A program made the translations under genes and the position numbers. Positions 1-59,531 of a stretch of 59,531 nucleotides of DNA are shown here, one piece after another; the stretch's first letter is position 1, and every line of letters starts with the position of its first letter. The DNA is from Malassezia furfur (Eukaryota), in assembly GCA_052055015.1 (NCBI GenBank), contig JBQJIT010000022.1. One strand, written 5' to 3'. The notes beneath the pieces are model-generated. The model was given only the letters and a program-made list of their open reading frames with translations. It ran no database searches and was not told the origin of the DNA.

Positions 1-4
1 GGGC

Positions 5-1453
5 ATGCTCGCTGCGGTAGGCGCGGCTCGCGTCCCACAGCACGCTGCGTCGCCGCTCGCCTTCCTCGCCGAGCCGGCGAAGCCGGTCGTCTCGCGCGCC
101 GATGCCGTCGCACGGCACGAGGATGCACCGCGCTCGCCGCGCAAGAGCGTGCGGCGCACCAAGAGCCAGGACTTGCTGCACAAGGCGCTCAAAAGCCGTA
201 GCGCCGGCGCACCGCCACACCCGCCGCCGCCCCTGTGCACGTGTGGGCGCACCGAAGCGCCGCGCTCGGCTCTGTCGTGGCGCAAGGCCCCGGCGCCCAT
301 CGCGCCGCAGTGGCACGCACACGACTGCCCCGTGCGCATTCGCTGGGAGCACACGGCCCCAGCGCCCGTGCCGCCGCCGCCGCCGACGCTGTACGTCTCG
401 TCGCCGAGCGGCATCAGTGCGCCACGGCACCTCGAGCTGCGCGGCCGCGAGTATGACGCGAACGGATGGAGCTCGCGCGACCTGCAGCACCTCTTCCCGC
501 GCATCCCGCGCCCGCGTCTTGCGCTCGTGAAGCGCGCCACCATCGCGGGGCTGTACGGCCTCTTCCGTGCGCCCGACGCGACGAGCGATCCTCAGCGCCT
601 CGTCACGCCGTCGGGCCGCCGCCCACGCTCGCCGCGCAAGCACCGCGCAACGCGCACCGTGTCTGTGCCGCACCTGCGGCGCACGAGCGCCGAGATGCGC
701 TTGGCATCGACGCCGCCGCGCGCGCTGCGTGCCGCCTCGGCGGCATCGACGCCGCCACGTGCGCTGCGCACCGCCGAAGCGCCCCCGGTCGCGACCGACG
801 TCGTGGTGCATGCGCCCGCGTCCCCCGCGCCGCCATCGCCGGGTGCCGGCAAGGAAAACATGGCAGAGGACGCGGCGTGCGCGACGCCGCCGTCACCGAC
901 GCTGCGGCGTACGACGGCGTTCCCTGCCGTGCGCCGCACACGCAGCGTTGCGCCCCTGCGCAAGCCCGCGCCACCGCTCCCCGCAGACGCCCTCGACGCG
1001 CCCACAGCACAGGCGGCGCTGCCGCGCGCCGACGCCGCGCCACGGCTGCCGAGCCGCGCGGCATCGCGGCCACAGCTCGACTACCGCAAGTCGAGCAAGA
1101 CGCGGCCTGCGTCGCGAACCGACGTGCCCCACGAGGCGCGTGCGCCGCTCGGGACGCGTACGGGCTACGTGCAGGCCACGGACCCGATGCGTACCGAGCC
1201 GACGCTGCGCCGCGCGCCGTCCAGCAAGATGCTGCGGCTGCAGCGCAAGCCGTCGGCCATGGCGCTGGGCCTCGGCCTGGCGCTACCCACGCCCGGTGCG
1301 CCGGGCGTGTTTGCGGACAGCGCGTCGAGCGCAAGCAGCGATACGGAGGGCGGCGCACGTACACGGCCGTCCGTGCCGCCCGTGCCGCCGCTCCCGCGGG
1401 CCTATGCGCCCTTGCCGTCGTGGCAGACGACGACACAAAATACCCCGTTCTAG
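5..1453 (+). CDS. Hypothetical Pro/Ala/Arg/Ser-rich protein, possibly 5'-truncated by the window edge
   Basis: 482-aa ORF whose frame is open to the window start. Low complexity, with a C-x-C...W-H-x-x-x-C segment. Ends 11 bp from the stop of the convergent gene. Confidence 0.55.
   Translation: MLAAVGAARVPQHAASPLAFLAEPAKPVVSRADAVARHEDAPRSPRKSVRRTKSQDLLHKALKSRSAGAPPHPPPPLCTCGRTEAPRSALSWRKAPAPIAPQWHAHDCPVRIRWEHTAPAPVPPPPPTLYVSSPSGISAPRHLELRGREYDANGWSSRDLQHLFPRIPRPRLALVKRATIAGLYGLFRAPDATSDPQRLVTPSGRRPRSPRKHRATRTVSVPHLRRTSAEMRLASTPPRALRAASAASTPPRALRTAEAPPVATDVVVHAPASPAPPSPGAGKENMAEDAACATPPSPTLRRTTAFPAVRRTRSVAPLRKPAPPLPADALDAPTAQAALPRADAAPRLPSRAASRPQLDYRKSSKTRPASRTDVPHEARAPLGTRTGYVQATDPMRTEPTLRRAPSSKMLRLQRKPSAMALGLGLALPTPGAPGVFADSASSASSDTEGGARTRPSVPPVPPLPRAYAPLPSWQTTTQNTPF
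704..775 (+). repeat. Imperfect intragenic tandem duplication (about 39-nt period) encoding ASTPPRALR twice
   Basis: gcatcgacgccgcc..gcgctgcg occurs at 704 and 743. Confidence 0.7.
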
Positions 1454-1464
1454 GAGATAGGTTT

Positions 1465-2483
1465 CTAGCGAATCTGTGTGCTGTCGTTGAAACCGGTGGT
1501 CTCGTCCATGCCCATACGCTCGCGCTCGAGCGCGCGGTTGTACTCGGCCACTGCACGGTCGTACGACGAGGTGCTCGACGACGCGGACGGCGCCGCGGCG
1601 CGCGCACGCGACTCGCGCTGCTCGTCGAGCGCCGCCTTGGCCGTGCGCTGACGCAGGTTTTCCCACGCACTCGGCGTGCCGGTGCGGTCGTTGCGCAGCT
1701 GCGCCCAGCGCGTGCCAGGGCCCGTGCCTGCCGGCATGCTGGCCTCGCCGCCCCCGCTGGGCATCGCGGACCAGTCCTGCTCCGCGGCAGGCGCCGGCGT
1801 ACGCTCGGCGCCCCACGTCGGGCGCTCGGTGCTCGTCGACGCCCATGCGCGCTCGCGCGGCGGCGCATCGCCCTCCGTCCAGCTGCTGCGCTCCGGTGTG
1901 TCCGTCCACGTCGGCGCGGAGCTGCTGGCGGGCGCCGACGTGCTCGACCACGGCGTGCGTGCGTCGGCGGGCGGTGCGTCGCTGGGCGCGGCGCCATCGT
2001 CACTCCACTGCTCGTTGCGCTCCGTGCCGATTTCGTTCGGCTTCGGCGGGGGGGCACGGAAGAAGCCGTCCTTGCGTCGGCTTTCCATCTGCTGCTGCAG
2101 CACCCGCGAGAGGTGCTGCGGGTCCTCGATGTTGCTCAGCGACGATCGGCTCAGGGCGATACCGACGGGAATAAAGAAGAGCGAGCCTGCGAATCCACTC
2201 GCGAACGACAGCACAAACAGACGGGTATTGCTCATCCGTCGCCCTGAGCGACGGAGCGCAAACACCATCGCACTGGCACCGGCCACGAAGCCAAACTGCG
2301 TCAGTCACTCCATACGTACGACTCGCGCGCGCCAGACATTCGTACCAATATGACGCAGGGCTTCCGCTGAAATTAGGCATACAACGTACCCTCCTTGGGC
2401 GTAAGCTTGGAGTCGGCCTGCGCAGCACCGCCGCTGTTGGGCGGCGCCGTGCCGGGATTCGGGGCAGCGGGGGCCATCGACAT
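1465..2483 (-). CDS. Hypothetical membrane protein (two N-terminal hydrophobic segments), 3 exons
   Basis: ATG at 2483. GT-AG introns 2367-2389 (23 nt) and 2296-2319 (24 nt) join MSMAPAAP...LTPKEAEALRHIG...RARV to FGFVAGASAM... of the 273-aa ORF. Confidence 0.7.
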
Positions 2484-3321
2484 GCTGGGTGTCCTGCGCG
2501 CGCGCACGGCCGCTGCTTTCGTAAGCAATAAGCCCGACCGCGCACACGCCGGCCGAGGCCGTTGGAGGCAGAGGGGGTGGGGGCCGGCCGACGGGCGCGC
2601 GTGTCGCGCGCGCTGGGCGTCGGCGTACGGTCAGGGCCGGCAGAGGAAGCACGACGCTCGCGTCCTCGCTCGATGGAAGGGGTACATGAATCTTTGCTGT
2701 TGCGACGCCAAGATGCTGGGCCAACGACGTATGGGGCCACTTCTCTCCTCGATCTCTACGTAGGGCCACGCTAGTGAGCTACGGGTGTTGCGCCGACAGC
2801 GACGTGCCGCGAAGCAAGACTCTTGACGTAGGAGTCTGCGGAGCATAGCCCTGCGGCGCGGAGCGCCATGGAGTGGCGCGGCGGGGCGCGGCGGCTTGGC
2901 TACCCCGCCACGGCGCGGCGTTGGCTCGCCAAGACGCACGCACGCGGTGTCATCCACGTGTCGTCTTCGTCTCGATCCGTAGCTTGTCACGTCCCCGCGC
3001 GAGCCGTCGCGTGTGCAGGACGCGCGTGCGCGTCGATGCCCGGGCGCGCCGATGATTGGTCGGCCGAGCCACGCGCGGTGATTCGCGGCTCTGCACGCGC
3101 CACGCGGCGTGTCCAAAATCTCCGGCCGACGCGACGCGACGCGGGTTTAATTGCGCGGCCGCCTACCTGCAGGGCCGCGCGCGAGGGCCGACCCCTGCAG
3201 CCCGCTGACCCGCGTGTCCGTCCCTAGCGCGCGCGCCCTGCGCGGAGGTTGGAGCTGGCCATCGACGCGCGTTCGTCGTGCCCATACACCGCCAAGACAC
3301 GGAGTCGCCCACGCGTCTGCC

Positions 3322-4683
3322 ATGGCCGCTGCCTCCGTCTCCACGCACACGCCCGAGGGCAGCAACACGCCGCAGCTTCTCGAGGTACGCTGCCCCGTCT
3401 GACCGCAGCAAGCGCAGCGCCTGCGCGAACGCCTCACGCTCGCTGCACACCACACGGGACTCACAAGTGCGGGGCATGCTCCGGACCTCGCGCCGAAGCA
3501 TGCGCTCGGCAGCCCCCTCGTGGAGGCGCATGCCGTAGCGCCGCCCACGCGCCCCCTGCCACCGCTGCCGCGCACGCCCGACCACAAGCGCAAGGCATCC
3601 ACCTCGCCCGCGTCCGCCGACCTGTACCAGGGCGTGCTCGGGAGCCATGTCACGTTTGCCTCCCCGTCGCCCACCCGTGCCGCGCCCATGGCATCGCCGC
3701 CGTCGCCGGCGCCGCGCGCACGCTCCGTGCCGCGCACGCCCCAGTCGCGCGCGAGTGCGGGGGAATGGCTGAACCACGTCGCCTCCTCGCCGCAGCTCGG
3801 CTCGCCGCACCGCCGCGCGACGAGCGACGTGCACAACTACCCCACCGCCGAGCAGCTCCAGCGCGAGCAGCGTGCCGCGCAGCGCGTGTCGCCCAAGCGG
3901 CGGCGGATGGACATGCCCGCGCCGTTTGCGTTCCCCAGCCGCGTGGTGCCCCACTCGCCGCCGCACCTGCGTAGCGGGCGCGTCGCCTCGGCGCTTGCGC
4001 AGGATCTCGGTGTGCCCACCGACGCGTCGCCCGGCCGCCTTGCGGCGGCGCGCGCCGTGCCCGCTTCGCGCCATGCACGCTACGCATCCATGTCGTCGCT
4101 GCCCGACGCACCCCACGATACACATTACGTACCTGTGCGCAGCTACGACCCGCCGCCGCACGACACACGCGACGTGCGTGCGCCGCGGCCACCGTACGCG
4201 CAGAACGTCGGGGGCGCCCCTGGCGACGCGCACGCACCGCTGTCATATGCGCGGCATGCGCCGCCCGCGCCCGGTGCGCCGCACGACGCCGGCGCAGCGC
4301 GGCGCGCGGACCCTGCATGGGCGCCGCCGATGGCCTCGCGCATGCACCGCCGCAGCGTGTCGCACAATGTGCTCGATACCCCGGTGCCGGTGTCGCACGA
4401 TCGACACAGCAGCATCATCACGCCGCCGAGTGAGTCGCCCATGTTCCCCATGACGCCCAAGTCGCTGGCGCCCTCGTTCCGCTACGGCGATTTGCTGAGC
4501 ACGAGCCCCACGCCGCAGCCGCGGCACGGGCGGCCGACGCGCGCAACGCCCAGCAGTGCACCGCCCAAGGCGCCGCGGCACCTGCGGTTCCGCTCCGAGG
4601 ACCTCGGGGCACGCGGAGCACGCCCGCTGTGGGCGCAGTCGCCCCGTGGGCCCCACGCACCCTGGAAGGACATAGCCATGTAG
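3322..4683 (+). CDS. Disordered SP/TP-rich protein; possible Whi5/Nrm1-like G1/S corepressor
   Basis: ATG 3322. A 24-nt intron at 3385-3408 (gtacgc...ctgac..cag) restores the frame into the 387-aa ORF. N-terminal QAQRLRERLTLAA followed by many S/T-P sites. Function is speculative. Confidence 0.6.
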
Positions 4684-4693
4684 AGACCACGTG

Positions 4694-5755
4694 ATGGTGT
4701 TGTTCTCGCCCGGCATGGCGGCTCGGTACGCGCGCGAGGCGCGCATAGGCGCAGGGTCGTACGGGTAGGTGTGCGCGCATTGACGCAGCGAGGTGTACCG
4801 CGGGCATGAGCGTGCAACGGGCAAAGTGGTCGCGATCAAGGTGATCGATTTGGAGCTGTCGCACGACGAGCTGATCACGGTGCAGCGCGAAATTGCGGTG
4901 CTCAGTCAGGTGCGCAGCCCGTGCATCACAGCGTACTACGACAGCTTCCTTGCGGATGCGCAGCTGTCCATTGTCATGGAGTACTGCGGCGGAGGCAGCT
5001 GCGCGGACCTGCTGGACGCAAAGCTGCTCCGCGCGCAGCACATTCCCACGATCCTGCGCGAGGTGCTGCATGCGCTCGTGTACCTGCACGGCGAACAAAA
5101 GCTGCATCGCGACATCAAAGCGGCCAACGTGCTGCTCGCCAGTGATGGTGCTGTCAAGCTCGCCGACTTTGGCGTCGCGGGGCAGCTCACCGCGGCGGTC
5201 AAGAAGGATTCGGCGTTCGTCGGCACGCCCTACTGGATGTCGCCCGAGGTCGTGAAGCAGAGCGGGTACGACGCCAAGGCAGACATCTGGAGCTTGGGGA
5301 TCCTTGCGTACGAGCTCGCCGAGGGCGACCCGCCGTACGCCAACTTGCACCCCATGAAGGTGTTGCATCTCATTCCGCGCAATCCACCGCCGGCACTGCC
5401 CCCCAATCATGACAAGCAGCTGTGCGCGTTCGTGCAGCTGTGCCTGCAGCGCGACCCGAAACAGCGCCCGACGGCCGCAGAGCTGCTGCGCCACAAGCTG
5501 ATCCGCAACGCGGCGCCCACGACGGTGCTGGCGCCGCTGGCTGCGCAGCGCAAGAGGCGCGCGCTCCATGAGCCAAGCAGCATCCAGCCGGTGGGCCCTG
5601 CGACGCCCGACGAGGCGATGTGGGACTTTGGCACACGCACGCACCGAGCGCGTCCCGGCGCCGTACGCGACGGCGACGATGCACCGCGCTCGCCGTCGCT
5701 CGTGTCGACGTGGAAGAGCCGCATGACGACGGTGCTGGGCGGCGCGCCGCGGTGA
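4694..5755 (+). CDS. STE20/GCK-family Ser/Thr kinase (MST3/Sid1/Don3-like)
   Basis: A 24-nt intron at 4765-4788 restores IGAGSYGEVY. Motifs VAIK, HRDIKAAN, DFG, FVGTPYWMSPE, DIWSLGI and HPMKVL are present. The start may be ATG 4715 instead. Confidence 0.88.
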
Positions 5756-5770
5756 GAAGGCCTACGTCGT

Positions 5771-7790
5771 CTACACACGCGCACCACACTCCTTGCGCAG
5801 CCACGCAATCGCGCGCGCATCGCCCTGCTTCTCGAGCAGCGGCAGGAGCTTGGCGTACACCTCGTCGTGGTACGCATTGACCCACGCGCGCTCTTCCTCG
5901 GAGAGCAGCGACGCGTCGATGAGCTTGGTCTGGATCGGGCACATGGTGATGTGCTCGAAGCGCAAGAAGCCCTTGCTCGTGGGCGGCTCGGGCGTACCGG
6001 ACGGCAGGTAGTGCGGCTGGACGCTGGGGTGAGTGTGGCGCGACGTACATGACCAGGTTCTCGATGCGGATGCCCCACTCGCCGTCGAGGTAGTAGCCGG
6101 GCTCGTTGCTGATCACCATGCCCGGCTTGAGGCCCGTCTCGTTGAACGCAATGCGCGTGCCGATGCCCATCGGCGGCTCGTGCACGTTCAAAAAGTGGCC
6201 CACGCCGTGGCCCGTGCCGTGGCGGTACTCGAGGTGGTCGCGCCAGCCAGGCGCGCGTGCGAGCGCATCAATCACGTAGCCCGTCGTGTTGAACGGGAAG
6301 ATGAGGCGGTCAATGGCAATGTTGCCCTGCAGCACCCGCGTAAAGCACCGGCGCTGCTCGGCGGTCGGCGTGCCAAAGTGCAGCGTGCGCGTCACATCCG
6401 TGGTGCCAAAGGGGAAGTGCGCACCGCTGTCGCACAGGTAGAGCGCGTCGCGGTCGATCGCGGGGCTGCCCTCCTCGGGCGGAGAGTAGTGGATGATGGC
6501 GCCGTTCGGGCCCGTGGACGAGATCGTCGTGAAGCTCAGACCCTGAAACTCGGCCTGCTTCTCGCGGAACTCGGTGAGCTTGTTCGCGCCCTGGGTCTCG
6601 GTGACGGTGTCGCCGCGCTGCAGCGCCTCCTCAAGCCACGCAAAGTAGGACACGAGCGCCGCGCCGTCGCGCAGATGTGCCTCGCGGAAACCGTCCTGCT
6701 CCACGAGGTTCTTGATGCTCTTCGCATCCACCACAAGCGAGCGGCCCACCATCGCACGCTTTGCGCCAAGCGCCTGGAACACGGCGTAGGAGGCGCGCTT
6801 GCCGATCAGCATCTTTTGGCCCGGCTGCAGCTGCGACTCCATCGCGCGCAGGTCGTCGTAAAAGGCCGCATAGGGGCGCACGACCACCGTCGCGCCCAGG
6901 TGCTCGCGCACGTCCGCCGTGAGCTGTGCATCGTTCACGTAGAGTACGGTGCGGTCCATGGTCACGATCGCAAACGTAAAGAACACGGGGTTGTACGGCA
7001 CATCCTTGCCGCGCAGGTTAAAGAGCCACGCGACCTCGTCGAGCATGGTCGCGACGAACCCGTACGCACCCATGCCCTGCAGCTGCTGGCGCAGGTCCTG
7101 GATCTTTTTGTCAAACGAACGGCCGGTGATCGAGTCGGGCAGCGCGAGGATCGGCTCCTGCGGGCGCTCGGGCCGGTCGTGCCATACCTGCGCAACGAGG
7201 TTGTCCGCGAGCGGCACAAACTCCATGTCGCTCGCCTGCAGGTCGCTGATGAGCTTCTGTGCCTCCTCGACGCCGATCACCTTGGGGTCGACGCCGATCC
7301 GCGCGTGCACAGGGAGGCGCGCGACAAGCCACTCCTGCCACGTCGGCACCTCAGGCTCGCCCATCTTCATCAGCGTCCACACGCCCGGCTCGAGCTGCTG
7401 CGACGCCTGCAAGAAGTAGCGGCCATCGGTAAAGAGCAGCGCATCGTCTTGCGTGAGCAGCGCCGTGCCAGCAGAACCGTTGAAGCCCGTGACGTAGCCG
7501 CGCAGCAAATCGGACACGGCAGGGTACTCACTCGCGTGCTCGTCCTCAGAGGGGACGAGGTACGCGTCGAGGTTGTGCTCCTTCATGCGAGCACGCACTT
7601 GCTCGACAATCGCCTTGGTGGGCACCACGCCGTTGTTCACAGCGCCCATCGTGATCGAAGAGGTCGTTCGGAGAGAAGGAAGGTAGGGGGTTCGACTTGA
7701 AACGCGAAGCAGACACGGACGTGCGATACGCCGTCCCGGAGCAATGCGCACAGAGGTGGTCGCGAGGCAACCCAAAAGACGCAAAGGCAT
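5771..7790 (-). CDS. Xaa-Pro aminopeptidase P (M24B, Fra1/AMPP-like); second candidate start at 7649
   Basis: Motifs DEHASEY, GFNGSAG, DSGAH, GTTDVTRT, HGTGHGVG, HEPP, NEPGYY and GIRIEN. A 25-nt intron at 6024-6048 joins the C-terminal exon (FEHITMCPIQ). Confidence 0.92.
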
Positions 7791-8007
7791 TGACACCTTC
7801 CGCGTGGCTCCACACGCCGGTCGAGCCACCGCTGCGGTGCGCCTAATCGCACAACGGACCAATGGGGTTGCCTTGTTGAAAAGGCGGAATTTTTGCCTAT
7901 GGGTGGATACGTCGAACGGAATCAACACCGAGCGAAGGTGGGTAGCAAGCGCGTTGAGTACTGTACATGCAGGTGTTGATCATGAGAAGATGCAGGGGGC
8001 GACGCGC

Positions 8008-9309
8008 TTAGTAGCGGTAGTGGTCGGCCTTGTACGGACCCTCGATCGGAATGTCGAGGTAGTCCGACTGGACCTGCGTGAGCTTGGTGAGCTTCACGTT
8101 GAGCTTGGCCAGGTGCGCCAGCGCGACCTCCTCGTCGAGCTTCTTGGGCAGCATGTAGACGTGGCCGCGCTTGTACTGGCCGTCCTTGTCGTTCCACAGC
8201 GCAATCTGCGCGAGCGTCTGGTTGCAGAACGAGGCGCTCATGATGAACGACGGGTGGCCCGTGGCACAGCCCAGGTTCACCAGACGGCCCTCGGCCAGCA
8301 GGATGACGTGGCGGCCGTTCGGGAGCGTGTAGCGGTCCACCTGGGGCTTGATGTTGACCACCTCCTTGGCGATCTTCTTCAGGCCCGCAACATCGATCTC
8401 AATGTCAAAGTGGCCGATGTTGCACACGATGGCGTCCTCGCTCATCTGCTCAAAGTGCTTCGTCGTGATGATGTCACGGTTGCCCGTCGTCGTCACAAAC
8501 AGGTTCGCCTCGCTCACGACGTTGTCCATCGTGTCGACCTGGTAGCCGGCCATGGCGGCCTGCAGCGCGTTGATCGGGTCAATCTCGGTGATGATCACGC
8601 GGCAGCCGTAGCCACGCAGCGACTCGGCACAGCCCTTGCCGACATCACCGAAGCCGGCCACGACGGCGACCTTGCCGCCGAGCATGACGTCCGTCGCGCG
8701 CTTGATACCGTCGACGAGCGACTCACGGCAGCCGTAGTAGTTGTCGAACTTGGACTTGGTCACCGAGTCGTTCACATTGATCGCGGCGAGCTTGAGCTCC
8801 TGGCGCTTGGCGGCCATGTAGAGGTGGTGCACACCGGTGGTGGTCTCCTCCGACACACCGTGGATGCCCTCCAGCAGCTGCGGGTATTTCTTGTGGACGA
8901 GCCAGGTGAGGTCACCACCGTCATCCAGGATCATGTTGAGCGGCTCGCCGTTGGGGAAGGCGTGCAGGGTCTGCTCAATGCACCAGTTGTACTCCTCCTC
9001 GGTCTCGCCCTTCCAGGCGAACACGGGGACACCGGTGGCCGCAATCGCAGCCGCGGCGTGGTCCTGCGTCGAGAAGATGTTGCACGAAGACCACGACACC
9101 TGCGCACCGAGCGCAATAAGCGTCTCAATCAGCACGGCGGTCTGGATGGTCATGTGCAGGCAGCCAGCAATGCGCGCGCCCTTGAGGGGCTGGTCCTTCT
9201 GGTACTTCTGGCGAAGAGCCATCAGACCAGGCATCTCGCCCTCGGCGATCTCAATCTCCTTGCGGCCGAAAGCGGCAAGCGAAATGTCGGCGACCTTGTA
9301 GTTGGACAT
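8008..9309 (-). CDS. SAH1: S-adenosyl-L-homocysteine hydrolase
   Basis: [60 protein letters not shown] and terminal HYRY. Intronless. Confidence 0.98.
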
Positions 9310-9446
9310 GGTGAAAGTTGGGGGGTGGGAAGAAAGGCGGCCAAGGCGCACCGTAGAAGTCTTGCGCCGTGCACGCCAGCGCAGGACCACGTGTCGTGCG
9401 CACGTGGTGCCGCAGCCGGGCGCGCGGCGCGCTTCTTCCTGCTTCG

Positions 9447-9716
9447 ATGCCGCCGCAAGGCAGCAGCACACGCGGTGAGTGCCGCCTGGCGGAACTCACG
9501 CAGTTCCACTGCCAGTTGCTGCACAACCGGATCATGTGCCAACCAGTGGAGCGTATCTTCCGCATGTGTCCAAGGCGCCCGGCCGTGGAAGTGACACACC
9601 TCGTGGAGTACGATGCAAATATGCAGCCGTACCTCGTTGATGCCCTTCCGTACGTGTGCTGAGGCTCATGCAGCGAGTATACCCAACTGGACAAGCACGA
9701 TAGCAAGACACAGTAG
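9447..9716 (+). CDS. Som1-like small subunit of the mitochondrial inner-membrane peptidase (candidate)
   Basis: [11 protein letters not shown]...[13 protein letters not shown]...AVEVT has the Cys spacing I recall for Som1-family proteins. A putative 24-nt intron at 9650-9673 leads to [13 protein letters not shown]. Confidence 0.6.
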
Positions 9717-9903
9717 ACGCTAACGGGAAGTTTCCAGGACGCCTTTCGTGCGATGTCAGCTGTGGCCCGATCTAGGAGTCGACTATGCGCATCCTACGCA
9801 AAGCCAGACGGGACAAATTGGGCCAGATCAATCAAACCATGTCTTACTAACCGGCTCTTTGACTGATCAAAGAGTATGGCTGATGGGCGTGGTACATGTA
9901 GCA

Positions 9904-12195
9904 CTATGTAGGCCGCATAAGGGGAGTTACAGGAAAAAGCGCGTCGGAACGCACTGTTTCGTGCGGCGCCGTCTCATGGGCTATTGTAGCCAGCGATGGC
10001 GTGTCGCCAACCAGGCCACGCAGCTCGTCCAACAATGCCTGGACACGCGCCATTTCTGCTTCGCTGCGCTCGTAGTCCGGCGTGGCTACAAGCCGCAAGC
10101 GGATCGCCCCATGGTACGCCTGCACCGTCGTCCGCAGCACGTCGGCGTCCTCGGGCCGGTGCGCAAGGACATGCGCAAGCGCCAACCGGAACTCTTCAAA
10201 CAAGGTCCAGAGCCGCTCGCGCACGGCAGGTGTGTGGGCCAGACGCGTCCGGCTCGCCTCGTAGAGGCATGCGGCATACATGTCCAGACGCGCCGTCGTC
10301 ACGTCCCAATCGGCCTCGACATCGTCGGGCGGCACCGCATACAATGGGCGCGCCAGTGCCAGCGTCGGCTCAAACACGCCTGCGTGGAAGAAGGCGCGCA
10401 GCACGCCGGACGCAAACGCAGGGTGCACGGGCGACTGTGCCGCACACACGTCAAGGACGACTTGCTGCGCAACCGTCCGCATATTGCCCGCGAGCAGCGA
10501 GCGGACAAACACTTGCGTGTCGTGTAGGGGAAAGACATAGCCGAACGCTGCCGCGTCATGGTACAGCCGGATGGCAAAAAGTAACTGCCCGCTGCGCTTG
10601 CTGGCCTGCCGGAAGAGCCATAGCAGGCCGCGGGGCGGCGCCTCACCAGTCCCAAAGAAGGGCAGTTGGGCGGGATTGTACATGCGTGCCTTTTCGTAGA
10701 GGCGCCGACCCAGTGCGTAGTGCCCCTGACTGACGCAAAGGGCCAGCAGTCGGGTATGATGCGGAGGTAGAAGCAGGGGTCCGTCGTCCATGCGGCTTAG
10801 CACATGCTCGACAAACGAGGTGAACCGCGCGGACCAATCCGGCGGAACGGCCGCATAGACCACGAGGGCTTCGCCCAGCGCATCAGGCGCGGGTGTTTTT
10901 CTTCCCAGCAGGGTGGCCTCCCATGCGCGGATCAGCTCACCGTACATCTGCTGGTCCGCCTCTAGGTCGGTGTGTTCCCGAAGGGCATGGAGCGTATCGA
11001 GGGCCAGCACCATAGCAGCTTCGTGTCCCACACGCCGCTCGCGCGCGCGCCATGCCAGTGCACTGATCGCCGCCGCATATACATCGTACGGCTGGGCGTC
11101 CACAGACCGAGTCAATGTTAGGGCCGCACGCGGATCGCCCAGACGGCACAGCGCTACAGCCGCTCGCTGCGCCAAGTACTCGGGCCGTGTCCGCGCAAGG
11201 CCGTGCAACAGCGCCGACCATGGCACGGTGTAGTCAAACGGAGCCGGCATGGCCTCTGTGGGATCGCGGCACGCATCAAAGAGCATCTGAGCCCGCTCGG
11301 TGCCGAGTCGCGTCAGCAACGTCTGCACAAGGGTGCCTCGGATGGGCAGTGTATGCGCAAATGCAAGACGAAGCACATGGATGCCCATTTTTAGCTGCGG
11401 CTCGCGTGGATTGCTTCTGTCGCGGAGACGAATGCACGCCTCGACGAGGACATTGAATGGCTGTGCGGCGCTTGATCGGTCATCTTCGAGATCCGGGCGC
11501 GATGCAAGCATCTCGACAAGCCATGGGGGCGGGATGTGATCAAACTTGGCAAGGCGGAACACGGCACGCCCCAGCAGCGCGGTGTCGAGTTCCGCAGGTG
11601 CATACGTGACCGCTTCGGCCAGTACGTCGGCTTGCCTGACCCGCTCTTTTTCCCATTCTTCGCCCTCGAAATGCTCCAGTCGCTCGGCGCGTTTTAACAG
11701 CAGGTATAGATACCGCTGATACAAGGACGGTGGCATGGGCGAGGAAATGTGTGCGGCATGGAACGAAAACAGAGCATGCAGCCGCTCACAGACACGGTCG
11801 AGGCGTGCATAGAGCCCAAGCTCGGGCCGTGGATTTGGTCCTTGTGCGAGAAGCGACATAGCGCCGTGCCATAGAGAGTAGGGTATCGTGGTGCTGTTCG
11901 CTCGGCAGAGCACAAACTGGTGCCAACAAGCGTCGTCGTCGTGCCGTGCCAATGCGTCGGCCATGTCGTGCAGCTCCGGCGGCCAAGTGTGACGGTCGCC
12001 GGGAGGGAGATAGGGGTAGGTGTATCGCGCAAAGCTCGCTTGGGCCTGGCATTGCTGCGTCAGGACTGCAAACGAGCGGTAGGCCATGGGAGCCGCGCCA
12101 GGCGCGTTCCAGGGACGTCGCGAAGAAAAAGGGCCCGCGCGGACATCGTGCCATGGACGAGGCGCGACGCCACAGCGGAGCACTCTCATGAGCAT
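9904..12195 (-). CDS. Large helical-repeat (PPR-like) protein, probably mitochondrial
   Basis: About 760 aa from MLMRVLRC, with an Arg-rich presequence-like N-terminus. Degenerate PPR-like helices [16 protein letters not shown] and YGELIRAW. Confidence 0.65.
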
Positions 12196-12384
12196 TTCGC
12201 TGCTCGTTTGTCGCGCAGGGCGCCAGTTGTGCAGCGAGCGCGGCGCCGTGGCGAGCGCGGCGCACCGACCGAGCTCACGCCGCGCCATGCATGCGGCTTC
12301 CCCTGCGATTTTTTCGAGGCACGTGGCAGAGAGCGCCCACGCTTGCGACGCGTCTCGTTCCTTCTCCACCCCACCCCCCGCGCG

Positions 12385-12999
12385 ATGTCGCATTACTCGG
12401 CGGTTGCCAAGGCGCGATCACGGCGTGTGCCGTCGTCCAGTGGGCTGCTGAGCACGCCCAGTTATACCGGAACGCGCGCGCCTGCGCCGCCGCACGCGGA
12501 GCTCAGTGAGGACCAGCGTGCCGAAATCCAGGAAGCCTTCGAGTTGTTCGACACGGACAAGGACGGCGCGATTGACTACCACGAGCTCAAGGTAGCGATG
12601 CGCGCACTTGGGTTTGACCTCAAGAAGCCCGAGCTGCTCAAGATCCTGCGCGAAAACGACGCGAGTGGGTCAGGACTGATGGAGTGGAAGGACTTTGAGC
12701 GGATCTGTACGTGGCGCGCCACTTACCCCTAGTGACGGAGCGCATTCTCTCGCGCGATCCCAGAGAAGAGATTCGGCGCGCATTTGCGCTGTTTGACGAC
12801 GACGGCACGGGCAAGATTAGCCTGCGCAACCTGAAACGCGTCGCGAAAGAGCTCGGAGAGAACCTGGACGACGAGGAACTGTGCGTAACTATGAGCCGTA
12901 TACTTATGCAGCCAAGCTATGATTGACGAGTTTGACCTGGACCAGGACGGCGAGATTAATGCAAGCGAATTTGAGCAAATCATGATGGACGAACCGTGA
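12385..12999 (+). CDS. CDC31: Centrin
   Basis: [53 protein letters not shown] and [13 protein letters not shown]. Introns 12707-12732 and 12881-12911. Confidence 0.95.
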
Positions 13000-13068
13000 C
13001 CATAGCGCGTCCTACTTGTAATACACACCTCCACCCAAACCCCGCCGACCGCCTCCACGACCGTCGTC

Positions 13069-13434
13069 ATGGCCGGCGGACGCAACCAGTACTATGAGTT
13101 CTACCGGCAGAGCAGGTAGGTTGTTGTGCGCTTACATGGCATCGGGATGCAGCTCACGGATGCGCTCGACGAACTGATCCAGTCGGGCCACATCAACCCG
13201 ATCCTCGCCATGAAGGTGTTGGAGCAGTTCGACAAGTCGATCTCGGAGACGCTTGCGACGCAGGTTAAGTCGAAGGGCAACGTCAAGGGTCACCTGCACA
13301 ACTACCGCCTGTGTGACGAGGTGTGGACGTTTATCGTGAAAGATGCCATGTTTAAGCTGGACAACGGCGAGACGCTCCCGGTGGACCGCGTCAAAATTGT
13401 GGCGTGCAAGCTGGGCGAGAACAACACGCGGTAG
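13069..13434 (+). CDS. TOA2: Transcription initiation factor IIA gamma (small) subunit
   Basis: YYEFYRQS|SIGMQLTDALDELI...LEQFDKS...YRLCDEVWTF...KIVAC. Requires removal of 13116-13139, which ends in GG rather than AG. Confidence 0.93.
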
Positions 13435-13475
13435 CGCCGCATAGGAGGAATGTGCATACGTAAACTTACATGTTG

Positions 13476-15559
13476 CTATGTTTGTTGCTGCTGCGACACC
13501 GTCGCTTGGTTCAGGCCCGTAAACATGTCAGAAAAGGGGGTAGAGTCCGATGCGGGGAGCAGGCCGATGGTGGCGTCGTTCCCCGTGACACTCGCGGATA
13601 CAGCCATGGAGTCCATCGGCACTGAGAAAGCCACGTCGCTCTTTTTGAGCGGTGCCCCGGTGGGAGCGTTCGCAGACTGCGTCAGCGCCGCAAAGATGGG
13701 CGTCTGGGGATGAGAGGCAGGAAGAGAGGCAGGAAGCAATGTGTGCGAAAGGATCGCATCGAGCGTTTTGGGATCGTAGTCAGGACGGTTGGGCGGCAGC
13801 GCCATGGGCGCCGCGGGTGGGCGCGCGAGGTAGTCGCCCGGCAGCGGCACAGCCGGATTTGGTGCAGCGTTCACCGCCGTGGCCGGCAGCAGTGGCGCGC
13901 CCGGCGCGGTAGTGGGCACCGTCTGCAAGTCCGGCACAGGGGCCGGCTTGCGCACACCCGGTCGTACGTCGGCGGTGGCGGCCGCAGCGGCCAGCACCAC
14001 TGAGTGCGGCACGCCGTCGACCGTCTGGGGCGCATAGGCAGGAGCCGCGTCTGCCGGTGTGCTCTGCGGGAGGTTGGCCAGGACGCCCGCAAGCCGGTTG
14101 CTCTGCGATGGCGGTTCCAGCGCACTGACCTCGTCCTGCAGCGCTGGGCGTTTGTGCGCACGGCGGTGCACCCCCGGACGGGAGCCGCCTCCACTTCCGC
14201 GACTGGGCGGGACCATGTTGGGGTCGCCCGTGGGCTCGACCGTGACGACGGTGCCGTCCTTGGCGCGCTTGCGTTTGTTCGACAAGGAACGCGCATAGCG
14301 CAGGCCACATGCATTGCAAAGCTGGGTCAGTGGGTGCGACGTACGGTTTTGTGCCCAGATGGACCGCGCCGCCATTCGGGGCTGTTGCTTTTCCCGCAGC
14401 TCGAGCACGACTTGGTGGGCGCTGCGCCCGTGGCTGCGGTTGCGAGAGATGCGACGTTGTTGTGCGCCGATGGGCTTGCATCCGCTTTGGTCGACTGTGC
14501 GTGCGGCAACGAAGACTGCGCCTGCGCAGACTCGACCGGGACCGCCGCATGCGTCTCCGACTTCCACTCACTCTCGCTTAACGTGCACTGGCCGTTGGCA
14601 GCAGAGCCGTTTTGGTCGGCGAGCTTGGCCCGCTGCGGCGCCGCAGCGCCCTTGCTCGGCTCGGAGCTGGGCCGATCGCTCGTCACCTCGAAGCACGCAA
14701 GCACGATCGACCCGTACGGAATGAGCACGCTCGAGATGGTACGTACGCGTCCCGACGCCGTGAGTGTATGCGACGCACGGAACCGCTGCGTACAGCTCGT
14801 CGTGCCGCCTGCCCCTGCCGCGGGGCCTGCATGGATGCCCTGGACGAGCCGTGCAAAGTCCTCCGCGTGGTAGGCATCTGACTCGTGCTTGCCCTGCACG
14901 GCCTCAGGCGGAGGCCAGCTGAGTAGGATCTGGCGTTGCGGCGCATTGCCGAGCACCTCGAACACGTAGTGCAGCGGGCGCGTCAAGTGTTCCTGACTCG
15001 CGGCGTACAGCTGGCGCCACAGCTGCTGCGACTGTGCTGCGTCGAATGCGTGCGTAGTGTTTCCACAGTGCGTAGACGACGGCGCATCCGACGTCGAGAT
15101 CGTGTGGAAGAAGCACAGCGCGAGTCGGTCGCCGACCATGTTGACTACCACGTCGGTCGGCTTATACTCGGCGGCCACATCTGTGGCGCGCGGCGCGCTG
15201 CTGAGCATGCGTTGTATGTGAGCCGTGCTTGCATATCGGCACCGTGTCACGCTGCCAAACAGCGTGCGGCTCTGCACGATGCGCGCCAAGTCGCTCCGTG
15301 CATGCGCACGTTCGTCGGCGTGCACAAAGTCGGTAAACTGGCGCCCGAGGATCGCATGTGCCACGGATCCGAGCTCGCGCTGGGCGTCGGGGTCCACGTA
15401 CACAAACTTGAGCTGGCCCTGTGTCGCCTCCGACGCGTCTTGCTCGGTCGGCCTCGAGAGCAGCGCCCAGAAGCAGCGGGACACGTCACCTTCGCTCGAC
15501 GGCTGTGCGCCGCTGCTCGGCGCCAACACCGACGACTCGTCAGTCCCCTCGGCCTTCAT
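13476..15559 (-). CDS. PAS-like domain + GATA zinc-finger transcription factor
   Basis: PAS-like FVYVDP...ILGRQFTDFVHADE. A 23-nt intron at 14322-14344 completes CSSCGKSNSPEWRRGPSGHKT|LCNACGLRY. First in-frame ATG is at 15559. Confidence 0.85.
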
Positions 15560-15734
15560 TTGGAAGAGGCAAGGATATGGTATCGGTTGTGGCGCTGCAC
15601 GGGTCGTTGTTTCCAAGCACGATCCGTGTCAAGCGCCCCTCTGAAGCGTTGGCGGGAGTGCACAGCGCGACGAAGCGACGTCTTACGTAAGAGGTGCTTC
15701 GCCGCGACGCGACACCTATAGGCGCGCCGCCGCG

Positions 15735-16378
15735 ATGCGCATCCAGATCCACGCCGGGCAGGGCCCACGGCGCGCCGACGACTGCCCGCCACCACCTCCT
15801 CCGCTCGCTCGCCTGACCCCGAATGGTGAGCTGGTCTTGATCGAGCTGCAGGGTTCCCTGGAAATGGACGGCATCGACCCGGAAGGCGGCCAAACCATTG
15901 GCGTGCTGCGCTTCCCAGAGGGTCGCGAGGTACGTGCACGCCGCTCACGCAGGACAAGCCTGTACTCCAGATCTCCCATCACCTGCTCGAGGGGAAAATC
16001 GTCACGCTCCCGCGGCCCATCGCGGTGCTCGAAAAACGCGTCACTCCAGCCGACCAGGTTGAGAGCGACATCGAGTCTGAGGACGACGCCGGCCTGTCGC
16101 CACCAACGAGCCCGGGACCCGCGTCTCCTTCGCAGCTCGCTAAGCGTGCGCAAATGGAGCCTCCTAGCACGCCGACCAAGCCGAGGGACGTGCTTAGCAG
16201 CAGCCCGATGCCGGAACGCGCTCCTCGGTACTCCGATGGGCACCTCGACTTCTCGTCGCCGCAACCCGGGCGCGGCAAAAAGCCCGCGACCGTCACATCC
16301 TATCACGTCGTCACTCTAGTGCGGCAAAAAGTGCTCTTCGCCAAGCGCCCAGAGCCCATTGTCCAGTTGAGTTCATAA
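15735..16378 (+). CDS. CTF8: Ctf18-RFC subunit Ctf8
   Basis: LIELQGSLE...IGVL, then a 23-nt intron at 15930-15952, then HHLLEGKIVTLPRPIAVL...KVLFAKRPEPI. Confidence 0.85.
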
Positions 16379-16394
16379 TGTACAGACCCCCTGC

Positions 16395-17268
16395 CTACAA
16401 CAACTCCACACGCCGCTGCTGCAGAAAGGCGCGGATGTCGCGGTATTGGAGGAGATGAATAGTGCCTTGCGCAAGCTGCGCCGTCTCGTCGCTGGGTGAG
16501 TGTGGGCCGCACGTACTTGGGCAGCGGCAGTGCGCCGCAGTCTTCGCGGCAATAAACAAATACGGGTGCGCTCAGGTTCGGTGCCGTCACTGGGTCAGCA
16601 TTAGCACCTACCCATCCCGCCTGGAGCATTGCTGGACGCCGCACCAGGGGCTGCATCGTCCAGGCCACGCATTGGCTCCGGAAGAAACTGGAGCACGGTA
16701 CTTTGGAAATGGTCCGTATTCAGTTGGTGGAATCTGGGTGAGCCAGGCCGACGTACCGGCGCGCATAGCCCAACTCGATGTCACTCAGCCGCTGCTGCTC
16801 CGACCGATGCGACATGATATATGCAGCGTACGTTTCAATCTGGATCAGACCAACACGTACCTTGGCAAGCCGAGAGCGCAGATAGTTGCGGAGAAGCCAC
16901 TTGGCCCGCTCCACGTCGAGCTGCACCAAATTGAGCCGGAAATGCTCCTCCTCGGACGTAGATGCGTCGGAAGCAAGCGAGTCGAGGATCGACTGCTGCT
17001 GTGCAATCTGATCCATGACTTCTTCCACCATGGATGCATTCCACGGCTGCACCTCGGGGGAGCCGCGCTCGTCGAGCCACGCGTGCGCCAGGCGCACAAT
17101 GCTCGATCGGGTCTCGCCGAGAGGCTCCTCCTTGATGTCCAGACCAAGCGGGAGCGCCTCGGGGCTCGACCGCGTGTTTTCCTTGATCGACGCATATGAC
17201 GACGATGGTTGTGTGGGACGAGGCACCTCGTCCTCGTCATCGGACAGCGCATAGCGTGCATGCGACAT
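16395..17268 (-). CDS. SLD5: GINS complex subunit Sld5, 5 exons
   Basis: AWLDERGSPEVQP, DVERAKWLLRNYLRSRLAK|IE and PNLSAPVFV. Introns 16840-16860, 16734-16756, 16590-16611 and 16492-16516. Confidence 0.88.
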
Positions 17269-17332
17269 GATGGTGCGCGCGCGCCGGCCGCGTCAATCGA
17301 TCGGGGAAGGTCCGTGTCGAATCGGGCCCACC

Positions 17333-18980
17333 ATGTCCGCCGACTTTGTGCCGCAGCTGCACACTCTCGACGCAGTGTATGCGCCCGCATCCCAGGAACA
17401 GGAGACTCAGCGTTGGAAGGCCCTTCAGGAAAAGTTTGCAGAGCTGTATGGCCGCCCGGCAGATTTTGTCGCGCGTGCGCCGGGCCGCGTCAACTTGATC
17501 GGCGAGTACGTACCCCACTAACCTAGGCACGTCGACTTTGTAGGCTACAGGTATGTGGTGTCACTGACGAAGCGTGTTTCCAGCCGCAATTGACAAGGAC
17601 ATTCTCATGGCCACGGCTATGATCCCGGGCAAGCCGGGAGATGCGTTGCAAGTGACGCTGCACAACGTTGCCCCACGCTTTGCAACGACCGTCTTTACGT
17701 GCGACATCCACAACCCCTCCTCGGTGCAGCTCACGCACGAGGGCGACACGCGCTGGGCAAACTACTTCAAAGTCGCGCTCCAGGGCTTGCAACCCCACCT
17801 GCCGTCCGAGGCACTGGCGCACGGTTCGGGACAGCTTCTGGTATTGGTGGACGGCAGCGTGCCTCCTGAAAGCAGTTTGAGCTCAAGTGCGGCTATGACG
17901 ACGTGCAGCAGCATTGTCGTATTGACCGCATTGGGTGCGCGCAACCGCATTTCCCGGAAAGAAATGACCGAAGTTGCGATTGAGAGCGAACGCTTGGTGG
18001 GCGTCAACTCGGGCGGGATGGATCAGGCGGTGTCGGTGTTTGGTGTGCGGGACCACGCCATCTACGTATCCTTTGTCCCATCGTTGGAAACGCAGCCCGT
18101 TCGTCTTCCGGGCGCACAGAACGAAGCGTTCGCGTTCGTTGTCTCCAATACACTCGTGGCATCCGACAAAAAGGTCTCGGGACCGGTCCAGTACAATTTG
18201 CGGGTCGTGGAAACCCGCTTGGCTGCCGCCCTCCTTGCACAGGCATTGGGGGTGGATGCAGACGTGCCGACCTTGAAGCCAAGCTACCGCAATACGCTTC
18301 GTGCTGTGGCCGATGCGTATTTCGCAACCCAACCGGAGGCATGGGAAGCGTTGCTCCAGAACCAGGAAATCAAAGAAATCCACGATACAATTGGTAAGGA
18401 ATCGGCACAGCTTCAGGCAATGCTGCTGTTGGTGGACAAGTACATTCCGCGCAATGGACTCACGCGCGAAGAACTTGAGAATAAGCTCCAGCTGTCCAGC
18501 GACGCGTTCCACGAAAAGTTTTTGTCTGCTTTCCCCGTACGCGCAGACTACTTCTTTTTGCATGCACGCGCAACGCATGTGTATTCCGAGGCTCAGCGCG
18601 TGTTGAAATTCAAGGCGCTCTGTGACCATGCCAATTCAGCTGAGCAGGTCGACGCTCTGACTATTTACACCAAGTTGGGCTTGCTCATGAATGCAAGCCA
18701 CGAGAGTCTGCGCACCAATTACGACTGCAGCTGCCCTGAGCTGAATGCGGTCGTCGAGATCGCGCGCAAGCATGGCTCGCTTGGCTCGCGCCTGACGGGC
18801 GCAGGCTGGGGAGGATGTGCCGTGCACTTGGTTGCCTTTGCCAAGTTGCCGTCGGTTCTTGACGCGCTTACTCGGGAGTATTACAACACCAAGTTCCCGG
18901 ATCTGGACAAGAAGCAGCTTGCCGATGCGCTTTTTGCCACGCAACCGGCCCAAGGCGCTTGCGTTTACACAGAAAAATAG
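17333..18980 (+). CDS. GAL1: Galactokinase-family GHMP kinase
   Basis: RAPGRVNLIGE|HVDFVGYS|VFP across introns 17506-17526 and 17551-17572. Also WANY, LSSSAA, GVNSGGMDQ, YNLRVVE and GSRLTGAGWGG. Confidence 0.9.
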
Positions 18981-18998
18981 ACAGATGTATATCAACAG

Positions 18999-19937
18999 CT
19001 ACTGTGTTGGGTATAACCACGTAGGGTAGGGTGCCATCCCTTGCGGTACCATCATCGGGTTGGCAGCGTACATTCCCGGCGCATAATGCATGTCCGTCGG
19101 CACGGGTGGCATGTAAGAGGTCATGGGCGTGTACGAGGGAACAAAGGCCATAGTCGCCGATGGATAAGGCACTGCCGAGGGCATTGCGTAATTTGCGTGT
19201 ACGAGGGGTGGTCCATCTTGGAGATCAAGCAGGTCGGAATACACTGAAGGAGGGGCCGACGATCCCGAGGAAGGCTGAGTAGGTGGGGCAGATGCCTGGA
19301 TATGAGGAGCGGAAGCCTCAGATTGCGCCTTGGGAACTGCTGGATCCACATAGCCACTGGTGCTGAAGGCTCCGGCCCCCGTACTCACATGTGTAGTTGT
19401 CGTTGCAGCACTTGCGGCAGATGGTTGGTGTGGAACGTTTTGGCTAGCACCCAGCATGTGCCGCGAGACGGGACGGCGGGATAAATCTGATCTCTCTGCA
19501 GCCGAGGGATGGCGCGTTTGTAATCGGGATGATCCGGTACTCTGCACAGGATCTTTACGCACAAAGTCTCGGCGCTCGTATTTCCGCCGGATGTAGACCT
19601 CCAGTTCGCCACGCACCCCGGGATCGATATCAGTGGGCGGTGGATGTCTCGATGGTTCCGGGTTGTAATACTGGTTGCTCCGCACATTCCCGACTTCGCG
19701 CATATGTGCTACCTCTTCGCGACTCCATGGTTCGTGAGTCAGGGACTTGACTTGCGAGAGAGGACCGTCCAAACGGCGGTGCACTGTGGCGCAAGATGCG
19801 CATAGAAAAATGCCGAGACTTGTGCTGGCCCATCGAGGGAATCGCGCCGAGCAATCGGCGCATCGGTCGTTTCCTGATTCTTTTGACAATTCGAAAACGC
19901 TGCGCTGTTGCCTTTCCAGATGCGCCAAGGACTGCAT
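18999..19937 (-). CDS. ArfGAP zinc-finger protein (Age2/SMAP-like)
   Basis: N-x2-CADC...PRWAS..LGIFLC..C..VHR motif, YIRRKYE, and a Pro/Met-rich tail. Confidence 0.9.
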   Translation of the reverse strand: MQSLAHLERQQRSVFELSKESGNDRCADCSARFPRWASTSLGIFLCASCATVHRRLDGPLSQVKSLTHEPWSREEVAHMREVGNVRSNQYYNPEPSRHPPPTDIDPGVRGELEVYIRRKYERRDFVRKDPVQSTGSSRLQTRHPSAAERSDLSRRPVSRHMLGASQNVPHQPSAASAATTTTHVSTGAGAFSTSGYVDPAVPKAQSEASAPHIQASAPPTQPSSGSSAPPSVYSDLLDLQDGPPLVHANYAMPSAVPYPSATMAFVPSYTPMTSYMPPVPTDMHYAPGMYAANPMMVPQGMAPYPTWLYPTQ

Positions 19938-20183
19938 ATTGATGCCAGAATGCAGGTGGGGACGCGGGACATCTGTAAATAAATCATGACTTGATATTCG
20001 TGCGTGGGCGGTGTCAATTTATCGCATTGTACCAATAAAAAAAGGGCCGGATAAGATTTAATCCAAATTAAACCTCATTGTGCATGGAAATGTGGGGATG
20101 GACCCATTGCGACATAGTGCTGTGCAATCAGATGATCACAAGTATTTAAACACTAACGGGTCCCGACGTGTTCTTTACCCACC

Positions 20184-20945
20184 ATGGTTGCCTCTCCTAC
20201 GCCTATTCCGGAGCCACGGAACCGCCGGTCTGATCCATTGGATATCCCGCGGTCGCCGGCGAGCGGCGCGCCCCTGTCTCGCTCGCCCTTTAGCGCGCTG
20301 GCCCAGGGCAGTCTGGGGACGAGTCTATCGCCAACCAAGTACTATACGCCTTATCAAGCCACTATCGCCTCACAATGGAAAAGCGCACGTCACAATAGCA
20401 TCAGCAAGATGCCGTCGCAGACCTCGTCGCTCTCTGTCCCGTCGGACCCCAATATGTATGCTTCGAGTGCACCGTCCTCTCGCCCCTCTGGATGGCCCAC
20501 TCTGCCCCGCTATGATGCAACCAAGCTGCCTGACTCGACCAATGCAAATGCATCGGCCAATGGCACACCATTTACCAAGTTGTACCGCCAGCTGAGCAAC
20601 TCCCGTCGACGCAGTCCTCCGACAGCGACGGCAACCGAGAATGCGGGGTTCAGCACCAGTTATGGGAGCAGCACTTCGGAGTCACCAATGACTCCGCAGA
20701 GCCAGCAAGGATTTGAATACGCGCCTTCGCGCCGGTATGCTGAACGCCTAGAGCATGTCGACGCAGACGGGATTTGGAGTCAACCGGACACACATCATGT
20801 GGACAGCTGTGTGTTCAAGAGCCCAGAAAGCAATGAAGAGCCGACGTTCCGACGGTCGTTGCAACGCCACCTCTCGTCTCATTCCAAACGCAGACCAAGT
20901 CCTATGGGAGAACGACTGCTCATGGGCCACTTGGATACGCAGTAA
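20184..20945 (+). CDS. Hypothetical Ser-rich protein with C-terminal RRPSPMGERLLMGHLD motif
   Basis: 253-aa ORF flanked by AT-richer non-coding DNA. Confidence 0.7.
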   Translation: MVASPTPIPEPRNRRSDPLDIPRSPASGAPLSRSPFSALAQGSLGTSLSPTKYYTPYQATIASQWKSARHNSISKMPSQTSSLSVPSDPNMYASSAPSSRPSGWPTLPRYDATKLPDSTNANASANGTPFTKLYRQLSNSRRRSPPTATATENAGFSTSYGSSTSESPMTPQSQQGFEYAPSRRYAERLEHVDADGIWSQPDTHHVDSCVFKSPESNEEPTFRRSLQRHLSSHSKRRPSPMGERLLMGHLDTQ

Positions 20946-21032
20946 AAAAAGGGAACCAGCCGGGATTGTCAACGCGCCGTTGTACACTTGTCGCACCACC
21001 ACTTGTAAATATTGATGGGGATCCTGCCATGA

Positions 21033-21047
21033 TTTTTTTTTTTTTTT
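21033..21047 (+). repeat. Poly(dT) tract (T15) in a convergent intergenic region
   Basis: Direct reading of the sequence. Confidence 0.85.
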
Positions 21048-21295
21048 CGGTTGAACGGTCTACAGCGGATTTGTGCGTTGCATACAAGTTAGATTTGGTA
21101 TCACAAAAAAGGCCCTTTCCCAAGTCTTGCCTGCGTTGCCTGTGTCTGTGCCTGCAGCACTATAGTCGTGGTGCACATGTATAGCCCATCTGGGAGAACG
21201 TATTGGTAGTTTCATGGCGTAGCTACCCAGACACGGGCAGAAGCGCACGTCAAAAGTAGAGTAGGCGACCGCTGGACTCGTATGCTATCAATACA

Positions 21296-22876
21296 CTACT
21301 TGGATGGCGCTGGAGACGCAGTTCCCGTGGTCGCCGGCGTCTCGGACTCTTGCTTTGGGGCCTGCTCCGTCGGCTGCTCGGGAGCGACACCTGACTCGAG
21401 AGCTTGGAGTCGCTCTTGCGCAATGCGGTATTCTGCCTCGACCCGATCCAACTGTTTCTTCATTTCTAGGCCGCCTGCCACGGCCCCCAGTAGAGTCTCC
21501 CACTTCTCCACGTTGGTCGCCGTCGGGTACACGAGACGGGACCCGATCGGAGGATGCAGCTCCGATAAAGCCTGCACCGCGCGGGTGTATTGGTTGGGGC
21601 GGAATGTCAGCATCCGCATAGAGCGCAAATAAGCACCATGGTGCGCGTTACTCTCTGCCTTGGTGCCCTGTGCACCCGACGCAGCGACCGGGGGCAAAGC
21701 CGACGGTGTGCCGATCAAGTTGGGATACGGCGTGCGCAGCACATTGGGGGCATTGGGCGTAAACCGCGTAATAAAGTGCTGAGCATCGAACAGCGCCTGT
21801 TTCGCATCGCCTTTCGCCGAGCCCGCAGTGGCGCCCGCCTCAGTCTTGCGACGCTTCTTGTTGTCGGGCTCCTCCGTCACACCCGGGGTCCAGAGCAGGC
21901 CGGCGCCCGTCGCTGCCACATTACGGCTCGAACAATTGGGCAACGCTTCCCAGCCGCCGAGGAGGCGGAGGAGATCGTCCCGCTCTTTGGCAAACTTGGC
22001 TTCGTTCTGCTCGAGTCGACGCGTCTCGACGTAGAGTGCCTCTTCTTCTGCCAGCTGTTCCGGCGTCCGCGAGAACAGCTTTTCCACGGCACGCTTGCGT
22101 TCCACCTCTTGGTTGCGGTCGAAGGCAAATGTTTGGAGCTGTGCCTGACGCGTCTCGAGATCGTCGTTGCTGATACGCTCGCGCAGGAGACGCCGGGCGA
22201 TGGTATAATAGCGCGATTTCAGATCCTCGATGCTTCGCTGTTTCCCTGGCCATTCGTAGCGGTCGGCGATCACGATGAAACGCAGGTCGTACATCTCGCA
22301 CATGCCGATCAGGTAGTCAGTCTCGTCCTTCGTCCAGTCATCGTCGCGCAGGTGTTGGTTGTATTCCTCGGTGGAGTAGTGGAAGACTTGCGACGAGGTG
22401 TTGAAGGGCGACCATGCGTCTTCGAGGCGCGCCTCATCTCCCTCCTCCTCATTGGGGACGACCGGGCGCCAGTGGTGCAGGACAAGCCCATGGCCCTTGT
22501 CCTCGTCTAGCACATTCGGCTGTGTGTCGCTCCGGGCTGGATTGCGGAACGGCGACCACATCCACTTGCGGACCGCAACTGCGTTCGACTTCCGCACAAA
22601 CTTGGGACGAAATGCACGCTGTGCATTCATACCTGGGTTCTCGATGCCCTCAAGTGTGGTGAGCGCTCCATTTCCGCCGGAGCCCATGACGAGGCTGGGT
22701 GCGTTGGGACCCAGCAGGGCATAGAGCTCACGCGACATGCCCTCTGGGCGCTGCTTTGGCCGCGCGTCCCCCGGCATAGGTGGGGGTGCCCTGGCCTGTG
22801 TCCTGCTTGGCCCGGATTCATTGCCGGCAGGCCGATTCGGCAGCGACAGAATGTCGCGCACGTCGTTCGAGGTCAT
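21296..22876 (-). CDS. SWC4: SWR1/NuA4 subunit Swc4 (Eaf2/DMAP1)
   Basis: MTSNDVRDIL, RELYALLG, PFRNPARSD, SANT domain WTKDETDYL...YDLRFIVIADRY, and RTPEQLAEEEAL. Confidence 0.92.
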   Translation of the reverse strand: MTSNDVRDILSLPNRPAGNESGPSRTQARAPPPMPGDARPKQRPEGMSRELYALLGPNAPSLVMGSGGNGALTTLEGIENPGMNAQRAFRPKFVRKSNAVAVRKWMWSPFRNPARSDTQPNVLDEDKGHGLVLHHWRPVVPNEEEGDEARLEDAWSPFNTSSQVFHYSTEEYNQHLRDDDWTKDETDYLIGMCEMYDLRFIVIADRYEWPGKQRSIEDLKSRYYTIARRLLRERISNDDLETRQAQLQTFAFDRNQEVERKRAVEKLFSRTPEQLAEEEALYVETRRLEQNEAKFAKERDDLLRLLGGWEALPNCSSRNVAATGAGLLWTPGVTEEPDNKKRRKTEAGATAGSAKGDAKQALFDAQHFITRFTPNAPNVLRTPYPNLIGTPSALPPVAASGAQGTKAESNAHHGAYLRSMRMLTFRPNQYTRAVQALSELHPPIGSRLVYPTATNVEKWETLLGAVAGGLEMKKQLDRVEAEYRIAQERLQALESGVAPEQPTEQAPKQESETPATTGTASPAPSK

Positions 22877-22898
22877 CGGCGTCGTCGCGGAGGGAGAC

Positions 22899-22906
22899 TC
22901 ACGTGA
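22899..22906. promoter_or_regulatory. TCACGTGA palindrome (E-box/Cbf1-type site) in the 40-bp gap between the divergent SWC4 and CAB2 start codons
   Basis: Exact 8-bp palindrome. The same core recurs in many other gaps (see findings). Confidence 0.6.
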
Positions 22907-22916
22907 TCCCACCAGC

Positions 22917-23927
22917 ATGTCCCCAGACGCCGCATCCTGGACGCCGGAGCGGTTCTATCGGGAGTATGAGGCGCCGGCCGGCTACGATGGTCACATGGAG
23001 CATGTGCGCGAATTCGTAAAGCACAGCAAGCAGATGGGGCGCAAGGTGGTGCTTATCACCGTACGTGGTCGGAGCTTACGCAGAGCGGAGGAACCACCGT
23101 GCCGCTGGAGCGCAACGTGTATGTGGATCGTCTGACGCAGGGTGCGCTTCCTGGACAACTTCTCGGCAGGGACGCGCGGTGCTGCATCGGCTGAATATTT
23201 CCTGGCCGCGGGCTACGCGGTGATATTCCTGAGCCGGCAGCACAGTCAATTTCCCTACACGCGCCGCTACAGTCACACAACCAACCCCTTCTTTGACATT
23301 TTGCAGGAGCCAGAGAGTTCCGACGGCGTGCAAGAAGTGCGTGTGCAGGAGCACCAGGTCGGGACGCTACTTCCCGTGCTCCACGCCTACCATCAGGCAC
23401 GCCAGGCGGGGTGTCTGCTGCCGGTGCCGTTCGTGACGGTGGTCGAATATCTGTTCCTCCTGCGGGGTATCAGCGAAGCGATGCAGCCGCTCGGTCGGAA
23501 TGCGATGCACTACCTGGCAGCCGCAGTGAGCGACTTCTTCATTCCTTTGGATGACATGGCGGAGCACAAGATTCAGTCCGGTGACGGCGCACTGCACCTT
23601 ACCCTCGAGCCCGTGCCCAAGGTGCTTGGGGACCTCGTGCAGGACTGGGCGCCGGCGTCATACGTGATCAGCTTCAAGCTGGAGACCGACCAAAAGCTGA
23701 TCGTGCCGAAGGCAGAGAAGTCGCTCGAGCGGTACGGGCACCAACTTGTGATTGGCAACGAGCTGTCCACGCGGAAAACCGAGGTGACCCTGGTGGAGCG
23801 TGCGTCGGACGGAGGATATACGACGACGCCGCTTCGCATCCCCGCGGACGCGCCGCATGAGATTGAGCAAGACATCATTACAGCACTAACGGACCGGCAT
23901 GCGCGCTGGGTCCATGCATCCTCATAG
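22917..23927 (+). CDS. CAB2: Phosphopantothenate-cysteine ligase
   Basis: VLIT|SGGTTVPLERN|VRFLDNFSAGTRGAASAEYF, YLAAAVSDFF, HKIQS and SFKLETD. Introns 23061-23083 and 23119-23140. Confidence 0.93.
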
Positions 23928-23963
23928 TACGCACTACAGAGCATCCATTGCAGGGTATAACCG

Positions 23964-25006
23964 TTATTTGAGAGACGCAGGAGGCGACGTCATCACCGTC
24001 GCATACTCCTCGCCCAAGCATCGTTCGAGCAACTGGTCGAGCGTCGCGCGGCACGTCTTGGCAAGCTCGGCCTCCTCGCGCCGCAGCGCCTGGATCTGTG
24101 AGTGCCACTGCTCACGGGCACGTAGACCTGCGCGGAATTTGGCCTTCTCAATCAGGTAGCGGTGGTGGATCTGGGTGCATTTTTCCTCGTCGAGCACCGC
24201 GTCGGGCGCCTCGTCCGATGACTCCGCCTCGTCCGTCCGCGCCCGCTTTTGCGCAGGTTCGGATGCGTGCACATGCTGCAGCACACTGTCGAGCTCGCGG
24301 GCCTCTTGGTTGGGAAACTCGGCACGTGTATCGTCAGCGAAGCGCTGCGCCGAGGCCAGCGTCGATACAGGCGGGGCCAGAATCGTACCACGAGACCGGT
24401 CACCATCTGCTGCATCTGCTGCATCGTCTTCGGCGCGGCGCGCACCGGGCGCGCCATGGGTATCGCGTCCTTCGTCCGAATCGCGCGCGCCTTGGGCCTG
24501 GGGTGGGGTGTTGTGCTGCACACGCATGTGCTTTGCGAGTGCATCCGAGCGTGTGAACGACTTGTCACACTCGGGCCGCGGGCACGTAAAGGGCTTCTCG
24601 CCCGTGTGGCTGCGCAGGTGGCTCAGCAGCGCGAACCGCGACGTTTGGCTCTTGCCTTTGCGCGCGCAGCCGACCCATTCACACGCGTAGCGCGACTTGT
24701 GGATGCCGATATGAACTGTGTGAGCAGTGTATGTAACGTACAGTTGTGCAGGTGCTCGATGAATGGGTGCAAACTCGTGAATGTCTCGCCGCAGTCCTCC
24801 CACATGCACCGCACTTCGGGCGCCGGTTCAGGCGACCCCGGTGGCGGTGACGACGCGAGCTTGCTGACCGACATGTCATCGTCTACCTCCGAGGCATCGT
24901 CCTCCGGTGCCGAGTCGGAGGTCGAGATCTCGTCGAGATCCGGAGTGCGCGCGGCCGCTGCGCCGTACATCGCCTCCAGGCCACCGCCTTCTTCGAGCCG
25001 GGACAT
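23964..25006 (-). CDS. C2H2 zinc-finger protein (tandem CWCH2-type, Iec1-like)
   Basis: CMWEDC...HLHN|FH, CEWVGC...[36 protein letters not shown]. Intron 24716-24741. Confidence 0.85.
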
Positions 25007-25040
25007 GGCAGACGAGGATGACTAAACTTCCCCGCACCCC

Positions 25041-25383
25041 ATGCCACCACCTGGCCATCCGCTCCGCGCGCGCGCCATCGGGCTGTACAAAGAGGTACGT
25101 ACGGCTACAGCGACGCTCATGCCAGCTGCACCGCTTGGGACGGGATTACCCTGACCCGAACTACCAGTTCATCCCCAAGCTGCGTGCCATGTTCCGGAAG
25201 AATGCGCATCTCACTGACAACGCCGAGATCGAGAGCAAACTCGCGCTCGGCGAATTCATTCGGAAAGGTACGTGTCTCACTCACACAGAAACGGAAAGTA
25301 GGTACACGCGCTCTCACCCAGCTCTGTATTCGTTGAAAAAGTACCGGACGCTACGTAGACGCTACATTGAGGGCGACTCTTAG
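25041..25383 (+). CDS. LYR-motif protein (LYRM5/ETFRF1-like), 4 exons
   Basis: LYKE|LHRLGRDYP...FRKN...GEFIRKE|TET|LYSLKKYRTLRRRY. Introns 25095-25125, 25268-25288 and 25298-25321. Confidence 0.85.
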
Positions 25384-26281
25384 AGCTTCGGCACAAATTG
25401 CAGCATCTGACCGCCGTCGATCGGCAGCGCCGCTCCAGTAATATGCGATCCCGCACGGCTCGTCAGGAACAGGACAGCGCCCGCGATGTCCTCGGGCGTG
25501 CCGAGACGGCCCGTGGGCTGCACACCCTCGAGCAGGTCCTTGCCCTGGCCCAAACTCCAGGCGGTCATCCGACTAGGGAAGACGCCGGGGCACAGCGCAT
25601 TCACCAGCACATACCGATCGGCCAGCTCGTGAGCGAGCATGCGCGTAAGATGCACCGACGCCGCCTTGGACGGCTGGTAGCTGTATGTCCCGTTGCCGGG
25701 CTCCGACAGCGGACCCGACGCAGCCGGTGCATACGCGGCGACCGACGCGACGTTGATGACGCTCGCATGGTGCGTGTTGCTCTTGTCCTTCTCAAGTAGG
25801 GGCAGTAGCGCAACCGTCAAGTAGAACTGGCTCTTGACATTCAGGTCAAAGACCTTGTCCCACCCCTTCTGTTCCGGGAAGTCGTCCATCTTGCCGCCCC
25901 ACGTCAGGCCCGAGTTGTTAATCAGAATATCGAGTTTCTCCTCCTTCTGCTTGATTTCGTTCGCCAGGGCATCGCAGCCGGCCTTGGAGCCGACGTCCGC
26001 TTGAATTGGGATGCAGAACGTGCCCTGCTCGAACGGACCCTTGGGAGCAGTCTCGTTGAGCTGCTTTGCGACACGCTGCAATTCATCAAACTTGCGCGAC
26101 GCGATATAGACACGGCAGCCGTTCTGAACCAGGGCAGCGGCCATCACTGCGTTAGTGCAATGCACATACTTTTTCCCAGGCCCGATCCGCCGCCGGTGAC
26201 GACAGCGACCTTGCCGCTGGCATCGAACAACGGGCCGACTTTCAGGTCGGGCATCACTTCAGGGGCTGCATCCTTCGGCAT
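25380..26281 (-). CDS. Short-chain dehydrogenase/reductase (RhlG-like)
   Basis: VTGGGSGLG, then a 23-nt intron at 26147-26169, then LINNSG, YQPSK (YxxxK), PGVFPS and IDGG. Confidence 0.92.
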
Positions 26282-26363
26282 TGTGGTAGGACAGGTTAAC
26301 CGGAACCTTTGGGGAAATGAAAGTGGAGGTTCGTGCGCCGGCGTGAATGCCGTTGTTCCTACG

Positions 26364-27036
26364 ATGAGCGGTGTACCTGACTACTACCGCGTACGTGATG
26401 CATGCTCACACAGATCCTCGGCGTTGTGCCCACCGCTTCAGCGGAGGAAATCAAAAAGGCGTACCAGCGTGAGTCGCTGCGCTCGCATCCGGACCGATTC
26501 CCGAAGGCGTCCCCCAGCGAGAAGCGGGAGCACACGCGCCGTTTCCAGAGCGTTGCCGACGCGTGTATGTGCCGTGGCTGATACCAGATTACATCCTCTC
26601 GGACCCAGATCGCCGGCGCGAGTACGATGCGGTGCGTCCGGCCGCGACTACTGGCTCATCCACGGACCCCGACGAAGACGTCAAGGAGAGCACCAACTTC
26701 TTCCGTTCCTTCTTTGGTGCAAATTCGCAGCACGGCGAGTATGCGCAGCCGCAGCCAGAGCAACAGTTTGCCGAGACATGGGAGGACCTGCTGCGCCCAG
26801 AGATGGAGCGGGTCGGACATGGGTGGCAATATGCTGGAGCTGTGGCAGGCAGCGTGCTGGGCTACATCATCGGTAACATCCCCGGTGCCCTCGGTGGCGG
26901 ACTCTTGGGCGGTAAAGTGGGATCGATCCGCGATGCCAAAGGGCGTGCTGTCAGCGAAGTGTTTCTGCATCTACGGAGCGACCAGCGTGCTCAGATCCTG
27001 CGCGAGCTGGCGATGAAAGTACTCGGGTCTCTCTAA
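26364..27036 (+). CDS. DnaJ-domain protein with a glycine-rich hydrophobic C-terminal segment
   Basis: DYYR|ILGV...IKKAY...HPD...AY|YILSDP. Introns 26391-26413 and 26565-26587. Confidence 0.9.
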
Positions 27037-28032
27037 TCACGACTGCTGCTCCAGCCCTGGCAAAGGAATACTCAAAAATTTGGGCCACACCAGGTATTGT
27101 TGAATAGCCATATGCAGGCGCGAAACCAAAATCTGCTCGATCTTGGGTGTGTCCTGCAGCCGATTCTTGGAGCCGATCAGGCTGGAGACGTGCGCCTCGA
27201 GGATAAAGTCGGGGTAGAGACACACACGAATCTCTTGCTTGGTGGGGTTGTGCTCCTGCGTGCCGACCTCGATGCCGAGCGTGCCGGCTATCCGCTCGAT
27301 CCGGAAACACAGCGCAAGCGCAAGCGAGCCAAATCGCAGCTGGGGGAAGTTGAACAGGAGCTTGGTGTCCAGCCCCAGTGTGATGCGGTCCACATAGTCA
27401 AAGTCCACCTCGAGCCGCACGCCCTGGCGGTGGTCGGAAGGGCTAAAGCGTGCGTTAGAAAAGGCCGGGTACTCAAACCCGAAATCGATATCGGTGACCG
27501 TGATGGTGTCCTGGGGTGAGCACAAGGGTCGACGTACCAACACGTTCATCGTGCGCCCCTCGACAGCGCCGTTCAAGAGACGCTCGACAAAGCGTTTTGC
27601 CGCTGCTTTCTCCTCTGTGGCCAAAGAAGGCAGCGGTAGGTCCGTGTCGCGGTCAGGCATGCCTCGCGAGGTCTGCAAGATGCTCTCGCGGTAGCCATGC
27701 ATCGTCTGTGCGACCATGAGGTTGAGCCAGTCGAGCGACTCGGGTGCGTGGTGGTCGATATCGTATTTCGTGCGCTGCAAAATGCCTTCGAGGCGTGCCT
27801 GAAAGTTGCGTTCGTATGTCTCGTTGCGGCCAGCCGATCGCTTGCTGCGTGCGTCGAGCGACTTTTGCAGGATACGCGTCCGCTCCATGAGGTCTGATCG
27901 CTGCTTCGCGAGCGATTCAGGGACATTGGTCATAAACATGCTCCAGAACACATACGCGAGGATCAGGCCGAGCACCAGTTGCCCGGCGACGAACCCCTGC
28001 GCAAAAGTGAGGCGCGTCTCGGGGCCGTTCAT
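27037..28032 (-). CDS. MMM1: ERMES subunit Mmm1 (SMP domain)
   Basis: TM segment FAQGFVAGQL, HAPESLDWLN, LLFNFP and SLIGSKNRLQDTPKI. In-frame 27-nt intron at 27511-27537. Confidence 0.9.
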   Translation of the reverse strand: MNGPETRLTFAQGFVAGQLVLGLILAYVFWSMFMTNVPESLAKQRSDLMERTRILQKSLDARSKRSAGRNETYERNFQARLEGILQRTKYDIDHHAPESLDWLNLMVAQTMHGYRESILQTSRGMPDRDTDLPLPSLATEEKAAAKRFVERLLNGAVEGRTMNVLVRRPLCSPQDTITVTDIDFGFEYPAFSNARFSPSDHRQGVRLEVDFDYVDRITLGLDTKLLFNFPQLRFGSLALALCFRIERIAGTLGIEVGTQEHNPTKQEIRVCLYPDFILEAHVSSLIGSKNRLQDTPKIEQILVSRLHMAIQQYLVWPKFLSIPLPGLEQQS

Positions 28033-28102
28033 GGTAAGTGCGCACGGTCTGGGAATTTTGCAATTCTTTCCCAAATTGCACGTCCAACGCGTGCAATCTT
28101 CC

Positions 28103-29662
28103 ATGACGGACGCGCCGCACGAGGGGTACGCGCCGTCGCCGGTGCGCCCACCGGGCGAGGAGGCGAGCAAGACAAATGGGGAGCAGCTGGATACCCCGTC
28201 TCCCCTGCCCATGTCGGGCGTGCCGGAGTTGCGCGCGCTGCCCGTGCACCTCGGACTGAGTTTGAGTCAGGGGCCCTATACCGACTCGCCCGCATCCCCA
28301 GCGAGCACGAGCAGTTTGGAGGAGCCAAAAAATGTGCGTCCTGCCCATGTGCTCCCGCCCAACTTCCGGGGACCCATACCCCGCGAGAGCGATGCAGAAG
28401 AGATTGCGCCGCATCCGCACTGGGTGCCCATCCACGACGGCGCGTCGTTGGGCACGCTCCAAAACTTTCCCCTGAACAAAAACGGCTGGCGCTACACGGC
28501 TGCCGGACCTGCGGCGCACTGGCTGCCAGAGACGGTGTACCGCACACTAGAGCTGGCGCCGGAGGGCGTGCACTGGTCATGGCAGGACCGCAGCGCGTTT
28601 ATGCACATCAGCGACGATGCGATGGTCGTTGGCACTGACAAAGGCTTTCGCAGCGCGCGCACAAACTTGGGTGTACGGCATGGTGCTTGGTATGTCGAAG
28701 TCGAAATCTTGCCCCCGGACGCGTCAAGCGAGCCCGCGACACCGATGCGCGACGGACCGCATGCGCGCCTTGGTTTTGGGCGCCGCGAGGCAGGACTCAA
28801 CGCGCCCGTGGGCTGGGACGCATACAGCTATGGATACCGCGACCGGAATGGCGCACGTGTCACGCTGTCGCGCCCGCAGCCGTTTGGGCGCGCGTTTGGG
28901 CCGGGGGACGTGGTTGGGATGTACATACGACTGCCGCCCGAAGACGCGCCGCCGCCGGAAGGCACAGAGCACGCTGTTCACCAGAAACGCGTGCCCATCC
29001 GGTACAAAGGCCAGCTGTACTTTGAGAGTCTCGAATACCCCCCCACCAAGGAGATGGAAGTACTGATGGACAAAAACCGGCGGGGCGAGCTGTCCTGGTC
29101 GGAAGACGGCAGCGCCCCTGGCAAATCGGCGGCGCCCCCCAAGTCGACGGACCGCGATGAGAAGCGGCCTGGCCAGGCGAAGCGCTCGGTGCCGCTACGC
29201 CCCCTCCCCAAGCTCGCCGAGAGTTATGTGGGTTTTGTGGTGAACGGCGAGCCGCAAGGCATCGCGTTTACGGACCTCTACGATTTCCGGCCCCTTGTGG
29301 CCGTGGAGCCGGTGCGCAAACGGGAACGTCGCAAAGCAGACGGCGAGATCACCGCGCACACGAGTGTGAATGCGGTGCTGCGAAGCCGACTGAATCCCTA
29401 CGACGACGGGTCCTTGGGCTACTACCCCATGGTGTCGCTCTACGGTGGCGCACGAGCGCGACTGATTCCGTCCGACTTCCGCTACCCTCCGCCCGCGGCA
29501 CTCGAAGAGGCACTGTGGGAGGCGAATGCCGCGCACGGACGGCCTATCACACGCAAAACCCCAGCGCCCCCCTGGCGCCCGTTCGGGGCGCGTTGGGGTG
29601 CTGCGCTCCAAGAAGCCGCGCAGTACGACCGCGACGCCGACAGGGACGCGCCCTACCGCTGA
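28103..29662 (+). CDS. ASH2: COMPASS subunit Ash2/Bre2 (SPRY domain)
   Basis: NKNGWRY, SWQDRS, GFRSARTN, HARLGFGRREAGLNAPVGWDAYSYGYRD, QLYFESLEY and DDGSLGYYP. Confidence 0.88.
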   Translation: MTDAPHEGYAPSPVRPPGEEASKTNGEQLDTPSPLPMSGVPELRALPVHLGLSLSQGPYTDSPASPASTSSLEEPKNVRPAHVLPPNFRGPIPRESDAEEIAPHPHWVPIHDGASLGTLQNFPLNKNGWRYTAAGPAAHWLPETVYRTLELAPEGVHWSWQDRSAFMHISDDAMVVGTDKGFRSARTNLGVRHGAWYVEVEILPPDASSEPATPMRDGPHARLGFGRREAGLNAPVGWDAYSYGYRDRNGARVTLSRPQPFGRAFGPGDVVGMYIRLPPEDAPPPEGTEHAVHQKRVPIRYKGQLYFESLEYPPTKEMEVLMDKNRRGELSWSEDGSAPGKSAAPPKSTDRDEKRPGQAKRSVPLRPLPKLAESYVGFVVNGEPQGIAFTDLYDFRPLVAVEPVRKRERRKADGEITAHTSVNAVLRSRLNPYDDGSLGYYPMVSLYGGARARLIPSDFRYPPPAALEEALWEANAAHGRPITRKTPAPPWRPFGARWGAALQEAAQYDRDADRDAPYR

Positions 29663-30121
29663 GCGTGACAGCGTGCCTGCGTTGCCCGAAACCCGATCGA
29701 CATAAGGTCGTGTGCACCGCGCGCGTACGCGCTGCTGCAAGGGCACATGCATGCCTCCTGCATGCCCCAAAACGCGTGGAGCGCCTGCAGAAAAATGAGG
29801 CACACCATCGATTGTGTGTGTGGATTGGTCCATATCATGGAGATCGGGATGATCTACGTAGATCATTGGTCGCAAAAAAACGACACGAGGGCCGTGAGAT
29901 ACCCAATGCATATCTATGCAGGTGCATCTACGTAAAACATCCGCGCGTTGGGCGGACAGCCCGCACGCGCTCGGCACGCGCCCTACGCCGCATCAGCCGC
30001 GTTTGCGCGAGTCCGAGGAACAGGTAAATTGCGCCGGACCGCCGTGACGACTCGACCTTATCCCTCCGTCTTTGTCCCTCCTTCATAAACCGGCCCCCTT
30101 GGCTTGTCTCTCCTTTGGACT

Positions 30122-31837
30122 ATGGTCTTTTCTCTTTCCTTCAAATCGTTTGTGGTGGCGGCCATTGCGCTGGCCGGCGCCGCGTCTGCCGCGAGCGGCA
30201 ACTCGGTGAGCATTGTCGGCCACTCGGGTGTGAGCGGCCAGATGATGTTCTTGGGTGCCTCGGGCAAGGCTTACATTCTTGACAAGGTCGAGAACAACCC
30301 GACGCACATCAACGGCCACCCTGCGTGGGCGGTCGAGTACGACTACAACACGAACAAGTACCGCACGATGGATGTGCGCACCAACACGTTCTGCGCCGGT
30401 GGTATGACGCTCGCTGACGGCCGCTGGCTGCTCACGGGCGGCAACAAGGCCGTCAAGCAGCAGGGTGCGGACGCGACGCCCGGTGCCGCGCCGTACGAGT
30501 CGTACAACGGTGGCCACGCGCTGCGTTTCCTGCGCCCCTGCACGGACGAGTCGTGCCACTGGGTCGACAAGGCGTCGAACCAGATGGACAAGGAGCGCTG
30601 GTACCCCACCGTTGAGCCCCTGAGCGACGGTAGCGTTGCCATCATTGGTGGTATGCGCGACGGTGGCTACGTGCCCTCGTCGGGCTCGAACGAGCCGACG
30701 CTCGAGTACTACCCCCGCAAGGGCGACGGCAAGTCGGTGTACGTCGACTTCCTCAGCCGCACGGTGCCGCTGTCGCTGTACCCCCACACGTTCCTGATGA
30801 GCAACGGTGAGCTGTTCATGCAGGCGAACCGCGAGACGATCCTCTGGAACTGGAACAAGAACAGCGAGACGCGCCTGCCCAACATCCCCGTCGCGCCGCG
30901 TGTGTACCCCGCGAGCGGTGGTGCTGCGCTGCTGCCGCTGCGCCCCGAGAACAACTACAAGGAGACGGTGCTCTTCTGCGGTGGCATGCAGATGAACAAC
31001 AAGCAGTGGGGCAACGAGGGTGGCCCCACGGTCATGGTCACGGAGCGCCCCGCGAGCAACTCGTGTGAGCAGATCTCGCCGCTGGCGAACAACCCGCAGT
31101 ACAAGTCGACCGACGCGCTCCCCGAGGCGCGCTCGATGGGCCAGTTCATCATCCTGCCCAACGGCAAGCTGTGGTTCGGCAACGGTATCGCCACGGGTAC
31201 GGCCGGCTACACCAACAACCCCAACCAGGCCGGCCAGCCCGTGGGCAACTCGTTCGGCGACAACCCCGTGCTGAACCACTACCTGTACGACCCCAGCAAG
31301 CCCGCTGGTCAGCGCTGGTCGCACGTCGGCCGCGCGCGTGTCGGCCGTCTGTACCACTCGAGCGCCACGCTGCTCCCCGACTCGTCGATTCTGATCTCGG
31401 GCTCGAACCCCAACATGGACTACACGGACAATGAGAAGTGGAACACGGAGTACCGTGTGGAGCGCTGGTACCCCGACTTCTACAACCAGGACCGCCCGTC
31501 CGCCAAGGGTCTCCCGAACCAGTTCCACTACGGTGGCAAGGGCTTCACCATCAACCTGAACAACGCCAACGAGGCGAACAATGCCAAGGTCGTCCTCATC
31601 CGCACTGGTTTCTCGACGCACGCCATGAACATGGGCCAGCGCATGATCGAGCTGCGCTCCAAGGCCGAGGGCAGCCAGCTGCACGTTGCGCAGATGCCCA
31701 ACAACCCGAACCTGTTTGCTCCGGGTCCGGCGCTTGCATTCGTCGTGGTCAACGGTGTTCCGTCGCACGGCAAGTTTGTCACCGTCGGCAACGGCCAGAT
31801 TGGCAACCAGCCGACGCACGACAACACCAGCCTGTAA
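30122..31837 (+). CDS. Secreted copper radical oxidase (AA5_1, glyoxal oxidase-like)
   Basis: Signal peptide plus all expected active-site motifs: TFCAGG (Cys), RWYP (Tyr), RLYHS (Tyr-His) and FSTH (His). Strong C/G-ending codon bias. Confidence 0.93.
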   Translation: MVFSLSFKSFVVAAIALAGAASAASGNSVSIVGHSGVSGQMMFLGASGKAYILDKVENNPTHINGHPAWAVEYDYNTNKYRTMDVRTNTFCAGGMTLADGRWLLTGGNKAVKQQGADATPGAAPYESYNGGHALRFLRPCTDESCHWVDKASNQMDKERWYPTVEPLSDGSVAIIGGMRDGGYVPSSGSNEPTLEYYPRKGDGKSVYVDFLSRTVPLSLYPHTFLMSNGELFMQANRETILWNWNKNSETRLPNIPVAPRVYPASGGAALLPLRPENNYKETVLFCGGMQMNNKQWGNEGGPTVMVTERPASNSCEQISPLANNPQYKSTDALPEARSMGQFIILPNGKLWFGNGIATGTAGYTNNPNQAGQPVGNSFGDNPVLNHYLYDPSKPAGQRWSHVGRARVGRLYHSSATLLPDSSILISGSNPNMDYTDNEKWNTEYRVERWYPDFYNQDRPSAKGLPNQFHYGGKGFTINLNNANEANNAKVVLIRTGFSTHAMNMGQRMIELRSKAEGSQLHVAQMPNNPNLFAPGPALAFVVVNGVPSHGKFVTVGNGQIGNQPTHDNTSL

Positions 31838-31966
31838 ACTGTACGATGATTACAGCGGTCGCAGGACGACACCGCTCGACAATGCGCATTCATAGATGTA
31901 TTGCTTTTTTTCCGATATAAAACATTGCTTGTACTCTTTATGCAACAGCGCGAACGCTGCTCTTGA

Positions 31967-32654
31967 CTATTTGGCCGCCTTGTCGTCGATCACAATGTTC
32001 TTTTCCCCAACGCCGCCCTCGGACTCGGGCGGCATCTGCTCAAACGGCTTCGCGCGCTGCAGCAGCAGGCTCTTCACCTCGTCGACCACATCGCCCTGGA
32101 TGTGGATCTCGTCCACACCGGGGTGCTGAACGCTCTGGGTAACCGACGCACCCGTCGCGAACCGCGAGCTCAGTCTGCGTCAGTGACAGCCACCTACCCT
32201 TTCGCGATCACTTTCAGCTGGGGCAGCGGCGGCGAAAAGAGGTGAAGACCATGGATACAGGTGATCACCTTGCGCTTGGTGCGCGCAACACGCGACAGCA
32301 CAATCTTGGACGCCTGCGTCGGTCAGCCTCGCTCGCACGTACCGCCAGCTGGGCACGCTCCTTCTCTGCCTTCGCTTGTGCCTTGCGCTCACGCTTTGCG
32401 CTCTCGCGCTCAAGCGATTCAGCCTGCTCGGTCGTAAGCGACTTGAGCTTGTCCGTGATCGCCGCCTCCGAGTACAGCTGCGCGAACAGCTCGGGGTTCT
32501 TGGCCTCCAAATTCGCCTTGCACTTGGTCAGCGACGAGCCGTATTCGCAGTATTCGTAGGGGAAAGTGCAAATCTCGCAGTAGTGCACATCGCGCGCCGG
32601 CACACCCGCAGATGCCTCGGCCGCCGGCGCTGCAGTCGCCGTGTCCGCGCTCAT
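31967..32654 (-). CDS. TMA22: Translation machinery-associated protein 22 (DENR)
   Basis: YCEICTFPYEYCEYG, RTKRKVIT, RFATGASV and IHIQGDV. Introns 32314-32342 and 32175-32197. Confidence 0.92.
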
Positions 32655-32685
32655 CGTGGCTTCGAGGACGAATGTGTTCACGTGA

Positions 32686-33918
32686 CTATGGTGCCGCAAG
32701 ACGTTCGAGCTGGTCGATCGTGGTGCGGAAGCGCGCGATGTTGAAGTCCTACACGGTCAGCCAGTGCAATCAACGTACCAGAATACCTTGGTTGTAGTTA
32801 TAGATGCTTGTCCGCACCGTGACAAAGAGCGCGAGGTGGCTGCGTCAGTCAATGCACACATACCCGTTCAGCTGCCAAAAGGCCACCGACGTGTCCGAAC
32901 CGAGGCGCACGACACTTGTTGACCAGGTACGCGTTGGCTTCGCCGTATCTGCCGTGGCAGCGAGGTAGAGATCGGAAAACTCGGTAAGGAACTTCGTATA
33001 CTGGAACATCACGTCAAACAAGGGCAAGTCGAACGGGGACGTATCGCACCCCACAAACGTGCGACTGGGCACGTCAAAGATGTACGCCTTTTCCAGGGAG
33101 CACGAAGAGCACAGAAGGTTGCATGCCTGCTCCACGGCATCATGCAGACTGATCCGCTGTTCCGGCTGCTTGACCTGCTCGTCCTCCTGTCCCGACACCG
33201 GCTCCTCAGGCACGTCCTCCGTCGTCCGCTCATCCTGCATTAGCCGCTGCTGGATGCGCGAGAAGGCCACAAACACGCTCGACTCAAACACCGAGGTGAG
33301 GTGGAACCGCAACTTGACCTCGGCTTCCAGCCGGAACGGTTCGGTCGCAGACGGGTCTTGAAACTCGTGCGAGGAGTCAATCAGTTCTTCGTGCACGCGT
33401 TGCTCAATGTCGCGCTGCGTGTCGTATTTATAGTCGTCGCTCAGTCCATCGACCTTGTTGATGAACACATGGAAATGGATGTCGGGATTGTTGCGATACC
33501 CCAATAATATGACGTGGTTAAGCTTCGACAGCGCATCAAAGTAGTCGTCCTGTGCATCGACCACGAAGATGATCGCATCCACTTCCGCCCAAGGGATGTC
33601 CAATCCAGCATCGCCCGTGGCTTGCGTGGGACCCCCTCCAAATGTATTGGGCGCGAGATCCTGAAGCGCGCTGCCTGGCACATCCCAAATCTCAAGACGC
33701 TGGAATGTCTTCACCTGGAGCTTTTGTATCCGCGTCGTTGGTGCCAGGAAAAGGGTATCATTGGGCTGGAAGGATTGGTATACGACTTTGCAAAGACTGG
33801 ATTTTCCCGCCCGACGCGGTCCCAGTAGAAGTACCTTGTGGGCCGTATTGGGTTTCGAGGATGGCGCAGCCCCTCTCGAAGCATCGCCACCCCCCTGACG
33901 CTGGCTGAGCGCTGCCAT
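32686..33918 (-). CDS. GTR2: Rag-family GTPase, RagC/D type
   Basis: GPRRAGKSS, PNDTLFL, IIFVVDAQDDY, KVDGLSDDYK, EKAYIFDV and a roadblock-like tail. Introns 32840-32863 and 32749-32778. Confidence 0.87.
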
Positions 33919-34577
33919 ATTCGCGCAAGACAGGCACCAGCTATCAAGGTACTAGTGAGGGGAAGCCCTGTTTAGTCAGATGACCCGTGGGGAAGGTAGA
34001 GGTGTGGAGCACAAAAAGATACGGGCTTATTGACCCTAGCGCGCGTGGCGAGAGGGGCACGGCCAGGCTTTTGATAAAGCTGCGACTCAACGTGCGGAAC
34101 CACTGGCTCGAGCGTGGTCATTTGTAAACGCGAGCGGCCAAACGTGTGGCGCTAGTTCGAGCGTGATTGGGGATCAATGTGGGTATAGGACGGGAGTCGA
34201 ATCCTACTTGCCAATCGGCATGGGCTGTGTGAGCGAGCACGCCTGTGTTCAAAAGCACGCCGCGAGACTATGACCTAGGCGTAGTGTGTCGCAGCCAGAG
34301 GGTGCTGCCCTCGGAACATAGTTGCGATGGTAATATTTTAGGACACGCGCAATGCATTCGAGGAGAGAGAATGACGCATTGCCAGTCTACATTCTGTCAC
34401 TGCAAATGCGCGAGCGTGAACCACGTCTTTCCCCTCCCCCAGTGCGGTGAACAACCACCCCAGCGACACTAAGCGCACGGGGCACCCAGCCGGCAGCGAG
34501 GCGTTGAATTTCGAAATATTTTCTAAATACGGCGATCCACACCTTGGCAACCCACCGACTGTGGATAGGTTAGGACG

Positions 34578-35322
34578 ATGTCGACACGTAAGAAAGTCTT
34601 GCTGAAGGTGCGTATTCCCCGTATCACTGGGCCGCATACTCACACAATTCCTTACAGGTCATCGTATGTATCGTGCGCTAACCCAAGATCCTCGGTGACT
34701 CAGGGTACGTTCATCTACGCACTTACCCAGTGTCGGCAAGACGTCATTGATGAACCAATGTGCGTGCTAAACCTCTCACACAGACGTCAACAAGCGTTTC
34801 TCCGCGGCATACAAGGCAACGATCGGTGCCGACTTCCTTACGCGCGAGGTTATGGTGGACGGTCGCCTGGTTACGATGCAGCTGTGGGACACGGCGGGCC
34901 AGGAGCGCTTCCAGTCGCTGGGTGTTGCGTTCTACCGGGGCGCAGACTGCTGTGTGCTTGTGTACGATGTGAATAACCCCAAGTCTTTCGAGGCGCTCGA
35001 CAGCTGGCGCGACGAGTTCCTGATCCAAGCGAGTCCACACGACCCCGACAACTTCCCGTTCGTGGTGCTGGGCAACAAGATCGATATGGAGGAGAGCAAG
35101 CGTGTGGTGTCGCAGAAGCGTGCGATGACGTGGTGCCAGAGCAAAGGCAACATTCCCTACTTTGAGACGTCCGCCAAGGAGGCGATCAACGTCGAACAAG
35201 CGTTCCAGACGATCGCTAGGAACGCCTTGCAGCAAGAAGCGGAGGCGGAGCTCTATGCAGACTACCCCGACCCCATCAGGATTGACTCGGCGAACCCGAG
35301 ATCCTCGGGGTGCAACTGTTAG
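34578..35322 (+). CDS. YPT7: Rab7 GTPase, 5 exons
   Basis: [50 protein letters not shown] and C-terminal CxC. Introns 34608-34657, 34664-34687, 34705-34730 and 34760-34783. Confidence 0.97.
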
Positions 35323-35335
35323 ATGTAGTACGCGA

Positions 35336-36517
35336 TCAAATGCCTGCAGCCTTCTTGACTTCGTCGGCAAAGGACACGCCTTCGTCGCTGGGCGTGTTGG
35401 TCTCACCGACCTCCCAGCGGCGCAGGCCGACGACCTGCACACTGTCGGGTGCATCGCCGAACGACTGGCCCCATGTCTGTAGCACCTCTTGCACTGTCGA
35501 CTCCTCCGACGGCTTTTCGACGCCCGCGCTCGGGAGGAGCATCGCAAACGGCTGCGCCAGCAGCGCGGTGCTGGGCTCATCGGACGCCGTGCCCTCCTCG
35601 GCACGGATGCACGTCGTGGGGAAACCAGCGGCCTGGCGCGCGAGGGAGCGCAGCAGCGCGCGCGACGCGGCGTGAGCGGGGTCATTGGCGTCGACGCGCT
35701 GTGCCGCCTCGGCGACGCGGCCGGCGAAACGCGCAAGGAGGAGTGCTGCGACGCGGCCGCTCGCAAACGTTGCCTGCGTCGGTGCGGAGGGCGCTGCGAC
35801 CGAGGCACCAGCGCCGTGCGCAAACGAGCCAGTAACGAGCGTGCTCTTCGGCTCGTTCTCGCACAGTACGCACGCGGCGCGGGTCAGGGCGATCTTTTCG
35901 CCGAGGCGCGCGACCACCTCGGTAATGGCGGAGCGCACCGTGCGGACATCGGTGGAGGCCGTAGTCGCGGTGTCGTACGGCATGAGCGGGCAGTCGAGCA
36001 GGGTGTCGGGTGCAATGTCCTGGACGATCTCCTGGCCAGTGCCCTGGGCGAACACTGGGTACCAGGCGACGGTGTGCGCAATGTCGCGGGCGAGCGCGCC
36101 GAACAGCTCGTTACGCGCGACAAAGTCGGTTTCGCAGTTGAGCTCGACGATGCCGGAGCGCGCCGTCGACGCCTGCAGGCCGTCGGTGAGGGTGCACAGA
36201 CCAATGATGCCCTCCGAGGTGGTGCGCGACGCGACCTTTGCGACGCGTTTCGCGCCCTCCTCCTTGCGGTTCTGTTCGAGCCATTGTATGGCCGCCGCGA
36301 CGTCGTCCGTGTCGGGCGCGCTGGGCGAGCGCGAGGCGACGAGGGCCTCGCGTGCCTTGATGAGGGACGTGCCAGGCACGGCGCGGCGGAGCTCGGCGAT
36401 GGCCTGAATCGAGGGGCGGGCCGGCTCACAAGTACGTGAGGAGGTGGTGAGGAAGCGGGGCGAGTGTGCGCGCGCGAGTGTGCGCGCCACGGGCGGCAGC
36501 CGCAGTCCACGAAGCAT
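35336..36517 (-). CDS. TSF1: Mitochondrial elongation factor Ts
   Basis: Presequence MLRGLRLPP..., IAELRR...KAREAL, SEGIIG, VELNCETDFVARN, RRWEVGE and SFADEV. Confidence 0.9.
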   Translation of the reverse strand: MLRGLRLPPVARTLARAHSPRFLTTSSRTCEPARPSIQAIAELRRAVPGTSLIKAREALVASRSPSAPDTDDVAAAIQWLEQNRKEEGAKRVAKVASRTTSEGIIGLCTLTDGLQASTARSGIVELNCETDFVARNELFGALARDIAHTVAWYPVFAQGTGQEIVQDIAPDTLLDCPLMPYDTATTASTDVRTVRSAITEVVARLGEKIALTRAACVLCENEPKSTLVTGSFAHGAGASVAAPSAPTQATFASGRVAALLLARFAGRVAEAAQRVDANDPAHAASRALLRSLARQAAGFPTTCIRAEEGTASDEPSTALLAQPFAMLLPSAGVEKPSEESTVQEVLQTWGQSFGDAPDSVQVVGLRRWEVGETNTPSDEGVSFADEVKKAAGI

Positions 36518-36608
36518 GACCAAGCGCAGCGGAGGAAGCAGGGCGTCCTTCGCGGTGCAAATCACGTGGGACCTTTCTCCCGAGTTGGCGACACTCCACG
36601 CGCGGCCG

Positions 36609-39600
36609 ATGAGCGAGGCAACCTTGGAGCGGCTCGGCGCGGCCCAGAAGCTGATTGCCAAGTGGTGCCAGCCGGGCGCGCTGGCGCTTCCGGACATCAA
36701 GGCGCGGCTGCGTACGTTGTGCTGTTTTTTGCTGACGCAGCTCCGCGCGATGCGCCGTACGAAGAGCACACGCAGGCGGACGACCCGTGGGCGTCCTTTA
36801 GCGTGCTGCGGCGCCTGCCGATTCCGAGCACCGTCTTTGAGACGATCACGAGCCGCGCGCCCGTGGCGACGCTGTCGCTCTTCCCTGCGATCGGGCGTGC
36901 GTGCATCACGGTCGAGAACCGCGTGTACTTGTGGGACTATGCGAACGGGCAGACCGCGTTTGAGTACCACGAGCTGCCCGAGGACCAGGTGGTGCTCGCC
37001 GCGGGCTTTGTGGCTGCAAAACCGGGCGTGTTCATCCCCGAGATCCAGCACGTCCTCGTGCTGTCGACCGGCGCCAACGCCGTCGAGGGCCGGCGCGTGT
37101 CGATCCTCGGCGTGTCGCTGACCGCCGAGGGCGGCGTGAAGCTGTACGAGACGGCGATGAGCGCCAACACGAACGGCGTCGTGATGCGTGACGTGCAAGG
37201 CACAGACGCCGGGCGCGTGTTCATGGTCGGCAGCGACTCGTGTGTGTACGAGCTGGTGTACCAGGCGACGGAGGGGTGGTTCAGCTCGCGGTGCTACCTG
37301 TACAACGTGACGCTGCCGCGCCTGTCGAACCTGCTCCCCTCCTTCTTCAAGTCCGAAAAGAAGCTGCAGTTCCTCACGGTCGACTCGGCGCGCAGCCTGC
37401 TGTACGTGCTGCGCCAGGGCGACCAGATCGACGTCTACTCGCTGCCGTCGCAAGACTCGTCGCGCGCGCCGGTGCACACGGGCAGCATGTACGGTGTGAC
37501 GCACCAGGCGGGCCTGCTGCACTCGCAGCAAGAGGTCGGCCCGATCGTCTGGCTCGGGGCCACCGAGCCGGACACGCGCACCAACGTGTGCCTCATCGCG
37601 GTCACCGAGAAGGGCCACCGCATCTACTTTGACGACTTCCAGCGGCGCAGCTGGGCGCAGCTCGCGGTGCGCATCCCCCCCGGCGGCGCGCGTGCGCAGC
37701 CCACGCTCACGCACGCGCCCGGCGTGCCGCTGCTGAGCGGCATGCGCGTGCAGGCCGCGCCGACGCTGCGCAAGGTCACCAACGCGTTCTATGCGAGCGG
37801 CGTCTTTTTCGAGACGCTCAGTGCGCCCGATACCGGCCCGCAGCTGTACGGCGTCGCGACCGGCACGCCGACGTCGTACGCAGGCGCCGCGAGCGCCGTG
37901 AGCGCCTGGCAGGAGAGCGCGACGCTCCTGCCGCTCGGCCCGGGCGGCAGTCCGCCGGTGCTGGCCGAGGTCGATGCGCGCGTCGCGCGCCGGCAGAATA
38001 GCGAGGCGAACGGTGCGACGACGCGGCCGTGCGCTGCAGAGAACATGAGTCTGCCGCGCGTCTTTCTCGTGCTCGACTCCAACGGGCTCACCGAGGTCGT
38101 CGAGCGGCGCCCGGCCGACATCCTCGCGAGTCTGCTGGCCGGCAGCCTGGGCGGCACGCACGGCAGCGGCGTCGCGTCGGCCGCGCCGCCGATCCTCGAC
38201 TTCTTCAACCGGTACGGCTCCATCGAGGCGTCCATGACCGCGCTGGCACTCGCCGCGCGCAACACGCACCTCACGACGCTGCCCGCGCACCTCGGCGCGC
38301 TCGACGTGCGCACCATCTCGGACGAGGTGCAGGCGCACGCGATCCGCGTCTTCTTTGGGCCGCTTGGGTCGTGGCCTGCCGACTCGCGCATGCCGACGAC
38401 GCTCGTGTCGTCCAAGTCGTCGCGCTTCGAGGCGCTTGCATGCTACCTCGCGACGCTCGTGCGCCGTGTCTGGACGCAGCGCCTCGTCCCGGACGCGTGG
38501 CTCGACGCGAAAAAGGCCAAGGGCACCACCCCGGCGCCCAACCCGCTGCTCCAGCACGGCGAGCTGCAGGCGGCGCTGCGCGAGCTCGGCCCGCTGTGCG
38601 CATTCATGCAGCGCCACTCGCAGCTGTTTGAGCTGGGCGCCTCGAGCGAGCCGCGCGCGGCGCCGGCGCCTGTCGGTGCGCCGCCGCAGCCGAGCGAGCG
38701 CGACGACCTGCTGCGCCTGCAGGCGCTCGCACAGCGTACGCGCGAGGCATGCCACTTTGTGCTCTTCCTCGCGGACCACGGCCTGCCAGCGATCGTGCAG
38801 AGCGTCTCGGGCGAGACGCGCGCCAAGCTCGCGACGCTGCGCTTTGGCGACCTCGTCGCGACGGCCGACGGGAGCATCGTCGCCAACGAGCTCGTCAACG
38901 CGCTCATCGAGGAGCAGAGCGGGGCGCGCGCGAGCGTTGACGCCATCGCCGATGCGCTCCAGGAGCGCTGTGCGTCGTTCTGCAGCGCCGACGACGTGCG
39001 CCGCTACAAGGCGTCCGAGGCGCTGCGCAACGCCGTCGAAACCCACGCGCTGCTCGCCGGCGACGACCACTCGAGCGCCGCGGCCAGCGAGCGCCGCGCG
39101 CGCATCGACGACGACCTGCAGACGAGCCTGCGCCTGCTGGTCGCGAGCGCCACGCAGCTCCCGCTCGAGAAGCTGCAGCAGGTCTGCGCAACCTACCGCG
39201 AGCTGCACTTTTCGCGCGGCGTCATCACGCTCGCGCTCGCGGCCGCACGGGCGAGCGACGCGGCCGACGTCGCGCTGGCCTTCCGCGCCGACGGATGCCC
39301 CGAGGAGGTGTCGCACCGCCGCACCGTGTACCAGCAGCGCCGCGCGATGTACGCGCTCGTGCTGGACACGCTCGGCGCGCTCGACACGCAGCTCGACACC
39401 GCGAGCAACGCGTTGGTCGGCACCAAGGACGCGGCGGCGCACACGCGCGCCACCGACGCCGAAAAGGAGCGCCGCGACGCCTATGCGCTCGCGACGCAGT
39501 CCGACGACCCGCTCTTCCACGAGGAGCTCTACACGTGGCTCCTCGCGCACGGGCGCACGGGCCAACTGCTCGAGCTCCACACGCCCTTCCTCGAAGAGTT

Positions 39601-40705
39601 TTTGCAGGGCGTGCCGGTGCTGCTGAACGGCGAGTCGTACGCAACCTACGTGCGCGGGCTGCGCGACCTGCTGTGGCAGCTGCACGTGCGCCGCGGCGAC
39701 TTCTTCGCCGCGGCTCAGACGCTCGACGAGCTCGCGCACGCCGACGCCTTTGCACTCAAGCTGAGCGAGCGCATCGAGTACCTCGCGCTGGCCGTGGGCA
39801 ACGCCAAGTCGGTGCGCCCCTCGGCACAGGTACACGCGCAAGAGGTCATCGGGTTCGCCACGCAGCTCGACGAAGACTTGGAGGTCGCCCAGGTCCAGGC
39901 CAAGATCCTCGGCGCGCTCCAGCCGCTCGACACGCTCGACTGGGATGAGGAGGAAAAGGCACGGTACGCCGCGGTACTCGCCGCGCTCGACTCGGAGCTG
40001 CTCGACATCACCGCCCTGTACAAGGAGGCGGCACAGCCGTTCGGACTGCTTGAGCAGCAGCTGCTAATCCTCGCCACGGCGCAGTACCAGGACATGGAGC
40101 TCGTCGCCGACCTCTGGGATGCGCTGCTCATCCGCGAACACAATTCCAGCGACGCCGAGCATGCGCACCAGGCCGTGGCGGCAATGGTCACCGACGTGTA
40201 CACGAGCCTGGGCAGCTCCGACATTGCGTGCCCGGTCGATATTGTGCTCCCGCGACTGGAGCAGTACGCACTTGACACGCTTAGCGCCGTCGAGGGCGAC
40301 CCGATGACCGCGTCGCCGTTCCGCTGGACGGGCTTTGCGTCGCTCGGCGCGTCGCCCATCGAGGTCGGCTGGGCACCGCTCGTGCTCCTCCAAGCAGGCG
40401 CCTCGCCCGAGGCCATCTTTGACGTGCTCCAAGCGCTCATCCGCACGGCGCCCCCCCCGTGGAACACGACGCGCGGGTTCGGCTTCCTGCTCCCGGACGC
40501 CGCGGCGTACCTCGCCCAGTGGCTCGACGCCGCGCTGAAGGAGGCCAACGCGATGCCCTACTTCCCTGCCCACCGCGTCGACGAAGCGGCGAACGACTAC
40601 ATCCTGCAGCTCAACACGCGCAAGTTCCTTCGCGCCGACGACGCGCTGGACAAGCGCGTGGACCAGCTGCGCGCCGTCGTGCAGCGCCTGCAGCGCGCGT
40701 TTTAG
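36609..40705 (+). CDS. NUP170: Nucleoporin Nup155/Nup170 family
   Basis: ATG 36609, intron 36712-36740. LFPAIGRACITVENRVYLWDY, KPGVF, DPLFHEELYTWL, DLLWQL, LSERIEYLALA and LEVAQVQ. Confidence 0.92.
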
Positions 40706-40744
40706 TGTTTCATAGTCGCCCGATCATCGGGCCAAGGTCGCTTC

Positions 40745-41581
40745 ATGCGCCGACGTGCAGTGGTGAGCTACGAAGACCTGCCGCACGACACCACGGCGCT
40801 GCACCACGCCGCCGTCGAGGCGGCAGCTGCAGTGCCGGTGCCGAAAAAGCGGCGGAAGCACGAGCAGGACCAGCGGTACCACGGGCCGCACTGGGACGAC
40901 GTGTCACACAACACCACAAAACAGGCGCCCGCGTGGTCGCATGCGCACGACGACGACAACGACCAAGACCAAGACGCGTCACAGACAGCATATGACTCAG
41001 ACGATGCGATCATCGCGTCGCCCACGCACGAGGAGCCGTTCCTGGAGGACATCGAGCTGCCGAGCGGTAACGCATTGGCGTCACAGGAAATTTGGGACGA
41101 CCAGTTCCTGCTCGACGCTTGGAACGCGGCCGAGGAAGAGTATGCCGTATTCCACCATCAGCGCAGCGAGGCGATCGACGCATTCCTGGCGCAGAACAAG
41201 CAGGCACGCTGGTACTCGCTGCCGACCGCCGCCGTGCAGGACGCGGCGGCGCAGGCCGAGCGCGACGACAGCCCAACCCCCGCTCCCATCTCCACAGACA
41301 ATGCGACCACGCCCGCACCCGATACCCCGCCCGGTGCGACGCGCGGCTGGCTCGAAGCGCAGCGTATCGTCGCAGCGACGCCGAACCAGATCGGCGGTGC
41401 TCCAGCAGCCCGTGCACAGACCGACGCCGCGCCGCCGCACCCAGCTGCGCTGCCCTCGCTCGCGCTGCCGGCCGGCATGCCGGCGAGTGAGACGCTGCAG
41501 AATCTCATGATGGCATGGTACTATACAGGCTACTATTCCGCCTTGTATCAGCGAGAGCAGGACCCAGATTCACTGTCGTGA
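40745..41581 (+). CDS. SMN1: Survival motor neuron (SMN) homolog
   Basis: Gemin2-binding-type IWDDQFLLDAWNAA and YG-box LMMAWYYTGYYSALY. No Tudor domain. Confidence 0.85.
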   Translation: MRRRAVVSYEDLPHDTTALHHAAVEAAAAVPVPKKRRKHEQDQRYHGPHWDDVSHNTTKQAPAWSHAHDDDNDQDQDASQTAYDSDDAIIASPTHEEPFLEDIELPSGNALASQEIWDDQFLLDAWNAAEEEYAVFHHQRSEAIDAFLAQNKQARWYSLPTAAVQDAAAQAERDDSPTPAPISTDNATTPAPDTPPGATRGWLEAQRIVAATPNQIGGAPAARAQTDAAPPHPAALPSLALPAGMPASETLQNLMMAWYYTGYYSALYQREQDPDSLS

Positions 41582-42664
41582 GCTTCGTAGCAGACATACC
41601 ACATGCTTGGCGTTCATGAGCCACATGGCCGTTTCAAATGCGAGGAGTGCGCCGGCATTCGTGGGGAACGCGCGCAGCGCACACGTCAGGTACCCGGTAT
41701 AGATGCGGCGAATGCGCCAGGGCAGGCCGAGCACACCCTGCTCGCGCGTGGATTGGTTCGCCGGCGTCCATAGCTCGCACGCCACCTTGACCATCCCACC
41801 AAACCCTGGATAGCGTGGGTGCTGCAGCGAGTCGGCCATCAGCCGGTTCTTGACCACGTCCGCAGGGTACGCCACGAACCAGAATACCTCGGCTGCCAAC
41901 CCGCCGGAGAAGAAGGTGACACTCGCGGGCGTCAATGCCCATGCATACCATGACGAAGCGCCAGGGCGCAGCGGCTCAGCCCATTCGCTGAGCTTGCGCT
42001 GGAAATACTGGTACGACCCAAACATCGGGCCGAAACTCGAGCGGAAAATGAGCGTCGCAGGAAGCGCATGCCACAGACCCAGGAAACCAGACTGGCGCAC
42101 AATCTGGCGCGCACAGTCCAGCGTCCCGGTAAATTCGGGGCGTGCTTCGACGACGCCGCTCGAGTGCCGCAGCGTCACGCGCTGCTTCTGCATCTGTAGC
42201 TTGGTCTTGAGTAGCTCCACGGGCGTCGTCGCCAGCGAGTTCGTCCACCCTGCACCCATACCGGCAAGCGTTTGGTAACCGATAGGCAGTTGGTTATCGC
42301 CCTTGCCAGGTTCGCGGTGCAAAATATACCGCGAAATGTACGTCCGATAGGTGTGCAGCGACCCAAGCAGAATCGAGTCGGTGAACATCCATCCGATTGC
42401 AGGAGGTACACACCCCTTGTACACACCCAGCGCGCCCTCAGAGCGTATGATGGACCGCACACAGTCCAGCATGCCCGAATATGTACCGGGCGGCGAACAT
42501 TGCAGACGGATCTTGACCGTATCCTGTCGTCAGCTTGCCACTTCGTCCACACATACAAAGGGGTGCCCAATGGCCAACTTGGTCAGGCCCGAGGCCACGC
42601 CACTCATGAACCCTTTGGCACGCTCGAGCAGTTCATTGTGCTCATCCCCGCTCGGACGCGCCAT
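41570..42664 (-). CDS. Mitochondrial carrier family protein (carnitine/ornithine/Ymc-like)
   Basis: Three signature repeats: GHPF|DTVKIRLQ, TPVELLKTKLQ and YPADVVKNRLM. Introns 42524-42556 and probably 41573-41599. Confidence 0.9.
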
Positions 42665-43071
42665 GGAGCCAGAAGGTACAGCTGGTTGGCCAATCACGTG
42701 GAGGGCATTCGTATTCGCTCCCCCGCATCGACCTCGAAGCGTGGGACTCGAGAGAGGGTCTTGCGAAGAGCCAGGTACCAAGGACCAAAGGTAGAGGGCA
42801 GAGGTGTTTATGTAGTGCGTAGCTCTACCTATTTGGGACGTGAAGGGGAACGCGGCAGATATAGAGGACTCTACTGCAAAGATGCATACGCGGTATGACC
42901 CAGGTCAACATGTGTTGTTACTGTGGTACATGCGCGCAGAGTTACCTGTAGGCATATGTTGGGAATGTACATACCACGCAGCGCTACCTTCCTCACCGGT
43001 GACGGCGGAGATCTGGCAGGCTTCGCTCCACCCCGCAGGCGTCTACGTACCCTCCACTCATTGACACTTCC

Positions 43072-44196
43072 ATGGACGAGCGCCGCACAGGCCAGGCGCC
43101 CAAGCTGTCTCTGGGCACGCCGTTCCGGCGGAGCGCCCAGGCGCCCAGTGCTGATGTATCCAAAGAAGGAGCTGTACGTGCAACCGACTCGGATGCGCTA
43201 CTTTCGCGTGTATCTGCCGTCAAGCTTGGATACGTCCCACCAGACGCTTACGCCCCTCTGTTCGTGTCGACCAGGGAGCCGCCACCCCGGCGACCCTTGC
43301 TGATCAATATCGGCACAGCTCTCCGAAGCGGGGAGGTCGACGAACGCGTCGACGCATTTTTGGCCAGTGGCTCGCTACAATTGCCGCGTCGGAGCACCGA
43401 TGTCGACCGGGTCCAGATCGTGAGCCTCGGCGCAGGGAGCGACTCACGATTCTGGCGATTGCATGAGGCAGGGGTAGGTGGTTGTGGCTTACACCAGGCA
43501 ACTGGCTTTGCGCATCTGCATCGCTATGTCGAGGTCGATTACCCGCAGATCGCATCCCATAAAAGCGCTCGGATTCGCGCCGAGTCGTCGCTGCACACCC
43601 CCCTGGGGCCCCTCCAGGAATCGAGCCTGGACGAAGTTCACGCAGAAAAGTATGTGCTGCTCGCCGAGGACTTGTATGCCTACGGGGATCAGGCACAAGA
43701 GGAGCCACTTGCACGTTTGCTTGCGCAGCTTGACACGACGCTGCCTACCCTGTTCCTATGGGAATGTGTGCTGGCCTACTTGGACCCCACGATGGCGAAC
43801 CGCTTGATGGAGCGCATTTTTGCACAGGTCCCCAACGCCTCCATTTTGTGCTACGACATGTGCGTCGGTGGTGACCATGCTGAGCTGCACGCGCCGCCCG
43901 ACCGGTTCGGCCGCGTCATGCTACAGAATCTTTCGGCGCGGCGGTTGGAGCTCGTGGGAGCGCGCAAATATACGACGCCCGAGTCGTACGCAAAACGTTT
44001 CCAGGCGCTGCTGGAGCAGACGCGGCCAGACAGCCAAGTGCACAGCGGTGCGTATTCCCTGCGGAGTGCATGGCAGACGCTCGATGCCAATGACCGCCAA
44101 CGTTTGTCGCGACTCGAGGGACTCGATGAGATGGAGGAGCTGGAGATGCTATTGGGGCACTATTGCATGAGCTGGGCCGAACGTCACAGCAACTAG
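43072..44196 (+). CDS. PPM1: Leucine carboxyl methyltransferase 1
   Basis: VRATDSDA, PLLINIGT, QIVSLGAGSDSRFW, PTLFLWECVLAY, LDEMEEL and HYC. Probable in-frame 24-nt intron at 43474-43497. Confidence 0.9.
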   Translation: MDERRTGQAPKLSLGTPFRRSAQAPSADVSKEGAVRATDSDALLSRVSAVKLGYVPPDAYAPLFVSTREPPPRRPLLINIGTALRSGEVDERVDAFLASGSLQLPRRSTDVDRVQIVSLGAGSDSRFWRLHEAGVGGCGLHQATGFAHLHRYVEVDYPQIASHKSARIRAESSLHTPLGPLQESSLDEVHAEKYVLLAEDLYAYGDQAQEEPLARLLAQLDTTLPTLFLWECVLAYLDPTMANRLMERIFAQVPNASILCYDMCVGGDHAELHAPPDRFGRVMLQNLSARRLELVGARKYTTPESYAKRFQALLEQTRPDSQVHSGAYSLRSAWQTLDANDRQRLSRLEGLDEMEELEMLLGHYCMSWAERHSN

Positions 44197-45006
44197 TCGG
44201 TATCATGGGACGCTTCGGCCGTGCCCGAGCCACGCCCGCGTTTCTTGCGCCGCCGCGACGTCTGCTGCGCGGTGGTGTGGTCCGATGGCGGCGGCTGTGT
44301 AGACTCAGGAGCCTTTTTCTGCGTCTTGGGTTTCTTGACACTGAGCGGATTCGGTGCCTTGGGCCGCTTGCGCTTGACGGGCTGCGGTGCCGGCTCGGGT
44401 TCCTCGGCCTCCGTGTCCTGCGCGAGCAGCTTGCGCTCGGTGGACGAGATGGCGGACTTGTTCGTCTCCATGTGCGCAATGTAGTGTTCTGTGACGTCGC
44501 TCATCGGCTCGAGCACAAGCACGCTTTGGGAATAATGCACGATCGGCAGACCAGGGACCACGCGCCGAAGTGCGCGGCGCAGTGGCGGCTCGTTTGCCGC
44601 GAGCATGTAACGGTGCTTGTTCGTGGGCCCGATGACCTGTTCCAGGCACGCGAGCGGTGCGAGCGGTTCGCGGTGGTTGCATTTGCGGCGCTCCCACTGC
44701 TTTGCAAGCGCAATGGCCTGGCTCGCACGTGCCTTGTCTTCCGGTGCTGCCTCCTTTTCGGCGTTGTAGAGCGCGACCATGCAGCACTGGGTGATCATCG
44801 GCTTGACTTTGGCGGCACAGAGCACATTGCCAAGCTGGTGGAGGGGGTCGTGCACCTTGTATTGAATGAGCGACTCGGCGAACGAGTTATCGACTGAGTC
44901 AGAATGCATCAGACCTACTCAGAACCTGGAACGGCTCACGGAAATGAAAGTGCAGCACATACTGGTGCACCAGCCGCTTGTACGATTTCGCGCGCTTCTG
45001 GCGCAT
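44193..45006 (-). CDS. UTP23: rRNA-processing PIN-domain protein Utp23
   Basis: MRQKRAKSYKRL...FREPFQVL|ID, KPMITQCC, RRKCNH, NKHRY and PKAPNPLSVKK. Intron 44894-44918. Confidence 0.93.
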
Positions 45007-45082
45007 GGTGGCAGAAGGTCCTTCCCCACTTTTTGTCACGTGCACGACAAACCACGCCATTGCGCGCGTCCCCTACACTTCC

Positions 45083-46750
45083 ATGGCGGACACGCGCGCG
45101 CCGCGCGCGTCGAACAAGGACGAGTATGATGTGCTGATTGTGGGAGCGGGCGTCGTTGGTGCGTCGCTTGCTGCGGGGCTTGGTCGCGCGGGGCGCCGCG
45201 TGCTTGTCCTCGAGCGCGACCTCGAAGAGCCAGACCGCATTGTCGGCGAGCTGCTGCAGCCCGGCGGCGTGCGTGCACTGCAGCTGCTGGGCCTCGAGAG
45301 CGCGCTGCAGGGGATTGACGCGGTGCCGGTGGAGGGCTATGCGATCTTCATGGGCCAGGACGAGTCGGTGCAGATCGAGTACCCCGCGCTGCCCGAGCTG
45401 CCTTCGCGCTACGGCCGCAGCGAGCCACTTGGCCCCAATCTGCACTACGAGGGGCGCAGCTTCCACTACGGGCGCTTCATTATGGCGCTCCGTAAACTGG
45501 CTATGGACACGCCCAACGTTATGATCCGCCAGGCGGCCGTGCAAGAGCTCATCCACGCGGACCATGGCGGCGTCATCGGCGCCCGTGCGGGGGGCGAAGA
45601 CTTCCACGCGAAAGTCACGGTGGTGGCCGACGGGTGTTTCTCCAAGTTCCGCAAGACGTACGGCGGATCGTACAAGCCCGTGGTGCGCTCGCACTTTGTC
45701 GGCCTCGAGCTGCCGCCGGACGTCGCGGTGGCCAAGCACCATGGCCATGTCATCCTCAACAAAAACACCGGCAAGGACGGCAAGCGGCCGGTGGGCCCCG
45801 TGCTCGTGTACCAGATCGGCTCGGATGCGACGCGCATCCTGGTCGACGTGCCGGGCCCGACGCTGCCGTCGCTCCAGTCGGGCGAGCTGCACAAGTACCT
45901 CGAGGCGGACATTGCGCCGCAGCTCCCGGGCGACATTGGCAAGGCGCTCGTCGCCGAACTCGCCAAGGGCGCGCGGCCACGCAGTATGCCCAACAACTTC
46001 CTCCCCCCCAACGTCCAGGGTCAGTCGCCGCACCAGCGTGGGCTGATCGTGGTGGGCGACGCGATGAACATGCGGCATCCGCTGACCGGTGGTGGCATGA
46101 CGGTCGCGCTGTGGGATGTAGCGTTCCTGACGCACATTCTCGGCACCGGTACGTGGTCGCCGCTGGCCAACTACCCGTCTGGGTTCTCCGTGCCGCGTGC
46201 CGCGCGCAACCTGGACGACTGGGACGCGATCAAGCCAGTGCTGCGCACGTGGCACTGGCAACGCAAAAAGCTCGCGAGTGTGGTGAATGTGCTCGCGCAG
46301 GCACTGTACAGCCTGTTTGGTGTGCCGGACGACAACCTGACCGTGCTGCGCCTTGGGTGCTTCCGGTACTTTGAGTGCGGCGGCGACTGTGTCCGGAGTC
46401 CGGTGAGTCTGCTGGCGGGCTTGGCGCCGGACCCCCTGCTGCTGGTGTACCACTTCTTTGCGGTGGCCGTGTACAGCGTTCAGCTGCTTTTCGAGGGCCG
46501 GCTGCAGTCCGGTCGTAAGGGCACGCCTGCGACGCCGTCCATCGCCGCGTACCCTTACTTGTTCTGGCGCGCGCTCGTGGTGCTGTTCTATGCATGCGTG
46601 GTGATTTTCCCCGTGCTGTTCACCGAGATTCAGCTCAACGTTGCAACTGCAGCACAGCAGACGTCGTACCGCAAATACGCCCTGTACTCCGGCGCGCTCG
46701 GCATCGCGCTCTTGTGCATGGCCTTCCCCCTGCTCCGTAGTACGGCGTAG
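45083..46750 (+). CDS. ERG1: Squalene epoxidase
   Basis: GAGVVG FAD motif, EPDRIVGELLQPGG, RSFHYGRF, ADGCFSKFR, GDAMNMRHPLTGGGMTVA and C-terminal TM helices. Confidence 0.96.
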   Translation: MADTRAPRASNKDEYDVLIVGAGVVGASLAAGLGRAGRRVLVLERDLEEPDRIVGELLQPGGVRALQLLGLESALQGIDAVPVEGYAIFMGQDESVQIEYPALPELPSRYGRSEPLGPNLHYEGRSFHYGRFIMALRKLAMDTPNVMIRQAAVQELIHADHGGVIGARAGGEDFHAKVTVVADGCFSKFRKTYGGSYKPVVRSHFVGLELPPDVAVAKHHGHVILNKNTGKDGKRPVGPVLVYQIGSDATRILVDVPGPTLPSLQSGELHKYLEADIAPQLPGDIGKALVAELAKGARPRSMPNNFLPPNVQGQSPHQRGLIVVGDAMNMRHPLTGGGMTVALWDVAFLTHILGTGTWSPLANYPSGFSVPRAARNLDDWDAIKPVLRTWHWQRKKLASVVNVLAQALYSLFGVPDDNLTVLRLGCFRYFECGGDCVRSPVSLLAGLAPDPLLLVYHFFAVAVYSVQLLFEGRLQSGRKGTPATPSIAAYPYLFWRALVVLFYACVVIFPVLFTEIQLNVATAAQQTSYRKYALYSGALGIALLCMAFPLLRSTA

Positions 46751-46844
46751 CCCCCCTTGGATACCCTTCACCCCTCTGCACGTGACCTGACCCCGAAGCG
46801 CCGCGGCGGGCGCGATCGATCTGTCCTGAACTACACGGTCAATC

Positions 46845-47096
46845 ATGGCGTTCCTCGGCTTCCGTGCTTACCCTACCCCCATCCTGAAGCCCCTGTGGCC
46901 GTTCTTTGCCTCGTCGGCCATTGTGTACTACCTGCTTGCCAAGATCCAGTACTCCGGTGTGCGCTCGCCTGAGTTCGCCAAGGACCCGAAGAACCCGTAC
47001 GGTACGTTAGCCGCCCGCGGAAAGAACAAGTACTGACGCTGGGGCCAACGGGCCACTTGACGTGCAGCCAAGCAGATTGCGAAGGAGCAACACTAA
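46845..47096 (+). CDS. ATP18: Mitochondrial ATP synthase subunit j
   Basis: YPTPILKPLWPFF...EFAKDPKNP. A 66-nt intron at 47002-47067 gives ...YAKQIAKEQH*. Confidence 0.9.
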
Positions 47097-47694
47097 GCGG
47101 CGGTAATGATTCACATGCTGCGCGCTCCTCCGTAGACGCTCAATGGAACTACGGAAAACGTCATTACGGACGACGCACATGCGTGCGTACGCTCGACCTA
47201 GCAATGTCCCTTTGTCTGCCCCGCCTGTCTATGGGTCATGGGTGCCACATACACCTCGTGCGGCACTCGGTGCCGCCCGCCGTCAGAATAAGACATAGCC
47301 TGCCTCGGTGGGCGACGTTCCAAGTCACCTACACACGGCCCAGTGTCGCCCCGGCTACCCTACGGTGGCAGCCCTTTGCACATCTAACCTGCCATAGCTA
47401 CGTCTGCATATGCCGTGCGGCATGCAGCGCCGCGCGGGCGGCTTCACCCGCCCAGCGCGCACACCAGGGTGCCTGCCCGTCCGTATCGCCGCTGCCGTGC
47501 CCTTCCTATCACGTGATCTCCGGTCCGCTGCGAACCGAAGGCACCGTGCGAGCCCCGCAGGCGCTGACAAGATTATGAGCGCAGCGAATCGCATGCGAGA
47601 ATTTACCCCATGAAGCAGCCGGACGTGTGGGATACATGCGCGGAGCCGGAGGCTTCTTACCAACTATCGTCACGTCTTCCGAGCACAACCAACG

Positions 47695-49827
47695 ATGAGC
47701 ACATTCAATGTGGAAGCTGCGGAGGCACAGTGGGCCGCGCATCTGGACAAACAGATGGTGGCCGTTCCGGGAAGCAAGGAGGAAGGTTTCTCGGAGATTT
47801 ACAAGAATGCCGCCTTCCCCGAAGTGAACGCGGACAGCAACGCGTACGATCTGTTCCTCAAGGGCTACAACATGGACCCGAACGCCAAATGTCTTGGTCA
47901 CCGCCCCTGGGACGAGGCCAAGGGTGACCTGGCTGACTACTTCTCTTGGCGTACGTACGCGGACACCGAGACGGAGCGCACCGCGATCGGCTCGGCGATC
48001 AGCGCATGGGTGGAGAAGGGCATGCTGACTTCGCGCCCCGACGAGAAGGGCCATGTGGATGAGCCCGGCATGGTCGACTTCTCGGTGGCCTACTGGGGTG
48101 CGAACCGCCCTGAGGCGACCGTGGTGGCCCTGGCGCTGAACGCCTACTCGCGCTGGGCCGTGTCGCTCTACGACAACTACGACGCGGCGGTGTCGTGCTA
48201 CATTCTGCAGCACAGCAAGTCGCGTGTGCTGTTCACCACCTCGTCGTACATCCCCATTGTGCTGCGCAGTGCCGAAAAGCTCCCTTACCTCAAGGTGATT
48301 GTCATCCTCGACCGCCCTGGCCCCGCGGCGTCGGCGCACGGCGAGATTGAGAAGGAGCAGCTTGCGCGTGAGTGGGCGGCGCTGCACGGCATCCACGTGT
48401 ACAGCTACCAGGACGTGGTGAACCAGGGTCTCGCGAGCCCGCGCCCCCACATCGTGTCGAGGGACAAGAACCATGTCGATGCGCTGTGCTACACCTCGGG
48501 CACCACCGGCCTGCCGAAGGCGTCGTGCATCACGTCGGGCAACTGCGGTCTGGGTATCGAGGGCCTGCGCTACGTGGTGCTCCAGGAAAAGATGGTTGCC
48601 ATCTCGTACTTGCCCCTGGCGCACATTCTTGAACGTGGCTGGGAGCTGTTTGTGCTGCGTGTGGGTGGTGCGATCGGGTACTACTCGGGCAAGGTGGAGC
48701 GCCTGATGGAGGACCTGCAGATCCTCAAGCCGACCGCGATGCCCAGTGTGCCGCGTGTGCTGAACCGCATTGCAGGCCAGATCGAGGTGCAGCTCGAGGC
48801 CCCCGGCCTGAAGGGCTTCATGCTGCGCCGTGCTGTGAGTGCCAAACTCAAGAACTACGACGAGACGGGTGCGATCACGCACCCCTTCTGGGACCGCCTC
48901 GTGTTCCGCAAGGTGCGCGCGATGCTCGGCGGCCGGCTCAACTTTATGTTCACCGGCAGTGCGCCGTGCCGTCCCGATGTGCTCCGCCTGCTCCGCATTG
49001 CGCTGTGCGTGGATGTGCGTGAGGGCTACGGCCAGACGGAGAACTGTGCGTACGCGACGTTCATGGCGCCGCACGACCGTCACCTCGGCACCGTCGGCCC
49101 CGTGAACCCCGGCATTGAGCTGCGCCTGCGCGACTGCCCCGACCTGGGTTACACCACGAGCGACAAGCCATACCCGCGCGGTGAGATCATGTTCCGTGGG
49201 CAGACGGTGTTCACCGGCTACGCCGGCGACGAGAAGAAGACCGCCGAGACCCTCATGGAGGGCAAGGACGGCCGCGGCCCCTGGCTGCTCACGGGCGACG
49301 TCGGCCAGATCGACCAGTACGGTCGCCTGCAGATCGTCGACCGTGTCAAGAACCTGATCAAACTGGCGCAGGGTGAGTACATTGCGATCGAGCGTGTCGA
49401 GGGTCTGTTGGGCTCGCTGCCGCTTGCGCAGCAGCTGTGGCTGTACGGCGACTCGTACCAGCCGCACCTGGTCGGTGTGTGTGTGCCGGAGCCGGAGCCG
49501 TTCGCCGCGTTTGCGTCGCGCATCTTGAAGCGCTCGGTGAGCGCTAGCGACCAGAAGGCGCTGGAGGAGGCCGCTGCGGACCCGGCGGTGAACGAGGCGT
49601 TCCTGCGCGAGTTCATCAAGCTCGGCAAGCGCGAGAAGCTCGGCACCCTCGAGCAGATGCGCGCGCTGAAGCTGCGCATGGACCCCTTCACGCCCGAGAA
49701 CGGGCTGATGACCCCGACGCTCAAGATCAAGCGCCAGGAGGCCGCGAAGCTACTCAAGAAGGACCTCGACGAGCTGTACTCGCACCCTCCTTACGACCTC
49801 AGCAAAGTGAACAATGCCAAGCTCTAA
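47695..49827 (+). CDS. Long-chain fatty acyl-CoA synthetase with PTS1 (peroxisomal, Faa2-like)
   Basis: YTSGTTGLPK, SYLPLAHILER, EGYGQTE, TGDVG, DRVKNLIKLAQGEYIA, TPTLKIKR and C-terminal AKL. Confidence 0.93.
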   Translation: MSTFNVEAAEAQWAAHLDKQMVAVPGSKEEGFSEIYKNAAFPEVNADSNAYDLFLKGYNMDPNAKCLGHRPWDEAKGDLADYFSWRTYADTETERTAIGSAISAWVEKGMLTSRPDEKGHVDEPGMVDFSVAYWGANRPEATVVALALNAYSRWAVSLYDNYDAAVSCYILQHSKSRVLFTTSSYIPIVLRSAEKLPYLKVIVILDRPGPAASAHGEIEKEQLAREWAALHGIHVYSYQDVVNQGLASPRPHIVSRDKNHVDALCYTSGTTGLPKASCITSGNCGLGIEGLRYVVLQEKMVAISYLPLAHILERGWELFVLRVGGAIGYYSGKVERLMEDLQILKPTAMPSVPRVLNRIAGQIEVQLEAPGLKGFMLRRAVSAKLKNYDETGAITHPFWDRLVFRKVRAMLGGRLNFMFTGSAPCRPDVLRLLRIALCVDVREGYGQTENCAYATFMAPHDRHLGTVGPVNPGIELRLRDCPDLGYTTSDKPYPRGEIMFRGQTVFTGYAGDEKKTAETLMEGKDGRGPWLLTGDVGQIDQYGRLQIVDRVKNLIKLAQGEYIAIERVEGLLGSLPLAQQLWLYGDSYQPHLVGVCVPEPEPFAAFASRILKRSVSASDQKALEEAAADPAVNEAFLREFIKLGKREKLGTLEQMRALKLRMDPFTPENGLMTPTLKIKRQEAAKLLKKDLDELYSHPPYDLSKVNNAKL

Positions 49828-49851
49828 ATAGCTGTCCCCCTCGCATATATG

Positions 49852-52800
49852 CTACACAATGATCTGTTTAGAAAACAAGTCGGCGATCACGCCAAACCCG
49901 TCGTCCGCCTCCTGCACCTCGTGGCGCACCAGCTCATCGTCGCCCACGACCGCCAGGCTCTGTTGCAGGTCGCGCAGCGTGTCGTGCGCGCGAGCGCACA
50001 GGGGGCACTCGCGCGCGTCGTCCCCGTCGGGCAGGCAGCGCCGGTGGAAGCTATGCTTGCACATGAAGTGCACGCTCGGCAGCGACAGCGGGCCGTGGCA
50101 CACGCCGCACTCGTTGTTCTGGAAGACAACGGGCGTGTCATCCGTGGCGAGCTCCGCGAGGGCCGCCTCCTTGGCGAGGATCTCTTTTTCGTAGGAGTGG
50201 ATGAGTTTGTGCATCCCATCGAGCTCTGCGTCGTCCTGGCGCGCGTGGCGCTCCAGGTACGCGGCGATCTCGCCCAGCTCCACGACCCCCGACGCCGACA
50301 CGCGCTGCACCACCTCGAGCGGGCTCAGCAGGCCGCGCGCGTCGATCTCATCGAGCACGCGCGCAAAGTCGGCGCGGTGTGCGTGCAGCACCGCCGCGGA
50401 CGACGCAAGGAACTGCAGCACGCGCACGTACACGTGCGGGTGCGACGCGCCAAACGTGTCGAGGGCCGCAATGAGCGCCGCGGGAGCCTCGTCGTCGCCG
50501 TGCTCGCTCGCGTGCACCCAGTGCTCGACCACGGCGTCGACCATGCCGAGCCGCTCGTACAAAAAGAGCAGGCCGGGCGTGCACTGCTCCGTGGTGCACA
50601 ACATGAGCGCATGCTCGACCGTGTACGGGAAGCGCGCGGGGTGGTACAGGAGGTAGAGTGCTTTGTCCCGCGCATGCGCCGAGGTGAGGTACAGCTCGAG
50701 CAGCGTGTCGTACACGAGCTGCTCGTCCGGCTCCGCGGGCGGTGCATCCGCGGGCGCGGGATCCGGTGTGCCGGGCGCGTCGGCGATCGCCTTGCCCCAG
50801 CGCCGCGCGGCGAACTGCTCGCAAAAGTGCGTGAGCATCGCCTCGTGGCCCACAAAGTGCGAAAAGAGCGGCGCGGGCGTCGGCACCTGCGATGTGCCCT
50901 CCTGCGCAATGGGGCGCGTGTACAGCGTCAAGAGCATCGCCGTCGTCGCCTCGGGCAGCGCGTCGAGCAGCACGTGGGCGTACTGCCGCGCGTACAGCTC
51001 TGCGAGCGCCGGCGGGAGCTGCGCGAGGTACTCGATCGCCTCGTGCGCATTGCGCTCGTCGCGCAGCTGGATCTCGAGATACTCGTCGTGGTACTCGTAT
51101 GTCTTGGCGAGGTACGCCGCCTGCGCCAAGCACCCGCCGCGCCGACAAACAGCGATCGCGACGCGCACGTCGAACGGCAGCGCATCGCGTGTGGGCGTCG
51201 CGTCCGTGTCTGCGCACGTGGTGGGTGCGCGGAGGAAGGCGTCGAGCGCCGCGGTGTCGTGCAGCTTCGTGAAGCAGTTCAGCAGGAGCGTCGTGTGGTC
51301 GGCGTTCGCCAGGCCGCGCGCGTGCAATGCCTGCAGGTAGCCGGTGAGGAACTGCAGGCGCTGCGCGTCGAGAAACTTGCGAATCACGTAGCTGGGCGAC
51401 ACGACGCCGATCGTCTTGATGAACTGCAGCATGGCGCCCTCAAAGTCACCCTTGGCGTACAGATGGTCGCCGTACCGCCGGAAGACGTCGGCGACGAGCA
51501 GGTCGACGGGCGCAATCACGCGGCGGTCCTGTGGGCGCGGCGGGATGATCATCGCGCTCGGCGTCAGGCCCGGCAGGCGCGCGTGCGGGAAGCGCAGCGC
51601 ACGCGCACGCACAAACTGCACCGCGAGCAGGTAGAGGTGCGTGCGGAAGAGGTGCTCGAGCTTGTCCTTCAGCGACACCTCCTCCAGGCGGAAGAGCTGG
51701 GCGCGCTCAGTCAGCACACACACAAAGGCCGCGGGCTCCTGGCCGGATACAGGCGCCTCGGTGTTGCTCGTCCAGAGCGACGCGACGCCGGCATGCACGG
51801 CGCCGGTGTACGTCACACACTTGGTATCCAGGTCAAAGATGGTCAGCCGCTTGGCCGCGCCCGACGTCCCGCGGGCACTGTCCAGCATAGCAGGGCGGTC
51901 CATGCGCATCTCGTGCTTCGTCGGCTCCGAGAGCACCACGAGCTGCCCATGCAGCGGCAGCAGACGCAGCTTGGGGCCCTCGAGCGCGATCGACGCCTCG
52001 CGGCCCCCGGCACCGACGACGTACAGCGCCTCGTCCCGCGCCAGCACGAGCTTGTGCGAGAGTACGGGGGCGGCGGTGCCGGCGCGTGCGTCGCTGGGCG
52101 CGTCGCTGGCGTCGGTCGCTGCGTCCAACGCCCCGTCGGCCACGGCACGAAACTTGGCTACACAGTTCGGGGCACACCCGTTCATGTCAATCACCGTCGG
52201 CGCATTCCCAGCACCAGGACCGAGCACCGTGTAGCGCAGCACCTTGGACACGGTCGCAATCAGCAGGTGCACATGGCCGCCCGCCTCGGCAAACGCCAGG
52301 CCCGACACGGTGTCGGGCACCTCGTCGTTGCCCGGCTCGTCGACGTTCGCCGCATTGCGCGCGACCTTAACGCGCAGCTGCCCGCCCTCTGCAGCCACGG
52401 TGGCAGCGTCGCGCACAAGCAGAACCTTGCCATCCTCAAAGCCTGCGGCGACAAACGACAGGCGGGCGTCGACGTCCAGTCGGCACACGCGGCTGATGTG
52501 CGCGCCGTGCTGCAGCCGCGCCTGCGCCAGAACGCTCGGCACAAACGTCTGCTCGTCGACGTGCGCGATGCGCCAGATGCGCAGCAGCGGCGGCTGGTCC
52601 GGCCCGTCGCACCCCACCGTCACCAGCGTCGGGCCGTCCGCCGCGACCGCGAGCGCCTGCACATGGTGCTCGTGTGCGCGCCAGGATATGCGTGCGGTGT
52701 GTGTATAGGCATCCATCACACGCACCTCGCCCTGATCTAGGCCCACCACGAGCGCGCCACGCGGACCCGCCCAGCCCTCGGCGTCGGGCGCGACGTACAC

Positions 52801-52953
52801 GACATCGACGATGCCAGATGTTGGCACAGACGGCGGCAGCGGTACGTGCTCGGCATCCGCAGTTGGTCGTGCATGGAAGAAGCTGAAGCTACGCCACGAC
52901 GGCAGCACCGTGTCGGCGTGCTTCGCCGCGGACGACCGCGAACTGGTCGACAT
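49852..52953 (-). CDS. VPS11: HOPS/CORVET core subunit Vps11 (Pep5)
   Basis: WRSFSFF N-terminus, YGDHLYAKGDF, PSYVIRKFLDAQR, DHTTLLLNC and C-terminal RING CGVC...HFMCKHSFHRRC...CPLC. Confidence 0.94.
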   Translation of the reverse strand: MSTSSRSSAAKHADTVLPSWRSFSFFHARPTADAEHVPLPPSVPTSGIVDVVYVAPDAEGWAGPRGALVVGLDQGEVRVMDAYTHTARISWRAHEHHVQALAVAADGPTLVTVGCDGPDQPPLLRIWRIAHVDEQTFVPSVLAQARLQHGAHISRVCRLDVDARLSFVAAGFEDGKVLLVRDAATVAAEGGQLRVKVARNAANVDEPGNDEVPDTVSGLAFAEAGGHVHLLIATVSKVLRYTVLGPGAGNAPTVIDMNGCAPNCVAKFRAVADGALDAATDASDAPSDARAGTAAPVLSHKLVLARDEALYVVGAGGREASIALEGPKLRLLPLHGQLVVLSEPTKHEMRMDRPAMLDSARGTSGAAKRLTIFDLDTKCVTYTGAVHAGVASLWTSNTEAPVSGQEPAAFVCVLTERAQLFRLEEVSLKDKLEHLFRTHLYLLAVQFVRARALRFPHARLPGLTPSAMIIPPRPQDRRVIAPVDLLVADVFRRYGDHLYAKGDFEGAMLQFIKTIGVVSPSYVIRKFLDAQRLQFLTGYLQALHARGLANADHTTLLLNCFTKLHDTAALDAFLRAPTTCADTDATPTRDALPFDVRVAIAVCRRGGCLAQAAYLAKTYEYHDEYLEIQLRDERNAHEAIEYLAQLPPALAELYARQYAHVLLDALPEATTAMLLTLYTRPIAQEGTSQVPTPAPLFSHFVGHEAMLTHFCEQFAARRWGKAIADAPGTPDPAPADAPPAEPDEQLVYDTLLELYLTSAHARDKALYLLYHPARFPYTVEHALMLCTTEQCTPGLLFLYERLGMVDAVVEHWVHASEHGDDEAPAALIAALDTFGASHPHVYVRVLQFLASSAAVLHAHRADFARVLDEIDARGLLSPLEVVQRVSASGVVELGEIAAYLERHARQDDAELDGMHKLIHSYEKEILAKEAALAELATDDTPVVFQNNECGVCHGPLSLPSVHFMCKHSFHRRCLPDGDDARECPLCARAHDTLRDLQQSLAVVGDDELVRHEVQEADDGFGVIADLFSKQIIV

Positions 52954-53244
52954 CCGTGCCCCGGCGACCGGTGTTGTGGAGGAGCGACGCACAGCGCAAC
53001 GGCACGTCCAAAACACTTAAGGGGAGGCGATTGCATGCGCCAAACTCTGCTGGCCGACTACAGGAACTAGAAGGGATCACCCGTGTAGACAGCATGTGCA
53101 TGGTCATGACACGGTGAGACTAGGGACGCGGCGCATCTCAACCAGAAAATTAATGGGACATCAAACCACGCCCTAGTGCGTCGGATACCGAAATCAATGT
53201 CAGGCCAGCGTTGAAACGACTAGGCAACCAGGTCCGGGACACGC

Positions 53245-53933
53245 TTAGAGCAGCACGGCACCACCAGCAACCATGGCAACGGCGGCGACGGCAGCGGGCA
53301 CAGCGTACTTGGACGCGCTGCCGCTCGTGGCCCGGTTGATCTTGTCCGAGGGCTCGAAGTTAGGGTCGCCGCCGGCGGCGCTAATGCTGCGAATGATACC
53401 CTCGTAGAAGGACTGTGGTTAGCATACATGGGGACCCGTGCACACGTACGTAGACAATGTCCGACTTCGAGGCGGTCACCGTAGGGTAGTACTTGATCAC
53501 CGACTCGGCCATCTTGTCCGCGGCCTCGCTCACGCCCTGGGCCTGGGGGCCAGCCGTGTGCTCACCGATGAAGTAGCTCACCAGCGAAGAGACTGTTATG
53601 GTCAGTTTGCGACTGTGTCAACATACGGTTGTAGGGGGGCACGGTGGTCGAGCTGAACTGGCAGTCAGCCTGGTGCACGTTGGGCTCGAACAGGGCCGAG
53701 CACACACCGCTCGAGGCACCCGAGCCCTCGCTGCCCTGAGCCTGCGAGCTCGACGAGCTGGGGGCAGCGCTGGGCGAAGCCGACGAAGCGGGGGCCGCCG
53801 ACGAAGCGGGGGCCTCCGACGAAGCGGGAGCCTCCGACGAAGCCGGAGCCGCAGCAGACGACGAGGGGTCCTGAGCAAAGGCACCGGCAACGGCGACAGC
53901 AAGAAGAGCAAGAGGGGCGCTAAGCTTCACCAT
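53245..53933 (-). CDS. Secreted Ser/Ala-rich protein with predicted GPI-anchor signal, 3 exons
   Basis: Signal peptide MVKLSAPLALLAVAVAGAFA. Introns 53593-53626 and 53413-53449 give a C-terminus ...TSGSASKYAVPAAVAAVAMVAGGAVLL*. Confidence 0.8.
53781..53850 (-). repeat. Four copies of an 18-nt coding repeat (APASS[E/A])
   Basis: cgacgaagc(g/c)gg(g/a)gcc repeated at 18-nt period. Confidence 0.85.
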
Positions 53934-54586
53934 GGTAACAAACGGGGAGTGCTGGTGCGGTGGGAAAACAAGGGAAACGGCACTGGGTTTTCTATCAGCG
54001 GGCGACAGCCACTGAGTCGGTTTTGGTCGGATATGGGTCACCAAACAACACACATCCTATTAAATCCATTCCCATTGCACATCGACATTTGCGGAAGGCA
54101 CATACATCGGCCGATGGGAGGGAACGGCTGCCACTCGCTGGCCTAATGCGCACATTTCATCTGCGGTATGGGCAGGATCGGCGGGTTGTGTCAATAACTG
54201 GTAGATGGTGCACAGGCGATTGGCCTGCCTACTGCATAAAGCTGCGGCATTCTGCATTGCGATAAACACGGACAAAAGCCCGCGCGGTTACGCGGCCCTC
54301 GTCATTTTTATTCACTCGGCCGAGGTTCGTGTGTGGAGAGACACCCCGTTGCTGGCGGAGTTGCTCGCCAAAGTCCGCCGCACGGGGCGCGTGCGCGCGG
54401 CAAAGACGCAAGCGTCCGCGTTCTTCCGCGTTCGTACACGCGTTCCTACGCGCGTCCATGCAGGTACGCGGGCGCTCGTGAAGCGCCTTACGCGCTACCA
54501 CGTAGTGGTCACGAAGGTCGAGAGAGTTTCACAGCGATGAACCAAAAAAAGATACAGGAGTCACGGCCTATACAGGTATCGAGTCG

Positions 54587-55364
<778 letters not shown>

Positions 55365-55681
55365 GATAGACGAACGCGACACAGAATGATGCGATGCCTG
55401 AACTCGTAACAACGCTTAGCGTACCTCCACCGTGCACGTGATGCTGACGGCTCATGGCGGCGCACGCGCCCACGCTGAGTGCCGCGCGGACAGGGTGGGG
55501 TTTCAATACTCTATGGGGCTCGCGGCATCTGCGTGCGTGCTTGTGCCGGGTGCGTCAGTGAGGGGTGTTTGGGTCGCTTTGCACATATGGCGATTTTCTG
55601 TCTCCCTATATGGCTTCTAGTGTAGGTAGGCGAATTGGAAGAATGTGCCCGATTTGTTGAATTCTCCACATTCTCACGACG

Positions 55682-56696
55682 ATGCTTCTGGTGCCAAGGC
55701 TCGCAAGCTTGCGAGCTGGTGTGCGCCTTTCGCGTGTGCGCCTTGATACCCCATACGTTGGGCCACACGTACCGCACAGGCTGGCATCGAGCGAGACCGA
55801 TCCCAAGCATGGCCGGGCAAAGGATGCGAGAGCAGCGGAGCGTGACACTTCGTCTACGCCCAAAGCAGATCAGCCTGCGGAGCCGTCGTTCACCACGTCG
55901 ACGTCGAAACGTGCCGCGGAAACGGACAAGCTGCCGCTCCCCTACCTTTCACGCCCCCTTGGTGTGAGTGGGCGTCCCACGAGCGAGACACCGACATGGC
56001 TGGAGCGGCACCCTGAGTGGTTCGACCGCGAGGTGCGGCTCGAGAAGCGCAAGCAGATTGTCCAAGAGGCGACGCGCGGCTACTTCCATGACTTCCACGA
56101 GATGCGCTCGCACGGTGGCAAGACATGGCGGAGCCCGAATACCATGATCCGGCACGATGTACGTTCGAATCTTGTGTGTGTACTTACCCCACCAGAAAGC
56201 GCTCTTTTTCCCGGATGTGATGGGCACCTGCCTGGCCGACCGGAGCAAGAAGCACACGGCCGATATGCTGTTTGGAAAAGTGTCGGTGGTCGCCATCATG
56301 ACCTCCAAAGTGTCGGAAGAGCATACCCGGAGTTTCTACCAAGCGACGCTCGACCGGTTCGACGACAATCCGAATTTCCAGCTCGTTCAAATCAACCTAC
56401 AAGAGAACAAGCTGAAGGCGTACCTCATTACGCTCTTCCTATCGACGCTGCGCTCGCAGATCCCCGAGAAGCTCCAAGCGACCTACCTGCTGAGCCAGCA
56501 GAGCATGAACGATATGCGCCATGACCTCGGGCTGGACAACAAGCACGTGGGGTACACGTATCTTGTGGGCCCCGACGGCAAGATCCGATGGGCGGGCAGT
56601 GCGTTTGCCGAGCCGGACGAGTCCAAGGCGCTCGTGGCCTGTACCGCCGTGCTGCTCGACCGCCTGGCCAGCGGCGCCGGCCAACGTGCCACGTGA
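55682..56696 (+). CDS. ATP10: Mitochondrial ATP synthase assembly factor Atp10
   Basis: Presequence, LSRPLGV, GYFHD, GGKTW, ALFFP and NKHVGYTYLV...KIRWAGS. Intron 56159-56195. Confidence 0.9.
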
Positions 56697-56735
56697 CATA
56701 GACAAAAAAAGTAGGTTGCCTCGTTGCTTCACGGC

Positions 56736-59531
56736 ATGGAGCGTGTGCAGTACTCGCTGGAGCGCTCGCTCCCTCAGCTGAGGCTGCTCGATGAGCAGAA
56801 GCTCCTCTCCAAGGACGAGCTGCGCTCCATCACGAGCCAGCGGCAGGCGTTCGAGGCGCGGCTCATTCGGCGCAAGGCCGACAAGGCCGACTTTGAGCAG
56901 TACCTTGCGCTCGAGCACGACCTCAACAGCCTTGTCCAGCTGCGCGCGCGCGAGCGCGTGCGCGAAGCGAGCAAGTCGGCGCGGAAGGACGACCCCGAGT
57001 ACAAAAAGCAGCTGCTGCCGCGCAACTTCTTCGCGAAGCAGGCCGCGTCGTACTCGGCGGTGTGCATCGGCATCTTTGAGCGCATGGTGCGCAAGTTCCG
57101 GTACGACGTCGACGCGTGGGAGCAGTACATCGCATGGGCCCGCAGCCGCAAGATGCGCGTGGTCGCGGGCCGTGTATACGCGCGCGCACTGTCGCTGCAC
57201 CCGTCGCACGTGCCGCTGTGGATCTCGGCGGCGGACCACGAGCTGAACGGCAACGCGGATACCACGGCGGCGCGTGCGCTGCTGCAGCGCGGGCTGCGGA
57301 TGAACCAGCTGGTCGATGAGGACGCCCAACTCGCGCGCGACGCGCAAGAATACCCCCCCGCCAAGCTGCACAAGGCACGGCACGGCACGGCGCGCGCCGC
57401 GCGCGACGCAGGCGCGCTGCGCTGGGTGCTGACCGACTACGAAAAGGACGTCCTGCGGCTCTGGGTCGAGTATTTCCGTATGGAGCTCGTGTTTATCGAG
57501 CGGCTCCGGCGGCGGTGGCGCGTGCTGGGCCTCGACAGCGGCGCCGAAGCCGCCGCGTCGCTGTCTGGCGACGATGCGTTTGCGTCGGCGCGCGCCACGG
57601 CGCAAACGGTCGCGCCCGAGGCGCGCGATGCGGATGCAAGCGACGACGACGACGACGAGGCGGTCGCCGCGGCCGAGGCCGAGGTCGACGACCAGGTGCC
57701 GCACGCTACGCTCGACGAAGAGGACGCGGCGCCGGCCGGTGCGCGCACGACGCCGCGCGCAGGCATTGCCATCCCCCCCGGGCACGCCCAGATCATGAGC
57801 GGCGCAATCCCGCTCGTGCTGCTGACGAACGCGCAAAAGTCGCTCCCCGCGAGTGTCCAGCTGTACTTGTTCACGGCGCTACTCCAGCTGCTGGCCGCGT
57901 TCCCCTTTTTCGACTCGGTGGTGGTGCGTGACTACGGCGAGGTGCTGTCGCTGCGCATGTCGGACGCGCCGCTCGGCTCCGGCGACCAGCTGCGCCGGCG
58001 GCTGGTCGAGGGCGTGCTGCATTCGGTGCACACGCTCGGCGAGACGATGTGGTCCGAGGCCGGGCAGCTCGCCGACGCGGTGCTGCACGCCGTGCACCCG
58101 CTGCTGCACCCCTGGTCGCACGGCGTGCACGCCGACATGGAGTGCTCGGCGATGCCCGCGTCCGGCGCCAGCGAGGAGCTCGAACAGAACGGCCTGCTGC
58201 ACGGTGCGAGTCGTCTGCACCCCACGTTTGTGGCCGCGCTCGACACGCTGTATGCGCTCGCCGAGATCCCTGCATCGCTGCGCGTGGCGGACGCTGGCGC
58301 GGGCGTCCACGACCCCTGGAGCATCTGCCGCCCGGTGCTGTTTGTGCTGCAGGTCGTCTCGCTCCGTCTGGTGGAGCGCACCGCAGAGGCAGACGGCGCC
58401 GCGTCGCCGAGCGCATCGTCCGACGACGAGGGGCGCATCGCGTGGCAGCCGACGCCGTACCTCGCGATGCTGGCGCAGAGCGGTGACCTTCCTGTGGCCA
58501 TCCGCACGCTGACGACCGCGTTCCGCAAGCGGCTCACGGCCTCGGATGCGCACATTGCGCTGGCGTTCCTCGCGACGCTGCGCTTCTTGGCGAACCCCAC
58601 GCGCGCGGGCATCGAGGAGAGCCACCTGTGCAAGTACCTCGCGCGCGCCGAAGAAAAGCTGCTCGCGACGCTTCTGCGCGACGGACCGCACCTCGACCTC
58701 GCCTGGCTCGCGATCGAGCAGCTCGTGCGGCGCTTTGCCGCGCTGCGTGCGGACGACGCGGACAGCGTGGACGACACCGCGCTAGCCGCACTGTTTGCCG
58801 ACGCGCACCGCCTCGTCGAGACCGACGCGCTGCACCCGGGCGCGTGGGCGATGTACGAGCGGATCGGCACGTGTGTCGCCGAGCGCCGCCTGCCGGACCA
58901 GGACGCCGCGGCACCGTTTGCGTTCCCGTCCGCTACGGATGCATCGGACGCAGGTGCGGCGCGTGCCGCGTGGCTCAGCATGCTGCAGGCATGCACGACC
59001 CCCGAAAACGTCGCGCAGGATACCTCGGCGCCGGTGTGGGGCTCCCTGGTTCTCTACCTCGGATGCACGCGCACCGAGCTGCCCGACGACGCGGCGATGC
59101 TCGCGCCGCACCCGGCGCGCGTTGCGCTGTGGCGCGACTTTGTGGCGTGGGCGCAGCACGCGATGCAGCCGGCGCCCGACGCGCCGCCGAAGCAGGCGCG
59201 CAAGGCCGCACGCTGGGCCTGGGCGACGATGGAGCGCGCCGTGTCGCGTTCGGGCGCGTTGCTGGCCTCGTCACAGCTCGTGGGTACTGCGCGCGCACAC
59301 GCACAGGCGCTGCACGACGCGGTGGTCGAGGACGTGTACGCTGCTGCGAGTGCGCCTGCGCTGGGTGTTGCCGACGACGCAGAGGCCGAGCGCCGGCGAA
59401 CGCCGCAGCCCGACGACGCGCTTGCGTGGCTCCTGCAGCACAGCTCGGCGAGCGTTGATTGCTGGCTCGCGCTCGCGCACCGCGAGGCGGCGTGGAGCGA
59501 GGCGGCGTCCGATGCGGCGCGCGCAGCGTCG
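56736..59531 (+). CDS. UTP6: U3 snoRNP-associated HAT-repeat protein Utp6, runs off the window end
   Basis: MERVQYSLERSLPQL...RQAFEARL, IFERMVRKF, LWISAADHE, ARALLQRGLRMN and LWVEYFRMEL. The frame appears open to the last base, so it is absent from the ORF track. Confidence 0.88.
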   Translation, partial: MERVQYSLERSLPQLRLLDEQKLLSKDELRSITSQRQAFEARLIRRKADKADFEQYLALEHDLNSLVQLRARERVREASKSARKDDPEYKKQLLPRNFFAKQAASYSAVCIGIFERMVRKFRYDVDAWEQYIAWARSRKMRVVAGRVYARALSLHPSHVPLWISAADHELNGNADTTAARALLQRGLRMNQLVDEDAQLARDAQEYPPAKLHKARHGTARAARDAGALRWVLTDYEKDVLRLWVEYFRMELVFIERLRRRWRVLGLDSGAEAAASLSGDDAFASARATAQTVAPEARDADASDDDDDEAVAAAEAEVDDQVPHATLDEEDAAPAGARTTPRAGIAIPPGHAQIMSGAIPLVLLTNAQKSLPASVQLYLFTALLQLLAAFPFFDSVVVRDYGEVLSLRMSDAPLGSGDQLRRRLVEGVLHSVHTLGETMWSEAGQLADAVLHAVHPLLHPWSHGVHADMECSAMPASGASEELEQNGLLHGASRLHPTFVAALDTLYALAEIPASLRVADAGAGVHDPWSICRPVLFVLQVVSLRLVERTAEADGAASPSASSDDEGRIAWQPTPYLAMLAQSGDLPVAIRTLTTAFRKRLTASDAHIALAFLATLRFLANPTRAGIEESHLCKYLARAEEKLLATLLRDGPHLDLAWLAIEQLVRRFAALRADDADSVDDTALAALFADAHRLVETDALHPGAWAMYERIGTCVAERRLPDQDAAAPFAFPSATDASDAGAARAAWLSMLQACTTPENVAQDTSAPVWGSLVLYLGCTRTELPDDAAMLAPHPARVALWRDFVAWAQHAMQPAPDAPPKQARKAARWAWATMERAVSRSGALLASSQLVGTARAHAQALHDAVVEDVYAAASAPALGVADDAEAERRRTPQPDDALAWLLQHSSASVDCWLALAHREAAWSEAASDAARAAS

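Follow-up and report, generated by a model that had tools for sequence, protein, structure and literature searches.

The first intron of the TFIIA-gamma gene (TOA2) of Malassezia furfur appears to end in GG, at a site where the orthologous introns end in AG. The gene is encoded at 13069-13434 on the plus strand of a 59,531-nt stretch of contig JBQJIT010000022.1 (assembly GCA_052055015.1), the whole of which is called the window in what follows; its features are collected in Table 1. From comparison of sequences we hold the chances to be evenly balanced that the 24-nt insert in this gene is a genuine, species-wide GT-GG intron, spliced at its GG. An acceptor of this kind, defined by its branch point, was one of the options offered in an earlier note on this DNA; it is compatible with all the observations below and is the one we favour, because the geometry of the insert is the modal one for the window, because residues encoded by exon 1 are invariant, and because GT-GG introns have been published elsewhere. 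The note had also thought of a regulatory splice, and nothing supports such a role.

Table 1. Features of the TOA2 gene and its candidate first intron (window coordinates)
Feature	Coordinates	Strand	Description
Exon 1	13069..13115	+	ATG at 13069; peptide MAGGRNQYYEFYRQS + AG, the first two bases of a split Ser codon
Exon 1 3′ end	13115	+	..CAGAGCAG
Candidate phase-2 intron, GT..GG	13116..13139	+	24 nt, GTAGGTTGTTGTGCGCTTACATGG; the sole GT-started deletion giving the ortholog junction
5′ splice site	13116..13121	+	GTAGGT; the hexamer also opens other compact intron candidates in the window
In-frame stop	13117..13119	+	TAG, directly after AGG in the frame; closes the unspliced reading frame after 16 codons
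Branch-site motif	13131..13135	+	CTTAC; branch A 13134, 5 nt before the intron end
GG in the 3′ splice-site slot	13138..13139	+	AG in orthologous introns; the intron ends TGG (13137-13139)
Exon 2	13140..13434	+	begins CATCGGGATGCAG; C of the Ser codon, then IGMQLTDALDEL ... NNTR; stop TAG 13432-13434
Met opening the public 95-aa model	13147..13149	+	ATG in sequence
Next AG downstream	13151..13152	+	18 nt past branch A
Junction peptide of the predicted spliced product			YYEFYRQSSIGMQ; around the junction FYR/QSSIGMQLTDALDELIQSGH...

The identity of the gene is clear from exon 2. It matches Pfam families PF02751 (5.3e-23) and PF02268 (1.2e-17, by itself covering profile positions 10-47 of 47), and the solved human and yeast TFIIA-gamma/Toa2 chains in the PDB (best E 9e-24). 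The product belongs to the TFIIA gamma/Toa2 family, with its N-terminal helical and C-terminal beta-barrel domains. Since the PF02268 match starts at profile position 10, the beginning of the helical domain is absent from exon 2, and positions 1-9 are supplied only when exon 1 is joined. The exon-1 peptide is identical to the N-terminus of a Malassezia obtusa protein (P0153) and aligns without gaps to YYELYRRS of yeast Toa2 and YQLYRNT of the human protein. Five residues (E10, Y12, R13, S15 and S16) are invariant among 28 proteins from fungi and plants; the first four come from exon 1 and S16 is created by the exon junction. The N-terminal junction motif is common to smuts, rusts, Mucoromycota, ascomycetes and plants. 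Downstream, the coding sequence is undamaged and shares 97% identity with its counterparts in M. psittaci and M. obtusa. TOA2 is an essential gene in yeast (PMC10716077). Exon 1 looks indispensable, judging from the invariant residues, the Pfam domain left partial without it, the essentiality of the yeast gene and the intact state of the exon itself. An AlphaFold2 model of the M. obtusa ortholog, built from a 28-row alignment, has a mean pLDDT of 68, with residues 1-13 below 50, and is silent on what the exon-1 peptide does in this obligate heterodimer.

The sequence and coordinates of the insert, its GTAGGT donor, CTTAC motif, in-frame TAG and TGG end, all given in the earlier note, were borne out when the sequence was read again. 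We enumerated 80 in-frame, stop-free deletions that start with GT, and 13116-13139 alone recreates YRQSSIGMQ. Deletion of 13115-13138 gives the same mRNA (G13115 = G13139) but the deleted segment would neither begin with GT nor end with AG. There are 20 frame-preserving candidates of the GT-AG, GC-AG or AT-AC kind, and with none of them is the conserved N-terminus preserved; all either begin directly after the ATG or remove conserved residues. The sole AT-AC candidate among them (13094-13135) was rejected, as it deletes EFYRQSS. Introns of the minor, U12 type have AT-AC or GT-AG ends and an extended, rigid donor and branch consensus; the GTAGGT donor and CTTAC branch motif here are of the U2 kind, and a U12-type intron was rejected. 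Measured against a canonical U2-type GT-AG intron, the insert has the donor and the branch distance and lacks the YAG 3′ end. It agrees with a non-canonical U2-type GT-GG intron in that GG stands at the orthologous AG position and removal restores the conserved frame. Joining the donor at 13116 to the AG at 13151-13152 would make a 37-nt intron that shifts the frame and reaches a stop after 23 codons, so that the next AG is out of frame, as the note had stated.

How usual is the rest of this intron? A motif census was taken on both strands of the window, with GT[AG]NGT followed within 3-25 nt by CTNA[CT]. There are 59 matches, against 23 expected from mononucleotide shuffles. Past the branch A, the first AG to appear has its last base at +5 in 27 of the 59 and at +6 in another 10 (2.6 are expected by chance for the two positions together), and an AG lies within 11 nt of the branch A in 48. 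In a few matches the first AG is 11-19 nt past it. Typical compact intron candidates measure 22-26 nt, which fits the mean intron size of 30 bp published for M. sympodialis (PMC5389616). The TOA2 GG fills the modal +4/+5 slot and is the only GG found there among the 59 matches. In all respects but one base, the sequence of the TOA2 intron is thus of the commonest architecture of this genome. The note's statement that every other intron here ends in AG is borne out in part, by these 48 matches; the check by eye was limited to two introns, those of the neighbouring centrin gene, which were compared with the Cdc31 parts of fused ortholog models (P0123, P0151). Seven matches have no AG within 30 nt; two of these regions were read and neither made a case for an intron. 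An ORF-bridging test, with the 16 terminal dinucleotides as the null, did not discriminate, AG (32/84) doing no better than GC (35/94), since the window, with 64% G+C, has long open frames in all frames.

The same intron is old and is well represented in other fungi, Malassezia among them. The junction ..YYEFYRQSSIG(M/I)QLTDALDEL.. is annotated in 12 named species. A scan of metagenome contigs yielded at least 80 fungal TOA2 loci, of which 62 could be scored, both exon edges having been located by two peptide patterns. Among the matches listed, an intron is present at the TOA2 site in 54 of the 62 and absent in eight, and all 54 are in the identical place and phase, inside the Ser codon after YR-x-S. 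These comprise 47 distinct introns of 31-205 nt (median 57), again among the matches listed. Aligning TOA2 intron ends across Malassezia, a check that the earlier note had proposed, gave ..TAG at the four loci concerned: two M. sympodialis-like loci (L001, L002) end in ..ATTATTAG|C, and two loci of a more distant Malassezia-like form (L003, L014) in ..AATAG|T. Among the fungal matches listed, 46 of the 47 distinct introns are GT-AG and one (L069) is GT-CG. The latter (L069:1085-1188) begins GTTCTT and ends ..GTACCG, and its close relative L050 ends ..GTACAG; the CG may be a further acceptor without AG at this intron, or else it reflects a sequencing error at low coverage. The metagenome matches listed include no DNA from the clade of the window species itself, and scans of bacterial and archaeal genomes and of viral contigs found no relative.

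Prokaryote-style ORF calls in the protein collection cross the tail of the intron, and serve as a second record of its last bases. In other Malassezia these read-through ORFs have, before IG, the residues ..LTHS, ..HIIS, ..HSIS, ..MIS, ..TNFS, ..FSYS, ..LTNS and ..HMIS; the constant Ser is consistent with AG plus the first base of exon 2. In the window species the ORF reads ..RLHG|IGMQ, i.e. GG plus C (Gly = GGC, with G at 13138). The ancestral state of the TOA2 intron-1 acceptor, as read from these sequences, is AG. Some lineages differ in their introns. Uninterrupted 112-aa TOA2 proteins near that of M. cuniculi (P0010, P0146) are prokaryote-style calls on genomic-size contigs of up to 22.9 kb, and suggest that an M. 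cuniculi-like lineage lost intron 1; in that lineage a second TOA2 intron is found further on (P0142, P0145).

The G at 13138 is reproducible. The exact read-through protein (..RLHGIGMQ, P0001) is encoded by 53 contigs in Logan and ENA. LHG is also read in two variants that each have one other substitution (P0121, P0122), and no LHS (AG) form is present in the P0001 cluster, of which all three members were read. The note had raised a single A>G assembly error, and these records disfavour it. That the sequence was misread at 13138, or that the G is a private mutation of one strain, now seems very improbable, even though a canonical intron is just one base away. A strain allele that forces use of the Met at 13147 was likewise considered there. 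The strain-specific part of that idea does not seem to hold, as the AG-to-GG change at the conserved acceptor looks species-wide in the sequences collected; the use of Met 13147 agrees with a public 95-aa model that starts there (P0150).

GT-GG introns form a rare but known class, and the TOA2 insert fits its sequence criteria. In fungi, combinations other than GT-AG, GC-AG and AT-AC make up approximately 0.26% of annotated introns (PMC7072748). One of their commoner forms in the curated annotation of the basidiomycete Ganoderma lingzhi is GT-GG, with 38 introns listed, 0.041% of the total (PMC11590231). It is also among the non-canonical types of Fusarium graminearum, where non-canonical sites in seven genes were borne out by Sanger sequencing (PMC3577648). 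One intron of BANP, GT-GG in human and in nearly every vertebrate, is GT-AG in fishes (Parada et al. 2014, PMC4176328). Like these, the TOA2 insert has a normal GT donor and U2-like signals, and as in BANP its GG stands exactly at the AG position of its relatives. It differs in that the BANP, Fusarium and Ganoderma junctions were seen in RNA, whereas the TOA2 case is known here from DNA and protein sequence. It measures only 24 nt and its branch A lies 5 nt before the 3′ end, which is far tighter than we would expect those introns to be, and unlike them it sits in a gene that is essential in yeast. What makes it interesting is how very near the branch point lies to the 3′ end, and that its host gene is an essential one. 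Compared with intron 1 of TOA2 in other Malassezia and other fungi, position, phase and flanking protein sequence are the same; the contrast is between 24 nt with GG in the window and, among the matches listed, 31-205 nt with AG in 46 of 47. A non-exhaustive search of the literature on Malassezia introns and splicing found no report of a GG acceptor in the genus.

The same AG-to-GG change is found in yeast reporters mutated at position -2 (PMC12707134) and in a human disease allele, SLC26A4 c.919-2A>G. Those alleles are experimental or deleterious, whereas the TOA2 allele appears to be fixed in a free-living species. In yeast, the A at -2 is thought to pair with the branch adenosine and non-YAG sites are poorly used; Prp22 proofreading rejects them and favours the next site (PMC12707134). 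By the same rule the choice here would fall on the out-of-frame AG at 13152, which counts against splicing at GG. The near-universal AG of the other compact introns counts against it as well, since it indicates that the identity of the dinucleotide matters and not branch distance alone.

We propose the following for TOA2. An A-to-G change would have become fixed at position -2 of the 3′ splice site of a conserved first intron whose other parts stayed intact: the GTAGGT donor, the CTTAC motif and a last base 5 nt past the branch A, at the usual spacing. The spliceosome presumably still ligates 13115|13140, making this a U2-type GT-GG intron, probably with a lower splicing efficiency than an intron that ends in AG. 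Translation would then yield the full 113-aa protein with its invariant N-terminal motif, and the public 95-aa model from Met 13147 would be a workaround by gene finders that accept canonical sites only. A further step, that exon ligation in the ultra-compact introns of this lineage (about 22-26 nt, branch A fixed 5 nt from the end) is placed by a branch-point ruler and not by reading of AG, so that GG is the constitutive acceptor of an essential gene, strikes us as doubtful; were it true, TOA2 would be an example from nature of a 3′ splice site chosen largely without regard to AG.

The main rival to GT-GG splicing is a dead acceptor with a shortened protein, which we consider possible but on balance unlikely. 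The intron would be retained, or transcripts would start past exon 1, and the functional product would be the 95-aa protein that starts at Met 13147, a codon to which ribosomes would come by reinitiation after a 16-codon uORF or from an internal start site. The NCBI and UniRef model of the species is indeed this protein (P0150, also in nr and on 75 contigs), which we read as the window-encoded one from the ‘-’ it carries for accession and name. Moreover, in unspliced RNA the 24-nt intron with its one TAG leaves a short uORF that ends 27 nt before the in-frame Met, yeast 3′ splice sites mutated at -2 are poor substrates (PMC12707134), and an allele fixed with no AG form in sight must be tolerated somehow. 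Yet such a protein would be without the five residues shared invariantly by fungal and plant proteins and without at least the first nine positions of the Pfam helical domain. The unspliced mRNA is also poorly suited to initiation at Met 13147, since three ATGs precede it: 13069, in frame and in good context with G at -3 and G at +4, and 13094 and 13136, both out of frame with ORFs that, as read from the sequence, extend beyond Met 13147. Donor, branch site and exon 1 show no decay, which speaks against a dead acceptor, although a recent change would leave them equally intact. The spliced 113-aa form of the window species is absent from a collection of 5.8 billion protein clusters, which holds only its 95-aa form and a 102-aa unspliced form; it was not among the best hits, nor in the two clusters with the nearest 113-aa representatives, all of whose members were read (4/4 and 13/13). 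As evidence against splicing this absence is weak, since other Malassezia with an intron at this site likewise showed no spliced form from a run-assembly source.

Two other outcomes would leave the GG unused. The spliceosome might skip it and take the AG at 13151-13152, as in the yeast model of leaky scanning to the next site once a poor one is rejected (PMC12707134), and the few window matches with a first AG at 11-19 nt hint that longer spacings may be usable. The mRNA would then be frameshifted and TOA2 a hypomorph or pseudogene, the cell relying on a second copy or allele. This we regard as quite improbable: it would leave a 23-codon ORF as the product of a gene essential in yeast, the protein collection shows no second copy and all forms of the species in it derive from this one sequence, a search for longer forms found no fusions of the window species, and the coding sequence downstream is as well preserved as described above. 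Stop-codon read-through is normally a small fraction of translation. Retention of the intron with read-through of its TAG, giving a 121-aa protein with an 8-residue insert, is for that reason, and because the insert would split invariant residues, scarcely credible, for all that the insert is a multiple of three with a single stop and that a M. vespertilionis model (P0147) keeps its intron in frame.

If GG is the acceptor, TOA2 provides a natural experiment on the choice of the second-step site with a branch point 5 nt away, and a conserved, easily assayed substrate for -2 tolerance outside budding yeast. The public 95-aa TFIIA-gamma model would then be wrong at its N-terminus, and introns of this kind would be missed by pipelines that filter on canonical dinucleotides, as the M. 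sympodialis annotation pipeline did (PMC5389616). If GG is not spliced, a free-living fungus gets by on a small TFIIA subunit from which residues invariant in fungi and plants are missing, which would be informative on TFIIA. Whichever holds, this is a curiosity of one gene and does not amount to a new system.

For three other species, too, a public TOA2 model appears to be mistaken at this intron (P0005, P0129 and P0147). The M. caprae model (100 aa) and one M. pachydermatis model (108 aa) begin inside the intron, and the M. vespertilionis model P0147 (123 aa) retains a stop-free intron of 30 nt. No longer forms or fusions of TOA2 from the window species were found in the protein collection. 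In M. equina (P0123) and M. vespertilionis (P0151) TOA2 is fused with centrin in one public model. The upstream centrin/CDC31-like gene of the window ends with TGA at 12997-12999, only 69 nt from the TOA2 ATG, and the fused models are probably an annotation artefact of such tight spacing.

On the other side, a minus-strand gene (13476-14567) converges on the 3′ end of TOA2 and is interrupted by a 23-nt intron (14322-14344), upstream of which its ORF contains a CNACGLRY motif, which we take to be GATA-zinc-finger-like; a Pfam search with the ORF part at 13479-14321 returned no family. The window abounds in introns of 21-26 nt that share one rigid design: GTANGT, approximately 8-12 nt, CTNAC and NYAG, so that only 5 nt separate the branch A from the 3′ end. 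Examples are 23119-23140 (+), 14322-14344 (-) and 16590-16611 (-). In a minus-strand candidate that starts at 55002 the branch A is just 3 nt from the end (..GCTTACAG).

A second GG-ending candidate, at 47002-47042, was rejected, as the gene there uses a normal 66-nt GT-AG intron (47002-47067). This small plus-strand gene (46846-47097) encodes a protein of approximately 63 aa (MAFLGFRAYPTPILKPLW..), and its intron contains an upstream decoy branch motif followed by TGG.
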